Source: a virus
DNA length: 64,000 nucleotides
Virus record (IMG/VR): IMGVR_UViG_3300015370_000568
Span: 32,001 to 96,000 of that record
Reading direction: 5' to 3' (one strand)
The position numbers were made by a program, and so were the translations under genes. Positions 1 through 64,000 of the stretch are shown one piece after another. Under the pieces are notes generated by a model. The model was not told the DNA's origin, made no database searches, and saw nothing but the letters and a program-made list of their open reading frames with translations. Positions within the stretch are counted from its first letter, which is position 1. Every line of letters begins with the position of its first letter.

Positions 1-2
1 AA

Positions 3-245
3 GAGCTTCGTAAAAGACTACCAAATCTTGAAAAAGATCTTGTTCAGATTCCTATATCAGAAGATCACTATAAAACAATAGGATTGTTAGAAATTGATTC
101 TGAAGGAATCTTAATTGGAATCCCAGGAGCCAGGGGTATGTCTCCGAACGCCAAAATGGAGCCTATAGTAAGATATCAGCTTCAAAAATCAGGGTTTTAT
201 CTAAAGCTTGAAAAGCTTAAGAAGGATTCAAAGACCAATATGTAA
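3..245 (+). CDS. 3' part of hypothetical protein (runs off window start)
   Basis: Open frame from base 3 (ELRKRLPNLEKD...KTNM) to TAA at 243-245. Confidence 0.6.
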   Translation, partial: ELRKRLPNLEKDLVQIPISEDHYKTIGLLEIDSEGILIGIPGARGMSPNAKMEPIVRYQLQKSGFYLKLEKLKKDSKTNM

Positions 246-260
246 TTCTCGATAGCAATT

Positions 261-336
261 GGGTCTGTAACTCAAATGATAGAGTTCCGCCCTTTTAAGG
301 CGGGGGTTCTGGGTTTGAATCCCAGCAGGCCCACCA
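261..336 (+). tRNA. trnK: tRNA-Lys(UUU) with encoded CCA
   Basis: Acceptor GGGTCTG/CAGGCCC-A-CCA; anticodon arm CCGCC-CT-TTT-AA-GGCGG; T arm CTGGG-TTTGAAT-CCCAG. Confidence 0.95.
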
Positions 337-358
337 CTTAACTATTAAGGAAAGAAAT

Positions 359-562
359 ATGCGCTATTTCCTTCTCCTAGCTTCCTTACTATTCCTCTCC
401 TGTGATATAGACCTTTCCTCTCAAGCAACAAGACAAGTAATCAAACAGTGCTTAATAGCACAGGAAGAGGGATATCTTACCTGTCAGCTAAGAATCATTG
501 GACAAGTTCCAAATATATCTTGTCTATGTAAAACAGTACCTCTATTAGAAACAGGCCCGTAG
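359..562 (+). CDS. small predicted lipoprotein
   Basis: AAGGA SD; MRY + hydrophobic run + FLS-C lipobox-like site; stop lies inside the next tRNA gene. Confidence 0.55.
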   Translation: MRYFLLLASLLFLSCDIDLSSQATRQVIKQCLIAQEEGYLTCQLRIIGQVPNISCLCKTVPLLETGP

Positions 563-626
563 TGTAATGATAACATTGAGGAATTTGGCTCCTCAGTTGT
601 GGGTTTGAATCCTACCGGGCCTGCCA
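553..626 (+). tRNA. trnQ: tRNA-Gln(UUG) with encoded CCA
   Basis: Acceptor AGGCCCG/CGGGCCT-G-CCA; anticodon arm GAGGA-AT-TTG-GC-TCCTC; T loop TTTGAAT. Confidence 0.92.
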
Positions 627-644
627 TTTTTAGAAAGGTTCTCG

Positions 645-1769
645 ATGAATACACTATATCTTCCAGCTCTCTATCATCAAGGTTCTAAAGGAGCCATAGT
701 TCAATGGCAAGTATGGACAGTAAATGATGAAATCCATACTCTCTATGGACAAGTAGATGGCAAACAGCAACAGGCTATGAAGAAAGCAGTAGGAAAGAAT
801 ACTGGAAAGGCTAATGCTACTACTGCAGAAGAACAAGCTCAACTAGAAGCTAAAGCTATGTGGACAAAACGTCTTGAAGGTAAATATAGTGAGACAATAG
901 AAGAAGCCAAAGAGACAGTCTTCTTACCAATGCTTGCTCATAAGTTTGCAGACTATAAGAAGAATTTAGTCTATCCTGTAGATGTTCAACCAAAGCTGGA
1001 TGGTCTTCGTTGTCTTGTGTTTTGGCGAAAAAACAGAGTTTGTTTTTTAAGTAGAGGTGGGAAGGATTATACTTCTCTAGACCATCTAGGTAAGAAAATT
1101 GCCTGCTGGCTACCTAAAGATTTCATTCTCGACGGCGAACTCTATCTCCACGGTCTTACCCTTCAAGAAATTAACCGACGAGTTAAAAAGTATAGACCAG
1201 GAAAGACAGAAGAGATTCAGTACTGGTGCTATGATGGTTTTCCTCTATCAGACCATGATACTCTTCCTTGGCAGCTACGCTTTGCAAGTCTACGAGGTCT
1301 ATGGTCCTCTATCGAGGCAGAAGAAAGAGACCAGTGCAGACTAGTCAGAACAACCACTGTTGATAATGAGGCTGATGTTCTCACTCTTCAACAAGAATAT
1401 ATGCAGACAGGATTTGAAGGAGCTATTGTTCGAGCTCGTACTGGTCCTAATGTCTTCTATACTCTTGGTCATAGAAACCAAGGACTATTAAAAGTAAAGT
1501 CTTTTGATGATACTGAGTTCCCAGTAATAGGCTTCAAGGAAGGTGTTGGCCGATTTGAAAAGGCAGTTGTCTGGACTTGTAAACTGCCCTCTGGCGAAAC
1601 ATTTGACTGTGTTCCTAAAGGCACTATGGAACAAAAGCGAGAATGGTTTGCCAACGGACATAAGTACATAGGCAAACTGCTTACAGTCAAACATCAAGGG
1701 ACTTCTGAAACAGGCGTCCCTCTATTCCCAGTTGGCTTAGGCTTCCGACTTGAAGAAGACCTACCGTAA
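645..1769 (+). CDS. lig: ATP-dependent DNA ligase
   Basis: PMLA, motif I QPKLDGLRC, ILDGELY, FEGAIVR, LLKVKSF, C-terminal OB fold (GVPLFPV). Confidence 0.93.
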   Translation: MNTLYLPALYHQGSKGAIVQWQVWTVNDEIHTLYGQVDGKQQQAMKKAVGKNTGKANATTAEEQAQLEAKAMWTKRLEGKYSETIEEAKETVFLPMLAHKFADYKKNLVYPVDVQPKLDGLRCLVFWRKNRVCFLSRGGKDYTSLDHLGKKIACWLPKDFILDGELYLHGLTLQEINRRVKKYRPGKTEEIQYWCYDGFPLSDHDTLPWQLRFASLRGLWSSIEAEERDQCRLVRTTTVDNEADVLTLQQEYMQTGFEGAIVRARTGPNVFYTLGHRNQGLLKVKSFDDTEFPVIGFKEGVGRFEKAVVWTCKLPSGETFDCVPKGTMEQKREWFANGHKYIGKLLTVKHQGTSETGVPLFPVGLGFRLEEDLP

Positions 1770-1782
1770 GAAAGGATACTCT

Positions 1783-2019
1783 ATGCCCTACAATGCTTTG
1801 AAATGGAAGAAAGGTCCCGACCTTAAGCAAATCAGTCTCTGCTTCAAGGATGAAGAAGGTGAATGGGAACCCATTGTCACACTCTTCCCTATGATTCAAC
1901 CAGGGAATAAGATTCTCTGGTGGGAAGCCACCATTGTTACCTCTTCATGGGCTGGCTCTTGGCGTACTCTCAAGGAAGCTAAGCAAGCAGTAGAAGCCTA
2001 TGTAAAGACTTGGTATTAG
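1783..2019 (+). CDS. hypothetical protein
   Basis: ORF; AAGGA SD precedes ATG at 1783 (MPYNAL). Confidence 0.6.
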   Translation: MPYNALKWKKGPDLKQISLCFKDEEGEWEPIVTLFPMIQPGNKILWWEATIVTSSWAGSWRTLKEAKQAVEAYVKTWY

Positions 2020-2032
2020 AAAGGAAAGAGCA

Positions 2033-2239
2033 TTGATTGTCTGTGTAAATTGTAAACAAGAAATGCAATGTACTAAGAATGGAGTAGGCATTGACTTTGG
2101 CAATGGACATATCTATGCCGGGGATAAATACTCCTGTTCTCAGTGCAATGCTACAATCATTCGAACTAACGCTGCCTCACATCATGACCCTGAATATACT
2201 TTTCATGATGAATATCTAAGAATGCCAGCCCTATTATGA
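2033..2239 (+). CDS. small zinc-ribbon protein
   Basis: CVNC...CSQC pairs; SD AAGGA before TTG. Confidence 0.6.
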   Translation: MIVCVNCKQEMQCTKNGVGIDFGNGHIYAGDKYSCSQCNATIIRTNAASHHDPEYTFHDEYLRMPALL

Positions 2240-2859
2240 GACGATTAGAATATTCCATAGTAGCTGAGTTTACAGCATTACCTCATGATATCAGAGATAT
2301 AGACTATTGGAGTAACCAAGTTCCTCTAGGCATTACTATTTCTGAACCAGGGGACCATGACTATATCTATCTAGCAGTAGAAGAAGAGTTACCTAATCAT
2401 ACTCCTACAGACCCAGACCAACCTTGTCTGGACTGTCCTATTAGAGAAGAGGACAGCTGTCCTTTCTGGTGCCAGTTTGCCTATAAAGGGCAGGTATTAC
2501 ATGCTTCAGGAATTCTCACTCAGAAAGAATTTGACAAGTGGGTAAGTAATCTGTACTTAGTTGCAGATAGTACTGAGACAATGGGTACTTTAGGAGGTCC
2601 TTTAGCTCCTTGGGGAGGAGTAGTTCCAGATATAGTTTTTCAGTATGAGTCTCAGACAGTTATTGCTTCCATTCGTGTAACTCCTTTTGTAGTAGATGAG
2701 AATAGAGAAGGGGTTCCTATTCCTTGGCGCGAAATGAACAATAACGATTTACTTAAAGCCTATCTAGGCCAAATGACTAGAGAACAATACATGCATAGAA
2801 GAGCAGAACGGTTCTGGATACGACTTAAGAAAGCAATCTGTCAAAAGTATCAGCCCTAA
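2236..2859 (+). CDS. hypothetical protein
   Basis: 207 aa ORF, ATGA-coupled to upstream gene; small Cys cluster. Confidence 0.7.
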   Translation: MRRLEYSIVAEFTALPHDIRDIDYWSNQVPLGITISEPGDHDYIYLAVEEELPNHTPTDPDQPCLDCPIREEDSCPFWCQFAYKGQVLHASGILTQKEFDKWVSNLYLVADSTETMGTLGGPLAPWGGVVPDIVFQYESQTVIASIRVTPFVVDENREGVPIPWREMNNNDLLKAYLGQMTREQYMHRRAERFWIRLKKAICQKYQP

Positions 2860-2875
2860 CTCTATTGGAGAAGAT

Positions 2876-3718
2876 ATGTCTGTATTGACTGTTGCATACA
2901 AAGCATTTACTCACAATCTCTGCTCACCTATTCAAGGCGGCGAGCCGATTTGGGATGGAGCACTACCGTTCAGTCTGCCTTCGGTTATAATGGATAAATC
3001 AGATAAGAAATGTAGTTATGGCTGGAATGCTGCCAGAGACCCTAAAACTGTAATCCAGATTGCTGGTCTTTGTCCAGGTGGATGGCCGGTACGACTCTAT
3101 TGTGTTGAAACTAAGGGTAAAGTCATTGAGAGAGGGGATAAATTACGTGCTTCAACATGGCGGATTGTTAAGGAAATACCAGTTCAACCAGTGATAGAGA
3201 GCTTTTCTCAAGAGGCATTTTCAGCACAGCATACTAAGATTATGAGCAAAGAGCAAATAGCATGGTATCAAGCTCTCGGACGTCCTCAATGGTCACTGTC
3301 AAAGGTAATTCGAGGCCTTGAGACCTCATTGAAAGCTAGAGGCTTGAACTGGACCCTTCAGCGTTTTGAGTCTGCTGGAGCTGTCTGGACTTTTAGAGCG
3401 GCTGCTCCTATTTGGCCTACTAATAATGCCTGGAACATCGTAACTACCGAAACTGGTCTACACTGCTTAAACAAAGATACTAGGGAGGCTACTAAAAAAA
3501 TTAGGAATACCTGGTTTCCCTGGCCTACTTGTAATATTCAGACCTCCTGGGCTGCTGGAGATGCTTGGGCCGCATTATTAGTTCAATATGCTGCGCGAAA
3601 TAACTGGATCTCACATCGCCCAGACCTACTAACTGTCGGTTTACGATCAGCATATCGACATGGATTAGCAATTGCCTTACCAGTTGGGGCAGACACACTA
3701 GGCTGGGCAATGATATAA
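2876..3718 (+). CDS. phage hypothetical protein with Trp/Ala-rich (AWAA-type) segment
   Basis: GGAG SD; YKAF...DKLRA N-domain and WAAGDAWAA remnant typical of phage low-complexity proteins. Confidence 0.7.
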   Translation: MSVLTVAYKAFTHNLCSPIQGGEPIWDGALPFSLPSVIMDKSDKKCSYGWNAARDPKTVIQIAGLCPGGWPVRLYCVETKGKVIERGDKLRASTWRIVKEIPVQPVIESFSQEAFSAQHTKIMSKEQIAWYQALGRPQWSLSKVIRGLETSLKARGLNWTLQRFESAGAVWTFRAAAPIWPTNNAWNIVTTETGLHCLNKDTREATKKIRNTWFPWPTCNIQTSWAAGDAWAALLVQYAARNNWISHRPDLLTVGLRSAYRHGLAIALPVGADTLGWAMI

Positions 3719-3730
3719 GGAGAAGCTATA

Positions 3731-3979
3731 ATGTCAGAGAACACGCTCAATACCACTGTTATAACTGAGACAGAGATGCATGTTGATATCAGCCGTTCTC
3801 AACTACAAGAGTTCCTAGCTCAGGTTACTAGAGTAGAAGGCTTCCTAGATAAGGAAATTCATACCATAGAGATTAAGCCTATTACGAGTGGGGGAAACCA
3901 TACTGCTTTCAGGGTAGTAGCTAAGAAACGAGTATGCCAATTAATTAGCAACTCTCCTATAGCTAACCATGATTATTGA
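3731..3979 (+). CDS. hypothetical protein
   Basis: AAGGAG SD, 82 aa ORF. Confidence 0.65.
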   Translation: MSENTLNTTVITETEMHVDISRSQLQEFLAQVTRVEGFLDKEIHTIEIKPITSGGNHTAFRVVAKKRVCQLISNSPIANHDY

Positions 3980-4005
3980 CAAAGTGTTACTTGTTAGACT
4001 ACAAT
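3976..4005 (+). promoter_or_regulatory. sigma70-like promoter
   Basis: TTGACA-N18-TACAAT spanning one of the few intergenic gaps; followed by hairpin TGCAGG-cgagagga-CCTGCA (4006-4025) covering the SD of the next ORF. Confidence 0.6.
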
Positions 4006-4027
4006 TGCAGGCGAGAGGACCTGCAGT

Positions 4028-4375
4028 TTGGTCAATTCCCCTGAACACAATGAAATTCTATTTGACGATGTCAAACACCTATTAGCTGACCTATTAGAAC
4101 GAGCAGTTCGAGATCTATTGATACTAAGTCCAGATGACCCCTATTTTGAGACAGCTTTTGGCCTAATCTTTGATGATGAATATCTTATTTATTTTGATGA
4201 GCCAGATGAAAAAGGACATCAGAAGCCTGACGGAGAAACCCTTTCACTTGACGAGATTCTATCAGTCGTCGATATTGATAAGGAGTTCCTCAGATGTCAG
4301 ATGAGAAAGAGACTATACGAGATGAAGAGACCTCTTGCTTGCCAACTGTTTGGGAAAGAATTGGACTGGAAATAG
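4028..4375 (+). CDS. hypothetical acidic protein
   Basis: 115 aa ORF downstream of promoter, TTG start. Confidence 0.65.
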   Translation: MVNSPEHNEILFDDVKHLLADLLERAVRDLLILSPDDPYFETAFGLIFDDEYLIYFDEPDEKGHQKPDGETLSLDEILSVVDIDKEFLRCQMRKRLYEMKRPLACQLFGKELDWK

Positions 4376-4791
4376 GAGAACTTGTAGCTCAAAAACAAGA
4401 AGCCTATGGAAACTCTTTCGGCCAGGCATATCGAATCCTAGAAGTTCTATTTCCTCAAGGAATAAGTCCTCAAGACTATCATAAAGTTCTATTAATAGCT
4501 CGAGTAATAGATGAACTCTTCCGGTATGTTACTCTCCCTAATGCTTTTGGAGAATCTCCCTGGAGAGATATTGTAGGCTATGGCCTACTTGAAATTGCTA
4601 ACCAGGAGAATAGTCAAGAATATAGTCCCTCAAAGCTACTTGAAATGACCTCAGATGCTCTTGAGACCACTACACAAGCTCTCAAAATTATCAGACAACT
4701 TGCATCTTCCTCTACAGCCCGGGCTAATATAATGGATATAGAGTATGAGGCCGACAAAGCATTGAAATTAACAGTGGAGAACAGCAATTGA
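4294..4791 (+). CDS. nucleotide-modification-associated domain 1 (DUF1599-like) protein
   Basis: LVAQKQEAYGNSF ... RVIDELFR ... ESPWRDIVGYGLL pattern; AAGGAG SD. Confidence 0.7.
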   Translation: MSDEKETIRDEETSCLPTVWERIGLEIGELVAQKQEAYGNSFGQAYRILEVLFPQGISPQDYHKVLLIARVIDELFRYVTLPNAFGESPWRDIVGYGLLEIANQENSQEYSPSKLLEMTSDALETTTQALKIIRQLASSSTARANIMDIEYEADKALKLTVENSN

Positions 4792-5219
4792 AAATCCGTC
4801 TAACTCATGTGACTAATAGTTCATCTTCTAGCTTTCTCTGTCTAGTAAAGAAAGAGGCTGCTAATGAGGTTCTTGATACATATCCTGAGCCAGTAAGAGA
4901 ACTCCTTCTGGAGGAAGTTGCCCGGGAACTTCTTTGTCTAGGTCAAGAGGCTCTCGCTTTTGTAAATATGTATATTCAGAGCTATTCTCTTCATGAAAGA
5001 GAGATGCAAGATAAAGTCACACAGCTACAAGAAAAATATAAGGATCTTCAGGTCCTTGACTGTTATGATCATAGTATCATAGAGATAATTGACAACTTCA
5101 GTCGAGAAGTAGAAGAAAAATATCCTGGGGCAACTTTTTCTGCTCAAATATTTGATGATAATCCTCCAACCTTTTTCTCTAGAAAGCCAGAAGATGATTC
5201 TAATCAGACCGAGTCATGA
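4788..5219 (+). CDS. NSSSSSF-motif family protein 1
   Basis: Starts MKIRLTHVTNSSSSSF. Confidence 0.8.
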   Translation: MKIRLTHVTNSSSSSFLCLVKKEAANEVLDTYPEPVRELLLEEVARELLCLGQEALAFVNMYIQSYSLHEREMQDKVTQLQEKYKDLQVLDCYDHSIIEIIDNFSREVEEKYPGATFSAQIFDDNPPTFFSRKPEDDSNQTES

Positions 5220-6936
5220 AATTATAGAGACAGCTGGAGACGAAAAGCTTGTCGAGAGAGTAGCTCGTACTTGCTATAAGTCTGAGAGTAGAATTACAGA
5301 TGACTCAGCCAATAAGTTTGTCAAAATGCTTCGAGATAGAGGTCATCATGCAATGCTTGAATTTGGCTGGGTATGTGTGAAATTCATATGTGATCGGGGA
5401 TGCTGCTATGATTCCCAGACAGAGGTTCTAACTCAAGGGGGGTGGAAGTACTTTAAGGATCTCATACAAGAAGATAAATTGGCCTGTCTCAATGACTCTA
5501 ACTATCTAGAATGGCACCAACCTCAGACTCTACAGCAATATGATTTCAAAGGAAAGATGCTCTCCTTTCAGACACCTGTAATTGACCTAATGGTAACTCC
5601 AAACCACAAGATGTGGGTATTTGATTACGACAAGTGTTCTTCAAAGACAGGAATGTGGAAATTTCTAGAAGCGCAAGATATGACCAATGGTCACTATGGA
5701 ATATCCAAGACTGCACATTGGCATGGCGAAGAAAAGACAGTCTGTATTCCAGAGCATCCAACAAGACGACTACAATTTCCGGCACTACAATTTGATCATA
5801 TTTTAACTGCAGACCTATTTGAATTACTAGGTCTCTGGGCTATAAATGGATCTTATAGATATAGCACCGGTTGGCGTAGTAGCTCTTCAATTCAGATCTC
5901 ACTAACTGAGCTTTCTGTATATCAAAAGATCAAATCTCTATGTCAAAACCTGGGACTCCGCTGTACTCGTCATAGAAACGAGCTTCATATTGATAATCTT
6001 CGCTTGTTCCAATTTGTCTTGGAATTATTTGGCCAAGGACCAAGGCGGGTTCCTGACCTTATTAAGGAGGCCTCAGCAGCACAAATTCGCCGCTTTTTGG
6101 ACGGAGTAGTTGCAGGAGATAACTCTATCCAGGCCAGTAATGGACATATAACAATCTACACAGCATCAAAACATTTTGCCGACGGTTTACAAGAATTATA
6201 CCTCAAAGTAGGAGGATTATCTGCGAATATTAAAGTAGAATTTCCAAGAGAAAGCGAAATACTTGCTGGAATTTCTACTTCCCCTAATCAAAAGATATAT
6301 CTTGTCTCTGTCCATAAAAGAAAAAGATCTATACATCGCCTTGATCGCAGATCTGCTGAAGCATTTAGAGAACCAGTCAAGTATAGTGGTAAAGTTTACT
6401 GTGCCACAGTGCCTTTCCATCGACTTTATGTTCGTCGCAATGGTAAAGCCTGCTGGTCTGGTAATTCGCATGAACTAGTAAGACATAGACTAGTATCATT
6501 TGCACAAGAAAGCACAAGATACTGTAATTATAGGGGTGGCATAACATTTGTTATCCCTCCCTGGCTAGATTTACCAGAAGGAGAATATAACCTTGACTCT
6601 GAAGAGGTTCACTGTAATAACAAACTAGTTCCTGGTCTATATAAAGCATCTCATCCAGCTGGAAGATGGTTCTGGCATATGATTGATTCACAAAGTAACT
6701 ACCAGGCTCTTCTTACAGTACAAAACTGGACACCTCAACAAGCCAGGTCAGTTCTTCCAAATAGTCTTAAGACAGAAATAGTATGTGCCGGAAATCTTCG
6801 AGAGTGGCGACATATTCTCCAGCTCCGAACCAGTAAAGCTGCTCATCCTCAAATGCAAGAACTAATGGTCCCATTACTCAAAGACTTTCAAACAAGATGG
6901 CCAGTTTTGTTTGAAGACATAGGAGAAAAATTATGA
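5194..6936 (+). CDS. thyX: flavin-dependent thymidylate synthase ThyX, intein-containing
   Basis: ARTCY, GHHAMLE, CDRG|intein|SHELVRHR..SFAQESTRY, ARSVLPN, NLREWRH..LR, AHPQM. Confidence 0.95.
   Translation: MILIRPSHEIIETAGDEKLVERVARTCYKSESRITDDSANKFVKMLRDRGHHAMLEFGWVCVKFICDRGCCYDSQTEVLTQGGWKYFKDLIQEDKLACLNDSNYLEWHQPQTLQQYDFKGKMLSFQTPVIDLMVTPNHKMWVFDYDKCSSKTGMWKFLEAQDMTNGHYGISKTAHWHGEEKTVCIPEHPTRRLQFPALQFDHILTADLFELLGLWAINGSYRYSTGWRSSSSIQISLTELSVYQKIKSLCQNLGLRCTRHRNELHIDNLRLFQFVLELFGQGPRRVPDLIKEASAAQIRRFLDGVVAGDNSIQASNGHITIYTASKHFADGLQELYLKVGGLSANIKVEFPRESEILAGISTSPNQKIYLVSVHKRKRSIHRLDRRSAEAFREPVKYSGKVYCATVPFHRLYVRRNGKACWSGNSHELVRHRLVSFAQESTRYCNYRGGITFVIPPWLDLPEGEYNLDSEEVHCNNKLVPGLYKASHPAGRWFWHMIDSQSNYQALLTVQNWTPQQARSVLPNSLKTEIVCAGNLREWRHILQLRTSKAAHPQMQELMVPLLKDFQTRWPVLFEDIGEKL
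5404..6465 (+). mobile_element. intein in ThyX (354 aa) with degenerate LAGLIDADG endonuclease
   Basis: Begins CYDSQTEVLT, block B VTPNH, ends VYCATVP...WSGN before Ser; endonuclease motifs LLGLWAINGS and FLDGVVAGDN. Confidence 0.93.
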
Positions 6937-7157
6937 CGCTAGCACTACGAATCCTGAATATAGCAATCGCTCTTGCCTGTCTAGGTAATTTACTTAATGT
7001 CTATCTATCTAATGAGAACTCTATGGCTATTCTCGGATGGACTACTGCATTCATGCTTGCAGTAGTAGCAGTAGCAAACAACGAAAAAAGTAATGTTCTC
7101 AACAAGCTAGCAACAAAAGAAGAAAGAAAGGCCGGTAGTCTTGAAAATCAGACTTAG
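6933..7157 (+). CDS. small two-TM membrane protein
   Basis: Two hydrophobic stretches, basic tail, AGGAG SD. Confidence 0.65.
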   Translation: MTLALRILNIAIALACLGNLLNVYLSNENSMAILGWTTAFMLAVVAVANNEKSNVLNKLATKEERKAGSLENQT

Positions 7158-7617
7158 CCATGTAACTAACTCCTCTTCTAGTAGCTTTATAGTCTTGGAC
7201 CCTCATCTAACTAAAGAGCAGCGAGAGGTTCTCGTAAATTATCCTGGCTTTAAGTTTGAAGAGACTACTAGAGTCTGGCGAATTAGTGTTATCTGTAACG
7301 AAGAAGATGTAAGTAATCTACTTGAAGAGCACAGGATTCCCTATAAAGCCAAGATACACTATAACTGTGAAGCTCACATCTTTGATGGAACTTATCTAGC
7401 AGTAATACCCAACTTTGGAGAAGTAGCTAGTATATATGGACTTCGACATGTCCTTCAAGATAGATATCCTTCCCTAACACCTTATAATGAACAGATTAGA
7501 GGAGCAATCAAGATAGTAAACGTGCTAAAAGGAGAACAGGAACTCACTCCTGAGTTAAGAGAAGAGTTAGTTCAAAGGGAAAAAGGATTAGAAGAAAAGG
7601 AAAGGGAATTGCAATGA
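7141..7617 (+). CDS. NSSSSSF-motif family protein 2
   Basis: Starts MKIRLSHVTNSSSSSF. Confidence 0.8.
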   Translation: MKIRLSHVTNSSSSSFIVLDPHLTKEQREVLVNYPGFKFEETTRVWRISVICNEEDVSNLLEEHRIPYKAKIHYNCEAHIFDGTYLAVIPNFGEVASIYGLRHVLQDRYPSLTPYNEQIRGAIKIVNVLKGEQELTPELREELVQREKGLEEKERELQ

Positions 7618-7985
7618 AGATTCTAAAGTATGGCGGCGACCTTTATACAGCAGCAATAATTACTATTAGAGATGGAGCAATTATTGCCTCAGAAGTTAGA
7701 CAACTCCGAATGGCTTCTGTACGACACGAAGGTGTATCAGGGATGATTCCCCTTCTGACACCTCCCGATTTTTGTAATGCTCCTGTATCAACAATGACTT
7801 TTCCCCTAGCTGCTACTGCATACTATGCTGCAGAGGGAGAAGATGAGAAGACCTACCTGGAAATTATCAAACAGACCGAAGAGATTGAACAGTCTCAGAG
7901 AGCTGCTAAGGCAGGTATTGCTCTAGCTGGTAGTATCCCTAGTGGTCTTCCTTCACCAGGAGCTTTACAGTCAGCCTTCAAGTAG
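7614..7985 (+). CDS. hypothetical protein
   Basis: 123 aa ORF, ATGA coupling. Confidence 0.7.
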   Translation: MKILKYGGDLYTAAIITIRDGAIIASEVRQLRMASVRHEGVSGMIPLLTPPDFCNAPVSTMTFPLAATAYYAAEGEDEKTYLEIIKQTEEIEQSQRAAKAGIALAGSIPSGLPSPGALQSAFK

Positions 7986-7999
7986 AAAGGCTAATTCTT

Positions 8000-8224
8000 A
8001 TGCCAATGTTTCGAATAAGTATTTACTGGGCCGACCCAGATGAAATGACTCAACACCATCTATTAGGCACAGTTACTATCGAGGCAAATAATGTCTGGAT
8101 AGCCAAACAAGATGCTATGGATATACTCTGGGACGAAAGACTTAATGCCTGTGCTATTATTGAAGTAGAAGAAATAGAAGCAGAAAAGGAGGAAGAATGT
8201 CACGAATTGCTCGATCCGACTTAA
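8000..8224 (+). CDS. hypothetical protein
   Basis: 74 aa acidic ORF with SD. Confidence 0.65.
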   Translation: MPMFRISIYWADPDEMTQHHLLGTVTIEANNVWIAKQDAMDILWDERLNACAIIEVEEIEAEKEEECHELLDPT

Positions 8225-8409
8225 TAGAGTTTGTAAGAGAAGATGCTCAACAAAACTGTGACAACCCTTTTAGTAGCTGCTATACCGACTGTACTTCTCA
8301 AGACCAAGCTAACTGTACTTCACTGCTCCTGTATAAGCTTCTAAGCAGTATGTCAGATGCCGAAGTAGAATATCATCTGTATGGCGAGCCAGGACTAGGA
8401 GAATTTTAA
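8197..8409 (+). CDS. hypothetical protein, Cys cluster
   Basis: AGGAGG SD; four Cys. Confidence 0.65.
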   Translation: MSRIARSDLIEFVREDAQQNCDNPFSSCYTDCTSQDQANCTSLLLYKLLSSMSDAEVEYHLYGEPGLGEF

Positions 8410-8411
8410 CG

Positions 8412-8753
8412 ATGAAAATTAGGCTGGCACATGTAACTAACAGCAGCTCTCAGAGCTTCTTTATTTGCAGACCTCTAGAAGAAGAGAATAAACCTATCCT
8501 TCTAGCTGTGGATGTCTCTGCAGAGACCAGGACCTTCCATTCTGAAGAAGAGTATGAAGCTTTCATGGTAGACCATGAATGGATTCCAGAGGAAGATTCA
8601 AAAATCCGGGCTGCATTAAGACAAGGAAAAATCATCGAGCTCGTAGAAGGTGATACAAATGAGTACGGTATTAGCCGAAATATTGGACAGGCCATGAGCA
8701 AAGACTTTCTCTTAACAAATGGTGCATATTTAGTAACTAGAGAGGAAAATTGA
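8412..8753 (+). CDS. NSSSSSF-motif family protein 3
   Basis: Starts MKIRLAHVTNSSSQSF. Confidence 0.8.
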   Translation: MKIRLAHVTNSSSQSFFICRPLEEENKPILLAVDVSAETRTFHSEEEYEAFMVDHEWIPEEDSKIRAALRQGKIIELVEGDTNEYGISRNIGQAMSKDFLLTNGAYLVTREEN

Positions 8754-8755
8754 GT

Positions 8756-9103
8756 ATGAAAATAAGACTTTGTCATGTTACTAATAGCTCATCTTCCTCT
8801 TTCTGTATTGTAGGAATGGGGATTGATAGCTTTCTACAGATTGCTCATAAGCAAGACCCAGAAAAGTATCCAGAAACTTCTGGAGGCTGGGGAGATCAAT
8901 GGTTTGAAGAGCTTGCAGGACAAGACCTAGCAGAAGGCCAAGAGGCAAGCGAAGTCATTGGTCTAGATATTACTAAAATCAAAGAGAATGAAACTCTTGG
9001 CCAGTTTCGCCAAAGAGTCTGTGATAAACTCCTAGAAGCTACAGGGGTTCAACTGACTCCAAACCAACTATATTTCTGTAAGGATAGTTGGTACGATGGC
9101 TAA
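8756..9103 (+). CDS. NSSSSSF-motif family protein 4
   Basis: Starts MKIRLCHVTNSSSSSF at ATG 8756. Confidence 0.8.
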   Translation: MKIRLCHVTNSSSSSFCIVGMGIDSFLQIAHKQDPEKYPETSGGWGDQWFEELAGQDLAEGQEASEVIGLDITKIKENETLGQFRQRVCDKLLEATGVQLTPNQLYFCKDSWYDG

Positions 9104-9581
9104 AATGCAATATCAGTACAGTATTGGCCAATGGGTAGCTTGTCGAGGCACAGTAGAAGCTGAGTATGAAAATACTGAGGATGAGCCTATATGTGCTCCT
9201 AATGCTCCTCGAAAATTAGTTCGAACAGACTATTCAAATTCTGAAAAAGTCCCTATAGGTCAAATATCAGGGATGAAGCGACTGTTTCTAGGCAAGTATA
9301 GACCTAGACAAGGCTATATGGACGTAGACGGTGGAGGCTATGAGGACCCTTATCTTAAGGTTGAAAGCTCTCAACTAGTCTATCTTGTGCGACAAGGGAT
9401 GTTAAACAAAGAGATTCAAGTTCTGCTAGAAGACCTCAAGCCTCTAGAAAAAGGCTCCTATAAAGCTCCTCTGCCAATACTTCATTCTCCTCCTTGTAAA
9501 ATAGATACAAGGGATAGACAAATGCTTAGTAAAGAGGCTCAAAGCTGGCCACGAGATGCAAAAGGGAGATGGACCAAGTGA
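9096..9581 (+). CDS. hypothetical protein
   Basis: 161 aa ORF, C-terminal PRDAKGRW motif. Confidence 0.7.
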   Translation: MAKMQYQYSIGQWVACRGTVEAEYENTEDEPICAPNAPRKLVRTDYSNSEKVPIGQISGMKRLFLGKYRPRQGYMDVDGGGYEDPYLKVESSQLVYLVRQGMLNKEIQVLLEDLKPLEKGSYKAPLPILHSPPCKIDTRDRQMLSKEAQSWPRDAKGRWTK

Positions 9582-10585
9582 ATGCAGATGTTAGTGCGCT
9601 ACTCAAACTAGTTAATAAAAAGTTTGGCGAGGGAACTCTAGTAATTCTTGGCTCTGACCAAAAGGTAGAAGTCCCTGTTATTCCTACTGGTTCTGTAGGT
9701 CTAGACAGAGCTCTAGGTATTGGTGGTTGGCCGAGAGGAAGAATTGTAGAAGTTTATGGGCCTGAACGAGGAGGCAAGACCACACTTGCTCTACATGCCA
9801 TTGCTGAGTCTCAAAAGCGAGGAGGAATTGCTGCATTTATTGATGCTGAGCATTCTCTTGATGTGGAATATGCCAGGACTATTGGAGTAGACACAGAGAC
9901 TCTTCTATTGTCTCAGCCTATGAGTGCAGAAGATGGTCTTGAGACAGTTGATATGATTGTCCGCAGTGGTACTGTAGACATCATAGTAATTGACTCAGTA
10001 GCAGCTATGGTTCCTAAAGTTGAACTAGAAGGAGAAATGGGCTCTTCTCATATAGGTGTTCAAGCTAGACTAATGGGTCAAGCATTACGAAAGCTTGCAG
10101 CAATTACTAGTAAATCTAATACTCTAATCTTCTTCATCAACCAGATAAGAATGAAGATTGGGGTAATGTATGGGTCGCCCGAAGTTACACCAGGAGGGGA
10201 AGCCTTAAAATTCTTCAGTTCTGTTCGCTGTAGAGTATCTGGTCTTTCAGAACGTAGAAAGAATGACCAGAAGGAAGAGACTGCTGGGCTAACAAGGGTA
10301 AAGGTTGTAAAGAATAAACTGGCCGTTCCATATAAATCTACAGATTTCTGGGTAGTTTTTGGTCAAGGCATTGATAAAAACTATGAGACAATGGAAGCTC
10401 TTCTCAATGCAAATGTACTACAAAAGAATGGTGCCTGGTTTAGCTATAATGGAGAGAATGTAGCTCATGGGAAAGAACAACTCCTAGAATTTGTAGCTAG
10501 TAAAGAATGGGACCTATCTCAATTAGAAATCAAGGTGGATAATGCCTCGGGGCCGGAAGAAGAAGAATCAACCAGTAGCGAGTGA
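9569..10585 (+). CDS. recA: RecA recombinase
   Basis: IPTGSVGLDRALGIGGWPRGRIVEVYGPERGGKTT, FIDAEH, DSVAA, QARLMGQALRK, FINQIR, TPGGEALKF. Confidence 0.97.
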   Translation: MDQVNADVSALLKLVNKKFGEGTLVILGSDQKVEVPVIPTGSVGLDRALGIGGWPRGRIVEVYGPERGGKTTLALHAIAESQKRGGIAAFIDAEHSLDVEYARTIGVDTETLLLSQPMSAEDGLETVDMIVRSGTVDIIVIDSVAAMVPKVELEGEMGSSHIGVQARLMGQALRKLAAITSKSNTLIFFINQIRMKIGVMYGSPEVTPGGEALKFFSSVRCRVSGLSERRKNDQKEETAGLTRVKVVKNKLAVPYKSTDFWVVFGQGIDKNYETMEALLNANVLQKNGAWFSYNGENVAHGKEQLLEFVASKEWDLSQLEIKVDNASGPEEEESTSSE

Positions 10586-10964
10586 AGAAGGAAATATTTT
10601 TCTAAAGATAGGTGATACGTGGCGTATTGGATATTCAGAACATAGTTTTGATGTCCAACAAAGAAGAACAAAAAGAGATGGTTCCGAAGGATGGCGACCA
10701 CCTCTTTACTATAGTACTATGCAAGCCGCCCTTCTATCTATTCTAGACCAAGCCCCAGCTGTTCATCTTGCCAGCTCTATTGAATCAGTAGTACAAGCCT
10801 GGAAGGATGTAGCTAAACAGATAGAAGAAGGAATAGCCAAGGCTAAAGTAATTCCTATTCCACCAGGGACATTAAAGGCCTATGTGGAGTTCAAAACAGG
10901 ACAAGCCGTAACCAAAAATACTGACCAACCAACTAAACGAAGACGACGAAAGGCTACTAAATGA
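10542..10964 (+). CDS. hypothetical basic protein
   Basis: 140 aa ORF with basic termini. Confidence 0.7.
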   Translation: MPRGRKKKNQPVASEEGNIFLKIGDTWRIGYSEHSFDVQQRRTKRDGSEGWRPPLYYSTMQAALLSILDQAPAVHLASSIESVVQAWKDVAKQIEEGIAKAKVIPIPPGTLKAYVEFKTGQAVTKNTDQPTKRRRRKATK

Positions 10965-11188
10965 ATCGCTGGCTTCAAGAAGAACTCAGAAATGTCGAAA
11001 AGAATGAACCTATGTGGCCCGGAGATTCAATCTCACATCAGAACATTAAAGAGCTTACTCGACTTGGTCTAGTAGCAAGAGACCATGAAGGAAACATTCT
11101 ATTGACCATAGCTGGCAGAACATATTTACATTCAGAGAGGCATCAGAATGCAGGAGTATCACCTAGAACTACGGAAGCTAGTATCTAA
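10961..11188 (+). CDS. small winged-helix-like protein
   Basis: IKELTRLGLV...LLTIAGRTYL resembles a wHTH wing. Confidence 0.55.
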   Translation: MNRWLQEELRNVEKNEPMWPGDSISHQNIKELTRLGLVARDHEGNILLTIAGRTYLHSERHQNAGVSPRTTEASI

Positions 11189-11975
11189 AACCAACCTCAA
11201 TTTCGTTCATTACAACGCTAAAGTAGGAGTATCATTAGACATTGATAGTTTTTGCCCTCGTCAACTAGCAGGAAAAGAATGTGCCTATTGCTATGTAAGA
11301 GCAATGAAAGAGCGTTCATTTATGACTCTCAAAGAGACCCAGTACTATGACCCTCAAGACTGGGGAGTTCTTCATTCTCAAAAGTTTCGTCACTTTCTTA
11401 TGCTCTTCCACACTTTAGGTCTTCGCTTTGGAGTCAAGAGACAGTTTATTAGACTATTCTCCAAGAGTGACTATAAAAGAGAACATAAAGGTTTCTGGAC
11501 TCAAGTCCTTAATCTTTGTAAGAAGGAACATGTAAAAACTGTTGTAATTACAAAGCAACAGAAGGCTGTAACAGATTTATCTGACTATGCTACAACAGTT
11601 CAATTTAGTATTGACCGAGTTTCTAATGACAAGACAGTATTAAAGGCTCAAGCAACTCATGCAAGAAACAGCCGTCCTAATGTTGTAGTAAGAGCTGTAG
11701 CTTGTAGTGAACAAGAGATTCTTGCTCTTGGGTCTACAGTTGATATCCTTACTCTTTATCATAACGATGCTCAAGGAGAATTACGCCAAGCTTTGAAACA
11801 GAGCTTCCCAGAGACAGTAGAATCTGCATGGAAGCCAGAGAACTATCAGGGAAGAGTAAGAGCATATATCTGTTGTGCAAGTAAAGGCGACGGGAAACAC
11901 GCAAAGTGTGTATACTGTGGGAATTGTCTTAAGGCATTAGAAAGAAAGAGGAGACAAAATGGGCTATCGCAATAA
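11148..11975 (+). CDS. Fe-S / radical-SAM-like protein (phage gp88-like)
   Basis: C-x8-CAYCY near N-terminus, IRLFSKSD, C-terminal CC...CVYCGNC. Confidence 0.5.
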   Translation: MQEYHLELRKLVSKTNLNFVHYNAKVGVSLDIDSFCPRQLAGKECAYCYVRAMKERSFMTLKETQYYDPQDWGVLHSQKFRHFLMLFHTLGLRFGVKRQFIRLFSKSDYKREHKGFWTQVLNLCKKEHVKTVVITKQQKAVTDLSDYATTVQFSIDRVSNDKTVLKAQATHARNSRPNVVVRAVACSEQEILALGSTVDILTLYHNDAQGELRQALKQSFPETVESAWKPENYQGRVRAYICCASKGDGKHAKCVYCGNCLKALERKRRQNGLSQ

Positions 11976-12348
11976 CTTTGGGCTAGCTATTCTAGGACCA
12001 ACTAGTAAAGTTCATACCTTGCTAGAGATGATTAAAGAAAAGGCTGATTCAACAGCAGATTATGATTCAGAGGCAGGAGTTTATGCTACTATTCTCCTAT
12101 CCTTACAGGAGACAACTAGAGAGGACCTACTTTGGTTCCATGATGAATATGTTAAGTGTCAGGGTGAATGGCATGATGTAATATCACAGATAATGACAGA
12201 TGCCCATGACCTAGGCTGTCATTCAGCCTATTGTAGGATGGGTGAAGACCTAGATGATATTGAGATAGATGAGCTTGGAGTAGGAGATGAGAGTCTAAGG
12301 GTTTATATCCCTGTATTACGAATTCTAGGGGAGCCTGTAGTTCCCTAA
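11959..12348 (+). CDS. hypothetical protein
   Basis: GAGGAG SD, 129 aa. Confidence 0.7.
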   Translation: MGYRNNFGLAILGPTSKVHTLLEMIKEKADSTADYDSEAGVYATILLSLQETTREDLLWFHDEYVKCQGEWHDVISQIMTDAHDLGCHSAYCRMGEDLDDIEIDELGVGDESLRVYIPVLRILGEPVVP

Positions 12349-13268
12349 TGAATTTTGTACATCTACATGTCCACTCAAGCTATTCAACCCAGGATGGAAT
12401 GATTAAGCCATCCGACTTGGTTGATACTTGTCTAACAAAAGGCTTCATTGCGGCTTGTATTACCGACCATGGTAATCTTAGAGCAGCTCCTATTCAATGG
12501 GAAGAGTGTAAAGGAAAGATTAAGTGTATTCTAGGGATAGAAGCATATCTAACAACAGGCTCACGACATGATAAAGACACACAGCAGCCTAAATCTTGTC
12601 ATTTAATTCTTCTGGCCAAGAATAAAAAAGGCTGGCAGAACCTATTAAAACTCAGTACTCTTTCCTTCCTTGAAGGCTTCTACTACAGTCCTAGATTAGA
12701 CTGGGAGCTATTGAATAGTGACCTAGGGAATGACCTTATTGTTCTTAGTGCATGTATGAGAGGCGAGATAAACTTTACCTCAGCCATTGTGGATGATGAT
12801 AAGAATATTCTTGGCTGGGATAGTAATAAAATGCAGACAGCTGTTGAAAAATATCTTGCTCGCTTTGGAGATGATTTCTTCATTGAACTACAAGCTACAG
12901 CTTGGAGTGGTCAAGCTGCTCTAAATGAGCAACTCGTAGACATGGCAGTTAAGACAGGTATTCCCCTAGTAGCAACTACTGATGCCCATTTTTTAACTCA
13001 GGATAGCTATAAAGCTCATCAAGCAATGGTTTCTCTTAGACGAGGGACTAATCTAAAAGAGATAGAAGCAAAAGGTACTGAACTATATGGGTCTTGGTTC
13101 TATCTTCAGACTCCAGAGGAAATGGAACAGTTTCTTCCTTCTAATTATGCTTATGAAGCTCTAAACAATACAGGTATCATAGCTTCAATGATTGAAGAGT
13201 TTGATATTGGATTAAATCCTGGCAAGCCTTTCTTAGTAGAATGGGTTGATGATGGACCCGGTAACTAA
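12348..13268 (+). CDS. dnaE: DNA polymerase III alpha, PHP domain (N-terminal part)
   Basis: FVHLHVHSSYS.QDG, ITDHGN, GIEAY, HLILLAKN, LSACMRGE, ATTDAH. Confidence 0.93.
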   Translation: MNFVHLHVHSSYSTQDGMIKPSDLVDTCLTKGFIAACITDHGNLRAAPIQWEECKGKIKCILGIEAYLTTGSRHDKDTQQPKSCHLILLAKNKKGWQNLLKLSTLSFLEGFYYSPRLDWELLNSDLGNDLIVLSACMRGEINFTSAIVDDDKNILGWDSNKMQTAVEKYLARFGDDFFIELQATAWSGQAALNEQLVDMAVKTGIPLVATTDAHFLTQDSYKAHQAMVSLRRGTNLKEIEAKGTELYGSWFYLQTPEEMEQFLPSNYAYEALNNTGIIASMIEEFDIGLNPGKPFLVEWVDDGPGN

Positions 13269-15822
13269 ACTGACTAGACTAACTCGCGGAGGTATGAAAC
13301 TTCGTGGAGTCGAAGGGAAAAAAGAATATGAAGCCCGGCTTACTTATGAATTAGGAGTTATCACACGTTTCCATCTTGAAAGCTACTTTCTCAATGTCTG
13401 GGACTTAGCAGTTCGCTTTGCCAAGAAACAAGGCATCCTACTAGGTCCCGGTAGAGGCAGTGCGCCATCCTCATTAGTTCTATACTGTCTAGGAGTAACT
13501 CACCTTGACCCTATTCAAGAGAAGCTACCATTTGAGCGATTTCTTAATGAGGGGCGTCTAGAAACTGGTCACTTACCAGACGTTGATTTGGATTTTACCA
13601 AAGCTGGCCGGGAGAAAGTAGTCAAGTATCTCATCGAGAAATACGGAAAAGATAATGTCGTTGGTATCGGTACAGTAGGAACTTATGAAGCTAGGTCCTC
13701 AATTAAATCTGCTGCTCGGGCTTTAGATCTCCCCTACATTGTAGGAGAAAAGCTGAATAAGCTTCTCCCACCACCTCTTCATGGGTTCCCTCTATCTCTA
13801 GCTGAGAGCTATGATAAGGTTCCTGAACTCAGAGCTATGAGGTTTAATCCTGAGTTTGAAGGCACAGATGAGAACCAAGTATTAAGTTTAGCTGAACAGT
13901 TCGAAGGACACGTACAAAATGTAGGTCAGCATCCAGCAGGAATAGTTATCTCGCCTGTCCCTGTTGTTAATCTTGCTCCTCTATGTACTGCTAAGAAGTC
14001 AGAGTTTCCTATTGCTCAATGGACAATGGAGACAGTAGAGAAATTAGGGTTCATCAAGTATGATTTACTAGTCATTTCTAACTTAGATATCATTGAGGAT
14101 ACTATTAAGTTAGTTAAAGACCGTCAAGGTATTGAAATAGATATCTATTCTGTGCCAGATGATGACAGAGTTTGGCGAATGCTGAATACAGGACTCCTTT
14201 CTGGTATCTTTCAGCTAGAAGGTTCACCAGGAATGAAGTCCATGGCGACTAGGATTGGAATGTCATCTCGCCAGCATATTTCTGATATCCTAGCCCTATA
14301 TAGACCTGGTCCAGTATCAGCAGGACTATTAGAACAATACATTAGAGTAAAAAGAGGACAAGATACTTCTAAATATCTTCATCCTGGTCTTCAACCTATA
14401 CTAGAAGAAACATACTCAGCTCTAGTTTATCAAGAGCAAGTACTAAGAATTGCCTCCGAACTAGCTGGGTTTAGTCTCATTGATGCAGATATCATGCGAG
14501 ATATTCTGGGCAAGAAAAAGAAAGAAAAAATGCCCGAACAACGAGAAAAGTTTATCTCTGGACTTATTCAGAACTCAGATTTTACTGAAACCAAGGCTAA
14601 TGAACTATTCGATACTATTGAAGTTTATGCCGCGTACTGCTTTAACCGATCACACAGTAGGGCATATGCTCAGCTCTCTTACTGGACAGCCTATCTTAAG
14701 GCTCTCTATCCTCTTGAGTTCATGCTCTCATTGATGACACATCGCAGAAAGAAGTTAGAAGCTTTCCCGCTCTATATTCATGAGTGTAGAGAGCTAGGAT
14801 TAAAAGTAACCCCGCCGGATATTAACGAAAGCGGAGTCAGCTTTTCTCCTATTGGCAATGACACTCTGCGTTGGGGCCTAGGGGCTGTCAAGGGAGTAGG
14901 TAAAGGGGCCAAGACTATTATTCAAGAAAGAGCCCAGGGTCCATTCAAAAGTGTAGCTGACTTTGTCTTGCGAACACAAGGTCTAAATAGAAAGGTCTAT
15001 GAAGCTCTGATTAAAGCCGGGACTGTTGATTCAATTGTAAAGAACAGAGGTCTAGCATTAGCTGAGTTGGACGCTGCATTGAAACTGAGAGATGATGTTC
15101 CCCGTTATCAAGCAAAGCTTGCTACTTATGAGAAGCGCTTGCTTCAAGCAGAAGAACGACTGATTGAGATAGATAAATTAGTCGCCGCTAATACTCCTAA
15201 ATCTAAGGTTCCTAAACCTTTCAAAGAACCAGAGAAGCCTAAAGCTCCTGAACTCACCGTCTTTGATAGTGAGCCTTCCAGTCAGACAGAAGACCTCAAC
15301 TGGGAAAAAGAACTACTAGGAACTTATGTCTCAAGTCATCCTGCTGCTCTAGCTTATGTTGAGACCCAACCAATTGATACAGCAATTGCTGAGGCTATTG
15401 ATGGTCAAGGTATTCAACTATCGGGAGTAATTGATGAGGTAACTGTTAAGAGGTCAAAAGCAGGGAGACAATTTGCAACAGGTACTCTTAGTGATAGTAC
15501 TGGGCAAATACGTTTCCTTTGTTTTGAAGATACAGTTAAGGCTCGCCGGGCTCTATTAAAAACTGGAAGTCTTGTAAAACTTACAGGAAAGATACAACGA
15601 AGAGAAGAAGCAGAAGACCCAGAAATAATTGTTGGAGATGTCCATATTCTAGGTAAAAAACATGAGACCAGACAAGCAATGAGTATCAAGTCAGATAGGA
15701 TCCTTACGCCTACGGGAGTAAGAGACTTCCTTGAAGAGACAGAATGGCATAGACGACCAGACCCCTTCTCTCTTACGATTCAAATGCAATCAGGAACACG
15801 AGTAATTCTTACACGAGGTTAA
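13249..15822 (+). CDS. dnaE: DNA polymerase III alpha, palm/fingers/HhH/OB part
   Basis: GPGRGSA, FERFLN, PDVDLDF catalytic motif, HPAG, KYDLL, FQLE, LYRPGP, YQEQ, FNRSH, PDINES, OB domain. Confidence 0.95.
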   Translation: MMDPVTKLTRLTRGGMKLRGVEGKKEYEARLTYELGVITRFHLESYFLNVWDLAVRFAKKQGILLGPGRGSAPSSLVLYCLGVTHLDPIQEKLPFERFLNEGRLETGHLPDVDLDFTKAGREKVVKYLIEKYGKDNVVGIGTVGTYEARSSIKSAARALDLPYIVGEKLNKLLPPPLHGFPLSLAESYDKVPELRAMRFNPEFEGTDENQVLSLAEQFEGHVQNVGQHPAGIVISPVPVVNLAPLCTAKKSEFPIAQWTMETVEKLGFIKYDLLVISNLDIIEDTIKLVKDRQGIEIDIYSVPDDDRVWRMLNTGLLSGIFQLEGSPGMKSMATRIGMSSRQHISDILALYRPGPVSAGLLEQYIRVKRGQDTSKYLHPGLQPILEETYSALVYQEQVLRIASELAGFSLIDADIMRDILGKKKKEKMPEQREKFISGLIQNSDFTETKANELFDTIEVYAAYCFNRSHSRAYAQLSYWTAYLKALYPLEFMLSLMTHRRKKLEAFPLYIHECRELGLKVTPPDINESGVSFSPIGNDTLRWGLGAVKGVGKGAKTIIQERAQGPFKSVADFVLRTQGLNRKVYEALIKAGTVDSIVKNRGLALAELDAALKLRDDVPRYQAKLATYEKRLLQAEERLIEIDKLVAANTPKSKVPKPFKEPEKPKAPELTVFDSEPSSQTEDLNWEKELLGTYVSSHPAALAYVETQPIDTAIAEAIDGQGIQLSGVIDEVTVKRSKAGRQFATGTLSDSTGQIRFLCFEDTVKARRALLKTGSLVKLTGKIQRREEAEDPEIIVGDVHILGKKHETRQAMSIKSDRILTPTGVRDFLEETEWHRRPDPFSLTIQMQSGTRVILTRG

Positions 15823-15823
15823 T

Positions 15824-15964
15824 ATGTCCGAACAAAAGAAACCTGACAATGGTATACCTCTCTTTCCTTTACTATGTGCCGGGGTAATTATTACCTCAAT
15901 AGCTCTTCCTGCTCTGCTAATTGCTGGAGGACTCTATCTACTTACCAGAGGTAAAGATGACTGA
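15824..15964 (+). CDS. 46 aa single-TM membrane protein (not in ORF track)
   Basis: GAGGT SD, MSEQKKPDNGIPLFPLLCAGVIITSIALPALLIAGGLYLLTRGKDD*; fills the gap exactly. Confidence 0.7.
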   Translation: MSEQKKPDNGIPLFPLLCAGVIITSIALPALLIAGGLYLLTRGKDD

Positions 15965-16307
15965 CATTATTGCTTACATTGCCGGTCCCTACCGAGCTAA
16001 GACAGAGTGGGAAGTAAACAGGAACATTGAACGAGCTAGACTAGTAGCTGCAAGAGTAGCAAAGCTCGGCCTTATGTTCATCTGTCCACATCTGAATAGT
16101 GCTCATATGGGAGGCACTGAGCCAGAAGAGATAGGTCAAGATTTCTGGCTAGAAGGATACCTAGAAATTCTTAGCCGCTGCGACTTAATTGTCTTTACAG
16201 AAGGGTGGGAAGATTCACAAGGCTCAGTAGCTGAAGAGGGACTAGCCCATCAGCTAGGCCTCAACATCTACTATTCAATTGAGGAGCTAGAAAAAGAAGG
16301 GGTGTAG
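15957..16307 (+). CDS. DUF4406 / nucleoside 2-deoxyribosyltransferase-like protein
   Basis: YIAGPY, FICPH, LSRCD, GWEDSQGSVAE. Confidence 0.8.
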   Translation: MTDIIAYIAGPYRAKTEWEVNRNIERARLVAARVAKLGLMFICPHLNSAHMGGTEPEEIGQDFWLEGYLEILSRCDLIVFTEGWEDSQGSVAEEGLAHQLGLNIYYSIEELEKEGV

Positions 16308-16314
16308 TGAAAGC

Positions 16315-16989
16315 ATGGAAGAAACAATCAGAGACCTCTATCGAGAAGTAGATAACTGTCAAGACTGTGAGTTATATCTCCTACATTCTCGTACACCTAG
16401 ACCTAGACCTGTAGGTAATCCTCGGTCTAAGGTTATGGTTATTGGTGAGTGTCCAGGAGAAGTAGAAGAGCGACTCTCTAAAGTCTTTGTAGGTCCTGCT
16501 GGCCAATTATTAGGGAGAATGCTACAGGCCATTGATGTTGATGTCTATGAAGACGTCTACCTTTGTAACGTAGCTAAGTGTAGGCCAGCATCAGCATCAG
16601 GGTCAGGACGACAGAATGACACACCTATGCTTGAGTACAGACAGATTTGTACCAAGAAGTTTCTATCCCGTGAGATGGATATTATCAGGCCCAAAGCTAT
16701 TATTGCTCTAGGTAAGTCCGCTACGATTGCTTTGACTGGCCACCCAACGACTGTAACAATGCGGCGGCTTCTAGGGCTTCACCCCCCGACAACAGACGTA
16801 AAGCTTCAAGATAGAGTACTTTGGAGGACACCAGATAATTCAGAAGACCTAGAATGGATATACGCAATTTATCATCCAAGCATGTTTTTACATACAAGTA
16901 GTGATGAACAAAAGACAATTGAACTTAAGAGGGTACAATGGGAACATCTAAAAGAAATCGCAAAGTTACTAAATCAAATCAAAGGGTAA
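16315..16989 (+). CDS. udg: uracil-DNA glycosylase family 4
   Basis: CQDC, IGECPG..E, FVGPAG, NVAKCRP, YHPS. Confidence 0.92.
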   Translation: MEETIRDLYREVDNCQDCELYLLHSRTPRPRPVGNPRSKVMVIGECPGEVEERLSKVFVGPAGQLLGRMLQAIDVDVYEDVYLCNVAKCRPASASGSGRQNDTPMLEYRQICTKKFLSREMDIIRPKAIIALGKSATIALTGHPTTVTMRRLLGLHPPTTDVKLQDRVLWRTPDNSEDLEWIYAIYHPSMFLHTSSDEQKTIELKRVQWEHLKEIAKLLNQIKG

Positions 16990-17405
16990 GACGAACAGAG
17001 TTTGGCCAATCAATGGCTACAATAGCACAAGGGATGCTATTACAGGCAGGTGATGCAACCTACCAATTATCAAGACTCGTAGACCTAGTCCTCCATGCCT
17101 GCCAATCGTTGGCTGTGAAAGACCAGGCTGAGTGGGTAGATGCTGAGCAAGGGTTAGTTCGGTTTAAGACAGAATTGCAGGCTAAAGTTCAACAACTATT
17201 AGGAGGAGTAGGACAGTATGGACCAGCAGGAAGTGAATCGACAAGTGACAGCAGCTCTAGAGGAATTCAACCAGAAGATGGAGATGTTAGAGGGGGAACT
17301 GGGAATGTTGAGGAGACAGTATGCCGAAGTGGGGAAGACGCTGTTACAGGTGACTCAGAACCATATAGCCTTGGAGACAGCGATGAGGAACAAAGGGCTG
17401 ATTAG
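16938..17405 (+). CDS. hypothetical protein (start may be 17013)
   Basis: Helical N-part; acidic tail overlaps next gene. Confidence 0.55.
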   Translation: MGTSKRNRKVTKSNQRVRRTEFGQSMATIAQGMLLQAGDATYQLSRLVDLVLHACQSLAVKDQAEWVDAEQGLVRFKTELQAKVQQLLGGVGQYGPAGSESTSDSSSRGIQPEDGDVRGGTGNVEETVCRSGEDAVTGDSEPYSLGDSDEEQRAD

Positions 17406-17511
17406 TCGAGCGGAGATTGAAACGGCTTATGACGAAAAAATCAATGAGCTCATCCAACAAGGGACCAATCCAGCGACCGGGATGCCTTTGGTCAACAGAT
17501 GGCCACACTAG
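17218..17511 (+). CDS. coiled-coil hypothetical protein
   Basis: AGGAGG SD, heptad pattern. Confidence 0.75.
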   Translation: MDQQEVNRQVTAALEEFNQKMEMLEGELGMLRRQYAEVGKTLLQVTQNHIALETAMRNKGLISRAEIETAYDEKINELIQQGTNPATGMPLVNRWPH

Positions 17512-17788
17512 GAACTGGATTGCTGCTACAGTAAAACGGCTACAGGACCAAACACAGCAACTAGTAGAGGCAATGACAAAGGTTAGAGACCTGGCTCATG
17601 ATACTGGCGAGGATTTCTATAATCTCATTGAGATATACCAAGAGATGAGTTTCGTGCAAAAACAGGCTTATGAAGCTGCTGGTATATTAGAGAACATTCT
17701 TAATGAAGAGGAAGTAAACTCAGAGGTCCATGCTAAACTTCAGGAAGTATGGGATCTGCTTACTAAAGCTTCTGATGCTCTGCTATAG
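17417..17788 (+). CDS. helical hypothetical protein (start uncertain)
   Basis: Last ORF of plus arm. Confidence 0.6.
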   Translation: MKRLMTKKSMSSSNKGPIQRPGCLWSTDGHTRNWIAATVKRLQDQTQQLVEAMTKVRDLAHDTGEDFYNLIEIYQEMSFVQKQAYEAAGILENILNEEEVNSEVHAKLQEVWDLLTKASDALL

Positions 17789-18073
17789 CTGTTGTTTCTC
17801 ATAGGTAATCTTCACACAATCACCTATTAACCACTCGATCTTCTTTACATGCCGGCGAGCTTTCAGAACATTAGCCAGCCATTCTGCTATCTCATTAGCT
17901 GGCTGAATGTGAATATTCTGAATACCAGCAGGACGTAATGTATCTGTAACAATAGGCTCTTCAGGTTCTGATCGTTCTCGTTGCATTTGTTCCATACTAC
18001 GAAGTCTTTGTGGTTCCATTGGTGGCTGCTGTGGAATGATTCCTCGAGGCATATTAGGCATTACTTCTGGCAT
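17783..18073 (-). CDS. hypothetical protein, Pro-rich N-terminus
   Basis: AAGGGAG SD; last ORF of minus arm. Confidence 0.7.
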   Translation of the reverse strand: MPEVMPNMPRGIIPQQPPMEPQRLRSMEQMQRERSEPEEPIVTDTLRPAGIQNIHIQPANEIAEWLANVLKARRHVKKIEWLIGDCVKITYEKQQL

Positions 18074-18259
18074 TAGATAACTCCCTTCAGTGATAAAATA
18101 GCAGGTATAGCTACTTTCTGCAATAGTTAATAACCCAGGACCTTTTAGCTCTCAGGAGAGAGCAGATTTCTGAAAAGGTGAGCATAAGATGACGAGAATG
18201 TTCAATAAATACTTCCGCTGAAGTAATCTTATCAAACTTAAAACCTCGTCGACGGTCTA

Positions 18260-18880
18260 CTAACATTCCCAATAAGCTATCTCTCTACTATATCTCTTAC
18301 TAATATCATGATAAGACCAAATCTCTGGAACTTCAAGTGAAGAAAAGAACTTGTAAGCTTCTGTCCCTTTCCCACCAGCAACAACAACCAGCTTCTGAAA
18401 CTCATCAGGATAGAACCTCTTGAAGCGTTTCATTTTTACTCTATCTCCTGGACGAAGATATCCTTTTACCTCTACCCAATGTTCATTCTTGTTAGCTAAA
18501 GTAATAAGAAAATCAGGAGTATAATGGCGATTCCCTCGTCTAAATGATTCATACCAGAAGGTATGAGGTTCATATTCCCAGGAGACTACTTTGAATTCTT
18601 TGTTTTTCTTCTTGCTCCATTCAAAGAATCTTGCACAATTAGCTTCCCAAGAAGAACGAACATATAAGTTATCAAGGTCACTACGTTTTCCTTGTCGTGT
18701 ACCAGTGGCTGGGTTAACTAGGATAGGTGCATCTTTTGCTCTGATTTTTGCGAGATGAGCTTTAACCGTAGTAGGAGCACGAGCTAGGGCTATACCTAGT
18801 TGGGCCAGAGGTAGCTTTTTATAGTTTGCAGCCAGCCATTCTTCTTCAACGGGCGACCATGGGCGCGTCTTTTGAGCCAT
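18260..18880 (-). CDS. PD-(D/E)XK nuclease with N-terminal HTH/Myb-like domain
   Basis: WSPVEEEWL; RSSWEAN, YEP, YTPDF, VEVKG. Confidence 0.8.
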   Translation of the reverse strand: MAQKTRPWSPVEEEWLAANYKKLPLAQLGIALARAPTTVKAHLAKIRAKDAPILVNPATGTRQGKRSDLDNLYVRSSWEANCARFFEWSKKKNKEFKVVSWEYEPHTFWYESFRRGNRHYTPDFLITLANKNEHWVEVKGYLRPGDRVKMKRFKRFYPDEFQKLVVVAGGKGTEAYKFFSSLEVPEIWSYHDISKRYSREIAYWEC

Positions 18881-18893
18881 AGTTCTTCTACTT

Positions 18894-19619
18894 TTACACG
18901 ATCAAATAGTGGGGCGTAAGACTAGCACCGCGAATCTGTTTAAGATCCGCGGCACATTTTTTGGTCCTCCTTCCCCATATACCATCTACTTCTAGTTGTA
19001 CGTCAATAACTCTTTTGAGTATCTTCTGAGCTTGTTCTGCTACTCTACGTCGAACAATGTTCATCTCTACAGCTCGACCTGGACAAGTCTTTCTCAACCT
19101 TTTATGACCTTTCTTATCTAAAAACCAGCCTGTTCCTTTAAGTTCTCTGTGTCCTAAAACAGCTTCATAAGGGTTAAGGCCCAAGTATAAACAAGTAGCA
19201 GCCGCCCAGATAATGAAATTGGAAAGCTGAGCATCTGTTGGGGCTCTATCAAAAGCTGGTGAAGGCTGTGTAGGTCGATACATGAGACAAGCACCTAGGG
19301 AATTAGCATTATGGCCTCCAGCGTGCCATACAAGGTCTTCCCAGGCATTGCAGTGAATACGTTCTCCATCCTTCATGAATACTTCATGATAGCTAATACC
19401 TGGTAGGCCTAACGGGTCAATTAGATTTCTACCATCTTGACTCCAGCCAAGAGTAATAGCATCAGGGTGAAAGCCTTTCACATCATATTGCCAGAGGTCT
19501 TCAATAGTCCAATCAATATCTGAACAATGTAGGATAATGTATTTAATAGAATGAAGACCACGTCGTCTCCATTGTTTTGAAGAGACAAAGAGAGGATTTA
19601 CGGTAAGGTCTTTCGCCAT
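18894..19619 (-). CDS. N-acetylmuramoyl-L-alanine amidase (probable endolysin)
   Basis: IILHCS, ISYH, WHAGGHNANSLG, GHREL, KTCPG; VDGIWG..T peptidoglycan-binding remnant. Confidence 0.88.
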   Translation of the reverse strand: MAKDLTVNPLFVSSKQWRRRGLHSIKYIILHCSDIDWTIEDLWQYDVKGFHPDAITLGWSQDGRNLIDPLGLPGISYHEVFMKDGERIHCNAWEDLVWHAGGHNANSLGACLMYRPTQPSPAFDRAPTDAQLSNFIIWAAATCLYLGLNPYEAVLGHRELKGTGWFLDKKGHKRLRKTCPGRAVEMNIVRRRVAEQAQKILKRVIDVQLEVDGIWGRRTKKCAADLKQIRGASLTPHYLIV

Positions 19620-20149
19620 ATTTTCTGCTTTCGGTACTGTTCCTTTCTGTACTGTCTGGCTCTATCCAAGAGTTCTTTCTTTCTTTTACTAGAAGGTTTA
19701 GGAAGCTGAATAGTAGAGTGACTCATGGTCTCTAAAGCTTCCTGAATCCTTGGTAATAGAACCTCCTCTGGTTTCTCATTATATTGTATCACAACATAGC
19801 CAAAACCAGCAGAGCGTGCTGCAGTTTCTTTTGCACTGTCCTGTTCCTGGATTTCTTTTAACCCAGGAGTTTTTATACAGGTACGACAGTCGATTTTTGT
19901 ATCTACTCGCGGCCCCCATTGAACTAATTGACTATGCTGCTCCCCATGACATTCAATAACTACTTTCAAGTCTAGAATTACCCAATCATATCGAGCTCTT
20001 CCATTAGGCCATGATGGATTTATTTTCTGGACAGGGTATTCTTGGTAGATACGATAACATGGATAGGTTTGACGCAGCCAGTCACCGACTGAACGATGTA
20101 GTTTACTGGCTGATTTTCGGTAAGCGAACTGGAGACGTCTAGATTTCAA
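19598..20149 (-). CDS. DUF559/Vsr-like endonuclease
   Basis: QEY..., YDWVI, VIECHGEQH, QDSAK. Confidence 0.75.
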   Translation of the reverse strand: MKSRRLQFAYRKSASKLHRSVGDWLRQTYPCYRIYQEYPVQKINPSWPNGRARYDWVILDLKVVIECHGEQHSQLVQWGPRVDTKIDCRTCIKTPGLKEIQEQDSAKETAARSAGFGYVVIQYNEKPEEVLLPRIQEALETMSHSTIQLPKPSSKRKKELLDRARQYRKEQYRKQKIWRKTLP

Positions 20150-20542
20150 CTACTTAGCAGCTAGCTCAAAAACTAGAGCTTTACCTTTGGGAATATCAGA
20201 GAAGAGAAGCATTTCGTTAGAAACAGTAATTTGTAATCCTCGTTTAGACTGTGCTAAATATTCTCTAAAACGAATAGTGACCAAATCACATCCATCGATA
20301 GTTACAAAACAGCTGACATTATCAGCTAGTTCTTCAGGGTCAGAAGGCACGTCTTTGTAAGGGCGAAAGTGTGTCTCTTTCATCTGACAATCAGGATATA
20401 CAGCACACTCTGCAAGAGGCTTCATTGCTTCAATAGGAACAGCAAATAGAAGATGTCTCCAATCAAGATGGACATAATAATACGTGCCATCTGTATAACA
20501 TTCTTGTCCTTCTAATGTAGAAATGAGTAGTGTATTATTCAT
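20150..20542 (-). CDS. hypothetical protein
   Basis: 130 aa ORF in operon. Confidence 0.65.
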   Translation of the reverse strand: MNNTLLISTLEGQECYTDGTYYYVHLDWRHLLFAVPIEAMKPLAECAVYPDCQMKETHFRPYKDVPSDPEELADNVSCFVTIDGCDLVTIRFREYLAQSKRGLQITVSNEMLLFSDIPKGKALVFELAAK

Positions 20543-20975
20543 CTTTAATCCTTTCTATATCTTCTTTAGCCTGACTATCGATAGAGGTGACATCAAAAAC
20601 CAGGACTTCTTCTGTGATGATATCGTCTACACTAACTCCCCAAGTTCTCTCCTTGAACTTACAAGTGAAGGTTTTCCAAATCACAGGAGGTTTATTGTTC
20701 TCTCCAAAATTATGTAAGACTTCAATTCGACATGTACCAACATTAGATTCCCACATTTCAGGTAAGACATTATCACCAAAATCTACAAGCCGCAGAGTAA
20801 GAGTGAACGAATAGGGTTCTTGAGTACATTTTACATCAACAGAAGAACAGCTTGGTACGTATTCTCCATTGATATGTATTCGAGTATCAACTCCACTAGG
20901 AGAATAAACACTATATGGCTTAGAATCACCTAACTGATAGACTGGAACTTTATTCTGGATTGCTGCCATTAACAT
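20535..20975 (-). CDS. tail-tube-like protein, paralogue of 29194..29724
   Basis: SPSGVDTRIHING...LPEMW...WGVSVDDIITEEVLVF resembles myophage tube proteins. Confidence 0.5.
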   Translation of the reverse strand: MLMAAIQNKVPVYQLGDSKPYSVYSPSGVDTRIHINGEYVPSCSSVDVKCTQEPYSFTLTLRLVDFGDNVLPEMWESNVGTCRIEVLHNFGENNKPPVIWKTFTCKFKERTWGVSVDDIITEEVLVFDVTSIDSQAKEDIERIKDE

Positions 20976-21438
20976 ACCTCTCTCTTAGTTTCTGTGCTTC
21001 TTCTACACTCATAACAGAAACGAGATGATATGTCCCATTTCTATTAGCTTGGTCTGCATTTTGTTTTAGAAGGCCTAGAGATACTACGAAAAAACATCCT
21101 CGAACTGAATTACCATCTTCTCTAGTTAGAACAATCTCTAAGACATTTTCGTTTTCCTTCAGGTGACTTTGTCCTTTTACTTTTTCACTAACTGGGGCTC
21201 CATGAGCAAGATAATATATTCCTTCCCAGCAGATAGCATTGTCATCAACCAGAGTTTCTCTGCGAACATAAGGAGTATCGTAAGGAGTGTCGAGAAGAAG
21301 CCAATCGGCAACTGTAAAAATTGTTCCTGGAAAATCAGGAAGAGTGACTAAATAATTGTCTTGACCATCTGCCCAGATAGGATAATTTTCAGGAAGACAA
21401 CGAACAATAACATCAGACTGTCTATTCTTGGAGGCCAT
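20950..21438 (-). CDS. hypothetical protein
   Basis: GAGGT SD, 162 aa. Confidence 0.7.
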   Translation of the reverse strand: MASKNRQSDVIVRCLPENYPIWADGQDNYLVTLPDFPGTIFTVADWLLLDTPYDTPYVRRETLVDDNAICWEGIYYLAHGAPVSEKVKGQSHLKENENVLEIVLTREDGNSVRGCFFVVSLGLLKQNADQANRNGTYHLVSVMSVEEAQKLRERYVNGSNPE

Positions 21439-21441
21439 AAT

Positions 21442-22005
21442 CTACCTCATTCCGGGAGTAGATTCTCGAATAGCAATGACTTGTCGGATATGATTCATTC
21501 TATCAACAATTCTTTGACGAACATCATCTCTTAATGATGAAGGAAGAGAGTCTAAATACAGTTGGGCGGAATCAGGAAATTTACCTGTCCGTTTCCACTC
21601 TTGAAAGTTTTTGACTTCAGAGCTGAGACTAGGAGAAATTTGAAGAGCTTGTTTTTCATAGTCAGTCAATCGAGGAGTACGCTCATTAGCAAATCCATGA
21701 CGATGACGTAGCTCTTCAATAAAATGAATCATTTCAATACCGTTGAGACTTGGGGCCATTGAACTAGCACCTACTGGTCGCCATTCTTCGATAAAATGGG
21801 CAAGAGCTTCCCAGCGTTCATCTTCTTCTATTTTTTGTAAAGACCCACCAGTGATTTCTTCAAGATAGAATTGTCTATCCCAAAGAGTTACGTAATAGAT
21901 ATACTCCCTTACTCCTTCATGTACTGTAGCAAGATGCCAGATAGCATTAGGACACTCTGGTATCTTCAAAGGAAAAGGATTGGTATCAATCATCTTGAAA
22001 CTCAA
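21442..22005 (-). CDS. hypothetical protein
   Basis: GAGGT SD, TTG start, 187 aa. Confidence 0.7.
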   Translation of the reverse strand: MSFKMIDTNPFPLKIPECPNAIWHLATVHEGVREYIYYVTLWDRQFYLEEITGGSLQKIEEDERWEALAHFIEEWRPVGASSMAPSLNGIEMIHFIEELRHRHGFANERTPRLTDYEKQALQISPSLSSEVKNFQEWKRTGKFPDSAQLYLDSLPSSLRDDVRQRIVDRMNHIRQVIAIRESTPGMR

Positions 22006-22006
22006 G

Positions 22007-22489
22007 TTAATACCTCTCTGTAACCCATGCAGGCTGATTATTCACTAATCTAGTAGGATTAGAAAATACTTTATCATCAGGGACAGAAGTTTTATCTCTC
22101 CGCCGAGTAGATAATTTAATCCCTAGTGCTTGAAATTTCTTCTTTCTATTCAAGACTTTGAATACTCTAAAAGCAGCATCATCAGCTTCTTTTTCATCAT
22201 CAAAGCCATTAGCATGAGCTAATTCATGAAGAAGAGTAAGAATGATAATAGCTATAGGCCGTTCAGCAAGACAAAGCGAAGCATGAACACTTTCCATATC
22301 AGGGTCCCAAGCAGCAAGAATATCTGCAACACTGAACCCGTTCTCTCTTTCGAACTCAATCTTATCTATTGCAATATGCTTAGCGAGAGCTACACCATCC
22401 CAATGCCAGACCAGATGAGGCTTGACTTCCCAATCTGCAGGTAAGCACTGTAACAGTACTTTGTATAGACAATGGGTTGTTCGAACCAT
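22007..22489 (-). CDS. HExxH zinc metallopeptidase-like protein
   Basis: TLLHELAH followed by E.EAD (ImmA/IrrE-like arrangement). Confidence 0.7.
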   Translation of the reverse strand: MVRTTHCLYKVLLQCLPADWEVKPHLVWHWDGVALAKHIAIDKIEFERENGFSVADILAAWDPDMESVHASLCLAERPIAIIILTLLHELAHANGFDDEKEADDAAFRVFKVLNRKKKFQALGIKLSTRRRDKTSVPDDKVFSNPTRLVNNQPAWVTERY

Positions 22490-22491
22490 CT

Positions 22492-22818
22492 CTATTGCTT
22501 CTTAATCCGCTCATTATGTGCATCTGCAGCATCCATAGCTGCATTATAGGCATCTAAATCCTTCTTAGGTAGGCCTACAGTCATTGCAGGAGCTGAAGAT
22601 AGAGCACCACACTTTAGACAACGAGCAAAAGCAATAGACGGCTCTTTAATCTGAAGACCGCCTCCAATAGGAGAATTGAGAAGATTGACTCTGACAGCCA
22701 AAACCTCTTCAAACCATTCACAGCCACAATCATTACATTTGGCCGTTTCAATCTTCTGAATGAGTCTCTTAACTGCCTCATCTTGTGCGCTTGCTACGCC
22801 TTCCCACTGTTGAACCAT
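22492..22818 (-). CDS. zinc-finger protein
   Basis: CNDC...CLKC. Confidence 0.7.
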   Translation of the reverse strand: MVQQWEGVASAQDEAVKRLIQKIETAKCNDCGCEWFEEVLAVRVNLLNSPIGGGLQIKEPSIAFARCLKCGALSSAPAMTVGLPKKDLDAYNAAMDAADAHNERIKKQ

Positions 22819-23469
22819 TTAGTCTTTCCTTTCTTGAGTCGTAATCGTATTCACTATTCCAGCATGCCAGAACTGAGCAGCAATGTAAAGCTGTCTATCT
22901 GTAATCTGTATAGATTGATACCTCTCTTTCTTCAACTGACCTCCAGGAGCTGGAGAGAAAAGGTAATAATCTGGCTCGTCTACATATGTAAGCATCATCC
23001 TGAATTTGAGTTCATGAATTACAGGACTCCACCAATTCATAGTAGTCAAATCTCGCGGAAATATATCTATGACTCGTACTCTATTCTTGCCTATAGCTAC
23101 GATATCATTAGTGAATTTAAGTAATGCTCTACCTATTTCACATGTACCTGGCACATTAGCAATTCTCTGTAATTCAGGGATAGCATTAAGGATTTGTTCA
23201 GCATAATCTAATAGCCATCGGGGTCTATCTAAAGGTAGAGAAGGGGGAAAAGTATTAGCAATCAGGTCATCTAAAACTTGATACTTAGCTCCTCTTGGGA
23301 GAGGGCCCCATTTGAATTCTTCTTGGATTAGAGAAGCTACAAAAGTCTTGAGCTGCCACCATAGTTCATCAAGATAGGGATTAGTCTCTCTATTAGTTAG
23401 CCATTGTGAAGAGCTATTAGCATAGAGACCTAGCTCCTCGATACTGAGGGCCTGCTGATGATACGGCAT
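22819..23469 (-). CDS. hypothetical protein
   Basis: 216 aa, GGAG SD. Confidence 0.7.
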   Translation of the reverse strand: MPYHQQALSIEELGLYANSSSQWLTNRETNPYLDELWWQLKTFVASLIQEEFKWGPLPRGAKYQVLDDLIANTFPPSLPLDRPRWLLDYAEQILNAIPELQRIANVPGTCEIGRALLKFTNDIVAIGKNRVRVIDIFPRDLTTMNWWSPVIHELKFRMMLTYVDEPDYYLFSPAPGGQLKKERYQSIQITDRQLYIAAQFWHAGIVNTITTQERKD

Positions 23470-24056
23470 GACGGCTCCATAATGCAGTTAAACTGGGCTT
23501 CTACAGCGGGAGAATATCTACCCATGATTTCTGCTTGATAAGTTTCCGGAGACAGAACTTCTTGAAGACTTTCCATCGCCTTGGTGTCATGAATAGAGTA
23601 ATGTTCTCCAAAGATACCTACAGGGATGCCTGTTTCAATAAGAAAGTCTGAAAAGGCATCACCTTCATAAGTATACGGCGAGGAAATGAAAAGAAGAGTC
23701 TTCTTCGCCTGCTCATGAAATAACCAAGACAAGACTGTCTCATTACAAAAGACAGCTTCATCTACTACTATTTGGTCAGCCCGTTTAATTGACGAGAGAA
23801 AAACGTAATCATCTTCAGGACCTAATGGACAAGGTTGTATTTCAGCATAAATATTTACATCTTCTGTCTCAAGCCAACGAGCTTTTTCTCGTACATAAAC
23901 TGACATCTGCATACGAGGAACAATAACTGTTGTTACTGGAAAAAGTCTAGACCTCAATAAAGCTCCTGTTGTCTTGCCTGATTGTCGTGGAGCAATCCAG
24001 GCACTAACAGGATATTCACAATCAAGTAGTTTCTGTTGAAGCGAATTGAAAATCAT
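23430..24056 (-). CDS. terminase large-subunit-like ATPase domain, no nuclease domain
   Basis: Walker A APRQSGKTT, Walker B IVVDEA, coupling motif ISSP, YQAEIMGRY linker, then ends; ATGA-coupled start at 24056. Confidence 0.75.
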   Translation of the reverse strand: MIFNSLQQKLLDCEYPVSAWIAPRQSGKTTGALLRSRLFPVTTVIVPRMQMSVYVREKARWLETEDVNIYAEIQPCPLGPEDDYVFLSSIKRADQIVVDEAVFCNETVLSWLFHEQAKKTLLFISSPYTYEGDAFSDFLIETGIPVGIFGEHYSIHDTKAMESLQEVLSPETYQAEIMGRYSPAVEAQFNCIMEPSCRIISRPSVSRS

Positions 24057-25003
24057 AGTGTACTCCCAAATCCAATCCCAAAGCCATATGAGTTTTGAGG
24101 GAAAATCCAATGAGCCATCGGCCCAATAAACAAATCAGATAGAAGAGGTAACTGCTTCCCTATGTTATAGGATATAGGCATGAAACCTACAGCACCACAC
24201 TCAGAACCACATATACCACCTGAGACACGAAGAAATCGCCAGGTATTATCATCGGGGGTTAATCCATAAGCCATGAAAGACATACCTACTTCAGCTACAG
24301 CATGAAGTTTGACATCTAAATTGAGTCCGCCGACTAGACATATATCAATATGAGGAGCCCAGACAAAGAATCTTTCTTCAGGATAATCTACCTGTAATAC
24401 ATCTAACTCAGTCAGTTCTAATTTGACTAAGTCTTGACCTTCTTTGTCTAACTCATATAAAGAGACATAGAAAACTGACTGACCATCTCCAGTAATAGCT
24501 CTTGAAAGACTACCTCGAAATTTTTGGGTCAGCTCATAGGAAAAGTCTTCAGTGATAGCATCACCCTGGACAGAGAGCCTCCAATCCTGAAATGCAAAGG
24601 GTAGACTTTTTATTTCGTGAACCTTTGGGTCGTCCTCTGGGCCGCTTAGGTAGACTATCTTTTCCTTTGATACTACCTTTGTTTCCCACTTTACTACTAA
24701 TTTCCCTTCTCCCTTGCTTCTTAAGCTTGCTTCCAGATTCACTACTTCCTGTGTCTTGAGCTCTAACCGCTGGACATCCTCCAGATGACTCTGTTCCATT
24801 TGCTGGAGAGCTGTCTGCAAACTCACCAGTCTTGATTGTGCCCGACCCAATTGCAAATCTGATTGCACCCTTGATGCAGTTAACTCCGCAATTGTTTGCG
24901 AGCTTCTGTATTCGAGCCAGAGTCCTCTTATCATTAGGACAATAACGATTAAAGCTACCATCCCCAAGCACACAAAGTGCCAGGGCTTGAGAGTATTTTT
25001 CAT
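24053..25003 (-). CDS. membrane-anchored coiled-coil protein with beta-rich C-terminus (spanin-like?)
   Basis: N-terminal TM, coiled coil, C-terminal amphipathic strands ending YGFGIGFGSTL. Confidence 0.6.
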   Translation of the reverse strand: MKNTLKPWHFVCLGMVALIVIVLMIRGLWLEYRSSQTIAELTASRVQSDLQLGRAQSRLVSLQTALQQMEQSHLEDVQRLELKTQEVVNLEASLRSKGEGKLVVKWETKVVSKEKIVYLSGPEDDPKVHEIKSLPFAFQDWRLSVQGDAITEDFSYELTQKFRGSLSRAITGDGQSVFYVSLYELDKEGQDLVKLELTELDVLQVDYPEERFFVWAPHIDICLVGGLNLDVKLHAVAEVGMSFMAYGLTPDDNTWRFLRVSGGICGSECGAVGFMPISYNIGKQLPLLSDLFIGPMAHWIFPQNSYGFGIGFGSTL

Positions 25004-25106
25004 CCAGCACCGCCTGTAAAGCAGAACAGGGAGAACGAAAACAGGCTTCTTGAACACTCCATTGTTCTCTGTCTAGACACCAAATCCATTCTCTGGGTAT
25101 TTCCAC
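24561..25106 (-). CDS. Cys-rich protein with AT-hook, overprinted on the 24053..25003 gene
   Basis: AAGGAG SD before GTG; KRPRGRPKGSRNK AT-hook. Confidence 0.65.
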   Translation of the reverse strand: MEIPREWIWCLDREQWSVQEACFRSPCSALQAVLDEKYSQALALCVLGDGSFNRYCPNDKRTLARIQKLANNCGVNCIKGAIRFAIGSGTIKTGEFADSSPANGTESSGGCPAVRAQDTGSSESGSKLKKQGRREISSKVGNKGSIKGKDSLPKRPRGRPKGSRNKKSTLCISGLEALCPG

Positions 25107-25123
25107 AGAGACTCCTTTCTTTC

Positions 25124-25315
25124 TTAGCCAACGCGAGCATGGTCATTCCATAGGCCCCAAGATAAATGTTTAGCCGGCCCTTTCTTATTAAATACTCTCT
25201 TTGCTACCTGTCCACAAAAAGGACACACCGGCTCGTATTCATCTCTAAGAGCCATCGAAGGACACATAGCCTCGAACTCTTCATGACAACTAGTACACTC
25301 ATAATCATATAGCAT
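25124..25315 (-). CDS. FmdB-family zinc ribbon protein
   Basis: YDYECTSC.EEFE...CPFCG. Confidence 0.85.
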   Translation of the reverse strand: MLYDYECTSCHEEFEAMCPSMALRDEYEPVCPFCGQVAKRVFNKKGPAKHLSWGLWNDHARVG

Positions 25316-25330
25316 TCCTACCTCCTCTCT

Positions 25331-27805
25331 CTACTTAGAGTACACGTTTCCAATCTCTCGTTCAACGCTTTCTTGTGAATCTGCAAGAGTCTGAACTCTA
25401 GCTACTTCTTCAGCTGAGACTCTAGAAAAGTCAGAAGAAGCTGGCCAAAAATCTAAAAAGATTGAACTCTTATAAGTCGCGACCTTATTCTTATCCACAA
25501 TCAATTCTATCCTTGGAAGCTTTAATTGACTACCATCTGTTTGTGCTTCGATATGAAAGAGATTAGCGCCTTGTGCTCCAAGGTCATGAACTTGATTATA
25601 GACATGACTAACCCAGTTAGCATCATACTGCATTCCGACAGAGCCAGCCAGGTTATTCATATTAGGCCTAGTTCCAGGTTCCATCTTGGTGTATTCCATA
25701 GTCGCCCAGACAGTAATACCAAACTCGCCAGCTAATCCTTTGAGAGCATTGGATTGTCTTTTAAGACGAACAGGCTCATTAGGTACTTCTTGGAAGTCTA
25801 GAAGCTTATGGAAGTTGTCGAGGATATAAAGAATATGTCGCTCAGGATACTTCTGCTTCAAGAAAGCTAACATTGTCCTGGTGAAAGTCAGATTAGCTCC
25901 TCCACCAGCAAGATTACTAGGATGGGCTCCTTTGAGAACTAACCAACCACCTTCTACTAGCTTCTGTAATCCTGCATAAGCCTTGCGCCGTCTTTCTAAT
26001 ACCCCGCCGCCAAGAATACGTTCCCAATGATTAGGAAACATCACATGGTTCAACTCAAGTGAGTGTGAGCCATCTTGAATAGTTACAAACTTAGGGAGAA
26101 TCTGTTCAGGAGTATCATCAATAGTATGATAGACCACTACTGTATTGTTCTGCTCATAGTGAGTAGCTATATCATGACCAATACAAGAAAGTAAAGAACT
26201 CTTCCCAGAATTTGGTCTTCCGCCGCAAACCAGAAGCATTCCTTGTAGCTCACCCGCAAGAGCTACTTGTAAATCATGAAACTTGGGGCCAAAAAAGAAC
26301 CCCATATGTTGTCCCTTACGAGACTCTTCTATCTCTTGTTGTTGTTTCAATAATGCAACAAACCCTGTTTCAGAGAGACTAGCTTCGTCATGTTTGATAT
26401 TGACTTCGGTAAGTTTGACTAGGCCTTCAGTAAGAATAGCTTCACTATTGCCAGAAAACAGCTCTAGGTCTCGTTTAATGCCATCAACAATGGCACTACG
26501 TTCTCGTTCACGAACAAGATTCTTTTCGTCTACCAGCCGAAATAGTTCCATTCTGATAGCTCTGAGGTCATATCCTGTTCTTTTTGCCAGGTCTCGACAC
26601 ATTGTCTCTTGAGTAATATGAGATGCCTCGGTAACTATTAACTGAAGCATCCGGTTACAAATAACTTCAGGTTCTTCGTCTTCCGAAAATTGAGTCAGTC
26701 GCCATTGAAAAGCTGACAATTCAGGAATAGCTCTGAAGGCTTCAATACCCTTTTCTCTAATGAATTCATCAGGGTCTTGTTCATTAGGAATGATTTTGAC
26801 CTTGATAGTTAAATCTTTGTGACCTGCAAGACGGGTATCGAGAATCTCGAGAGTGCGTCTTTGGCCAGGATTATCTCCATCCAACGCGAGAACCAACTCT
26901 GTAGCCCCACAACGCTTGAGCAGCGCGACATGTTCACGAGTAAGCGCAGTACCAGATAGGGCCACGCAGTTGTCCAGACCTTTCTCACGAGCTGTGAGAA
27001 CATCTGTATAGCCTTCGAAAAGATAGATTTTGGGGTCTTTCTTGGCAACGTCAAGTCCATAAAGTCTTTGCCCTTTCCGATAGATATTAACTTTGACATC
27101 AGTAGTGGCTGTATTGACATACTTTCTGTCATCGCCAGGCTTATGATTGAGATTCCGGGCTGCAAACCCTACTGGTCTACCAAATTCATCACAGGTAGTG
27201 AAGATAAGATTATGGGGTTGGAAGATAGGACTTGGAAGACCTGTACCTACACCACGTTTTCCGAGGTCGACTTCATCAAGAAACTTGGCAGAGAATCCTG
27301 CAGCTTTGAGCTGGTCGCGGAAGTCACTGAAGGATACTACTGTACCAGTATAGCTTCTACGAAGATTAGTTTGTGACCAGCCTCTTCTTTGTATCTCTGT
27401 CTTGACTTGTTTAGAAGGTTGCGAAGTAGAAACAATTTCGGCCGCTACTTTGTAAGCTCTATAGGTATCTAGCTCATATAGTTCTTCAGGAGTTAGTTCT
27501 TCCATCTCGTGAGAGATACCGAACTTATCAGCTAGATAGAGGACATTTTCTTGGACAAATTCTTTGCCTACAAGGGGTTTATCTTCTAGAAAAGCGGCGC
27601 AATCAAAAATATCCCATGACCGACTACAACCAAAACACCAGATAGCTGTCTTGTCTTCTAATAGACCAGCACTAGGACTCTTATCCTGATGAACAGGATT
27701 GAGACATGAAAATTTATGATGTGGGTCTATTCCTTGTTGCTGAAGATACTCAACCAAGAATGGCCGAATCTTATCTTTAAGTTGTTCAAGTCGTTCGCGC
27801 GACAT
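25331..27805 (-). CDS. dnaG: DnaG primase fused to DnaB-like (SF4) helicase
   Basis: CHC2 zinc finger (CLNPVH.DKSPS, CFGC), GFAAR, KYVN, TOPRIM FEGYTDV/LDGD/DPDE; helicase GGRPNSGKSS, ILDNFH. Confidence 0.9.
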   Translation of the reverse strand: MSRERLEQLKDKIRPFLVEYLQQQGIDPHHKFSCLNPVHQDKSPSAGLLEDKTAIWCFGCSRSWDIFDCAAFLEDKPLVGKEFVQENVLYLADKFGISHEMEELTPEELYELDTYRAYKVAAEIVSTSQPSKQVKTEIQRRGWSQTNLRRSYTGTVVSFSDFRDQLKAAGFSAKFLDEVDLGKRGVGTGLPSPIFQPHNLIFTTCDEFGRPVGFAARNLNHKPGDDRKYVNTATTDVKVNIYRKGQRLYGLDVAKKDPKIYLFEGYTDVLTAREKGLDNCVALSGTALTREHVALLKRCGATELVLALDGDNPGQRRTLEILDTRLAGHKDLTIKVKIIPNEQDPDEFIREKGIEAFRAIPELSAFQWRLTQFSEDEEPEVICNRMLQLIVTEASHITQETMCRDLAKRTGYDLRAIRMELFRLVDEKNLVRERERSAIVDGIKRDLELFSGNSEAILTEGLVKLTEVNIKHDEASLSETGFVALLKQQQEIEESRKGQHMGFFFGPKFHDLQVALAGELQGMLLVCGGRPNSGKSSLLSCIGHDIATHYEQNNTVVVYHTIDDTPEQILPKFVTIQDGSHSLELNHVMFPNHWERILGGGVLERRRKAYAGLQKLVEGGWLVLKGAHPSNLAGGGANLTFTRTMLAFLKQKYPERHILYILDNFHKLLDFQEVPNEPVRLKRQSNALKGLAGEFGITVWATMEYTKMEPGTRPNMNNLAGSVGMQYDANWVSHVYNQVHDLGAQGANLFHIEAQTDGSQLKLPRIELIVDKNKVATYKSSIFLDFWPASSDFSRVSAEEVARVQTLADSQESVEREIGNVYSK

Positions 27806-28692
27806 TATTCGTCCTCGTCAGGAAGAGTAGTTGTGCCCCAACATAGACTAGACCATTCACAATATCCTCTACATTGCCAATCTCCGACTCGCTCCTTCTT
27901 CTTTTCCCAAGCTGCTAGCTTAGTCTTGGAAAGTAGCTTATGCTTTACCATATCAGTCATCTGGTCATCAGAGTATTCATAGAAAAAGTCATTCGGCGGC
28001 AATACTTTTTCTTGAAGGTAGGCATCTAGAGTAGCGAATCTTCTATAGATATCAGCCATGCAGACTTGAGTAGGACAGTCATCAACCACAATCATTCTAT
28101 GAGCTTCATCTTGGTCATGATTACTGATAGAAATCTTATACTCAGCCCGTTTCATTGAATCTCTAGCAAAATAGAGGAGCTTGCCATATGGCCAAATCTC
28201 TCTACAGAAATCTAAATAGAGAGCAATCTGTAATAGATTACTCCAGCGAGGAAATCCTACTTGTTTAGTATTCCCACAGATTTCCTTGGTGGCTTGATAG
28301 CCGTAGAACGTCTTAATTTCGCAAGGTATTTCTTGTTGGGTAGTAGGGTCCCAGATAATCAGGTCTATTTCTCCTGAGATATTTCGGGGTTCATCATAGT
28401 ATCTGACACTGCTGGCTACCCAGATACCTGCTTCTTTTGCTTTTCTAGCTAGTTCTACTTCGATAGCTTTGCCCATAAGGAAGATATACTGAGAGTAAGG
28501 CGAGGGCTTACTAGGTGGAACAGTTCCCACACGACGCAAAAAAGAAGCTCGTAAACACTTACCTTCAATTCTTTGCCTACCATTCACGTCAGTTAATACT
28601 ATTGATGCTTCTGATGGCCAGTAAGTATTCTTTTGAGGAAGAGAAATACGGTCACGCACAATAAACTGGTCCAGATGTTCCCAGATTTGCAT
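27805..28692 (-). CDS. Cas4-like PD-(D/E)XK exonuclease
   Basis: PSEAS..CLR, SGEIDL, CEIKT, QIALY, C-terminal C..YC.W...C. Confidence 0.8.
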   Translation of the reverse strand: MQIWEHLDQFIVRDRISLPQKNTYWPSEASIVLTDVNGRQRIEGKCLRASFLRRVGTVPPSKPSPYSQYIFLMGKAIEVELARKAKEAGIWVASSVRYYDEPRNISGEIDLIIWDPTTQQEIPCEIKTFYGYQATKEICGNTKQVGFPRWSNLLQIALYLDFCREIWPYGKLLYFARDSMKRAEYKISISNHDQDEAHRMIVVDDCPTQVCMADIYRRFATLDAYLQEKVLPPNDFFYEYSDDQMTDMVKHKLLSKTKLAAWEKKKERVGDWQCRGYCEWSSLCWGTTTLPDEDE

Positions 28693-28730
28693 TAAATTGC
28701 CTTTCTAGATTGAGGAAAAAGATGAGTCAT
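28692..28730 (-). CDS. 12 aa leader ORF MTHLFPQSRKAI
   Basis: AAGGAG SD; stop overlaps nuclease start (TAATG). Confidence 0.45.
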   Translation of the reverse strand: MTHLFPQSRKAI

Positions 28731-28780
28731 ATCAGCTCCTTTTAGGCCTGAGCCGGGCCATCTATAATCAATCTGAGGTC

Positions 28781-28809
28781 AGGATACCTGAAGGAAGAGA
28801 GAGAGTCAA
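28781..28809 (-). promoter_or_regulatory. sigma70-like promoter for nuclease/primase block
   Basis: TTGACT-N17-TATCCT on minus strand in intergenic gap. Confidence 0.65.
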
Positions 28810-28816
28810 GAGAAGA

Positions 28817-29032
28817 TTAAGAGCCGATAATAGCAGCTAAGTTAGCCTGAATGAGGATTAGCTGTGATTCTAAAGCATCAACCCTTACCTTGAGAGCATC
28901 AATCTCTTGTTGTCGAACAAGAGTAAGTTGCCGAAGCATCTTAGGAGTAGCTGCATGTTGCATTAGATTTAATAGGTTATTGACACTCAGCTCTAGAGCT
29001 TGAAATCTGGCTTCAATTTCAGTGGCGGTCAT
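28817..29032 (-). CDS. small coiled-coil protein
   Basis: AAGGAG SD, heptads. Confidence 0.7.
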   Translation of the reverse strand: MTATEIEARFQALELSVNNLLNLMQHAATPKMLRQLTLVRQQEIDALKVRVDALESQLILIQANLAAIIGS

Positions 29033-29333
29033 ATGTTTCTGGTTCTCCTTTGTTCATCTCTTGTAGATAAACGTCTTTGGTCAAGGCTTTTTGCGATACA
29101 TTAGCGCCAAAGTAGCAGAGCCATAGAGGAATCACAAACCATGACCATAATTGAAAGAGCTCAGTAAGATGTTTTGATTGAGTAGATAAGAACTCAATGT
29201 ATTGTGGGCTTTCCATCACCGGGGCCGACATCAGTAGAACAGGAAGTGCAGCTACTAGAATAAGGATTGTCGCTGCACAGGAAAGACCCCATGCGGCTTG
29301 CCATTTCCTGCTTTCTTTCTTTTCCTTGCTCAT
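29019..29333 (-). CDS. holin-like two-TM protein
   Basis: SRKW + TM, second TM ending YFGANVSQK. Confidence 0.6.
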   Translation of the reverse strand: MSKEKKESRKWQAAWGLSCAATILILVAALPVLLMSAPVMESPQYIEFLSTQSKHLTELFQLWSWFVIPLWLCYFGANVSQKALTKDVYLQEMNKGEPETYDRH

Positions 29334-29724
29334 TTTCGCTCAAAGAGATTGTCTCACGGACATAATGAATGTCAACTTCACACCCTTCAAAATCTCTCTC
29401 TGTAACCATGAAGGTAATGACATCCTTAGGATATCCCTCAGCATCAGCACCAAGAACAATAGACCTATCCAAGAGCATACATTCCATGTACTTCCAACAA
29501 TAGACTTTTTCAGTATTTTCATCCGGAAAACAGAGAAGTTCTATGATATGAACAGTATCGCCGTCGTCATCCCATAATTCAGGAAGAAGATTCTTTCCCT
29601 GGTCCCAAAGAGTCAGTTCAAAACAGGCACCATATTCATCATCATAGTAGAGCTCAATCTCATAAACTCCAGGGACATCCTGATGATTGAAAAAGACTCT
29701 GGTATTCTTATTCGTCGGAATCAT
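29194..29724 (-). CDS. tail-tube-like paralogue of 20535..20975
   Basis: NTRVFFN..VP...LTLWDQGKNLLPELW...WK..C aligns by eye with the 20535 protein. Confidence 0.55.
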   Translation of the reverse strand: MIPTNKNTRVFFNHQDVPGVYEIELYYDDEYGACFELTLWDQGKNLLPELWDDDGDTVHIIELLCFPDENTEKVYCWKYMECMLLDRSIVLGADAEGYPKDVITFMVTERDFEGCEVDIHYVRETISLSENEQGKERKQEMASRMGSFLCSDNPYSSSCTSCSTDVGPGDGKPTIH

Positions 29725-30706
29725 GTTCCCTACCTTTCATTACCTGTTCGATATCGTATTCTACCATCTTCTGAACGAGCTGTTCAAAAGAAGTCTTTGG
29801 CACCCAGCCAAGTACTCGTGTAGCCTTTGAAGCATCACCAATGAGAACATCTACCTCTGCAGGTCTAAAGAAGCGTGGATCGACTTCTACATACTGCCGA
29901 TAGTCTCCAAGACCAGCATACTTGAAAGCTATATCACAAAACTCTCTGACACTATGAGTCTCGCCAGTAGCTAATACAAAGTCATCAGGCTGATTATGAT
30001 TGAGAATCATTATCATCCCTGCACAAAAGTCACTAGCCCAACCCCAATCTCTTTTGGCATCTAGATTTCCTAGATAGAGTTTTTCTTGATTACCAGCCTT
30101 GATATTTGCAACGGCCAATGAAATCTTCCTAGTTACAAAGTTAGGTCCTCGTCTAGTCCCTTCATGGTTATAGCAAATAGAATTACTGGCGAACATCTTG
30201 TATGATTCTCGATAGTTACGAGTAATCCAGTAACCATAGAGTTTTGCTACACCATAAGGAGAGCGAGGATGGAATTCACTTTCTTCGTTGCATAGCACTT
30301 CTCCTCTGATGCCTCCGAATAATTCCGAGGTAGAAGCTTGTAGAAATCGAGTATGAATTCCTGATTCTCTAATAGCTTCAAGACAATAGAGCACTCCTAG
30401 ACCTGTAGCTTGAGCTGTATAGACTGGCTGAGAGAAAGAAGTTCCGACGTGACTTTGTGCTGCCATATTAAAACACAAGTCAGCTTTGGCTAATCGGCAT
30501 AGAGAGGTAAGGCTAGGAAGATCTAGTAGATCTCCTTCTACAATTTCTACATTAGGTTCTTTTTCAAGATGAGCCGCGCATTCTAGACTATTACTTGATG
30601 TTCTTCTCTTTAGACCATAGACTTTATAGCCTTTTTCTAATAGAAGGTCGGCCAGAATTGAACCATCTTGGCCTGTTATACCTGTAATGATAGCTGATTT
30701 AGTCAT
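29708..30706 (-). CDS. gmd: GDP-mannose 4,6-dehydratase
   Basis: ITGITGQDG, AAQSHV, QASTSELFG, PRSPYGVAKLY, FVTRKI, LGNLDAKRDWG, FRPAEVD. Confidence 0.97.
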   Translation of the reverse strand: MTKSAIITGITGQDGSILADLLLEKGYKVYGLKRRTSSNSLECAAHLEKEPNVEIVEGDLLDLPSLTSLCRLAKADLCFNMAAQSHVGTSFSQPVYTAQATGLGVLYCLEAIRESGIHTRFLQASTSELFGGIRGEVLCNEESEFHPRSPYGVAKLYGYWITRNYRESYKMFASNSICYNHEGTRRGPNFVTRKISLAVANIKAGNQEKLYLGNLDAKRDWGWASDFCAGMIMILNHNQPDDFVLATGETHSVREFCDIAFKYAGLGDYRQYVEVDPRFFRPAEVDVLIGDASKATRVLGWVPKTSFEQLVQKMVEYDIEQVMKGREHDSDE

Positions 30707-31779
30707 TTTTTCTCCTTGAGATAGTCTACAAAAGCAGGCTTATAGAAGTCAATCATTACTTCTGCGTAGTCAGCATCTACCGGATCTTTACTTAAACACG
30801 CAGCTAATATGGGATGACGTAACTCATCAGTTAAATAACGACATAAAGAATAGTGAGTATCTACACGACTACGTTGACCAAGAGCCTTTTGATGAACTCC
30901 GTTGATCCCTGAATCAGTAGGAGCAAAATATCTCATGACCGAAGTGCCCCATCCTAAATGAAAAAATGGACCAATTAAAGACTTACCTTCAGCATCTGGC
31001 ATATTGTTTTGATCTACTGCTTCTAGAATAGATGAAAAATTTGCGTAGTTTAAATCATATTCGGTTTTACAACGAAATGATCTACCATCATAATTAAATA
31101 GAAGACCCCTTTTAAAGTCTCCTACCAAAAACGTAACCCAAGCATTAGCTCTGATGAATGCGTCGAGTTTAACAACCTCATCAGGAACATCAGGCGTTCT
31201 ATCTACTCCTATCATTTCACAAAACCGAAAAAAAGTGATGGTCTCGCTTGCCATGGGATTATTCTTATTGCCAAAGAGCTTTTGATACACAGACAAGAAT
31301 TTTTGATAAAAATCGGTAGTCATAATAATAATTCCTGTCGAAGGTGTAAGATGTCCCCAAGGTGCATGATAATTGTGATCTAATCGTTGTACTTCCCGAA
31401 CAGCGCGATTAGGTTTTATGATCCATCCTGTACGGTTATTAGGAATAGCATAATCTGCTCCTGATACTTCAAATTGTTTAAAAGTTTGAAGTAAATCTTC
31501 CTTCAACCAAAAACAATCACCTTCGCAAACAGCTACCACATCATACTGATTTTGTAGTGCATACTGCATCCCATAATCAATAAAGTGCCCGATATTCCAC
31601 CGTTCTTGAGGTTTAATATTACAAAAATCTCCAGTAACCTGAGGGCCGACATTGAGCAAAAGAAAGTCTAGCTCTCCTTCACAACGAGTTGCAAAGTTCT
31701 TCCAACCTAACAGAAGAAGGGGAGGTAAGCTAATTTCTTGAAGTCCATTCCAATAAGTCACTACAACTAGCCTTCGCAT
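30703..31779 (-). CDS. putative GT-A-fold glycosyltransferase
   Basis: N-terminal strand, VAVCEGDCF DxD-like site, late FFHLG; context. Confidence 0.45.
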   Translation of the reverse strand: MRRLVVVTYWNGLQEISLPPLLLLGWKNFATRCEGELDFLLLNVGPQVTGDFCNIKPQERWNIGHFIDYGMQYALQNQYDVVAVCEGDCFWLKEDLLQTFKQFEVSGADYAIPNNRTGWIIKPNRAVREVQRLDHNYHAPWGHLTPSTGIIIMTTDFYQKFLSVYQKLFGNKNNPMASETITFFRFCEMIGVDRTPDVPDEVVKLDAFIRANAWVTFLVGDFKRGLLFNYDGRSFRCKTEYDLNYANFSSILEAVDQNNMPDAEGKSLIGPFFHLGWGTSVMRYFAPTDSGINGVHQKALGQRSRVDTHYSLCRYLTDELRHPILAACLSKDPVDADYAEVMIDFYKPAFVDYLKEKK

Positions 31780-32366
31780 TGTGCAAATTCCTTTAATCTT
31801 CTAATATCGTTCTGATACATAATACGATATTTTTCTTGAATCTTTCCTCGCTTATATCTTCTTGGTATAATACATGGACGTTCTACTATTTTCTCCAAAG
31901 GGAAAGTTTCTAACAATTCTAGACAGTATCGAACAAAAGGACCGTAAAGACGTAATACTCTTTGCCACAAGGATAGGACATCGTCATCTCGAAACACAGG
32001 ATATGTTACTTTAGCCAAAATAGGACCTGAATCAAAAGACTCTTCCATCTTTTGAAAAGTGATTCCTTGCTCTATCTTTTGTTGTACTACAGTATGATGA
32101 AGCAAGTCACATCCTCCAAATTCTGGCAAAAGTCCAGGATGAATATTATAGACATTATCCCAAGGATCGATGCGTTGTTCGTAACCTAGATTAATCCCAA
32201 TATCATGCGGTTCTGAAGTAAATACTAAAGGCAACGGAATAATTCCTGGGACAGTAGGATAAGGCGCAGGAATATAACCAATGAGTTCATAATTGCCAGG
32301 ATAACGCAATAGATACTCAACACATTTCTGCGTCAAATATGTAGAGCCATAAATCAAGACACGCAT
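31767..32366 (-). CDS. sugar N-formyltransferase
   Basis: YNIHPGLLPEFGG, GITF..M...FDSGPIL. Confidence 0.85.
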   Translation of the reverse strand: MRVLIYGSTYLTQKCVEYLLRYPGNYELIGYIPAPYPTVPGIIPLPLVFTSEPHDIGINLGYEQRIDPWDNVYNIHPGLLPEFGGCDLLHHTVVQQKIEQGITFQKMEESFDSGPILAKVTYPVFRDDDVLSLWQRVLRLYGPFVRYCLELLETFPLEKIVERPCIIPRRYKRGKIQEKYRIMYQNDIRRLKEFAQCEG

Positions 32367-33064
32367 TATAAATAGACCAATTGGCAAGCCTGTTCCTGAG
32401 TTAAAGGAGCATGATGAGGTCTTTGAATATGAGAGCCTAATGCTAGATCAAAAAGCTTGAATCGTCCTTGATTCAACTCTTGCCTAAGAAAAAAGAGATT
32501 AGTATAAGCCACAAACCCAATTAGATCATACTGCTTTATTTCGGCTAATTGTTTCAAAGCTAATGCACTAGCACCAAAGAAACTATTACCTGTCCACTCT
32601 TTATGTTCTGGATTAAACGGGATAGTAACTGCCTCTTCCCAATTCGAATTATACTCTATCACGACAAGATCAGGACAAGTTTCTAGAGTTGCCCAAACCC
32701 AATAATCGTAAGAATCAATATCAATTGACAGAACATTAAGATGGGGAATCTCATACTTGGTTAGTAAGAAGTCAAGATTTTTACCAACTTCCGGCGAAAT
32801 ATAATCATTATGACAGAAAACTTTTGGAAAGTCTTTCATATTATCTAGTAATTCAACATACTTTTGCTTATCGCCTTCTATTAGAAGGGCTCTCCAACCT
32901 TCTGTAATTAGTTTGTATACATTAGAAAGGTGAATACCATCCCAAGCCCCGAATTCACAACACCAACCTTGCTGAATACCAAGCTGATCTAGCACACATT
33001 CAATGATACCATCTTCACCACGTTGACTAAAGACTTTCCGGGCATATTGGCTAATATCAATCAC
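32366..33064 (-). CDS. FkbM-like SAM methyltransferase
   Basis: FSQRGEDG, EFGAWDG..SN, LSIDIDSYDY, VIEYN. Confidence 0.85.
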   Translation of the reverse strand: MIDISQYARKVFSQRGEDGIIECVLDQLGIQQGWCCEFGAWDGIHLSNVYKLITEGWRALLIEGDKQKYVELLDNMKDFPKVFCHNDYISPEVGKNLDFLLTKYEIPHLNVLSIDIDSYDYWVWATLETCPDLVVIEYNSNWEEAVTIPFNPEHKEWTGNSFFGASALALKQLAEIKQYDLIGFVAYTNLFFLRQELNQGRFKLFDLALGSHIQRPHHAPLTQEQACQLVYL

Positions 33065-34136
33065 CGAAAATCACTCTTACTGCATCAAGAATTTTTTCTC
33101 GAAGGAGATCTGTCACCCAAAAACCGTTAGGAATAAAGATTACCTGAAGATTTTTCTGTCTTGGAGGATATGGCCACAAAGGAGAAGCCGTAATTCCTTT
33201 TCTTTCAAATGCTTTTGCAATATCTAGAGAAGAACGACTATCATTATAGCGGAATCCATATACCCAATAGGACGAATCTGCTTCTGGATTTTTGAGCAAG
33301 GATAACCCAGAACTAATCTGAGGGATCTCTGCATCAAAAAACTGAGCATTACTTCTAGATCTTTGCACAGCCCATTGAGCTAATTCATAATTAGCAAGCC
33401 CAATAGCTGCCGAAATATCATTCATATGAGCCTTATATCCCCATATTGTAGGCCATGAAGACATCTGATGTTCAAGACGTGTCATGCCTTCTGGCACCTC
33501 TCGGCTTACACCAAACCACTTTAGCTGTTCTGCAAAAGAAAAATCCTCTTCTGTCTGACAGACTAAAGCTCCTCCATCTCCTGTTGTAAGATGCTTAATA
33601 GCCTGAAAAGAAAAAGCAGCATAGTCACACCAGGAAGAAATATGCTTATCTTGATAAGTAGTCATTAAAGCATGAGCACAATCAAGAATTAAAGGAATAC
33701 CTTGTCTCTGTAGATATTTGTAGAGTTTCTCTAAGTTTAAAGGAGGAGTTCCGCCAACAAGAGTTATAACTACTGCAGCAATCTCTGTCTCTGATAAAGA
33801 CTTAATAGCTTTATCAACATCCAAACATAATGTCTCGGATTCGATCTCTCCCCACACAATTTTAGCTCCTCGTTGTATAATAACACTATTTGTCGCCCAG
33901 AACGTAAATGGTGTGGAGAGAACTTTACTCCCTGGTCTAACCGCTAAATGAAGAGCTAGAGACAAAGCGCTTGTGCAACTATTGGTACAAGTCACATACT
34001 GAGAGCCAAATAACTTTCGTAACTTATTACGAAACTCCTCGACTTTAGGTCCTTCTCCGATCATTCCAGAATGCAAAACCTTAGCAACCTGTTCAGCTGC
34101 TGTCGAGGCCATATTAACCTTGAAAAGTGGAATCAT
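33057..34136 (-). CDS. DegT/DnrJ/EryC1/StrS PLP aminotransferase (perosamine-synthase-like)
   Basis: GPKVEEF, NSCTSAL, DCAHA, FSFQAIKHLTTGDGG. Confidence 0.92.
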   Translation of the reverse strand: MIPLFKVNMASTAAEQVAKVLHSGMIGEGPKVEEFRNKLRKLFGSQYVTCTNSCTSALSLALHLAVRPGSKVLSTPFTFWATNSVIIQRGAKIVWGEIESETLCLDVDKAIKSLSETEIAAVVITLVGGTPPLNLEKLYKYLQRQGIPLILDCAHALMTTYQDKHISSWCDYAAFSFQAIKHLTTGDGGALVCQTEEDFSFAEQLKWFGVSREVPEGMTRLEHQMSSWPTIWGYKAHMNDISAAIGLANYELAQWAVQRSRSNAQFFDAEIPQISSGLSLLKNPEADSSYWVYGFRYNDSRSSLDIAKAFERKGITASPLWPYPPRQKNLQVIFIPNGFWVTDLLREKILDAVRVIFGD

Positions 34137-34681
34137 TATAACCTTGCTATAGTAAGAGCGTGGCTATCATCGAAAGGAATAGTACAAAATTCTCGAAAAA
34201 ATACAGGCAAAATAGAAGTATAGGGTTGATAACCATATTTCTTTTGCCAATGATTATATTGCCCACCCTCTAAGAATATAAACCGAACTTGAAGGTCTAA
34301 GATTGTTTTCAAAATAGGGGTTATGTTATCTAAATGATTACAGATATCAATATGTATTATATCAATGTTGCGACCAACAAGTTCTTTTGCAATATCTTCG
34401 AAAGAAGCTTGCCTCACTTGATAAGAACAAGTTAAACCAGCATTATTTAAATTACAGAGAGCCTTTACTTGATTGGCAGCAGTCTCTGCAAAAGGAGGTT
34501 GATTATAATGTGATGCAAAAGTATCACATGTAATCAGTTCTCCTTCTACTGTGAGGGCAGAACCTAAAGCTACTGCACTATGTCCTTGTTGAGTACCGAC
34601 CTCCACAATAAAACAAGGATTAATGACCTTGGCTAAGATCGTGAGTAGGTTTAATTGCTGAGAATTATAAGAAGTACTCAC
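34136..34681 (-). CDS. class I SAM methyltransferase
   Basis: IVEVGTQQGHS, IDIIHID. Confidence 0.8.
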   Translation of the reverse strand: MSTSYNSQQLNLLTILAKVINPCFIVEVGTQQGHSAVALGSALTVEGELITCDTFASHYNQPPFAETAANQVKALCNLNNAGLTCSYQVRQASFEDIAKELVGRNIDIIHIDICNHLDNITPILKTILDLQVRFIFLEGGQYNHWQKKYGYQPYTSILPVFFREFCTIPFDDSHALTIARL

Positions 34682-35091
34682 GATAAATCCTCACGAAGCT
34701 CTACCCAATTATTCTCATAGTCACGAATGAAAATATTTTGCCAGCCACCAGGATTATCATAAACAATTCTTGAAACTCCTTCTGGTAACTTATTCAGAAG
34801 TTCTTGTCTAGACCCTTTCCCTCCCGTAAATAAACATACATGATTGATTCCCTGACGCTGAAAATCTAAAGAGTCTGTTCGTTCTGTCTCTAAAAAGTAA
34901 TGAATTTCAAGATCAAGAGAACCTTCTTTACTATAACGCTTGATGATTGCTGGACCAGCTTGGAACAATTGGCCCATCATTTCTTCTGTTCCTCGTGATG
35001 TATAAATACATCTCCACCCCAAAAGATTACACCAAAAAGATTCGAAAGCTTCTATATCTTGTGTGACCCAACCGATATGATTAAGATGCAT
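34678..35091 (-). CDS. VOC/glyoxalase-family protein
   Basis: LNHIG, GINHVC, FIRDYENNWVEL. Confidence 0.88.
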   Translation of the reverse strand: MHLNHIGWVTQDIEAFESFWCNLLGWRCIYTSRGTEEMMGQLFQAGPAIIKRYSKEGSLDLEIHYFLETERTDSLDFQRQGINHVCLFTGGKGSRQELLNKLPEGVSRIVYDNPGGWQNIFIRDYENNWVELREDLS

Positions 35092-36205
35092 AGGATTTAT
35101 TCTCCAAATCTTTGAGACACTTCACTACGTAACTTAATTGTGCAGTATCTAGTTCTGCTGCAATTGGCAAAGACAGCACTTCTTGAGCTGCTAACTGTGT
35201 CTCAAATAAAGAAGGTCTATCACTAGAAAAATTCTTATTAAAGCAATGCATACAATGCAAAGGCTTTGGATAATATACTGCAGACGACACTCCTGCAATA
35301 GCTAAAGCTTCTTTCACCTGATTTCTGTTGCCATCACGTAGACGTACTGTGTACTGATTCCAGACATGCTCTCCTCGGATACGTTGCGGAAGAATGAGTT
35401 TGGTATTGTTGAGAGTTGCATCATAGAATGCAGCATGTAGCCCACGATGGGCAGCTATTTCGTCGAGATACTTCAACTTTATGTTAAGAAGAGCAGCCTG
35501 TATAGCATCTAAGCGAAAGTTACCACCAATAAACTCATGATGATACAGCTCGCTTCCCATACCATGATTACGAGCCATGCGAAGGTTATGTGCTATCATA
35601 TCATTATTCGTGACAGCCAAACCTCCATCTCCAAAGCCACCAAGGTTCTTCGAAGGAAAGAAAGAAAAGCAGCCGATCTGACCTAACGAACCTACCTTCC
35701 TACCATCTAAGGCAGCTCCAAATGCCTGACAAGCATCTTCGATAACTGACAATTCATACTGCTGAGCAATATTATTGATGGAATTCATGTCAGCTGGTTG
35801 ACCAAACAGATGAACTGGGATAATGGCCTTAGTCTTGCATGTAATAGCTTTTTCGATAAGCTCATAGTCTATTGTAAAGCAATCAGGCCTAATATCTACA
35901 AAAACAGGAATAGCTCCTATACGAGCAATTGCTCCAGCTGTAGCAAAGAAAGTAAAGGAAGGACAGATAATCTCATCTCCTGGCTCAATTCTTAGAGCCA
36001 GTAAAGCAGCAATTAAAGCATCAGTTCCAGAAGACATTCCGATAGCATACTTAACTCCTAAATACTTAGCACAAGCTTCTTCAAATACTTTTACTTCTTC
36101 ATCTAGAATATACTTGCCACTACGAAGAACGCGAATAGCAGCTTCTTCTAATTCTCTTTGGAATTTAGCATTGCCTTGAATAGGATCTAACATCCTAACT
36201 TTCAT
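35081..36205 (-). CDS. DegT-family aminotransferase (WbpE-like)
   Basis: SSGTDAL, FTFFATA, PVHLFGQ, EDACQA, SFFPSKNLGGFGDGG, NFRLDAIQAA. Confidence 0.95.
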   Translation of the reverse strand: MKVRMLDPIQGNAKFQRELEEAAIRVLRSGKYILDEEVKVFEEACAKYLGVKYAIGMSSGTDALIAALLALRIEPGDEIICPSFTFFATAGAIARIGAIPVFVDIRPDCFTIDYELIEKAITCKTKAIIPVHLFGQPADMNSINNIAQQYELSVIEDACQAFGAALDGRKVGSLGQIGCFSFFPSKNLGGFGDGGLAVTNNDMIAHNLRMARNHGMGSELYHHEFIGGNFRLDAIQAALLNIKLKYLDEIAAHRGLHAAFYDATLNNTKLILPQRIRGEHVWNQYTVRLRDGNRNQVKEALAIAGVSSAVYYPKPLHCMHCFNKNFSSDRPSLFETQLAAQEVLSLPIAAELDTAQLSYVVKCLKDLENKSYAS

Positions 36206-36882
36206 GATAGCACCTGCTTTAATATCTCTTTAAGCCTTCTATTGTCTCGTAAGTATTTTACAACACCATGACCTACGTATGGAACTTGATGTACTGTGAC
36301 CGAAAGAGAACAAGACAACAAAGATGCATGCTCTGTATCTGGAGATCCTTGCCCGTGATAAATAGTCAAAGGGATTGTCCCTCGATCTTTGAAATTGTCG
36401 AGATTAAGGTATTGAGGAGTTTTGGTCTGAGCCAAAATCTTATCCCATCCGTCCCAACGAGAATCACGGAGCTGAATTCTCTTATCTTTCGAAAGAAAAC
36501 AAATCGGAGAAAAAGCTAGAATCGAATCGACTCCTAGCAGATATCCAAAAAGAATTGCTCCATAGCCACCAGCAGAATTTCCACAAGCAACAATAGAATT
36601 GGTGATTTGATGATCTTGTAACAAAGTTTGCAAATAAACTTTTGTAGAAGAGATATCATGAGTAATTGGAGGAAGGCCTCGATGATACCAGGATTGGGCA
36701 AAATCTCTAACAAAAACTCTATTGCAATTGAAACCTTCTGTAACCTTAAAAAATTCTCTTGGAGGAATCTCTAATGCATTAGCTATTCCGCCAAAACATA
36801 ATAATGTCTTCCGATTAGAAAATATTTCCCCAAAGAATTCAACAGGAAGCATAATTAACTTCATCCAACAATTTCTGAGCAT
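36202..36882 (-). CDS. alpha/beta hydrolase (esterase-like); start may be 36852
   Basis: GNSAGG nucleophile elbow, AFSP, late Asp and His. Confidence 0.8.
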   Translation of the reverse strand: MLRNCWMKLIMLPVEFFGEIFSNRKTLLCFGGIANALEIPPREFFKVTEGFNCNRVFVRDFAQSWYHRGLPPITHDISSTKVYLQTLLQDHQITNSIVACGNSAGGYGAILFGYLLGVDSILAFSPICFLSKDKRIQLRDSRWDGWDKILAQTKTPQYLNLDNFKDRGTIPLTIYHGQGSPDTEHASLLSCSLSVTVHQVPYVGHGVVKYLRDNRRLKEILKQVLS

Positions 36883-37489
36883 TCAGTAAGGGTAAATACT
36901 TCTGTAAGAACTCTAATTGTTCCAGTTGCAAATACATTTTTCCAGCATTAGGAGGTAACTTTGTCGCATATCCTGGAGGTAAAGAGCCAATACGTCTAAG
37001 AGGATTTCCTACATACACCCCTTCGTTTAACAGACTTTTCACCACAACACTTCCTCCTCCAATAATTACATGAGGAGAAATATAAAGACCAGCTAAAAGA
37101 GATACTTGTGAACCAATAATAGAGCCAGCTCCAATATAAGTCAATAGCTGTGTGCCTTGTAACGAAGGCCGTCTATGTGTTACATGTTTAGTATGGTTGG
37201 TTACTACTCCTGGGCCCAAAAATACATCATCCTCAACAATATTGGCTTTGGACAGAATAGCTCCTGTACGAGCAACTACATTATTACCGACCCAACAGGC
37301 ACCTGTAGTAACACAATTATCGGCTAACTCTACTCCATCGCCGAAGTGGGTCCCCTTCTTTAGCATGACATAATTGCCTAACTTCACTTCCTTTCCCACG
37401 ACTACATCTTCTTCTATAATACAGAAATTGCCAATCTTTAAGCTAGCCCCATATTGAAAGGATGGATGTATGATATTGTGTGACAACAT
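36839..37489 (-). CDS. left-handed beta-helix acyltransferase
   Basis: Hexapeptide repeats, GGGSVVVKS..YVGNP. Confidence 0.88.
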   Translation of the reverse strand: MLSHNIIHPSFQYGASLKIGNFCIIEEDVVVGKEVKLGNYVMLKKGTHFGDGVELADNCVTTGACWVGNNVVARTGAILSKANIVEDDVFLGPGVVTNHTKHVTHRRPSLQGTQLLTYIGAGSIIGSQVSLLAGLYISPHVIIGGGSVVVKSLLNEGVYVGNPLRRIGSLPPGYATKLPPNAGKMYLQLEQLEFLQKYLPLLNAQKLLDEVNYASC

Positions 37490-37502
37490 ACTTTTCTCCT
37501 TG

Positions 37503-38213
37503 TTACTCTTTATACCCCAAAGTTTTAATGGCTAATGGTAACATCTCATTCAAAATATTTAGTTCATCTTTAGGTAAGCTTTTCCACCGTTCATCTCTCT
37601 TCTTTCCTTTATCTTGGAAGCTTGTATTGACATAATTAGCTGTCTGGATAGCAATAAGATGAGAATAGAATGCCTCGTCTAACTCTAAATCAAGATGTCT
37701 GAATATCAATTTCAAAGTAGATAAAGGATTATTCATCAGTTCCTCAAAAGATAAGAGAAAAAACTGTGAATTATCTCTTATTAAAGAAACTGATTCTGCT
37801 TCATTGCAGGCATGCCGACATAAAGTCCTGAGAAGATCCTTCCGCTTTTCCCCTTGCAACCGAGCACGTTTTGCTAAACTACAGATTCTGTTTCTAGGAT
37901 CACGAAGAAGATAAATGAACTTCCAGCTCCCAGGAAGAGAATTATAGAAACTAGGAGCACAACTAGCTGGTGGAGTCCACATATAAGCATCTAGACAATT
38001 TGAGAGTTGCGATTCGAGTCGACTTGGAACTGGCGTTGAAATCCCTCCATAAAAAAATCTTCCCTTTTTAGGAGGTAGCGTGTGAAGCCAGAATGGTTTC
38101 TCGTAAGATAAACCTCCAAATTTATTGTCACAAGTTCCTGGATGGCCGATGAGTATTGCTGTTAGGAAAGTGGATCCTGTCCGTTCTGATACTAAAAAAA
38201 GAGCACGACTCAT
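37503..38213 (-). CDS. sulfotransferase
   Basis: 5'-PSB ERTGST, 3'-PB YLLRDPRNRICS, LSFEEL, RWK..L. Confidence 0.85.
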   Translation of the reverse strand: MSRALFLVSERTGSTFLTAILIGHPGTCDNKFGGLSYEKPFWLHTLPPKKGRFFYGGISTPVPSRLESQLSNCLDAYMWTPPASCAPSFYNSLPGSWKFIYLLRDPRNRICSLAKRARLQGEKRKDLLRTLCRHACNEAESVSLIRDNSQFFLLSFEELMNNPLSTLKLIFRHLDLELDEAFYSHLIAIQTANYVNTSFQDKGKKRDERWKSLPKDELNILNEMLPLAIKTLGYKE

Positions 38214-38644
38214 CTTCTTCCTCTCTCTGCTGCAGGATTGCCATATATGAAACTATTAGGTGGCACATCTTTAGTTACAACTGCTCCGGCCCCTATTAGA
38301 GTCCCTTGGCCAATATGAATTCCACATAAAATTGTTACATTAGCTCCTATAGAAACATCATCCTCAATTTTTGTAGAAAGAAGCGTCCATGTTCCTACTG
38401 CTCTTGGATATCTATCATTAGTAAAACAAACATGAGGTCCGATAAAAACACGATTACCAATCAGAACACCTGGAGGAATAAAAGCAAATGCTCCAATTTT
38501 ACAATCATCTCCGACTTCTACCCCTTCTCCAATTTCTACAAAAGTAGCTATTTTAGTTCTTTTACCTATCGTGCATCTATATAAATTGACTAACTCTGGA
38601 TGTAATAACTGGACCCCTTCGCCTACCTGAACATTATCTAACAT
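38210..38644 (-). CDS. N-acetyltransferase (WbpD-like)
   Basis: VNLY.C.IG, FIGPHVCFTNDRYPRA, SIGANVTILCG, GAGAVVTKDVP. Confidence 0.92.
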   Translation of the reverse strand: MLDNVQVGEGVQLLHPELVNLYRCTIGKRTKIATFVEIGEGVEVGDDCKIGAFAFIPPGVLIGNRVFIGPHVCFTNDRYPRAVGTWTLLSTKIEDDVSIGANVTILCGIHIGQGTLIGAGAVVTKDVPPNSFIYGNPAAERGRR

Positions 38645-39593
38645 TATCTTCTCCCATTGCTTGAAGTGTTACTGATAATGTTTGTAAACTATTTTCCACT
38701 GTAACAATATTCTCTGTTTTTCCTGTTGTAACTGCAACAAGAAATTCAGCTAGTTCATCCTTTAGAGGTTCTCTTCGAAAGTTTACCATAACTTGATGGC
38801 TTGGTTCGCCATATTGTAATACGAAATCTGAGAAAGAAGAAACAGAAGCACTTATAGTAGGATTGAAAAAGATAATCTTTTGAGTAATCAAATCTACTTC
38901 ACAATAACCTAGAGTTCCGGTCACTTCCCATCTTCTAATTTTGACAGGAGAAATCCAATTAGCTTCACAGGTAACTGAAGCTGAACCAAACTGTAATAGA
39001 CATTGCGCTGCATTGACTAATGTATCTCGCGCATGTTGGCTCGTAACTATATAATCTGGTGTCTCTCCAAACAGAGATAAAGCCAGATCAAGATCATGTG
39101 TCATTAAGTCTAAAATGACATTATCAGCAGATCGAGGAGTTCCTCCTACTCTTTTTACATGAATAGAGATAATTTCCCCTAACTGTTCTCTTTGTATAAG
39201 AGAACATAATGCCCGAAAAGCAGGATTAAAACGCTCAATATATCCAACAGCAATAATTGTTTTTGCATTCTGAGCCATAGTTAAAAGAGCGGAAGCATCC
39301 TGCAAATTATCGCAAATAGGTTTCTCTACTAAAACAGGGAGACTATACTCTAGACATAATCTCGCAAGTGGATAATGTGTCTGAGTAGGTGTAGCTATAG
39401 ACATACAATCTAAATTTACTGTTCCAAGCATTGTTTCAACATCTTCGAACCAAGGAACTTGATACTTTTCTCCTAATTCTTTTGCAATACTAGCATCAGT
39501 ATCACAAACTGCTCCCAAAACACCTAATTCGTGATATACTCGTACATGATGACGGCCCATAGCTCCTAATCCAGCAACTCCGGCTTTATTCAT
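38634..39593 (-). CDS. Gfo/Idh/MocA oxidoreductase (WbpB-like)
   Basis: GLGAMG, ATPT..H, VLVEKP, GYIERFNPA, DLMTHDLD. Confidence 0.92.
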   Translation of the reverse strand: MNKAGVAGLGAMGRHHVRVYHELGVLGAVCDTDASIAKELGEKYQVPWFEDVETMLGTVNLDCMSIATPTQTHYPLARLCLEYSLPVLVEKPICDNLQDASALLTMAQNAKTIIAVGYIERFNPAFRALCSLIQREQLGEIISIHVKRVGGTPRSADNVILDLMTHDLDLALSLFGETPDYIVTSQHARDTLVNAAQCLLQFGSASVTCEANWISPVKIRRWEVTGTLGYCEVDLITQKIIFFNPTISASVSSFSDFVLQYGEPSHQVMVNFRREPLKDELAEFLVAVTTGKTENIVTVENSLQTLSVTLQAMGEDNVR

Positions 39594-40626
39594 TTAACAT
39601 CCTTTCTAAAAGTTGCTTAATTTGTTCTGCTTCTACGTCATAGTTTATCACCTTATCGAATTGCGCTAAAACCTTTTGAGACCAATGTAAATTCTCTTCT
39701 GGTTCAAGCATGCGTCTAATAAGACGACAATTCTCTGCTATACTAGCAGCTTCAAGGTTAAGACAAGTAACTCCAGGAATAAACAGTTTTGGTGCTTCTC
39801 CTCCAAAAACAAAGACATCACTCATCTGCGTAATTACCGGTCTGCCAGAAGCAAACCATCCCATGGCTGTATGGCCAAATCCATCAAGAGGTTTAATATG
39901 CCAACCAAGATTAGCTAATTGCATATACTTAGCAACACCTTGACTTCCTGACAAAGGTCCTTGCGGACAAGATGCTCCATATGCTCTCATATCTACTTCT
40001 GATAATAAACTCTTATAAGTGTTAAATATTGTTGCTCTTGGAAGACAATTGACCATACTAAAAACATTTTTTGTCTGACTATCAGGCGGAACATAAAAAT
40101 ACTGATCGGGATCAATCTCTTGATGATAGTAAATAACATCCTGAACAGAAGTAGGAGGAAAAGGAACTGAATGAATAACATACTTAATAGAAGTTCGTTG
40201 ACCTACGTTTCCTAATTGAGCCATTAGCTTAGCCTGAGGCTGATATTGATCTCTTAGTAACAAAAAAGGTTGATCGTGAGGTTGATATGTAGATAGAATT
40301 ATATCAAAAGACATATCACAAAAATGTTCAAAGGTAATAGCCTTATGATAAAATTGGTGCCCCGGATCCCAGGCAAAGTAGATATCGTCCTGAACATAAT
40401 GTTGGCCATTGAGATTTTTGTATGCATGCCAACCTTTTTGGTTGATATCTAGATACTGATGAACTGTATCTAATGCGTTTCCATAAGGTTCAGCAATTTT
40501 CCAGAACCCCTTCTGAAACCAATCTAGTCCAATTGGACGATAAAGTTCCCATCCTAATCTCGTCTCAAATAGACGATGCAAAGAAAAGTAAAGATCACCA
40601 TGATGAAAATCAGTAAAAACTTTCAT
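39586..40626 (-). CDS. GT-B glycosyltransferase-like
   Basis: DFHHGDLY N-term; HIKPLDGFGH...ASGRPVI. Confidence 0.7.
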   Translation of the reverse strand: MKVFTDFHHGDLYFSLHRLFETRLGWELYRPIGLDWFQKGFWKIAEPYGNALDTVHQYLDINQKGWHAYKNLNGQHYVQDDIYFAWDPGHQFYHKAITFEHFCDMSFDIILSTYQPHDQPFLLLRDQYQPQAKLMAQLGNVGQRTSIKYVIHSVPFPPTSVQDVIYYHQEIDPDQYFYVPPDSQTKNVFSMVNCLPRATIFNTYKSLLSEVDMRAYGASCPQGPLSGSQGVAKYMQLANLGWHIKPLDGFGHTAMGWFASGRPVITQMSDVFVFGGEAPKLFIPGVTCLNLEAASIAENCRLIRRMLEPEENLHWSQKVLAQFDKVINYDVEAEQIKQLLERMLNE

Positions 40627-41411
40627 CTTTCTCTCGCGGGATTGCCATAAGCTATAGACCTAGCTGCAATATTCTTTGTGACAACACTACCTGCTCCAAT
40701 CATAGCTCCATCTCCAACTTCAACTCCAGGCAAAACGATTGCTCCTAATCCTAGATATGCTTTTTTCCCAATCCTCCCCCGTCCTACTATAACTCCAGAA
40801 GTAATAATTGCTGCTTCTTCTATATATGCATTATGTCCTATGTTAACCAAATTTCCAATCTTAACTTTGTCTTGAATAATAGTATTCCCTATTGGTGATC
40901 TTGCAATTGCACAATTTGCCCCAATTTGTACATCATTACCAATAACCACCCCTCCAATATCTGGAAATGGCTCTTGATCAATAATCCCTAAACCAGGACC
41001 TCCAATAATGGTTCCTGCATGAATAAGGCATCTTAATCCAAGAGAGACACAGGGATATATTTGTACTGAAGGATGGATATACGACAGAGGCCGAGAAGAC
41101 ACTATGAAAGTACGAATTACCTGGGCAATTGCTTTTTTAGCATCAGCTACATAAAGAATAGTTGCTGCTGTAAAATCCTGAAGTTTTGGTGACAAAGTCT
41201 TATCGCTCAAAACAATCGCTGCCTGGATCTTTTGATGGCAGAACACTCGTTCTGTCACAAATGTCAACGATTGTATGTCGCTATTAGAAAGAGGACGAAT
41301 TTTATTGCAACTTTGAGATAAATCTCCATAGAATGAATCAGGACTAAGAATCAAAACAAGATCATAGGCTGTAATAGCCTTAGGAAACTCTGTGAGTTTA
41401 GCAAAAGACAT
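40623..41411 (-). CDS. LpxD-like hexapeptide acyltransferase
   Basis: GGVVIGNDVQIGAN..I.R, KIGNLVNIGHN, GAGSVVTK. Confidence 0.88.
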   Translation of the reverse strand: MSFAKLTEFPKAITAYDLVLILSPDSFYGDLSQSCNKIRPLSNSDIQSLTFVTERVFCHQKIQAAIVLSDKTLSPKLQDFTAATILYVADAKKAIAQVIRTFIVSSRPLSYIHPSVQIYPCVSLGLRCLIHAGTIIGGPGLGIIDQEPFPDIGGVVIGNDVQIGANCAIARSPIGNTIIQDKVKIGNLVNIGHNAYIEEAAIITSGVIVGRGRIGKKAYLGLGAIVLPGVEVGDGAMIGAGSVVTKNIAARSIAYGNPARER

Positions 41412-41438
41412 TGCATAACCCTGAAAAATATTGATATC

Positions 41439-42401
41439 TCACAAGATACTCCTAAACCATTGTTCAATAGCAATAGCTTCTTGAGCAAAATCCATATCTT
41501 GAGCAAACAAACGTACTATATCCTTAACCTTTGACTGATACACAGCAGGTTGCGCCCATTCACGCAATATTTCTGCTGCTTCTTGAAGAGACCTAATACT
41601 AGGATCGATATCGACACAATTTACACCATCATGCAAATAATCTTGTGCTAGAGTATAATGTGTTCTGCAATAATGTTTTTCAATGATTAAAGGCTTACCA
41701 CAAGAAAGAGCTTCACGCCCTGCATATCCACAACATCCTCCAGGCTTTACGTAATAAACAAACATTGATTTTTGAAGTTTGGTAACAAAATCAATTTGAG
41801 GAATACTTCCGATATGAAAAGAGAAATCAGGCATTGTTTTCTCTAAATCATAGAATTGTTTTATAGCGTCAGGGTAATTTCGTAAACGGTTAAAAGCATT
41901 ATCTACTCGTTGTTCTGGCAATAAAGAATTAGGAGAATAACATAAAGGATGTTCTGGATGATATCTGATCCAATTTATCTCTTTTGGCATAGGTGTTTTA
42001 ATAGACAGCAAGACATTCTTACATAACTTTGGCACTTCATGAATATTTGCAATATGGCAAATGTGTTTGGTAGTAGGCTTATTACTAGCCATCAATTGAG
42101 CAAAAACTAATTCATTACTCCAAGCAGTACTTACTAAAAAATCGACTTCCAAATCCAAAAAACTCTTGACTGATAATGATCGGTATTGATAATCTCCATA
42201 GACCGAATGGTTTGTTAGAAAACCATTTTCCTCACTAATTATAGAGGAATCGACAAGAGGCTGGGCCAGAACACCCTGTTCGGTCCAATCAGGAGTGATT
42301 GAAGAAGTCCATAGACGCCAACCTAAACGATGTTCAAAAAGAGTATACATAGAATAGAATAAATCTGGATGACCTACACAATCTACAAAGACATTAACCA
42401 T
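41439..42401 (-). CDS. GT-B glycosyltransferase-like, paralogue of 39586..40626
   Basis: HPDLFYSMYTLFEHRLGW; KPGGCCGYAGREALSCGKPLI. Confidence 0.7.
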   Translation of the reverse strand: MVNVFVDCVGHPDLFYSMYTLFEHRLGWRLWTSSITPDWTEQGVLAQPLVDSSIISEENGFLTNHSVYGDYQYRSLSVKSFLDLEVDFLVSTAWSNELVFAQLMASNKPTTKHICHIANIHEVPKLCKNVLLSIKTPMPKEINWIRYHPEHPLCYSPNSLLPEQRVDNAFNRLRNYPDAIKQFYDLEKTMPDFSFHIGSIPQIDFVTKLQKSMFVYYVKPGGCCGYAGREALSCGKPLIIEKHYCRTHYTLAQDYLHDGVNCVDIDPSIRSLQEAAEILREWAQPAVYQSKVKDIVRLFAQDMDFAQEAIAIEQWFRSIL

Positions 42402-43024
42402 GATGCGTCCCGTTTCATGACGTAACGTACTACCGAAAACCCTTCAGCTAAAGGCTTTCCTATAGCTGCACCTCTAATAACTGCTTGGCCTCGGATAACT
42501 GGCTCAGCAGTATAATATAGCTCTTGTTGTGTATGGTAGAAAGAAAAGAGAGAGAGCTTATCATTAATATCTTGCTCAGATAACTCAAGATAAAAATCAG
42601 CTGTAAATCCAGGACATGATCTTACACATTCATATCCAAGAATTGATCTATTCCGAAAGATACGATATGTTTCATCTGCTACTGTTTTATGATCCTGATG
42701 AATATCATTCCGCCAATGCGAGAAAATAACATCAGGATCAAACTCAGTTTTCTCTTGCTCTAATCTTGCACGAATTTCTCCAGCATGAGCTGCTAAGTTT
42801 CTATTAGTCATATTGAGCATTAATACTGACCCGCCTTGTCCTGTAAGATAATGCTCAACGGCTGCTTGTTCTTGCTCTATGCCATGATTTCTTGCCAAGT
42901 CAGTACAGCGGGAAAAAGAGAGATAACGGACTTTATGCTGTCGATCTCTTAGCAATAAAGAGAGAAAACCACCCGCCCCATGTTCTATATCATCAGTGTG
43001 GGCTCCTACAAACAGAAAGTTCAT
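42383..43024 (-). CDS. PIG-L/LmbE family de-N-acetylase
   Basis: GAHTDDIE.G.GG, DIHQDH, AEGF. Confidence 0.9.
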   Translation of the reverse strand: MNFLFVGAHTDDIEHGAGGFLSLLLRDRQHKVRYLSFSRCTDLARNHGIEQEQAAVEHYLTGQGGSVLMLNMTNRNLAAHAGEIRARLEQEKTEFDPDVIFSHWRNDIHQDHKTVADETYRIFRNRSILGYECVRSCPGFTADFYLELSEQDINDKLSLFSFYHTQQELYYTAEPVIRGQAVIRGAAIGKPLAEGFSVVRYVMKRDASWLMSL

Positions 43025-44046
43025 TGCGTTAGAAATTCTTGCCATTCCTGTTTAATCTTCTCTTTCCCAAACAATCTAATAGCATCTTCTCTACCTGTTC
43101 TACCTATCTCCTGAGCTACTTCAGGCATAGCCATCATAACTCTGATGGCATTATACAACTCTGCTTCATCATCAGCAATAAATCCATTAGCTCCATTGTT
43201 AATGAAGTCCTGAATTTCATAAAGAGGATAAGAAATCCATGCCGGATTACCATGCTTAGGTCCAATAGCTACAATAGGCATCCCCGTCATAGCCGCTTCA
43301 ATGTAATTCAAAGTGTAAGAAGCAGGATGAGTACCAGTATAGAAATAGACGCGGTTCTTCCGTAACTCTTCTAGCTGCTGTTCATACGTAACCTTCCCCA
43401 TTCCAAAACCTGGTTGATTATTCTCTGGTCCGAAAAGCTTACGAGTAAAAGGTCTTGTCACGCGCTCAAAAATCCCATAATTACAATGACTTCCCCGTTG
43501 TTCCATTGACTGAGCAAAGGTAATTACACACTCTTCTTCACCTGTATATCCTTTATATACTTCTGGGTCTTTATAGAAACGAATAATAGCATCTTCGCCA
43601 CAATAAGAGGGGATGTTTCTTTCCATGGGCGAGTAGCGAACTACTTGAAGACCATGATTTACATAAGGTTGAAGAGTTTGTTCGATATTGTGAATAGACT
43701 GGCCGATAGTTCTCCAAATCACTCGCTTATGTTTAATAGCCTGCCAGTTATTGGTAATCCAACGGGGGATATGCATAACAATAACTGCATCGAAAAGGTC
43801 AACAAATTCCCTGGTTAAGTGGTCCTTACCATCCTGACCAGGGAAAGCACTTCCGATACGGTCATATTGAGCTTTGATATCAGGATTAACTGTCATACCT
43901 GGAATACCTGGACGCATAGTAGGATCGCCAGGATTAGCAGGTTCTACATAGGCTCCTGGAGAAAAAACCTCATGGCCTAATTCTGAAAGAAGCAGAACTT
44001 CATCGTGTTCAAGGATTGAATGACAACTAAGATAAAGAATCCGCAT
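43021..44046 (-). CDS. GT4-like glycosyltransferase
   Basis: YTLNYIEAAMTGMPIV, NGANGFI, IGRTGRE. Confidence 0.85.
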   Translation of the reverse strand: MRILYLSCHSILEHDEVLLLSELGHEVFSPGAYVEPANPGDPTMRPGIPGMTVNPDIKAQYDRIGSAFPGQDGKDHLTREFVDLFDAVIVMHIPRWITNNWQAIKHKRVIWRTIGQSIHNIEQTLQPYVNHGLQVVRYSPMERNIPSYCGEDAIIRFYKDPEVYKGYTGEEECVITFAQSMEQRGSHCNYGIFERVTRPFTRKLFGPENNQPGFGMGKVTYEQQLEELRKNRVYFYTGTHPASYTLNYIEAAMTGMPIVAIGPKHGNPAWISYPLYEIQDFINNGANGFIADDEAELYNAIRVMMAMPEVAQEIGRTGREDAIRLFGKEKIKQEWQEFLTQ

Positions 44047-44055
44047 AGATAGCTC

Positions 44056-44691
44056 CTATCTTACTGACTGCTTTCTCCACCACAATGACTGTTGTAGATC
44101 TAGGAGACAGAGCCATTCCTTTCTATCAAGAAGAAGCTCTTTGAGAATAGCTGGTTTACCTCCTTCAGGTAATTGATTGTCATCGAGTAGAAGAATAGCT
44201 GTATCGGTTAGTTTATCTTCTGCTGCGAGGAATTCATGAAGACAATGGTTTTGTGCTTGAGCTCTACGAGCTGCTACATCTGGTAAATCATCCATAGGAA
44301 AATCTAGACTATCAAGATAGAGAAAATCAATAGCCGGCCCATCATATTCTTTCAAGAACTGTATCGAATCTCTTTTAACATATCTGATACACTTACTCCA
44401 TTCTTCTGTACATGATCGACAAACTTCTAGATTATGTCCATCAATATCAACAGTAACAAGACTACCTCCATATTGAGTTAGAAACTCGCCAAAGATGGAA
44501 GTACTCATTCCTGCCCCAAGATCATCAGCTAATCTTTGACAACCAGTCTCAACTACAACAGGATCTTTTGTCGTCTGAAGCAATAGATTTAACCCTACTT
44601 GCCAGGTCCAATAACGTGAATTGGCACCTGAAAAGTAATAGTTTTCAAACAGCCAGTTGTTAGGACTATCGGTGAACATGAAATTCTTCAC
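44056..44691 (-). CDS. class I SAM methyltransferase
   Basis: VVETG, TVDID, DSIQFL, DFLYLDS, LLDD. Confidence 0.85.
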   Translation of the reverse strand: MKNFMFTDSPNNWLFENYYFSGANSRYWTWQVGLNLLLQTTKDPVVVETGCQRLADDLGAGMSTSIFGEFLTQYGGSLVTVDIDGHNLEVCRSCTEEWSKCIRYVKRDSIQFLKEYDGPAIDFLYLDSLDFPMDDLPDVAARRAQAQNHCLHEFLAAEDKLTDTAILLLDDNQLPEGGKPAILKELLLDRKEWLCLLDLQQSLWWRKQSVR

Positions 44692-45818
44692 TGTGATACC
44701 TCTTCCAAAGCTTCTAGATAAATCTTACCTACAGCATCCCAACTCAGTTTATCTCGATCTACTTTAGCTTGTTCAGCTTTTCTCTGCAACAGTTCTCTAT
44801 TCTCATAAGCCTCTCTCATAGCTGCTCTCAAAGCCATAATACTAGGGTCTGCCCAATTCTGGTCAGCGGTATAGAGACCATTAGACATGTTTTGCATGCC
44901 GATTACAGGCATCAATCTAGACTCTACTAGCCAAGAGTTTTGTTGAGTAGTAAAATCTAAATGGCCGCCAAAATCAGGAACAATAGAAGGTTTGCCCGCA
45001 GCTAATGCTTCTAGCATGGGAAGACAAAAACCTTCTCCACGAGTAGGTAAGACAAAGACATCACCCAGAGCATGAAGAGACCTTATCTGTGCTGTTGATA
45101 GCAGCGACGAAACAAGAACTACTTTTGGAAAAGCCTTGTTATCGAGAAGAATTCTGCTCTTCACCGAAGCAATTGCTTGCTTCAAGTGTCCTACCTGGTC
45201 TGGTTCATGGTTGGCCATGTAGGTCTTTAGAATCAAAACTACATCGCCTTGACCAGCAAATTCTGTCCAATAGGCTACTAGAAGAGCTAAAGGATTTTTG
45301 CGCTCGATGAACTGGAAAATAGAATAGAACTTGAAAACATTGTCCGGCACACCATCTAATTGAAGAGGCTCAGCTTCCTTGTAAGCGTCAATATCAATAC
45401 CATGAGGGATGACATAGATTGGCTTATCTGTCTCTTTGGCTACTACTTTTTTATTCCACTGACAGGGTACAAAGATGACGTCGAGATGGGATAATTGAGG
45501 AACCCAACGACGAGGAAGACGGTCTGTTTCCCAGGCAAAGTATCCAATGACTCGTTTTCCTACTTCTTTGAAGAAAGGTAGAGAATAATGTTCTGGAGTA
45601 AGATGAATGATATTTGTATCATAGTCTATCCGAGCACTCATCATACTTCTAAGTAGCTCACCTGTAGCTCCTAAATCAGGTCGTTGTTTTTCAAAAGAAG
45701 CTGGCTGAACTCTGATAGGAATACCTGCTTTATGGAGCAAGAGAATATAGTTTCTTGCCGCCTCTCCGTATCCCGAGACGTCCGCGACAGCGCCACAATA
45801 TCTAATACCCTTTACCAT
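44688..45818 (-). CDS. GT4 glycosyltransferase
   Basis: SGYG, WET, IPHGID, ERKN, PTRGEGFCLPMLEALAAG. Confidence 0.92.
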   Translation of the reverse strand: MVKGIRYCGAVADVSGYGEAARNYILLLHKAGIPIRVQPASFEKQRPDLGATGELLRSMMSARIDYDTNIIHLTPEHYSLPFFKEVGKRVIGYFAWETDRLPRRWVPQLSHLDVIFVPCQWNKKVVAKETDKPIYVIPHGIDIDAYKEAEPLQLDGVPDNVFKFYSIFQFIERKNPLALLVAYWTEFAGQGDVVLILKTYMANHEPDQVGHLKQAIASVKSRILLDNKAFPKVVLVSSLLSTAQIRSLHALGDVFVLPTRGEGFCLPMLEALAAGKPSIVPDFGGHLDFTTQQNSWLVESRLMPVIGMQNMSNGLYTADQNWADPSIMALRAAMREAYENRELLQRKAEQAKVDRDKLSWDAVGKIYLEALEEVSQ

Positions 45819-45829
45819 ACTCTTATCTC

Positions 45830-48385
45830 CTAGCACTCTATCGTAGTTACTGTACCTGATATTTGTTTACGAGCCAAGGGTGTATTTATAGCCATCTTAA
45901 AAAGCTTTACCCATTTAGGAGTAATAGCTCGCCAATCATACTTTTCTGCCCATTGTCTACCTAACTGCTTTTTCAAATGAATCTGCGGGTCTTTTCTATC
46001 CCACATCTTCTTGAACTTGAATAGCAAACTCTGAACATCCTCATCTCTACCTATTGGTCTATAACCAGAGGCATCTATGTAAGTCATCTCCTTACAAGGA
46101 TATCTAAACCCCCGCCCATGACCAAAAAGTTCATCATGTACTGTATTAGAAGGAACAATAACTGGTACACCAGCAGCCATTGCTTCGATGGCTGAATTAT
46201 GTAAGATAACGCCATTCCCGACAAAACTATGAGCCTGGTCTACCTGGATATCTAGCACTAGACGCTGATCTAGATGTTGAATATTTGATACCCGAACAAA
46301 AAATAGATTGTCATGGTCTATGTAATGATACATTCTTCGTTTTGTCCAACTTTTTGTTTTGTCTCCTAGTCCTGCCCATGCTGAGAATTGTTCATAAGCA
46401 GGGCCCGAAACACTAACAACCCATCGTGGTCGATGATTCTCGGATGAAGAATAAGACTGAATAGTAGACCAAATGTTATTCGCCAGCAAGATGTCACGAA
46501 CCTGCCAGGCCATGGTACGAGAGACTGTTGTTAATCGAAAAGACCGACCTGAATCATTACCGTCTCCTAAAAAGAGACAACCAAGCATTGGCCCTAAATA
46601 TTTTGCAGCATTATACAATTCAGAAGGGATTGTTTTATTGACAGCATGTATCCCACAAAATGCTCCCATAAACTCTGCAAAGACAGATGAACAAGCTATT
46701 AGTCGAGACGAGAAACAGCCATGTTTTTCTGTTATAGTATGAATACCTACTATATCTTTGAGATACTCTGCAAAAAATTCTGCAATAGGTTTCTCTCTTA
46801 TATGTAAGTCTAGTTCGACAAAAGATCCTCCTCCATTACTGCCTTCTGCTAAATACCAACCTACAAACATAAGAAATCGCTCATCAACTTTAATTCTTCT
46901 AGAAACTTTTACTATAGTATTATTGACTTGTAAGGTTTCCTCTTGAATAGTTGTAGCAACCTGGTAAGCTTTTGATCCTTTTAAGCCTCTAGAGGGTAAT
47001 GAGCATCCTAGACAAACTCGTCTAGCATCTTCTGCTACACGTTTAGATACTTTATATTTTTCTTGGATATTGCTGATTGATAAACCTTGTGCTGAAGGAG
47101 AATATCCCATCTTATACCAAATCGACTTTTCGTCATATTCAACTTTGTCTTTATCAATCCAGTCCAAAAGATCTATACATAAGGGCAGCTCAGCACGTAA
47201 TTGTGGTTTAGCAATAGCCACCAAATCGCTTGCCTTGATTGCTTTCAATGGAACCCACTGAGGAATAGCATTCTCGTACTCAGCACGATGCTTAGCTAAG
47301 TTTCCCTTGTCCTGAATAGCTAAAAAGGGATGTTCCGCAGTAACAATCGTAGGTGGTACTCCATGTATTTTTACTTGATAAACATCTGCCTTTCTACTCA
47401 TTTGTTGTAGAACAGGCCGATAAGTTCCTTCATGAGTGAGTACTTCCTCTCCAACTTGAAGAGCCTGCATCTCCTTAACTTTTCCATTCTTGGTAGAGAT
47501 AAGAGTAAGAGGATCGACACACATTCCGAATCCTTCGCCTAGAGTCGTAGTAAAAAAGACATCAGAAGTATTGAAGATTTGATTCATAATGTGGTCTGGA
47601 AAACCATGAACAGTTACATAATTAGTGGGGAAAAATACATCTCTCCCAATCTTTAATCCTAAATGATCACATGCCGATATCAAATCAATACCATTATCTG
47701 TCGGGTCAGTGTGAATATTTAGCACACATTCATCATATTTCTTTTTGAGAGCAGCAAAAGCAGATAAAGTTTGGGGCAAGTTTTTTCTTTTATTGTTTCT
47801 ATTCACGTTCAAGACAACAAACTTACCTTCACCATAAACATCTCGTCGAAGTTCTTCTATTTGTTTAGCTGGTAAGGGTTTATAAGTTTGAGAGTCCACG
47901 CCGTGATAGATAAAAGGCATATTCTTTAGATGTGGATAAACCTTTAAGACCTCCTCTTTAGCCCACTGTGTATAGGCTACAGGATAGTCAGCTATCTCAA
48001 GAAAATGAGACTTGGAAGGATAAATACGACAATCGACCGGGAAGTAATAGATAATCGGCGCACGATTAGCAACATTTGCTATTTCTTGCCAGACCTGTTC
48101 AATAACAAACAAGTCATTTAGAATGAAAACGGCATCCCATTTTCCTTCTGTCAGTAATTGAATGAAAGCCTTACATCCATATGGGTCTTCAGGTACTGGC
48201 CATTTCGCTGGAATGATTCGATAGTTAGGGCCCTTGTCTGCATGAATCTGAAAATGATTGATAGCCAGAATCGTTATATCATACTCGCCTGTATCATATA
48301 ACGCTCCAAGTATCCAGCGATTAACCCTGCCAAAACCCGTACTGGACATCGGAGAATCGCCCCAGACAAGTAATGATTTCCGCAT
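45830..48385 (-). CDS. GT4 glycosyltransferase, intein-containing
   Basis: TGFG, HGVD, NRNNKRKN, GEGFGM|intein|SAIEAMAAGVPVI. Confidence 0.92.
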   Translation of the reverse strand: MRKSLLVWGDSPMSSTGFGRVNRWILGALYDTGEYDITILAINHFQIHADKGPNYRIIPAKWPVPEDPYGCKAFIQLLTEGKWDAVFILNDLFVIEQVWQEIANVANRAPIIYYFPVDCRIYPSKSHFLEIADYPVAYTQWAKEEVLKVYPHLKNMPFIYHGVDSQTYKPLPAKQIEELRRDVYGEGKFVVLNVNRNNKRKNLPQTLSAFAALKKKYDECVLNIHTDPTDNGIDLISACDHLGLKIGRDVFFPTNYVTVHGFPDHIMNQIFNTSDVFFTTTLGEGFGMCVDPLTLISTKNGKVKEMQALQVGEEVLTHEGTYRPVLQQMSRKADVYQVKIHGVPPTIVTAEHPFLAIQDKGNLAKHRAEYENAIPQWVPLKAIKASDLVAIAKPQLRAELPLCIDLLDWIDKDKVEYDEKSIWYKMGYSPSAQGLSISNIQEKYKVSKRVAEDARRVCLGCSLPSRGLKGSKAYQVATTIQEETLQVNNTIVKVSRRIKVDERFLMFVGWYLAEGSNGGGSFVELDLHIREKPIAEFFAEYLKDIVGIHTITEKHGCFSSRLIACSSVFAEFMGAFCGIHAVNKTIPSELYNAAKYLGPMLGCLFLGDGNDSGRSFRLTTVSRTMAWQVRDILLANNIWSTIQSYSSSENHRPRWVVSVSGPAYEQFSAWAGLGDKTKSWTKRRMYHYIDHDNLFFVRVSNIQHLDQRLVLDIQVDQAHSFVGNGVILHNSAIEAMAAGVPVIVPSNTVHDELFGHGRGFRYPCKEMTYIDASGYRPIGRDEDVQSLLFKFKKMWDRKDPQIHLKKQLGRQWAEKYDWRAITPKWVKLFKMAINTPLARKQISGTVTTIEC
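46196..47521 (-). mobile_element. intein (442 aa) with LAGLIDADG homing endonuclease
   Basis: Begins CVDPLTLI, block B VTAEHPF, motifs VGWYLAEGS and LGCLFLGDG, ends SFVGNGVILHN before Ser. Confidence 0.95.
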
Positions 48386-48404
48386 AGTAGCTTCTTTCTA
48401 ACAG

Positions 48405-49454
48405 TTATACTTCTTCAATCATAATACCTTGAGTATTAAGATGGCCTTCTTTTATTTGTGAATCGTATTGACCTTGTAGAGCTCGTTCAGTAGCTAGAAT
48501 GACATCATTAGAAGAAAGTCTATTCCAACAAGCATAACCGAAGGAGCAATTCTCATACCAAGATGTGTAACATTTAAGACCTTTACCTGGACAGATTCCT
48601 ACACTATTAGGATAGTAGTTGAGTCTGCTTTCAGGAGGAGTTGGGCCGAAAAGACCGATTAAAGGCCGTTTAAGGGCTCCTGCTACATGTAACATGGCAC
48701 TATCTGGAGCTATAGTGCAATGACAGACATTGATTAGTGCTGCGAGGAGACGAAGAGAATAGTTTTTCAGATGAATACAGTTCATCAAAGAAAAATCTAC
48801 TGGCCCGGCCCAATCAGTACCGTGAGTAGAGACAAAGATAGCACAAGAAGGCCATCTGATTCTTAGAGCAGATAGAATCTGTTTACTTTGGTCGACTGTT
48901 ACGCTTCTTTTTCGATTAGAAGCGAAAGGCTGATAGAAAATGATGGGAGTTCTTTCAGTAACATGACTGGCCGCCAGAAAATCATTGGCCCATTTGATTT
49001 CTTCAGGCTTCAGAACATAAACTGTCTGAGTATCATGAAGACTTAAGCCGGCAGACCAAGCAAATAAGTCTATTCTATTTGGAGGAATTCTTCCTGGTAA
49101 TTCCATCGGAACACAAGGACAATCCATGTTTAGAACAATATCAAACTGTTCGAGGTCAACAATTCTGTAGTCAGCAATATTGTTGATATGGGGATTGCCC
49201 CAGACTGTTTCTACTAATACTCCATCACAATACTCAGGAGAAGTGACGAGAGTTATACTACAGTTAGGAAAAATATACTTCAACTCTTTGAAAGTAGGAG
49301 TTAGCATCAAGAGGTCACCGATACCTCCTCTTGGTCGCCAAACAGCTATTTTCCAGGGAGCCTGAGCATTTAGTTCTCTTGCTCTAGGAATAGGAATAGA
49401 AGGCCAATTAAGGAGAGACCTCTCCGAAGGGAATAATTTGTCGCGCTGAGTCAC
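48405..49454 (-). CDS. GT9 (heptosyltransferase-like) glycosyltransferase
   Basis: GGIGDLLMLTP, APDSAMLHVAGAL, GLFGPT, C-terminal Cys cluster. Confidence 0.9.
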   Translation of the reverse strand: MTQRDKLFPSERSLLNWPSIPIPRARELNAQAPWKIAVWRPRGGIGDLLMLTPTFKELKYIFPNCSITLVTSPEYCDGVLVETVWGNPHINNIADYRIVDLEQFDIVLNMDCPCVPMELPGRIPPNRIDLFAWSAGLSLHDTQTVYVLKPEEIKWANDFLAASHVTERTPIIFYQPFASNRKRSVTVDQSKQILSALRIRWPSCAIFVSTHGTDWAGPVDFSLMNCIHLKNYSLRLLAALINVCHCTIAPDSAMLHVAGALKRPLIGLFGPTPPESRLNYYPNSVGICPGKGLKCYTSWYENCSFGYACWNRLSSNDVILATERALQGQYDSQIKEGHLNTQGIMIEEV

Positions 49455-50461
49455 TAAACACCTGCGTAGAGGAGACAGCCTTTGGCAACAGCATACAAAG
49501 GATTATTTGCATGCCGAACTTCACGAATAACTAGTGGAAAATCAGCTGGCTTTGATTTTTCTAGTAAAGAGACAAATCCTTTCATTTGACTAGTCCCGCC
49601 AGCAACTACTAAAGGAATTGGGTCTTTGAACTTGGGCAGACCACCTTGCTTTGTCTTCAGGTATTGAGAAAGATTGGCCCAGAAATAGTCAATCAGACGC
49701 TTGTAGTAGATACAAATAGCCTTATGAATAGGAGGAAGAGCATTCAAAGTAGCATCGTCAATATCTATATTGATATCGCCGGATTCTTTTTCTACCTGTA
49801 CTTCTGAATCTTCAAGACGTAATGCCTGTGCTACCATTCTATCAATCCAGTCACCGCTTCTAACTAGTGATAGACGTAAAATAGCTTCGCCTCCAGACAT
49901 CAGACATACATTACACATCCCTGCGCCGGCTGACAAGGAAATTCCGGTTAAGTCATCATCCATCAACTCAGAGTAGCAAATAGCCTCAGCTTCATTTAGA
50001 GAGATAGCTTTGTATCCTAGTGTAGTAATGAAACTTCCAAAAACTGATTCATGATAGCCGACATCAAATTGTTCTGAAGACTGGTCAATAGGTTGTGCCG
50101 GAACAGAATAAACAACAGCTTCACCAGCTTCAGATGGTTTACCTAGAAGCTTCTCTATGATATGACGAAGCACAGAGAAAGAATCCTTCTCCTTAGGCGA
50201 TACAATACCTCGCTGAAGGGGTCTCAAAGCCGAGCTATTTCGTTCAACAGCCTTGTCAATAGCATCCTGGCCAATAACAATAAACACCCCGTCTTGTTTG
50301 AAATAAGACTTCCCCGCTAATCCTTTCTCTATCATCATGGCAGCCATAGGAGTTGAAGGGAAGATGCGAAAGAAAGCATCACGAATCAGTTTGAAATCAG
50401 TACCCTTCTTGACTTCCTTGGCTGAGATTAGAGAAGAAGTACCAATATCTAACCCTTTCAT
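49454..50461 (-). CDS. actin-fold (MreB/FtsA/ASKHA) ATPase
   Basis: GLDIGTS phosphate-1, NEAEA connect-1, SAGAGMCN phosphate-2, SGDWID, VVAGGTS adenosine, AVAKG connect-2. Confidence 0.85.
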   Translation of the reverse strand: MKGLDIGTSSLISAKEVKKGTDFKLIRDAFFRIFPSTPMAAMMIEKGLAGKSYFKQDGVFIVIGQDAIDKAVERNSSALRPLQRGIVSPKEKDSFSVLRHIIEKLLGKPSEAGEAVVYSVPAQPIDQSSEQFDVGYHESVFGSFITTLGYKAISLNEAEAICYSELMDDDLTGISLSAGAGMCNVCLMSGGEAILRLSLVRSGDWIDRMVAQALRLEDSEVQVEKESGDINIDIDDATLNALPPIHKAICIYYKRLIDYFWANLSQYLKTKQGGLPKFKDPIPLVVAGGTSQMKGFVSLLEKSKPADFPLVIREVRHANNPLYAVAKGCLLYAGV

Positions 50462-50497
50462 ATTCTACTGCCTCCTGGCTTTTACAGATTATCATGC

Positions 50498-50920
50498 TTA
50501 TTGACGAGAAAGCAACCCCTTTAACTTCTTCCTAGCCTCACCTACATTCTCAGATACTGATTCTTCTTGTACATTTACCGCCCCTTCCAATTCAACAGTT
50601 TCTTCAGCAGCATAGACTAAACTATCATCAATCTCTACAGGAATAAATCTCTCCTGAGCAGGAGAAATCGTCTGGACAGAAGAAGGAGCTGAAGGAGAAA
50701 CAACTAAACCACTAAGCTTCTGCAAGAGAGCAGTCAGTAGATGAGTATTTCCTTCTTTGACAGCTTCAGTAATCATTTGGTTGATAAGTTCTCTATCCTC
50801 ACTGGATAGTTGTTTAGATTCTATTACTTCTGGTGGCTTTTTTAATGTAGGACGAGGCCCAGGAACACCTTTGAATGGACGCAAGACTCCCTGTTCCAGC
50901 CGGTATCCCGGATAATGCAC
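50498..50920 (-). CDS. hypothetical protein upstream of actin-like gene
   Basis: Probable GTG start at 50920; acidic segment then basic C-terminal helix. Confidence 0.6.
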   Translation of the reverse strand: MHYPGYRLEQGVLRPFKGVPGPRPTLKKPPEVIESKQLSSEDRELINQMITEAVKEGNTHLLTALLQKLSGLVVSPSAPSSVQTISPAQERFIPVEIDDSLVYAAEETVELEGAVNVQEESVSENVGEARKKLKGLLSRQ

Positions 50921-50921
50921 T

Positions 50922-51344
50922 TTAGTAACACCTAATCTCCCATGTACCAGCAGTCCAAGTAGTAATCTCAATATCACTGACTATACCCTCGAAAGACCAT
51001 ACAGCTGCCGGGCCAATTGAAAGTTCAGCATTGTTAGTAGTTGTCTCAGCTCCTTGAGCCAGAATCTTGATTGAACCCTCAATTCCTGCAGCCCCCATAG
51101 GTCTAAGTGTAGCAAGAGAATCAGCTCGTGGATAGACCATTTGTCGAGAGTTAATTGTTACTCCCAAATCACATAGTCCATTTGTCTCGATGACAATTCT
51201 TTTTGCTGGCCGTTTTAGAGAGTTCTCTACTCGGACAACATCACCTTGAGCTAGAGCTCCACCGACATCGTTCAAATCAGTAGAATTGAATACCTGGTAT
51301 CGTTCTACTAGCCCACTCTCAATTACTTTAGTTAGGTTCGCCAT
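50922..51344 (-). CDS. putative virion protein
   Basis: AAGGAG SD, beta-rich 140 aa, in structural operon. Confidence 0.55.
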   Translation of the reverse strand: MANLTKVIESGLVERYQVFNSTDLNDVGGALAQGDVVRVENSLKRPAKRIVIETNGLCDLGVTINSRQMVYPRADSLATLRPMGAAGIEGSIKILAQGAETTTNNAELSIGPAAVWSFEGIVSDIEITTWTAGTWEIRCY

Positions 51345-51353
51345 TTTTTCTCC

Positions 51354-52913
51354 TTACCATAGACAAATAGCTACTCCAGAGTTAGTCGGAATAGTCACTG
51401 TACCTGCATTGTAGATTATGACTTCATTCTCTGTTGGTTGAAGCATAACCATTTGGAAAGCTGGGCCTTCCCACCAATCTACACCAGGACCACCTGGGTC
51501 TTCTCGGAAATAAGTCTGAACAATAGGCCTTACTCCTCTATTATGATTGATTTGCCAAAATCCACTAGGAGGAATAGGAGCTGCCAGAGTATATTCTTGC
51601 CGCCGGAATGTATTTTGTGTTGTGTTCCCTATATCTGTAGGGTCACACATCCAATCCAGGTTGTTTTGTAGGTTATCATACGGCTGGTTGTTATAACTAG
51701 TATAGACTCCACTCTCAGCTACTTGAATAGCATCAGTCCAATGTTCATAGACTCCAGAAGGCACTGCTCCAGATGGACCATAATGATGAGTCCTGAATCT
51801 GTTATCAATTGCTCCAACAGCTCTCTCTAATCCCCAGCCGTCTTGAGTTACAAGTTGTGAGCCCCAAGATGAATAAGTAGGAGAGTTATCATTCCAGGCA
51901 GACATCCCTGTAAATGTTATGGCAGCCGTGCCACCATCTACATCATCAAGTCTATAACCCCAGGGATTGATATTAGTTTGAGTACCTTGGCCTTTGACTA
52001 GACCATCAAAAAGGTCACGCACGCCAGACGAAACGACTCCAGCACTAGTTAGAAGAACACTGCCAAGAGGGTCATCCCAAGTACCAGCAACAACATAACC
52101 TTTCATTTGTCGGATGACTCGACGAATAGTATTCAAATCGTCTAGAAGGTCACCAGGAACACCCGTATACAGGTCATCCAGTCCACCACCGCTAGGCTGA
52201 ACATCAGTCTGGGCTGGAGTTGGATTCCCTACTCCTGCATGACTGGCTGTAGCTGGGTCATTTTGCCAAGCACCTACGTTATGAAGGGCTAACAAGGAAG
52301 TAAGTATCTGTCGGATTGTATAAGTAAGAGTCTTAGCCCCAGAACCAGTAAGTTGTGTCGAACTGTTATAGATATCTAGCTCTAATGATTCGATATTGGC
52401 TATGTTGGTATTAATCATTCCGTCGAGAGAAGTTGAAAGACTTGTCCCGCCGAAAATTCTACTACCAATGAGAGCTTTTTGAGAAGCTGTCAGTCCAAAC
52501 TGAGCAGCCTGTAAGGCTTGTTGGAGAGCTGTTTCTGTATCAGAAATAACTGTTCGCAGAGCTTTTACTTGTTCTTTAAGAGTATAGGGTCTATTGCGAG
52601 TTGTATTCCAGAAAAGACCAGACTCTTCACTAGCATCAGTATCTGCATCAATAAACAGTTGTGAGCCGTCTAAACCTTCAACAAAAGCATTCAAATCATT
52701 ATCGAAATCATCTACTTTTTGAAGGGCAGTACCTGTACCATCAGGAAGAAGAGGCATCAAGGGAGTAATATAAGTATTCCATAACGCCGTGATATTACTA
52801 AGGTCTGCACTTAGTTCACGAACAGTATTCCGCCAATCAGCAGCAGAACGAGGCCCTCTTGTCACAGCATTACGAGCGACAAAAGAGAGTCTCATTGTAG
52901 GTTGTTTCGACAT
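51354..52913 (-). CDS. putative virion/fibre protein
   Basis: Gly/Thr/Asp-rich; C-terminal WQINHNRG.RPIVQ fibre-tip-like module. Confidence 0.65.
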   Translation of the reverse strand: MSKQPTMRLSFVARNAVTRGPRSAADWRNTVRELSADLSNITALWNTYITPLMPLLPDGTGTALQKVDDFDNDLNAFVEGLDGSQLFIDADTDASEESGLFWNTTRNRPYTLKEQVKALRTVISDTETALQQALQAAQFGLTASQKALIGSRIFGGTSLSTSLDGMINTNIANIESLELDIYNSSTQLTGSGAKTLTYTIRQILTSLLALHNVGAWQNDPATASHAGVGNPTPAQTDVQPSGGGLDDLYTGVPGDLLDDLNTIRRVIRQMKGYVVAGTWDDPLGSVLLTSAGVVSSGVRDLFDGLVKGQGTQTNINPWGYRLDDVDGGTAAITFTGMSAWNDNSPTYSSWGSQLVTQDGWGLERAVGAIDNRFRTHHYGPSGAVPSGVYEHWTDAIQVAESGVYTSYNNQPYDNLQNNLDWMCDPTDIGNTTQNTFRRQEYTLAAPIPPSGFWQINHNRGVRPIVQTYFREDPGGPGVDWWEGPAFQMVMLQPTENEVIIYNAGTVTIPTNSGVAICLW

Positions 52914-52924
52914 TCATTATCTCC

Positions 52925-55165
52925 CTATTGAGTTACTCTTACACTCCACCTGGTAAACATTGGAGTAACATCAGGATCTCGTGTCGAAAGTACAGCAGCA
53001 AACATTACACTATCCCAAGTCTGCTTGGCTCTGGTAAATTCTACCACGAATCTCTCATTCTTGAAATCATCGTCTTGTGGATTGAATTTTACTAGAATAC
53101 CTGTAGCAAATTCATCAGCTGCAATACCATAATAGATCCTGGGCTTCCAGGCGAAAATCCCATAATTATCATCAGGTTGGCCGTTAAAAGTAGAAGCATC
53201 CACCCGTTTCAAATAGTTCCCTGCCCATCTATCTGCTCCAATATACACCTTGTGAGCTGTAGGGAAACTAGCTCCATACTGATATCCCTCAATCAATAGT
53301 TTATGATTGTAAGGGAAAAGTGGATCTAACCTGTAAAGATCAAAGTTATCAGTAGCTCCTTGAGTTACATTTCGCCAATACTTTTCATGACTCTTTACCG
53401 TATGAACTCCATACGGAATTAAAACTCCTCCAGATTGAGGCGCTAGACCATCAATAATCATCTCTGTATCGCCTAGCTCTAAAGCTAAACCATGAGGATT
53501 ATCAACCCATATCGCACTAATATAGTAAGGAGCTTCGAATCTCCATCCACGTAATTTATCTCTGACTTCTTCTGTTGTCCCTAATTCACCTACATTGCGC
53601 CAGACATGGATATTATCGGGGACTACACCTAAATCTGGGTCAAATAGATGACTTAGAACTGCATTTACTGGTTTGGCCGGAACAAAACATTTTTCAGGAG
53701 CTGTAACACTAGTTCCTGTAACTGTCTCTGTGATAGTATTCCAGGCTACTAATGTGAAATATCGTCCTGGAATAACTTCTCGCCAATCTGTTTTTGTATT
53801 GTCGTAAGGAATACTTACATCTTCAATGATATATCGACCTGCTTCAGCAAAATCAATAATCTGAGGCTTAGTAGGAGAGAGTCTATTGATAGGGTCAATA
53901 CTTTGCCAGCTAGCTCCTTCGTCTACACTGAGGAAGTAGTTGATGATGGTGCCTTCTGGCACATCTTCACAGACTTCACATGAAGCCCGGTTGAATCTAA
54001 ACGTCCCTGTATCCGCATAGTCAGAGACAGAAGAAAGCAGGTTGCTGCCAGTAGTAGGTTTGAGGGCCACTGTTTGATAGAAAGCCCGCTTTGTTGTGTC
54101 ATATGTATCATGCCAGAGAGAGATTTCTTTTGCGCCAAATTCATAGACAAAACTCCCCCGCTGTTCATAATCATAGTTGTCTTTTTGAAACAATATCTTT
54201 ACATACTTAGCTGATACCTTTGGAAAAACAAAAGTTACTGCTTCATCAGCTGTCTTTGCTAAGTTAGTATTGGGGAAGAAATACCAGTTCTTTGAGTCAT
54301 CTGAATACTGAGGAGTTACTTGAGTAACAGTATGAGGAGTAACAGTATGAAGAAGAACATCCAGCCTCGAAAACTCTAGAGCCTCATCACCTAATTTGAA
54401 GACTAAAGAACCAGAAACTTTACCTGGCTCAGCCATACGAACAATATGTTTCCATACCTGTTCAACTGGAGTGAAAGCATAGACTAGTCTAGCACTAGGA
54501 GCTAATGACGAAGACAGCATACCTTTCAAGCTCTGGATTTTGAAAGAAATGTCGCGTTCTTCAATATCCCATAGAGCTAACTTGCCAGTAGCAGAAGTGC
54601 CAGATGTATCTGGCGGGAAACTAACCATATGTTTCCCTGTATCTAGCTTAACAGAAAGAAAATCTCCTTGAGCAATATTGCCGCCACCAAGAGATTCAGC
54701 AAGAGTCTGAGCTAATACACTAGCTACTTTTTTGAAACTATCGGCCGATCTGAAATTATCTCCGATATGACTATGATAGCCAGTTGTATCACTTATTCTA
54801 TGCAACAACCTCTCAACTCTATCAGTCAAGTCATCAATCTCTTGTTCAGATGATTGTAATTCGGCATCCCATCTATCAGACAGCATGACACTCTGGTCTA
54901 CAAGACGTAAAGTAGCATCATAAATAGCTTCGAAATCTGTTTTCATCTTCTCGAGCATATCTTTCCAACTAGCAGCACTACTTTCTGTTCCAACAGTTAC
55001 TTTAGCTACAGTCTTTGATGTCAACGGAGTAGATAAATCATTATCATCCAGATAGACTTCTAAAGCACTATCGACTGTATCTCCTTCTAAAGGAGTTCCA
55101 GCTTCCAGGATTTCCTGAATCAAGGAAGAAAGAATCCGCAGCTTATAGACGTCTTCTATTCGCAT
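52925..55165 (-). CDS. putative baseplate-associated structural protein (paralogue A)
   Basis: Helical N-term, discoidin-like VSAKYVKILF, YEFGAKEI, C-term TPMFTRWSV. Confidence 0.65.
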   Translation of the reverse strand: MRIEDVYKLRILSSLIQEILEAGTPLEGDTVDSALEVYLDDNDLSTPLTSKTVAKVTVGTESSAASWKDMLEKMKTDFEAIYDATLRLVDQSVMLSDRWDAELQSSEQEIDDLTDRVERLLHRISDTTGYHSHIGDNFRSADSFKKVASVLAQTLAESLGGGNIAQGDFLSVKLDTGKHMVSFPPDTSGTSATGKLALWDIEERDISFKIQSLKGMLSSSLAPSARLVYAFTPVEQVWKHIVRMAEPGKVSGSLVFKLGDEALEFSRLDVLLHTVTPHTVTQVTPQYSDDSKNWYFFPNTNLAKTADEAVTFVFPKVSAKYVKILFQKDNYDYEQRGSFVYEFGAKEISLWHDTYDTTKRAFYQTVALKPTTGSNLLSSVSDYADTGTFRFNRASCEVCEDVPEGTIINYFLSVDEGASWQSIDPINRLSPTKPQIIDFAEAGRYIIEDVSIPYDNTKTDWREVIPGRYFTLVAWNTITETVTGTSVTAPEKCFVPAKPVNAVLSHLFDPDLGVVPDNIHVWRNVGELGTTEEVRDKLRGWRFEAPYYISAIWVDNPHGLALELGDTEMIIDGLAPQSGGVLIPYGVHTVKSHEKYWRNVTQGATDNFDLYRLDPLFPYNHKLLIEGYQYGASFPTAHKVYIGADRWAGNYLKRVDASTFNGQPDDNYGIFAWKPRIYYGIAADEFATGILVKFNPQDDDFKNERFVVEFTRAKQTWDSVMFAAVLSTRDPDVTPMFTRWSVRVTQ

Positions 55166-58100
55166 CTAGGTAATCATCCTGTCTTGTGTCACAATTTGCA
55201 ATGAATATCCTCTGAGAATCGGACTGAAATACTTACCCAATTCTGCTAAAGCTTCTGGCTGCATAGCGTTATAAGTATATGTCACATACAGCCGCTGCTG
55301 ACCATATACTGATTGTCCCTTTTCCATTGGAACAGTCAATCCAGGATGAAAAGAAGAACCCCCTGAACTAGCAATATCTGCAAAATCTTTGACTGCTGTT
55401 GCCGCCAAATTCAATTTAGTCCCGTTAACCGCAAAATCATCCGACAATAGCTTCATCCCTATATCATACTCAGCCAATATGTATAGGAACTGATAATCTA
55501 CTGTTAAAGATGCGGTAAAATTACCCCAAATATAGAGAATACCATGAGCATAGTCGACCATATAGGTACCGCCATCCTCAAGTTCTCTGGTGGGGTCAAG
55601 ATATGTATAGGAGACTGTCCCGTAATCAGCTGGTAGAGCTCCGTCTATTCGTACAACAATCGTCCGATTATCTGCCTTAAACGTCCAATCTCCATCTGTC
55701 GTCAAAGCAGCAAGGTTGACCTTATATGTCTTGAATACAGAAGTATTGGAAAACTGAGCTGTATTAGGCATTGCTGCTTTGAAAGTAGTCATCTTCATTC
55801 TATAAAGAACTGGAGCTTCTATCCCGTCATATTCAAGAATTTCATTAGCCGCTACACGAGTATATAGTTTGGAATCAAAAGGGACTTCCTTGGTCAAATT
55901 GGCAGCTTCACTACCTGTAAACCGTAGACTTCCTTTCACGATGGATTCGTGTCCTAGGAAGAGAGCTTCAAGATCGTTCCCTGAAGGAGAAAGAACAATC
56001 GAAGCGGAGATAGGATGGAAGGCTTGCGGTTTTAGACGAATCTGATCAGGCTTGCCAGGAATAATCTCGAAAGCATCACTTCCTAGGACTTCTGCATCTA
56101 CATAATCAAACTGTGCCGCATCATGCGGCCTGGCATAATCGTATGTATGGACATAACCATTCATTAAATCTGCTGTCCATTCACCAGGATTAGCTAAATT
56201 CGTAGCAAAAATGCCAGCAAAATCTTGCGGGTTTGCATCATATCCTGGAGACCACCCTGTTGATAACAGTTTGATGGAATCCATGATGATATTCTTATAG
56301 CCGAGATCATGTGTAGTCTCGCCTGGTTGTAAAGGAACTAATGCACCTGTCTTTTTACCTTTGACTGCTTTAAGAACTAATCCGCCACCACCCACAAAGG
56401 CAGGAGCATGTTCCAAATAGGCTATATCGCCATCAACAAGAAGTTTCTCTGGTGAGAAATAGATTTCGAAATCCATGGGGATATAGTTAGCAGAATCAAC
56501 TGTCCAGGGGTCAAGAGGATTCATATTGAAGACATGAAGATCTATTGACCCTGTTGCTCTGTCGATTGAATACTGTGTAGGTTGTAGCCAGCCATAATCT
56601 TTCATCTTGACGAGAATAGTATTCTCATATTCAGGACTACCAAGAGTAGGAAAAGAACCAGCAGGAATATCAAGACCTGAAGAAGTTACAATTTCACTAT
56701 ATTGCCGCCGCATTTGTTTACGCGGCCCATAAGCTCTAAACCCTCTCCCTTCATCTATCATGCCATTCAATGAATCAACTTTTGAAGTAGTCTTTGACTC
56801 TCGTTGAGCATACTGAGGTAACTGAAGTAGAGAACGACCCGTAGCTGTAATCTTCATTGGATTGGACCAACGTCCCTTTGACCCAAAGAAAGAACCAGAG
56901 AAAACTACATTCACATCACTAATTGGCTTATGTTGTAGAGTTACTGAGAAAGGAGATTCAGTTGGGAAATTGAAACTCTCTACCATTACTCGAGGCATTT
57001 CACGGAAAGTACCTGAACCCTGGAAAGCTCCACTATTACGACGAAGAATAGCTTTGTATCTCAACTCTGTAGGAGAAATATCTCCTGTACTGAGAGCTCC
57101 ATCTTCTGGACCATTAAGATTCAAAACTTCAGGGATATCAGGAGACCCAACAAACTTAGCTGGCTTGATTCTATGCCAACTAGCACCTTTATTCCAAGAA
57201 ATCAGATGTTCAATGGCGCAAAAGTCATTCTCGGAAGCTGGATTCTGAGCAGTTTTGATGAATACTTTTCTAGCCGGAGAGGTCAAAGAAATAGGCTTAG
57301 AAAGAATAGCCCCAGTATCCTTATAGACATTCCCTCTAATTTCAACATCTCTGATTCCAATCGCATATCGTAACCGCTGACCAGCAGTTGTCTCAATACT
57401 ATAGGCTTCGTTCTGACTTAACTGAAAACGAAGATACTTGGCTTTCCGAGGAAGACACATGTAAATGCCAATACCAGAAAACTTACCTCCAGCAGGGCCT
57501 AGACGAAAAGTATTGTCTTCATCATCGATAACAAAATCGCCAAATGGTACTTCATCTTTGATTGATAACCATTCAGAACCATCAACCGAAGACTCTATCT
57601 CCACAACCCGAGAAGTCCTGGCAGTACCAAAGTTGTTTGGATTGATTCTTACTTCATTGATAATACTTGTCTGGGCTAAAGTGGCAATAACTGTCAATAA
57701 TAGCGGTCCTGTAGATTCATCTTCTTTATCATCTACCCGCTCATACTCTGCCCATGTATCAGGGTTATTATCGAGAATATCCCCAAGAGTACCATGATAT
57801 TCAGCACCAATTTCCTGGTTGTTTCCAATAACCCCATTACCCGTAACAGTCACTGTAGCAATATTGATATTACTCGGAGCAGTTGTGTCTAACGGTAGAA
57901 CAACTACCCCATCAGCATCATTGATGCAACACAAGTCTTCTGTCAGAAGTGGAGAAGCCATATCTAATCTGGATAGATTGTCAAAACTGTCTCCCCAAAC
58001 ATAGGCATCTGTCATACCATTACGGAACATAGTAAGGTCGACTAGTCTAGAAGCAGTAAGTTGAGCTTTGTTTCTGACTCGGCCAAGCCGAGAAGTAGCT

Positions 58101-58432
58101 ATATTCCAGCCTTCAACAATAGATGCTCCAAGAGTTTCTAAGAGACCTAAGACTACTTCCATATTGGAGATATAGTCATTGATATTACCAGGAATATGTT
58201 CTTCTATTAACCTGCCCCAAGAAGTAGGAATATAGGGTTCAAAAGAAAGACCACCACCTTCATCATTAGCAAACTGAACCTTCTGCATCATCTCGGTAGT
58301 AGCTCGAAATAACTCTTCTCTAGTAGTAGCATCAGAAGAAGACACTACATCTTGTACAGACTTCTGTAATGCTCGTAATTGTTCTTGAATAAGCCAAGGG
58401 CCTGGCCGACGATTGAATTTATTCCTCATCAA
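55166..58432 (-). CDS. putative baseplate-associated structural protein (paralogue B)
   Basis: RKAKYLRFQL, YAIGIRDV, repeated Y.VDY..G.L motifs, C-term SPILRGYSL. Confidence 0.65.
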   Translation of the reverse strand: MMRNKFNRRPGPWLIQEQLRALQKSVQDVVSSSDATTREELFRATTEMMQKVQFANDEGGGLSFEPYIPTSWGRLIEEHIPGNINDYISNMEVVLGLLETLGASIVEGWNIATSRLGRVRNKAQLTASRLVDLTMFRNGMTDAYVWGDSFDNLSRLDMASPLLTEDLCCINDADGVVVLPLDTTAPSNINIATVTVTGNGVIGNNQEIGAEYHGTLGDILDNNPDTWAEYERVDDKEDESTGPLLLTVIATLAQTSIINEVRINPNNFGTARTSRVVEIESSVDGSEWLSIKDEVPFGDFVIDDEDNTFRLGPAGGKFSGIGIYMCLPRKAKYLRFQLSQNEAYSIETTAGQRLRYAIGIRDVEIRGNVYKDTGAILSKPISLTSPARKVFIKTAQNPASENDFCAIEHLISWNKGASWHRIKPAKFVGSPDIPEVLNLNGPEDGALSTGDISPTELRYKAILRRNSGAFQGSGTFREMPRVMVESFNFPTESPFSVTLQHKPISDVNVVFSGSFFGSKGRWSNPMKITATGRSLLQLPQYAQRESKTTSKVDSLNGMIDEGRGFRAYGPRKQMRRQYSEIVTSSGLDIPAGSFPTLGSPEYENTILVKMKDYGWLQPTQYSIDRATGSIDLHVFNMNPLDPWTVDSANYIPMDFEIYFSPEKLLVDGDIAYLEHAPAFVGGGGLVLKAVKGKKTGALVPLQPGETTHDLGYKNIIMDSIKLLSTGWSPGYDANPQDFAGIFATNLANPGEWTADLMNGYVHTYDYARPHDAAQFDYVDAEVLGSDAFEIIPGKPDQIRLKPQAFHPISASIVLSPSGNDLEALFLGHESIVKGSLRFTGSEAANLTKEVPFDSKLYTRVAANEILEYDGIEAPVLYRMKMTTFKAAMPNTAQFSNTSVFKTYKVNLAALTTDGDWTFKADNRTIVVRIDGALPADYGTVSYTYLDPTRELEDGGTYMVDYAHGILYIWGNFTASLTVDYQFLYILAEYDIGMKLLSDDFAVNGTKLNLAATAVKDFADIASSGGSSFHPGLTVPMEKGQSVYGQQRLYVTYTYNAMQPEALAELGKYFSPILRGYSLQIVTQDRMIT

Positions 58433-60533
58433 CAGGCCTCTCGAAAGCTACCAAACGGAAGTTTTTTAGCACAGGCGTTACTCCTGGAAACCTACCTTTA
58501 CCATTATTGCGTAACATAACGATTACTGCAACTTCCGAAGCAACCACATTCTGGTCATCTTCAGCATCAAACTCATAAAAACCATGTTCATTAACTGTTA
58601 GACTGGTATCTCCCAACACATCTAAGTAGTGTAATAGAGCTGTGTTTTCTGAGTCTTGAGGCTTACCATTCAGATTACTAAATTCACCCCGATACATAGC
58701 AACATAAGCACTTTCTCTGACTGGACTGGTCAAGAAGATACCTAATTGCATCGGCGCACCATTATTGATAGCTACATTGCTATATGTAGCTGAAGCTTGC
58801 CAAGCTGTTTCTCTTTGACCATCACGGAAAATGAATAAGTTCTGCTTCAAAGTAGCAAGGTCAGTAGCTGCTACACCTGTTGGCCACCAACCGAAAGGCA
58901 TAAATCGTAACATCCCAACATCATTTGAAGAAGCAGTAGACCCTGACTCTTTTTTGGTCAATAAGAGACGGTCACAAGTATATCGACCGATAAATAAAGG
59001 CATGACAGGAAATACTTCTCGCCTTAATAGCTTAGTCTTATCCTTGTCAGCATAATCCCATTTACATAGATAGAACTCAATTGACCCTAACATCTCAGAA
59101 GGGTCAACAGTCGCAATATCAACTGGCATGAAATCACTAACAGTATCGGTATATTGAACATCTAAAGAAGTCAATTCTCGATATGGAAGTAACCAGTCAC
59201 CAGCAATACCAATAGAAGCAAGTCGTCCAAAATTGACTGGCCGACTGACAAATATTCCTTTCTCTTCGAAAGAAGCTAATCCTACATAAACATTATCAAT
59301 ACCCAGAAAATACTCTACATACTCTCGCTCACTAAATGTCTGTTCTACTAACCCCATTACTTCTTGAACTTTTGCTGTCGGGAAAGTCCCATACAATAGT
59401 TCTTCAAGTGCTGATTGAGCTGTCTCTGCATCTGTCTGTTCATGGTCGGAAGCAGTTAAGAATGTCACTGTTCTATATGACCGACTTTCAAAGGTAAGCT
59501 TCACCTTAGTTGCTTGAGCTGTTGCAAAATGCAATACTCTAGCTCCACGAAGGCGAATACCACCATCAAAAGTAGTAGTCTCCCATAATGTTGTCCACGC
59601 CCCCTCTTTGAAAGCTTCAACTGCTACCAAGTAAGCTTCACTAGAAAGAATAGGTTCGATTTCAATGTAATTGAAAGAGACAAGCTCTTGAAACTCAACT
59701 TCTAGTTTATGAAAGACACCTGCAGAAGTAGGTGCTGTAGGATGAGCAGGATCGCCTGACCGAGGAGTAGTTAGAAGGACACTCCTGGCCCAATAAGTCC
59801 CATCTTGGCCATCAATAGCATTAGCTGGACCGAGATCATCAAGATCCACAGCATATTCAGATGCTTGAGAGGGACGAGAACCTGTATTTTCTACAATAAC
59901 CCTGGCCGACCTTGGTCTATGAATCCTTGAAGCTTTAATAGGTAGTTTCAGTTCATCATTCTTGCCTAAAGAACAATCAAGTTTTCTAGGAACATCTGTA
60001 GCTGTCAAGGGGTCAACATAGAGAAGCCGATAATCTCTTTGTGCCCGCTCAGCAAACACAAATTCACCCTCATCAACACGAGCTACCGATGAACCATAAG
60101 TCTGACTATTGAACTGGTTGAGACTAGCCAGTAATTCATGAATTTCTACTTCGCCGCGTAATCTAGTAATGATTTTCTTTAAGTCTTGCGAAACTGCTTT
60201 GAACATCAAAGTCTTTTGGGCAGTTAGGATTCTGTCAATATTGTTGACTTCTTCAAAAGCAGCCAGAAGGTCTGAAGAAAGGAGAGAAAGAGTATTATTA
60301 AGAGCCGGCGTCCCTACATTATTTCCTTGAGTAAGCTGTAACTGTTGAGCTAAAGGACTGAGTAGTCTATCTTTAATCTTGGGAATAAGTGACTCTAGTT
60401 CTTTACGATACTCCGATAGAGACCGAAGATTACCTTGGTCTTTATCTAATTGCAGCTTGCCAAATATCTGAGCAGATTGTTCTGCTCCCAAGATATGTCT
60501 AAAGCGTTCAAGATAGTTAGTCTGAAGTGGCAT
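58419..60533 (-). CDS. putative baseplate-associated structural protein (paralogue C)
   Basis: NAIDG...TYW, QATKVKLTF, YFLGIDNV, C-term TPVLKNFRL. Confidence 0.65.
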   Translation of the reverse strand: MPLQTNYLERFRHILGAEQSAQIFGKLQLDKDQGNLRSLSEYRKELESLIPKIKDRLLSPLAQQLQLTQGNNVGTPALNNTLSLLSSDLLAAFEEVNNIDRILTAQKTLMFKAVSQDLKKIITRLRGEVEIHELLASLNQFNSQTYGSSVARVDEGEFVFAERAQRDYRLLYVDPLTATDVPRKLDCSLGKNDELKLPIKASRIHRPRSARVIVENTGSRPSQASEYAVDLDDLGPANAIDGQDGTYWARSVLLTTPRSGDPAHPTAPTSAGVFHKLEVEFQELVSFNYIEIEPILSSEAYLVAVEAFKEGAWTTLWETTTFDGGIRLRGARVLHFATAQATKVKLTFESRSYRTVTFLTASDHEQTDAETAQSALEELLYGTFPTAKVQEVMGLVEQTFSEREYVEYFLGIDNVYVGLASFEEKGIFVSRPVNFGRLASIGIAGDWLLPYRELTSLDVQYTDTVSDFMPVDIATVDPSEMLGSIEFYLCKWDYADKDKTKLLRREVFPVMPLFIGRYTCDRLLLTKKESGSTASSNDVGMLRFMPFGWWPTGVAATDLATLKQNLFIFRDGQRETAWQASATYSNVAINNGAPMQLGIFLTSPVRESAYVAMYRGEFSNLNGKPQDSENTALLHYLDVLGDTSLTVNEHGFYEFDAEDDQNVVASEVAVIVMLRNNGKGRFPGVTPVLKNFRLVAFERPVDEE

Positions 60534-60998
60534 TTAGATTGCTACCCTCTCTTCTTCAGAATACCACCGGTTAGGTGTCATGCCTACAGCAACAGCATCA
60601 TGTCCGTCATTAATAGAGACAGTAAACCAAAAGTCAGATGGCCGATTAATCAAAGTAATAGCTCCTTCAACTCCTTCATCTAACTCTGTTTGATTCCATA
60701 ACCTATAGAGCTGGACATGTCCAGCTGGTTCAAGTCTGATTTCTTCTCGAGTCCATCCTATAGCATCTCCAACTTGTCTTTGAAGAATACGTCTACTACC
60801 ATGACAACAAAACCAGTATAACCCCTTTCCTTCTATATCTACACGCCAATGAGTAGTCCAACCAGTCTCAAGAGAGAAAGGAAATAATACCCCGGCACCA
60901 GAAAGATAAGTCGAATCATACCAAGTAGCTGTCCCACGAGCAGTAATGACTCCATCGGACAACTGAATCCAATGAGGAGAATTATGGCAATGCAACAT
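60534..60998 (-). CDS. hypothetical protein (start likely 60998 or 61046)
   Basis: AGGA SD before MLHCHNSPH; abuts next gene. Confidence 0.55.
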   Translation of the reverse strand: MLHCHNSPHWIQLSDGVITARGTATWYDSTYLSGAGVLFPFSLETGWTTHWRVDIEGKGLYWFCCHGSRRILQRQVGDAIGWTREEIRLEPAGHVQLYRLWNQTELDEGVEGAITLINRPSDFWFTVSINDGHDAVAVGMTPNRWYSEEERVAI

Positions 60999-61740
60999 GA
61001 TTAAATCCTGTAAAGAAATATCGGTCACTGGTTGCCGGGTCTTCATAAGTACATGCCATTCCGAGGCCAAGAGTACTAAAAAGATGATGGAGAGAAGCTG
61101 CATCAGTAATATCTACCCAAAGCCGCAAAGTTAATACAGAACCAACTGGAAACCATACCTGTGCAATGATATTATTTGGCCAAGGACCCGATGGGGCTGC
61201 CGGCCAAAAAGCTCCCCCTGTGTTAAACCAGTCAAACGCTTGCGGCTGAGCTAATAGAAGGTCAGCTGAACTAGACCCTCTGCCTGTAGTAGGGTAAGGA
61301 GCAATAGGTACTGGAGTTTGCCCGAAAGCTAATTTGTCATTCCATCCACTCTCTGGTGGATTTGGAGAAATAGCATGCAAGAAGTTATAGTAACCTGTTG
61401 CATCTGCAAATTGTATAATGAGCCCTTGTTGGTTAGGAAGGGCATATTGTCCTCCCTTAGTTAGTAAATCACTGACCACAACAGCTCGTTCAGCTTGTGT
61501 AGACGGAACATCTGTTTCGGTTGTATATGGTAACTCTCTCTCTTCTGGTAAAGGATAGAGATAGAACCCAAAATCCCATACATTGACAGCACTATCATTT
61601 CTTATCCGAATAGTTACACTTTCTGTAGCTTCTTCCGTAAGAATTCCCTCGTCAGAAGTATTAATTCCTGGATTCAAAGGAATCTGTTTCTCATTAACCC
61701 CTAAGGTATCTAGTAAGGTGAATTGTATACGCTGTCTCAT
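60982..61740 (-). CDS. putative virion protein
   Basis: GAGGA SD, 252 aa, structural operon. Confidence 0.6.
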   Translation of the reverse strand: MRQRIQFTLLDTLGVNEKQIPLNPGINTSDEGILTEEATESVTIRIRNDSAVNVWDFGFYLYPLPEERELPYTTETDVPSTQAERAVVVSDLLTKGGQYALPNQQGLIIQFADATGYYNFLHAISPNPPESGWNDKLAFGQTPVPIAPYPTTGRGSSSADLLLAQPQAFDWFNTGGAFWPAAPSGPWPNNIIAQVWFPVGSVLTLRLWVDITDAASLHHLFSTLGLGMACTYEDPATSDRYFFTGFNHVALP

Positions 61741-61742
61741 TT

Positions 61743-62330
61743 CTAAGTATCCTCAGGATTAGACAGAAGAGCTGTCCAAACTCCACCAATAGCTTCCAAT
61801 GTACACTTGGTATAGCGAATAGGCCCTAAAGCTGCTGAAGAAGTACTATCGCCATCTATATGATTGGCTCTTACCCAAATGAAATTATCAACCCCACTAA
61901 CAATAGCTACTAAGCCAGAATTTAATCCCGAACTAACAGCTTGTGGCTGATTAGATATTTGCTCAATCCATACTACATCCGGGTTGTTAAAAGGATCGGC
62001 TGTGGCTGTCAAGACATCAAAAGTACTACCCGGCTTCTGGTCTGGCCAAGTTATATTCACTACACCACTAGCAGGAATAGTAGAAACTGCCGAAATAACA
62101 GATGGTTTGGGATTTGTGTAATGAATACAAGGATAAACTCCTGCCGCTACATGTCTTTCACAAATACCTTTGACCATACTCTGAGTAAACTCGCCACTAT
62201 GTTGAACGTCTAGAACCTGGGGAACTCGAAGAATACAAGCTGCAGCACGAGGCATATAGGGACCATCATGGTCTTCAACATCCCATAACTGAAGTAATTC
62301 CCAGATATACTGGGCATACAAAGAGGCCAT
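61743..62330 (-). CDS. putative virion protein (in frame with upstream ORF)
   Basis: WDV..HDG.....ILRVP...RHVAAGVYP then fibronectin-like strands. Confidence 0.6.
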   Translation of the reverse strand: MASLYAQYIWELLQLWDVEDHDGPYMPRAAACILRVPQVLDVQHSGEFTQSMVKGICERHVAAGVYPCIHYTNPKPSVISAVSTIPASGVVNITWPDQKPGSTFDVLTATADPFNNPDVVWIEQISNQPQAVSSGLNSGLVAIVSGVDNFIWVRANHIDGDSTSSAALGPIRYTKCTLEAIGGVWTALLSNPEDT

Positions 62331-63983
62331 CTATGTAGTCTCCAGCACTGACTCTATGATACTTTCGCTCAATCCTCCGCCTTCTCGTCGCACATCTACC
62401 TTATCCAAGTCAGCTGGCTGTTGATTAGGAGAAATAGATATCTCGCCCAAAATCAAAGTCTTATAGTCCGGGAAACACTTTGTCGCTCTAAAAGAAGAAT
62501 ATGTAGAACCTACAACAGCAGACCAATCAGGATTACCATCACTTCCATCTTGTGAGCAGTAGGTGATTCTTCCTCGCCTATCTACATAGAGAAAGTGAAT
62601 CGATGCTTCTCTACCAGCAAGACCATATCCAATACTTTCGGGAACTAGATAGATAACAACCATTGTGCCGACAATATCATTATTCATGGTCGGGTTGAAA
62701 TCTATATCTGTGATTTCATAGTTCATCTCTTCATAGTAGTAAGTAACATATAGTTTCCAATTGGCTGGGATTTCATAATCCAGGTAGACAAGCCCAGAAG
62801 GAACATCAACACCTAGAATAGCTTTCCAGCGTAAACCTCCTAAAGTATCATCTCTCTTCCCTAGAAGAGCTCCCTGAGAAGTAAAAATAGCTGTCAAGGT
62901 ATCAGCCTCATTGTATGCATAGACAACAGGATGCATAGTTGTGGCATCTTCACCGACTCCACTAGTAACCCCGGGCATGACAATTCTTTCTCTATTAGCT
63001 TTGTAGACAGATTTAGTTACCCGAGTCATCAACTCTTCCTGGACATATTTGAATGGCGGGAATGGGAAAAAGCTTTGTTTAGTGAGATACTCAGGAACAT
63101 CATAGATATAAGGAACGCCGCCACTAAGAGAAAGAACTCGTCCATTAGATACTCTAGCAAACCATGGTACTTCTACAGAAAGACCTTCTGGCATGACTAA
63201 TTGAATCTTGTTATCTGTTCTGGGTCTAACAGCATATGTAGTATTCAGCGGCAAAGTAATTTCTATATATCCGTAGTTCTCAGTAATAAGATAAGCATCG
63301 GCCGTGATTTTTAGAGAAAGGTCAGGATTCAAGTCATCAGTATCTGCTAGAATGAAAATAGGTTCTTGAGATAGAAGGTCTGTATAGACATGATGAGCTA
63401 CTGAACTATCTCCACGAGTGTAGCGGAGAGCATAACGAACGTAATAGAGATTCCACCGGCCAGAATGAAAATCAAACTCATTCTGCAAATTAGAATACAC
63501 AACCCCATTTGTCAGGTCATACTGAATCTGTGGATGTTTATACTCCTTCATGTTTCTATCAAGAACTTGCATAGCAACTATTGTTATAGCCCCTGAAGGA
63601 TTGATATCTGATTCACCTAGACTAGAAAGCAGTGTCTTGATTCTCTTCTGTACACTGTGTTTCCAAAAGAGAGGAGCTAACTTTACAGAACCAGAAGAAT
63701 CGCCGCCGACAAAAACATCTGTCACTAAGAATTGATAGTATCGAAGTATTTTTGATTGTCCGACAAATACTTCATAATCCGAGTCTTCAATACCCCAGTT
63801 AGCAGATAATTCTCCTGACCTATCTGTATTATGTATGACTCTATCAGAAGAAATAGATTCACCAGCAAGATAGGCTATGTTTACATTACTAGCCGAACTG
63901 GCCGCAACAATACGAAACTGGTCACGTCGTTTGACGACGTTCAAAATGATATTTGCATTGTTCTGAACCTGTTCGTTAGCCAT
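62331..63983 (-). CDS. putative baseplate/virion structural protein
   Basis: 550 aa, beta-rich, PWFARVSNG, DFNP, DVRREGGGL. Confidence 0.65.
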   Translation of the reverse strand: MANEQVQNNANIILNVVKRRDQFRIVAASSASNVNIAYLAGESISSDRVIHNTDRSGELSANWGIEDSDYEVFVGQSKILRYYQFLVTDVFVGGDSSGSVKLAPLFWKHSVQKRIKTLLSSLGESDINPSGAITIVAMQVLDRNMKEYKHPQIQYDLTNGVVYSNLQNEFDFHSGRWNLYYVRYALRYTRGDSSVAHHVYTDLLSQEPIFILADTDDLNPDLSLKITADAYLITENYGYIEITLPLNTTYAVRPRTDNKIQLVMPEGLSVEVPWFARVSNGRVLSLSGGVPYIYDVPEYLTKQSFFPFPPFKYVQEELMTRVTKSVYKANRERIVMPGVTSGVGEDATTMHPVVYAYNEADTLTAIFTSQGALLGKRDDTLGGLRWKAILGVDVPSGLVYLDYEIPANWKLYVTYYYEEMNYEITDIDFNPTMNNDIVGTMVVIYLVPESIGYGLAGREASIHFLYVDRRGRITYCSQDGSDGNPDWSAVVGSTYSSFRATKCFPDYKTLILGEISISPNQQPADLDKVDVRREGGGLSESIIESVLETT

Positions 63984-64000
63984 TAGTATCCTGACAGTTG

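Follow-up and report, generated by a model that had tools for sequence, protein, structure and literature searches.

Why should several small phage proteins that otherwise have nothing recognizable in common all begin with the same 16 residues? The question arose from a sequence-only reading of the window, the 64,000-nucleotide stretch of viral DNA analyzed here, which had picked out four open reading frames with such a start. All four exist as it described them, and a six-frame regular-expression scan of the whole 131,084-bp genome added two more upstream of the window (Table 1): among 10 loose matches, six were full tags at the start of an ORF and the other four lacked the tag. Aligned six ways, the tag reads MKIRLxHVTNSSS[SQ]SF. 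Fourteen of its 16 positions are invariant, only position 6 (T, A, S or C) and position 14 (S or Q) vary, and every copy starts at residue 1 and contains VTNSSS and F16. The start of gene C overlaps the stop codon of the preceding gene (TTGA), the ORF list begins gene F at a TTG at 8750, two codons before the tag-aligned ATG, and the public gene call for D is a 140-aa form without the tag.

Table 1. Tagged genes, their tags and the radical SAM/SPASM enzyme gene of this phage (window positions unless marked as genome positions).
Feature	Position	Strand	Remarks
Tagged gene C, 143 aa	4788..5219	+	TTG start
Tag of C, MKIRLTHVTNSSSSSF	4788..4835	+	16 codons
Tagged gene D, 158 aa	7141..7617	+	TTG start
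Tag of D, MKIRLSHVTNSSSSSF	7141..7188	+	
Tagged gene E, 113 aa	8412..8753	+	ATG start; singleton body
Tag of E, MKIRLAHVTNSSSQSF	8412..8459	+	sole copy with Q at position 14
Tagged gene F, 115 aa	8756..9103	+	counted from tag-aligned ATG
Tag of F, MKIRLCHVTNSSSSSF	8756..8803	+	
Tagged ORF, 101 aa	genome 26663-26968		about 5-5.3 kb before window
Tagged ORF, 169 aa	genome 29147-29656		about 2.3-2.9 kb before window
Radical SAM/SPASM enzyme gene	genome 5281-6450		profile match at 5521-6441, E 3.5e-48

Beyond the tag the six proteins diverge: when residues 18 onward were compared all against all by blastp in a six-sequence database, no pair was better than E = 0.14. Within the tag, at least two synonymous codons are used at 13 of the 16 positions, with Ser encoded by both AGY and TCN, and mean pairwise nucleotide identity is 0.69 across its 48 nt versus 0.31 across the next 48 nt. 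Because the codons are scrambled synonymously, the conservation must lie at the level of the peptide, in agreement with the earlier proposal that selection acts there and not on a DNA or RNA element. The same reading called the protein bodies acidic, which holds for five of the six (pI 4.3–5.3, gene C being at 4.3); the remaining one is near neutral (pI 6.6). The six genes are spread over 14.4 kb amid DNA-metabolism genes; those around them encode an RNA ligase, a kinase, a vWA protein, NAD synthase, ThyX and RecA, and are not head genes. The vWA gene lies directly upstream of tagged gene B, one of the two before the window, and a vWA gene also adjoins a tagged gene in Citrobacter phage Maroon, a cultured carrier of the tag and of the enzyme described below.

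The tag is found well beyond this phage. A search with a 36-position profile of the tag, one of the checks suggested at the outset, matched 23,673 representative proteins at E ≤ 0.001, a count that was inspected for the best 150 only and may include Ser-rich false matches; in 134 of those 150, a single tag sits at residue 1. A PHROG of unknown function, phrog_7397, matches 60 of the best 150 through its first 29 positions and window protein D weakly (E 0.044, residues 1–22). No Pfam family, sulfatases included, matched the four window proteins or the 150 tagged proteins. When 170 unique tagged proteins from 64 viral loci and this genome were clustered without regard to the tag, they fell into 37 body clusters, with at least 12 unrelated small bodies bearing the tag, and hhalign of the tag-stripped clusters gave more than 50% probability for 2 of 91 pairs and no profile similarity for the other 89. 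In this clustering, the body of C is a singleton with no relatives found, that of D has no relative apart from itself, and that of F (body cluster 5) has relatives in six other viral loci. Tagged proteins range from 80 to 1062 aa overall (101–169 aa in this phage), and nine large bacterial ones include four with BspA-LRR domains and two with BRCT domains. As the sequence-only reading had supposed, then, the tag is portable, and it is an N-terminal peptide rather than a fold.

Asn10 and Ser11 never vary in the 546 tags collected from 165 loci, while position 7 is F in 514, Y in 26 and H in 6, followed by V/I and T. All six His7 tags are those of this phage (none of 540 elsewhere), so His was correctly taken for a local variant. 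At position 6, where the consensus is D or G, this phage has T, A, S or C; its tag form is a lineage-specific variant.

What accompanies the tag? In a survey of the neighbors of 65 tag loci, the only gene common to most encodes a radical SAM/SPASM protein (54 of 65; the next family reaches 30), and no protease or exporter is common to them. From the other side, 79 viral loci were found through the enzyme, and in 74 of them one or more tagged ORFs lie within 10 kb, most often immediately downstream; where bacterial loci were collected by the tag alone, the enzyme is encoded within 8 kb in 39 of 43. The association spans phages of 35–500 kb as well as bacterial contigs in which the unit is simply the enzyme and one tagged gene. 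In this phage, the enzyme gene lies outside the window, about 26 kb before it and 20 kb before the first tagged gene; five complete 174–180 kb genomes and phage Maroon also have a distant layout, the enzyme in complete T4-like genomes being about 20 kb from the tagged genes. Each of the five complete genomes that lack an enzyme near the tags encodes one elsewhere. The exceptions are one 198-kb record, 84% complete, with two tags and no enzyme match, and one enzyme locus with full flanks (L124) that is without a tag; for a sister form of the tag (GFVSN...), the enzyme lies within 10 kb in only 42 of 75 loci. Genetic linkage between the tag and one radical SAM/SPASM enzyme family holds from either starting point.

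This genome contains exactly one orthologue of the tag-linked enzyme (31% identity to a locus orthologue, E 2e-50; A5 family in our naming); two further radical SAM genes in the genome belong to different kinds. The protein has the CX3CX2C motif, with the three cluster Cys and the SPASM Cys conserved, and keeps C283, C302, C320 and a C-x2-C-x5-C-x3-C tail. Pfam recognizes the radical SAM core on the phage’s own enzyme (PF04055, 41.8 bits; cut-off 29.5) and the SPASM domain on its orthologues (PF13186, 24.0–24.7 bits; cut-off 21.5), reporting no SPASM domain on the phage’s own copy. None of the 32 NCBIfam matches comes near its cut-off (the best, GeoRSP, at 62.3 bits versus 400), and no named maturase family in NCBIfam was reached; the nearest models, GeoRSP, ScmE, WgkB and mycofactocin, are all peptide maturases. 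No RRE domain was detected, and a short N-terminal strand is predicted in its place.

Complex prediction on our own alignments placed this phage’s tag on its own enzyme with an ipSAE of 0.85 (0.84–0.86 between runs), the best of three controls reaching 0.02. At least 69% of the contacts agree between runs, and the pLDDT of the partner is 53–60. The mark that the pair passed is reached by 58 of 80 solved complexes and by 2 of 110 mismatched pairs, although likeness to solved SPASM enzyme–peptide complexes may have contributed in part. The 65 predicted interface residues contain 31 of the 88 enzyme columns conserved at 90% or more; the columns that changed in this phage’s enzyme are not enriched there (4 of 24).

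Tag variants are genome-specific: in 84 of 88 loci with several tags, all copies have the same residue at position 6, where shuffling gives a mean of 30.8 loci. Enzyme residue 199 is Lys or Arg in 88 of 88 cases with Asp6 and in only 20 of 60 with Gly6. These counts come from related sequences and may reflect no more than about three independent losses; Arg199 is retained in two Gly6 lineages. Judged from these alignments, Asp6 of the tag is paired with a basic residue at position 199 of the enzyme. Residues 199 and 147 are both predicted to touch tag residue 7, and this phage, the sole carrier of x6-His7 in the sample, has Gln199, together with Thr147 where 97% of orthologues have Asn.

Our preferred reading, which we hold with moderate confidence, is that a single dedicated radical SAM/SPASM enzyme recognizes the tag as a portable handle and most likely then modifies it. 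Residues 2–6 of the free N-terminus would add a beta strand to a conserved strand in the enzyme’s N-terminal extension (residues 50–54), and residues 7 to about 16 (aromatic-V-T-N-S-S-S-S-S-aromatic) would enter the cleft between the radical SAM barrel and the SPASM domain, leaving the folded body outside. A radical-based covalent change would follow, most likely within residues 7–15, such that one enzyme would mature many unrelated client proteins, six of them in this phage. The binding mode is that of the predicted complex; we infer that the tag is covalently modified, as well as where and how, the candidates being conversion of Ser to formylglycine as in anSME, epimerization, or a crosslink from the position-7 aromatic. 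The earlier reading had offered a docking strand for one host target; the evidence favors the phage-encoded enzyme instead.

Parts of this scheme have precedents. SPASM maturases act on precursors that share a leader, as in PqqE–PqqA, SuiB–SuiA, SkfB–SkfA and MftC–MftA, and as there, one SPASM-type radical SAM enzyme is coupled here to several substrates with a common N-terminal sequence that differ beyond it. Unlike these RiPP precursors, the clients are folded proteins with confident predicted folds, not short peptides, and the likely reaction site falls within the invariant part, in contrast to the variable core of RiPPs. We rejected a short RiPP precursor whose variable core is modified and released, given the length of the clients and the lack of a protease or exporter shared by the tag loci. 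The anSME/AtsB enzymes, also radical SAM/SPASM proteins, work on whole proteins, changing a Ser (or Cys) of a short motif close to the N-terminus, and solved anSME structures hold the peptide between the barrel and the SPASM domain, where the tag is predicted to lie as well. The anSME/AtsB–sulfatase pair itself was rejected: its (C/S)-x-(P/A)-x-R motif is absent from the tag and the clients have no sulfatase match in Pfam. The present system also differs in having many unrelated clients per enzyme, and its enzyme is not an anSME by NCBIfam. Triceptides (three-residue cyclophanes) are made by rSAM/SPASM enzymes of the XyeB/FxsB/HxsB type at an aromatic-x-x motif, in which the aromatic precedes the crosslinked residue by two positions; tag position 7 is always aromatic, and no model of that type is among the NCBIfam matches listed (25 of 32).

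Two published systems share further features with this one. The vWA–MoxR ternary conflict systems with FxSxx-COOH peptides and radical SAM/SPASM genes (Kaur, Burroughs, Iyer, Aravind 2020, PMC7159879) also pair a SPASM radical SAM gene with variable proteins that have a short Ser-containing peptide conserved at one terminus, and they contain vWA proteins. There, the conserved piece is C-terminal with another motif, and the systems include a metallopeptidase and STAND/AP-ATPase effectors; neither kind of protein was seen here. In the KpAvs2–Avap1–Avap2 phage-defense operon, a radical SAM protein of unknown role, Avap1, likewise accompanies a small accessory protein, Avap2, of the DUF6375 family (Bechon et al. 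2024, PMC11564622). We found no match to DUF6375 (PF19902) among the 150 tagged proteins, the four window proteins, or the tagged genes of five genomes that carry the tag; the single hit in those five genomes (E 0.087) was in a 1154-aa frame away from the tagged genes.

The enzyme, or a complex containing it, might instead merely grip the tag and act on the variable body or on a third molecule that the client carries in, or it might be a non-catalytic hub or chaperone gathering the clients. We regard this as unlikely, though it has arguments in its favor. RiPP enzymes usually recognize the conserved leader and modify the variable part, which counts against modification within the tag; the strand with which residues 2–6 are predicted to pair is outside the barrel; and some body families have invariant residues of their own (in the B type, D144, E153 and H169 plus a C-terminal SHH). 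However, the bodies have no common feature for a single active site to recognize, the most invariant tag residues (T9, N10, S11–S13, S15) are predicted to lie inside a cleft of invariant enzyme residues, and mere gripping would not need five invariant Ser.

It is improbable that the tag is unrelated to the enzyme and is an address label, for T4-like capsid packaging, export, proteolysis or host docking, with the linkage reflecting only a shared early-gene module. The T4 capsid targeting sequence of internal proteins, which the scaffold recognizes and the prohead protease cleaves off at an L-x-E site, is also a short N-terminal peptide common to otherwise unrelated, fast-evolving phage proteins. 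The constant placement of the tag at the extreme N-terminus, as in targeting signals, the 20-kb separation here and in T4-like genomes, and the incomplete record with tags and no enzyme match would all suit a label. Yet the two-way linkage extends across phages of 35–500 kb and to two-gene bacterial modules, no other neighbor is shared, the complete genomes lacking a nearby enzyme carry it elsewhere, the complex prediction passes with controls failing, and Asp6 tracks enzyme residue 199. T4-type targeting in particular looks unlikely, as no copy has L-x-E in residues 1–20 and the neighbors are not head genes. The tag also lacks the hydrophobic core of a signal peptide, and nothing ties it to head, protease or secretion genes, so the capsid-packaging or export signal first suggested for it found no support.

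A single fast-evolving family, in which the 16-mer supplies the opening strand plus a Ser-rich loop, for an active site or for phosphate binding, to bodies that have since diverged, is very improbable. Structure prediction had been set beforehand as the test that could overturn the portable-leader idea, and AlphaFold models of two paralogues (pLDDT 85 and 80) matched no known family. In both, the fold begins at residue 14 and residues 14–19 form the first strand, as such a family would have it, and the conserved Asp, Glu and His of B-type members could form a site. On the other hand, residues 1–11, though the best-conserved columns, are unmodeled (pLDDT below 50), secondary-structure elements follow a different order in the two models, and neither the near-absence of profile similarity between body clusters nor the presence of the tag on LRR solenoids and BRCT proteins fits one family. 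Least probable of all is enzyme-independent self-processing at the invariant Asn10-Ser11, by Asn cyclization or an N-to-O acyl shift, in line with the self-cleaving site among the initial suggestions: Asn-dependent backbone cleavage is established chemistry, but it leaves the enzyme linkage, the other invariant Ser, the flanking aromatics and the covariation with the enzyme unexplained.

Our literature searches found no description of such a system. In its widest form, the reading of the tag as an enzyme-read handle can be offered tentatively: a virus-encoded, multi-client modification system in which the enzyme would thread the free N-termini of unrelated phage proteins, and some bacterial ones, and alter the aromatic-V-T-N-S-S-S-S-S segment, switching the proteins on or protecting them during infection, with enzyme and tag co-evolving as lock and key. 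That the clients are small, acidic, early-type phage proteins suggests a role in host takeover or counter-defense. If the lock-and-key idea is true, Asp6 would go with Lys199 in most lineages and x6-His7 with Gln199 and Thr147 here, and each lineage would read only its own clients.

The four window ORFs (C to F in the table below) that a sequence-only reading had singled out for a shared start, the 16-residue tag MKIRLxHVTNSSS[SQ]SF, are all present at the listed positions, and scanning all six frames of the 131,084-bp genome, of which the window spans bases 32001-96000, adds two more copies, A and B. The six copies agree at 14 of the 16 tag positions; Leu5 and His7 occur in every copy and position 6 is free. 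Past the tag, as that reading had it, similarity ends: no pair of bodies (the remainder of each protein) reaches E < 0.14 beyond residue 17 in a six-sequence blastp comparison, and five of the six proteins have acidic bodies. Because the codons vary synonymously (two or more at 13 of the 16 tag positions) and DNA identity between copies is only 69% over the 48-nt tag, versus 31% over the next 48 nt, we agree that selection acts at the level of the peptide.

Coordinates of the tagged genes, the radical SAM genes and their counterparts in a cultured phage (L-numbers are locus labels)
Feature	Position	Remarks
Tagged gene A	genome 26663-26968	101 aa; upstream of window; six-frame scan
Tagged gene B	genome 29147-29656 (L001:9147-9656)	169 aa; upstream of window; six-frame scan
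Tagged gene C	window 4788	TTG start overlapping preceding stop (TTGA)
Tagged gene D	window 7141	TTG start; public gene call is a 140-aa form without the tag
Tagged gene E	window 8412	singleton body
Tagged gene F	window 8756	body with orthologues in other phages
Tag-linked radical SAM/SPASM enzyme	genome 5281-6450	20 kb before gene A, outside window
RlmN/Cfr-like radical SAM gene	genome 19724-20602 (L003:1366-2244) or 15608-16456 (L194:608-1456)	79.5 bits vs cut-off 290
282-aa radical SAM protein	the other of those two genes	no NCBIfam match
CPT_Maroon_117	70390-70902	Citrobacter phage Maroon MH823906.1; tagged, "hypothetical protein"; SHH end like B
CPT_Maroon_112	66488-66955	Citrobacter phage Maroon MH823906.1; tagged, "hypothetical protein"
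CPT_Maroon_163	91492-92643	Citrobacter phage Maroon MH823906.1; "putative radical SAM protein"

Pfam, PHROGs and NCBIfam gave no match at or near cut-off for the four window proteins. Scanning IMG/VR with an alignment of the six tagged proteins yielded 64 loci, each with one to seven ORFs starting MK[IVF][RK]x[DG]FVTNSSSSSF, and 170 unique tagged proteins fell into 37 body clusters. Once the tag was removed, only 2 of the 91 pairs among the 14 larger clusters exceeded 50% hhalign probability, the other pairs staying below 10%. Orthologues in other phages were found for A and B as well as F; C and D, like E, are singletons. Searching 1.84 billion representative proteins (50% identity) with a 36-position tag profile gave 23,673 matches at E <= 0.001 and 180 at 1e-10. 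We inspected the best 150 of the 23,673: 134 of them bear a single tag at residue 1, Pfam names no family among them (two stray matches), and phrog_7397, of unknown function, matches 60. Eleven of the best profile matches (representative proteins P0003-P0013) carry two tags, the second Met-initial and located at residue 32-187; these may be tandem fusions, or the gene calls may run across a (possibly recoded) stop that separates two neighbouring tagged genes. Tagged bacterial proteins reach 1062 aa, and among nine large ones scanned, four contain BspA-type LRR and two contain BRCT domains. Searches from single proteins returned little: a word-based homologue search with B found one relative besides B itself (P0002, 32% identity), the same search with the D body found only D, viral contigs yielded no close relative of P0002, and an atlas look-up placed B within unnamed viral clusters and gave no match for D at 0.9 or above.

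The tag is portable and is not a fold. The earlier idea of a portable leader is thus borne out by the unrelated bodies and the LRR and BRCT proteins; the functions offered for that leader, such as capsid packaging or export, are not supported. His7 had also been suspected of being a local variant, and among 546 tags from 165 loci it is indeed seen only in this phage; among the 159 tags within the best 150 of the 23,673 profile matches, it occurs once.

Most tag loci share a neighbor. When the genes around all 65 were clustered, a SPASM protein of approximately 354 residues, hereafter the enzyme, was present at 54, the next most frequent family being present at 30. Starting instead from the enzyme, at least one tagged ORF lies within 10 kb in 74 of 79 new viral loci, mostly directly downstream; of the five tag-less loci, three break off less than 500 bp past the enzyme gene, a fourth is a contig of 7.2 kb and the fifth is full-flanked. 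Tags accompany 20 of the 21 enzyme clusters (70% identity, single linkage). The linkage therefore holds in both directions, and it extends to 43 bacterial and MAG contigs retrieved through the tag alone: in 39 of them the enzyme lies no more than 8 kb away, and often the two genes form a unit by themselves; tag-bearing contigs of this kind are mostly from Clostridia, with Deltaproteobacteria, Sulfuricurvum and others also represented. Among searchable records of tag loci with no enzyme nearby, two have it elsewhere in the record and two are 11-26% fragments; in one 84%-complete tag-bearing record of 198 kb, no enzyme was found. At four loci with Lys-type tags (MKIKxDF[VI]TNSSS...; L041, L042, L043 and L046), the usual enzyme is absent within 6 kb and a different, peptide-maturase-type radical SAM gene lies about 5 kb downstream (L041:11130-12212), which may be an alternative partner for them.

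A sister form of the tag, MKIRxGFVSNSSSSSF, has the enzyme within 10 kb at 42 of 75 loci, and the five complete 174-180 kb genomes of this form with no enzyme nearby all carry it about 20 kb off, a distance that resembles the layout of our phage. Citrobacter phage Maroon is a cultured case. Homologues of its enzyme, CPT_Maroon_163, occur across Klebsiella, Enterobacter, Cronobacter, Citrobacter and Escherichia phages (171 records), of which Maroon was the one in which we looked for tags: the 8 kb around its radical SAM gene contain none, and two tagged genes lie about 20 kb away. Between these two lies a 749-aa protein whose start is of the vWA type (L272:4489-8903). In our phage, a 237-aa vWA protein (L001:8462-9175; genome 28462-29656 including B) overlaps the start of B by 29 nt. 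A tag-vWA-tag layout recurs, with one of the flanking Maroon genes being of the B type. A tblastn search of 50,697 phage records with an A-type protein, with the low-complexity filter on, gave no match.

The phage itself encodes exactly one orthologue of the enzyme, 31% identical to a locus enzyme (E 2e-50), with a 41.8-bit match to PF04055, a canonical CX3CX2C motif (cluster cysteines C81, C85 and C88) and its SPASM cysteines intact. No NCBIfam family reaches its cut-off on the enzyme, the nearest models being peptide maturases. In the enzyme alignment, most orthologues have widened cluster motifs (C-x7-C-x6-C or C-x5-C-x3-C); the canonical spacing is shared with only two others, both of which lack the last SPASM cysteines. 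No array of tagged genes follows the enzyme gene in this genome: A to F are dispersed among genes for RNA ligase, an AAA_33 kinase, vWA, NAD synthase, intein-bearing ThyX and RecA. The flavin-dependent ThyX (PF02511; window 5152-6936, plus strand) is split by an intein-like insert, in which residues 311-363 form a LAGLIDADG_3 homing-endonuclease domain. Elsewhere in this genome, a GC-rich island (L001:11175-12245; genome 31175-32245, to window 245), set in a 41% GC background, has long overlapping ORFs on both strands and a Pro/Arg/Gly-rich 356-aa frame. Of the two genes at L001:1010-1909 (genome 21010-21909) and L001:3154-4377 (genome 23154-24377), one encodes a protein made mostly of A-N-L-S-x pentapeptide repeats, and a 407-aa protein from this same pair has a sequence resembling WGR followed by a PARP-type catalytic domain.

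We predicted a complex between this phage's enzyme (15-row alignment) and the N-terminal 36 residues of C (69-row alignment). The ipSAE was 0.85 (0.84-0.86 over three runs), whereas none of three controls scored above 0.02; at least 69% of contacts agreed between runs, and the pLDDT of the partner was 53-60. In the tool's calibration, 58 of 80 solved complexes came up to that mark, as did 2 of 110 mismatched pairs, counts that are only approximate here because we supplied our own alignments. The prediction supports, rather than demonstrates, binding of the tag by the enzyme, and likeness to solved SPASM enzyme–peptide complexes may contribute to it. The model pairs tag residues 2-5 with enzyme residues 51-54 and has tag residues 1-21 lining a cleft formed by enzyme residues 120-123, 147-149, 168-171, 199-203, 231-236, 276-283, 297-304 and 320-322. 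The predicted interface comprises 65 residues (17% of the enzyme) and includes 31 of the 88 enzyme columns with conservation of 90% or more. Tag residue 7 is predicted to contact enzyme residues 147, 168, 169 and 199; this phage's enzyme has Gln199, and Thr147 where 97% of orthologues have Asn. Of the 24 conserved columns at which this enzyme differs, 4 lie in the predicted interface, which is no enrichment.

Variation at tag position 6 bears on the same pairing. That position is homogeneous within 84 of 88 multi-tag loci (shuffle mean 30.8, maximum 41), a pattern to which shared ancestry of the paralogues could add. Where the tags have Asp6, all 88 enzymes have Lys or Arg at position 199; where they have Gly6, 20 of 60 do and 8 of 60 have Asp or Glu, with the caveat that independent events are few because the sequences are related, and Arg199 is retained in two Gly6 lineages. 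By mutual information, 6 of the 25 columns ranked highest for tag position 6 fall in the interface (4.2 expected), a weak signal confounded by kinship, and after more lineages were added, only the residue-199 pattern held. The uniformity of tags within a genome and the 6/199 pattern are independent of each other, and both fit a single, genome-specific reader.

AlphaFold models of B (17-row alignment) and A (25-row alignment) have pLDDT values of 85 and 80, respectively; in both, residues 1-11 fall below 50 and the fold opens with a strand at residue 14. The B model had no Foldseek match in the PDB at E <= 0.001 and a best VIA-align Z of 5.8, through helices only; for A, the best Z was 6.4, to a generic ACT/ferredoxin-type alpha/beta sandwich. 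These comparisons with known structures name no characterised family, and they do not establish that either fold is novel. The models of A and B did not reveal one ordinary, already characterised fold, which the sequence-only reading had set against its own proposal. Given these folds, the LRR and BRCT fusions and the complex prediction, we dropped the reading of the Ser run as a PP-loop or other phosphate-binding loop. In their body alignment, B-type proteins have an invariant Asp (D144), an invariant Glu (E153, in L-E-H) and a C-terminal [IL]-S-H-H-COOH, and 23 members of a 250-aa body family end in N-H-M-G; judging from conservation, these residues could form a metal or active site of the bodies' own, with no known fold matched.

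Neither the tag motif nor radical SAM/SPASM in phages led to a description of this system in the main text of open-access papers and bioRxiv, and among the papers listed there for the T4-like carrier phages and radical SAM, no title or abstract opening ties the enzyme to tagged proteins. The nearest systems we found in print are FxSxx C-terminal peptides, which accompany rSAM/SPASM genes in vWA ternary systems (PMC7159879), and the KpAvs2 operon, where a radical SAM protein occurs alongside DUF6375 (PMC11564622). Kinship of the tagged genes with Avap2 was rejected: DUF6375 (PF19902) did not match them in five tag-bearing genomes.

The best explanation for these observations, and in our view a fairly probable one, is that the tag serves the phage-encoded radical SAM/SPASM enzyme as a handle for docking and, probably, for modification. 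Going by the model, the N-terminal strand of the tag would pair with a strand of the enzyme and residues 7-16 would thread into the cleft, and we infer that a covalent radical modification takes place within the invariant aromatic-V-T-N-S-S-S-S-S stretch. Known SPASM chemistry offers several candidates: conversion of Ser to formylglycine as in anSME, epimerisation, or a crosslink from the always-aromatic residue 7. For the role of the clients, we would hazard a guess at host takeover or counter-defence. The system is best read as SPASM maturase logic applied to whole proteins by way of an N-terminal tag, and as widespread.

If modification of the tag by the enzyme is real, the system would parallel RiPP maturation at the protein level and add a new substrate class for SPASM enzymes. 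Judging from the 23,673 representative tagged proteins (50% identity; best 150 inspected), it would be carried by very many phages and would act on proteins that form a sizeable share of phage 'dark matter', giving thousands of hypothetical proteins their first biochemical handle; the tag could also serve as a short, genetically encoded site for site-specific protein chemistry. The proposal is testable in culture: the enzyme is present in cultured T4-like phages of Citrobacter, Klebsiella, Enterobacter, Cronobacter and Escherichia, and at least one of these phages, Maroon, has two tagged proteins.
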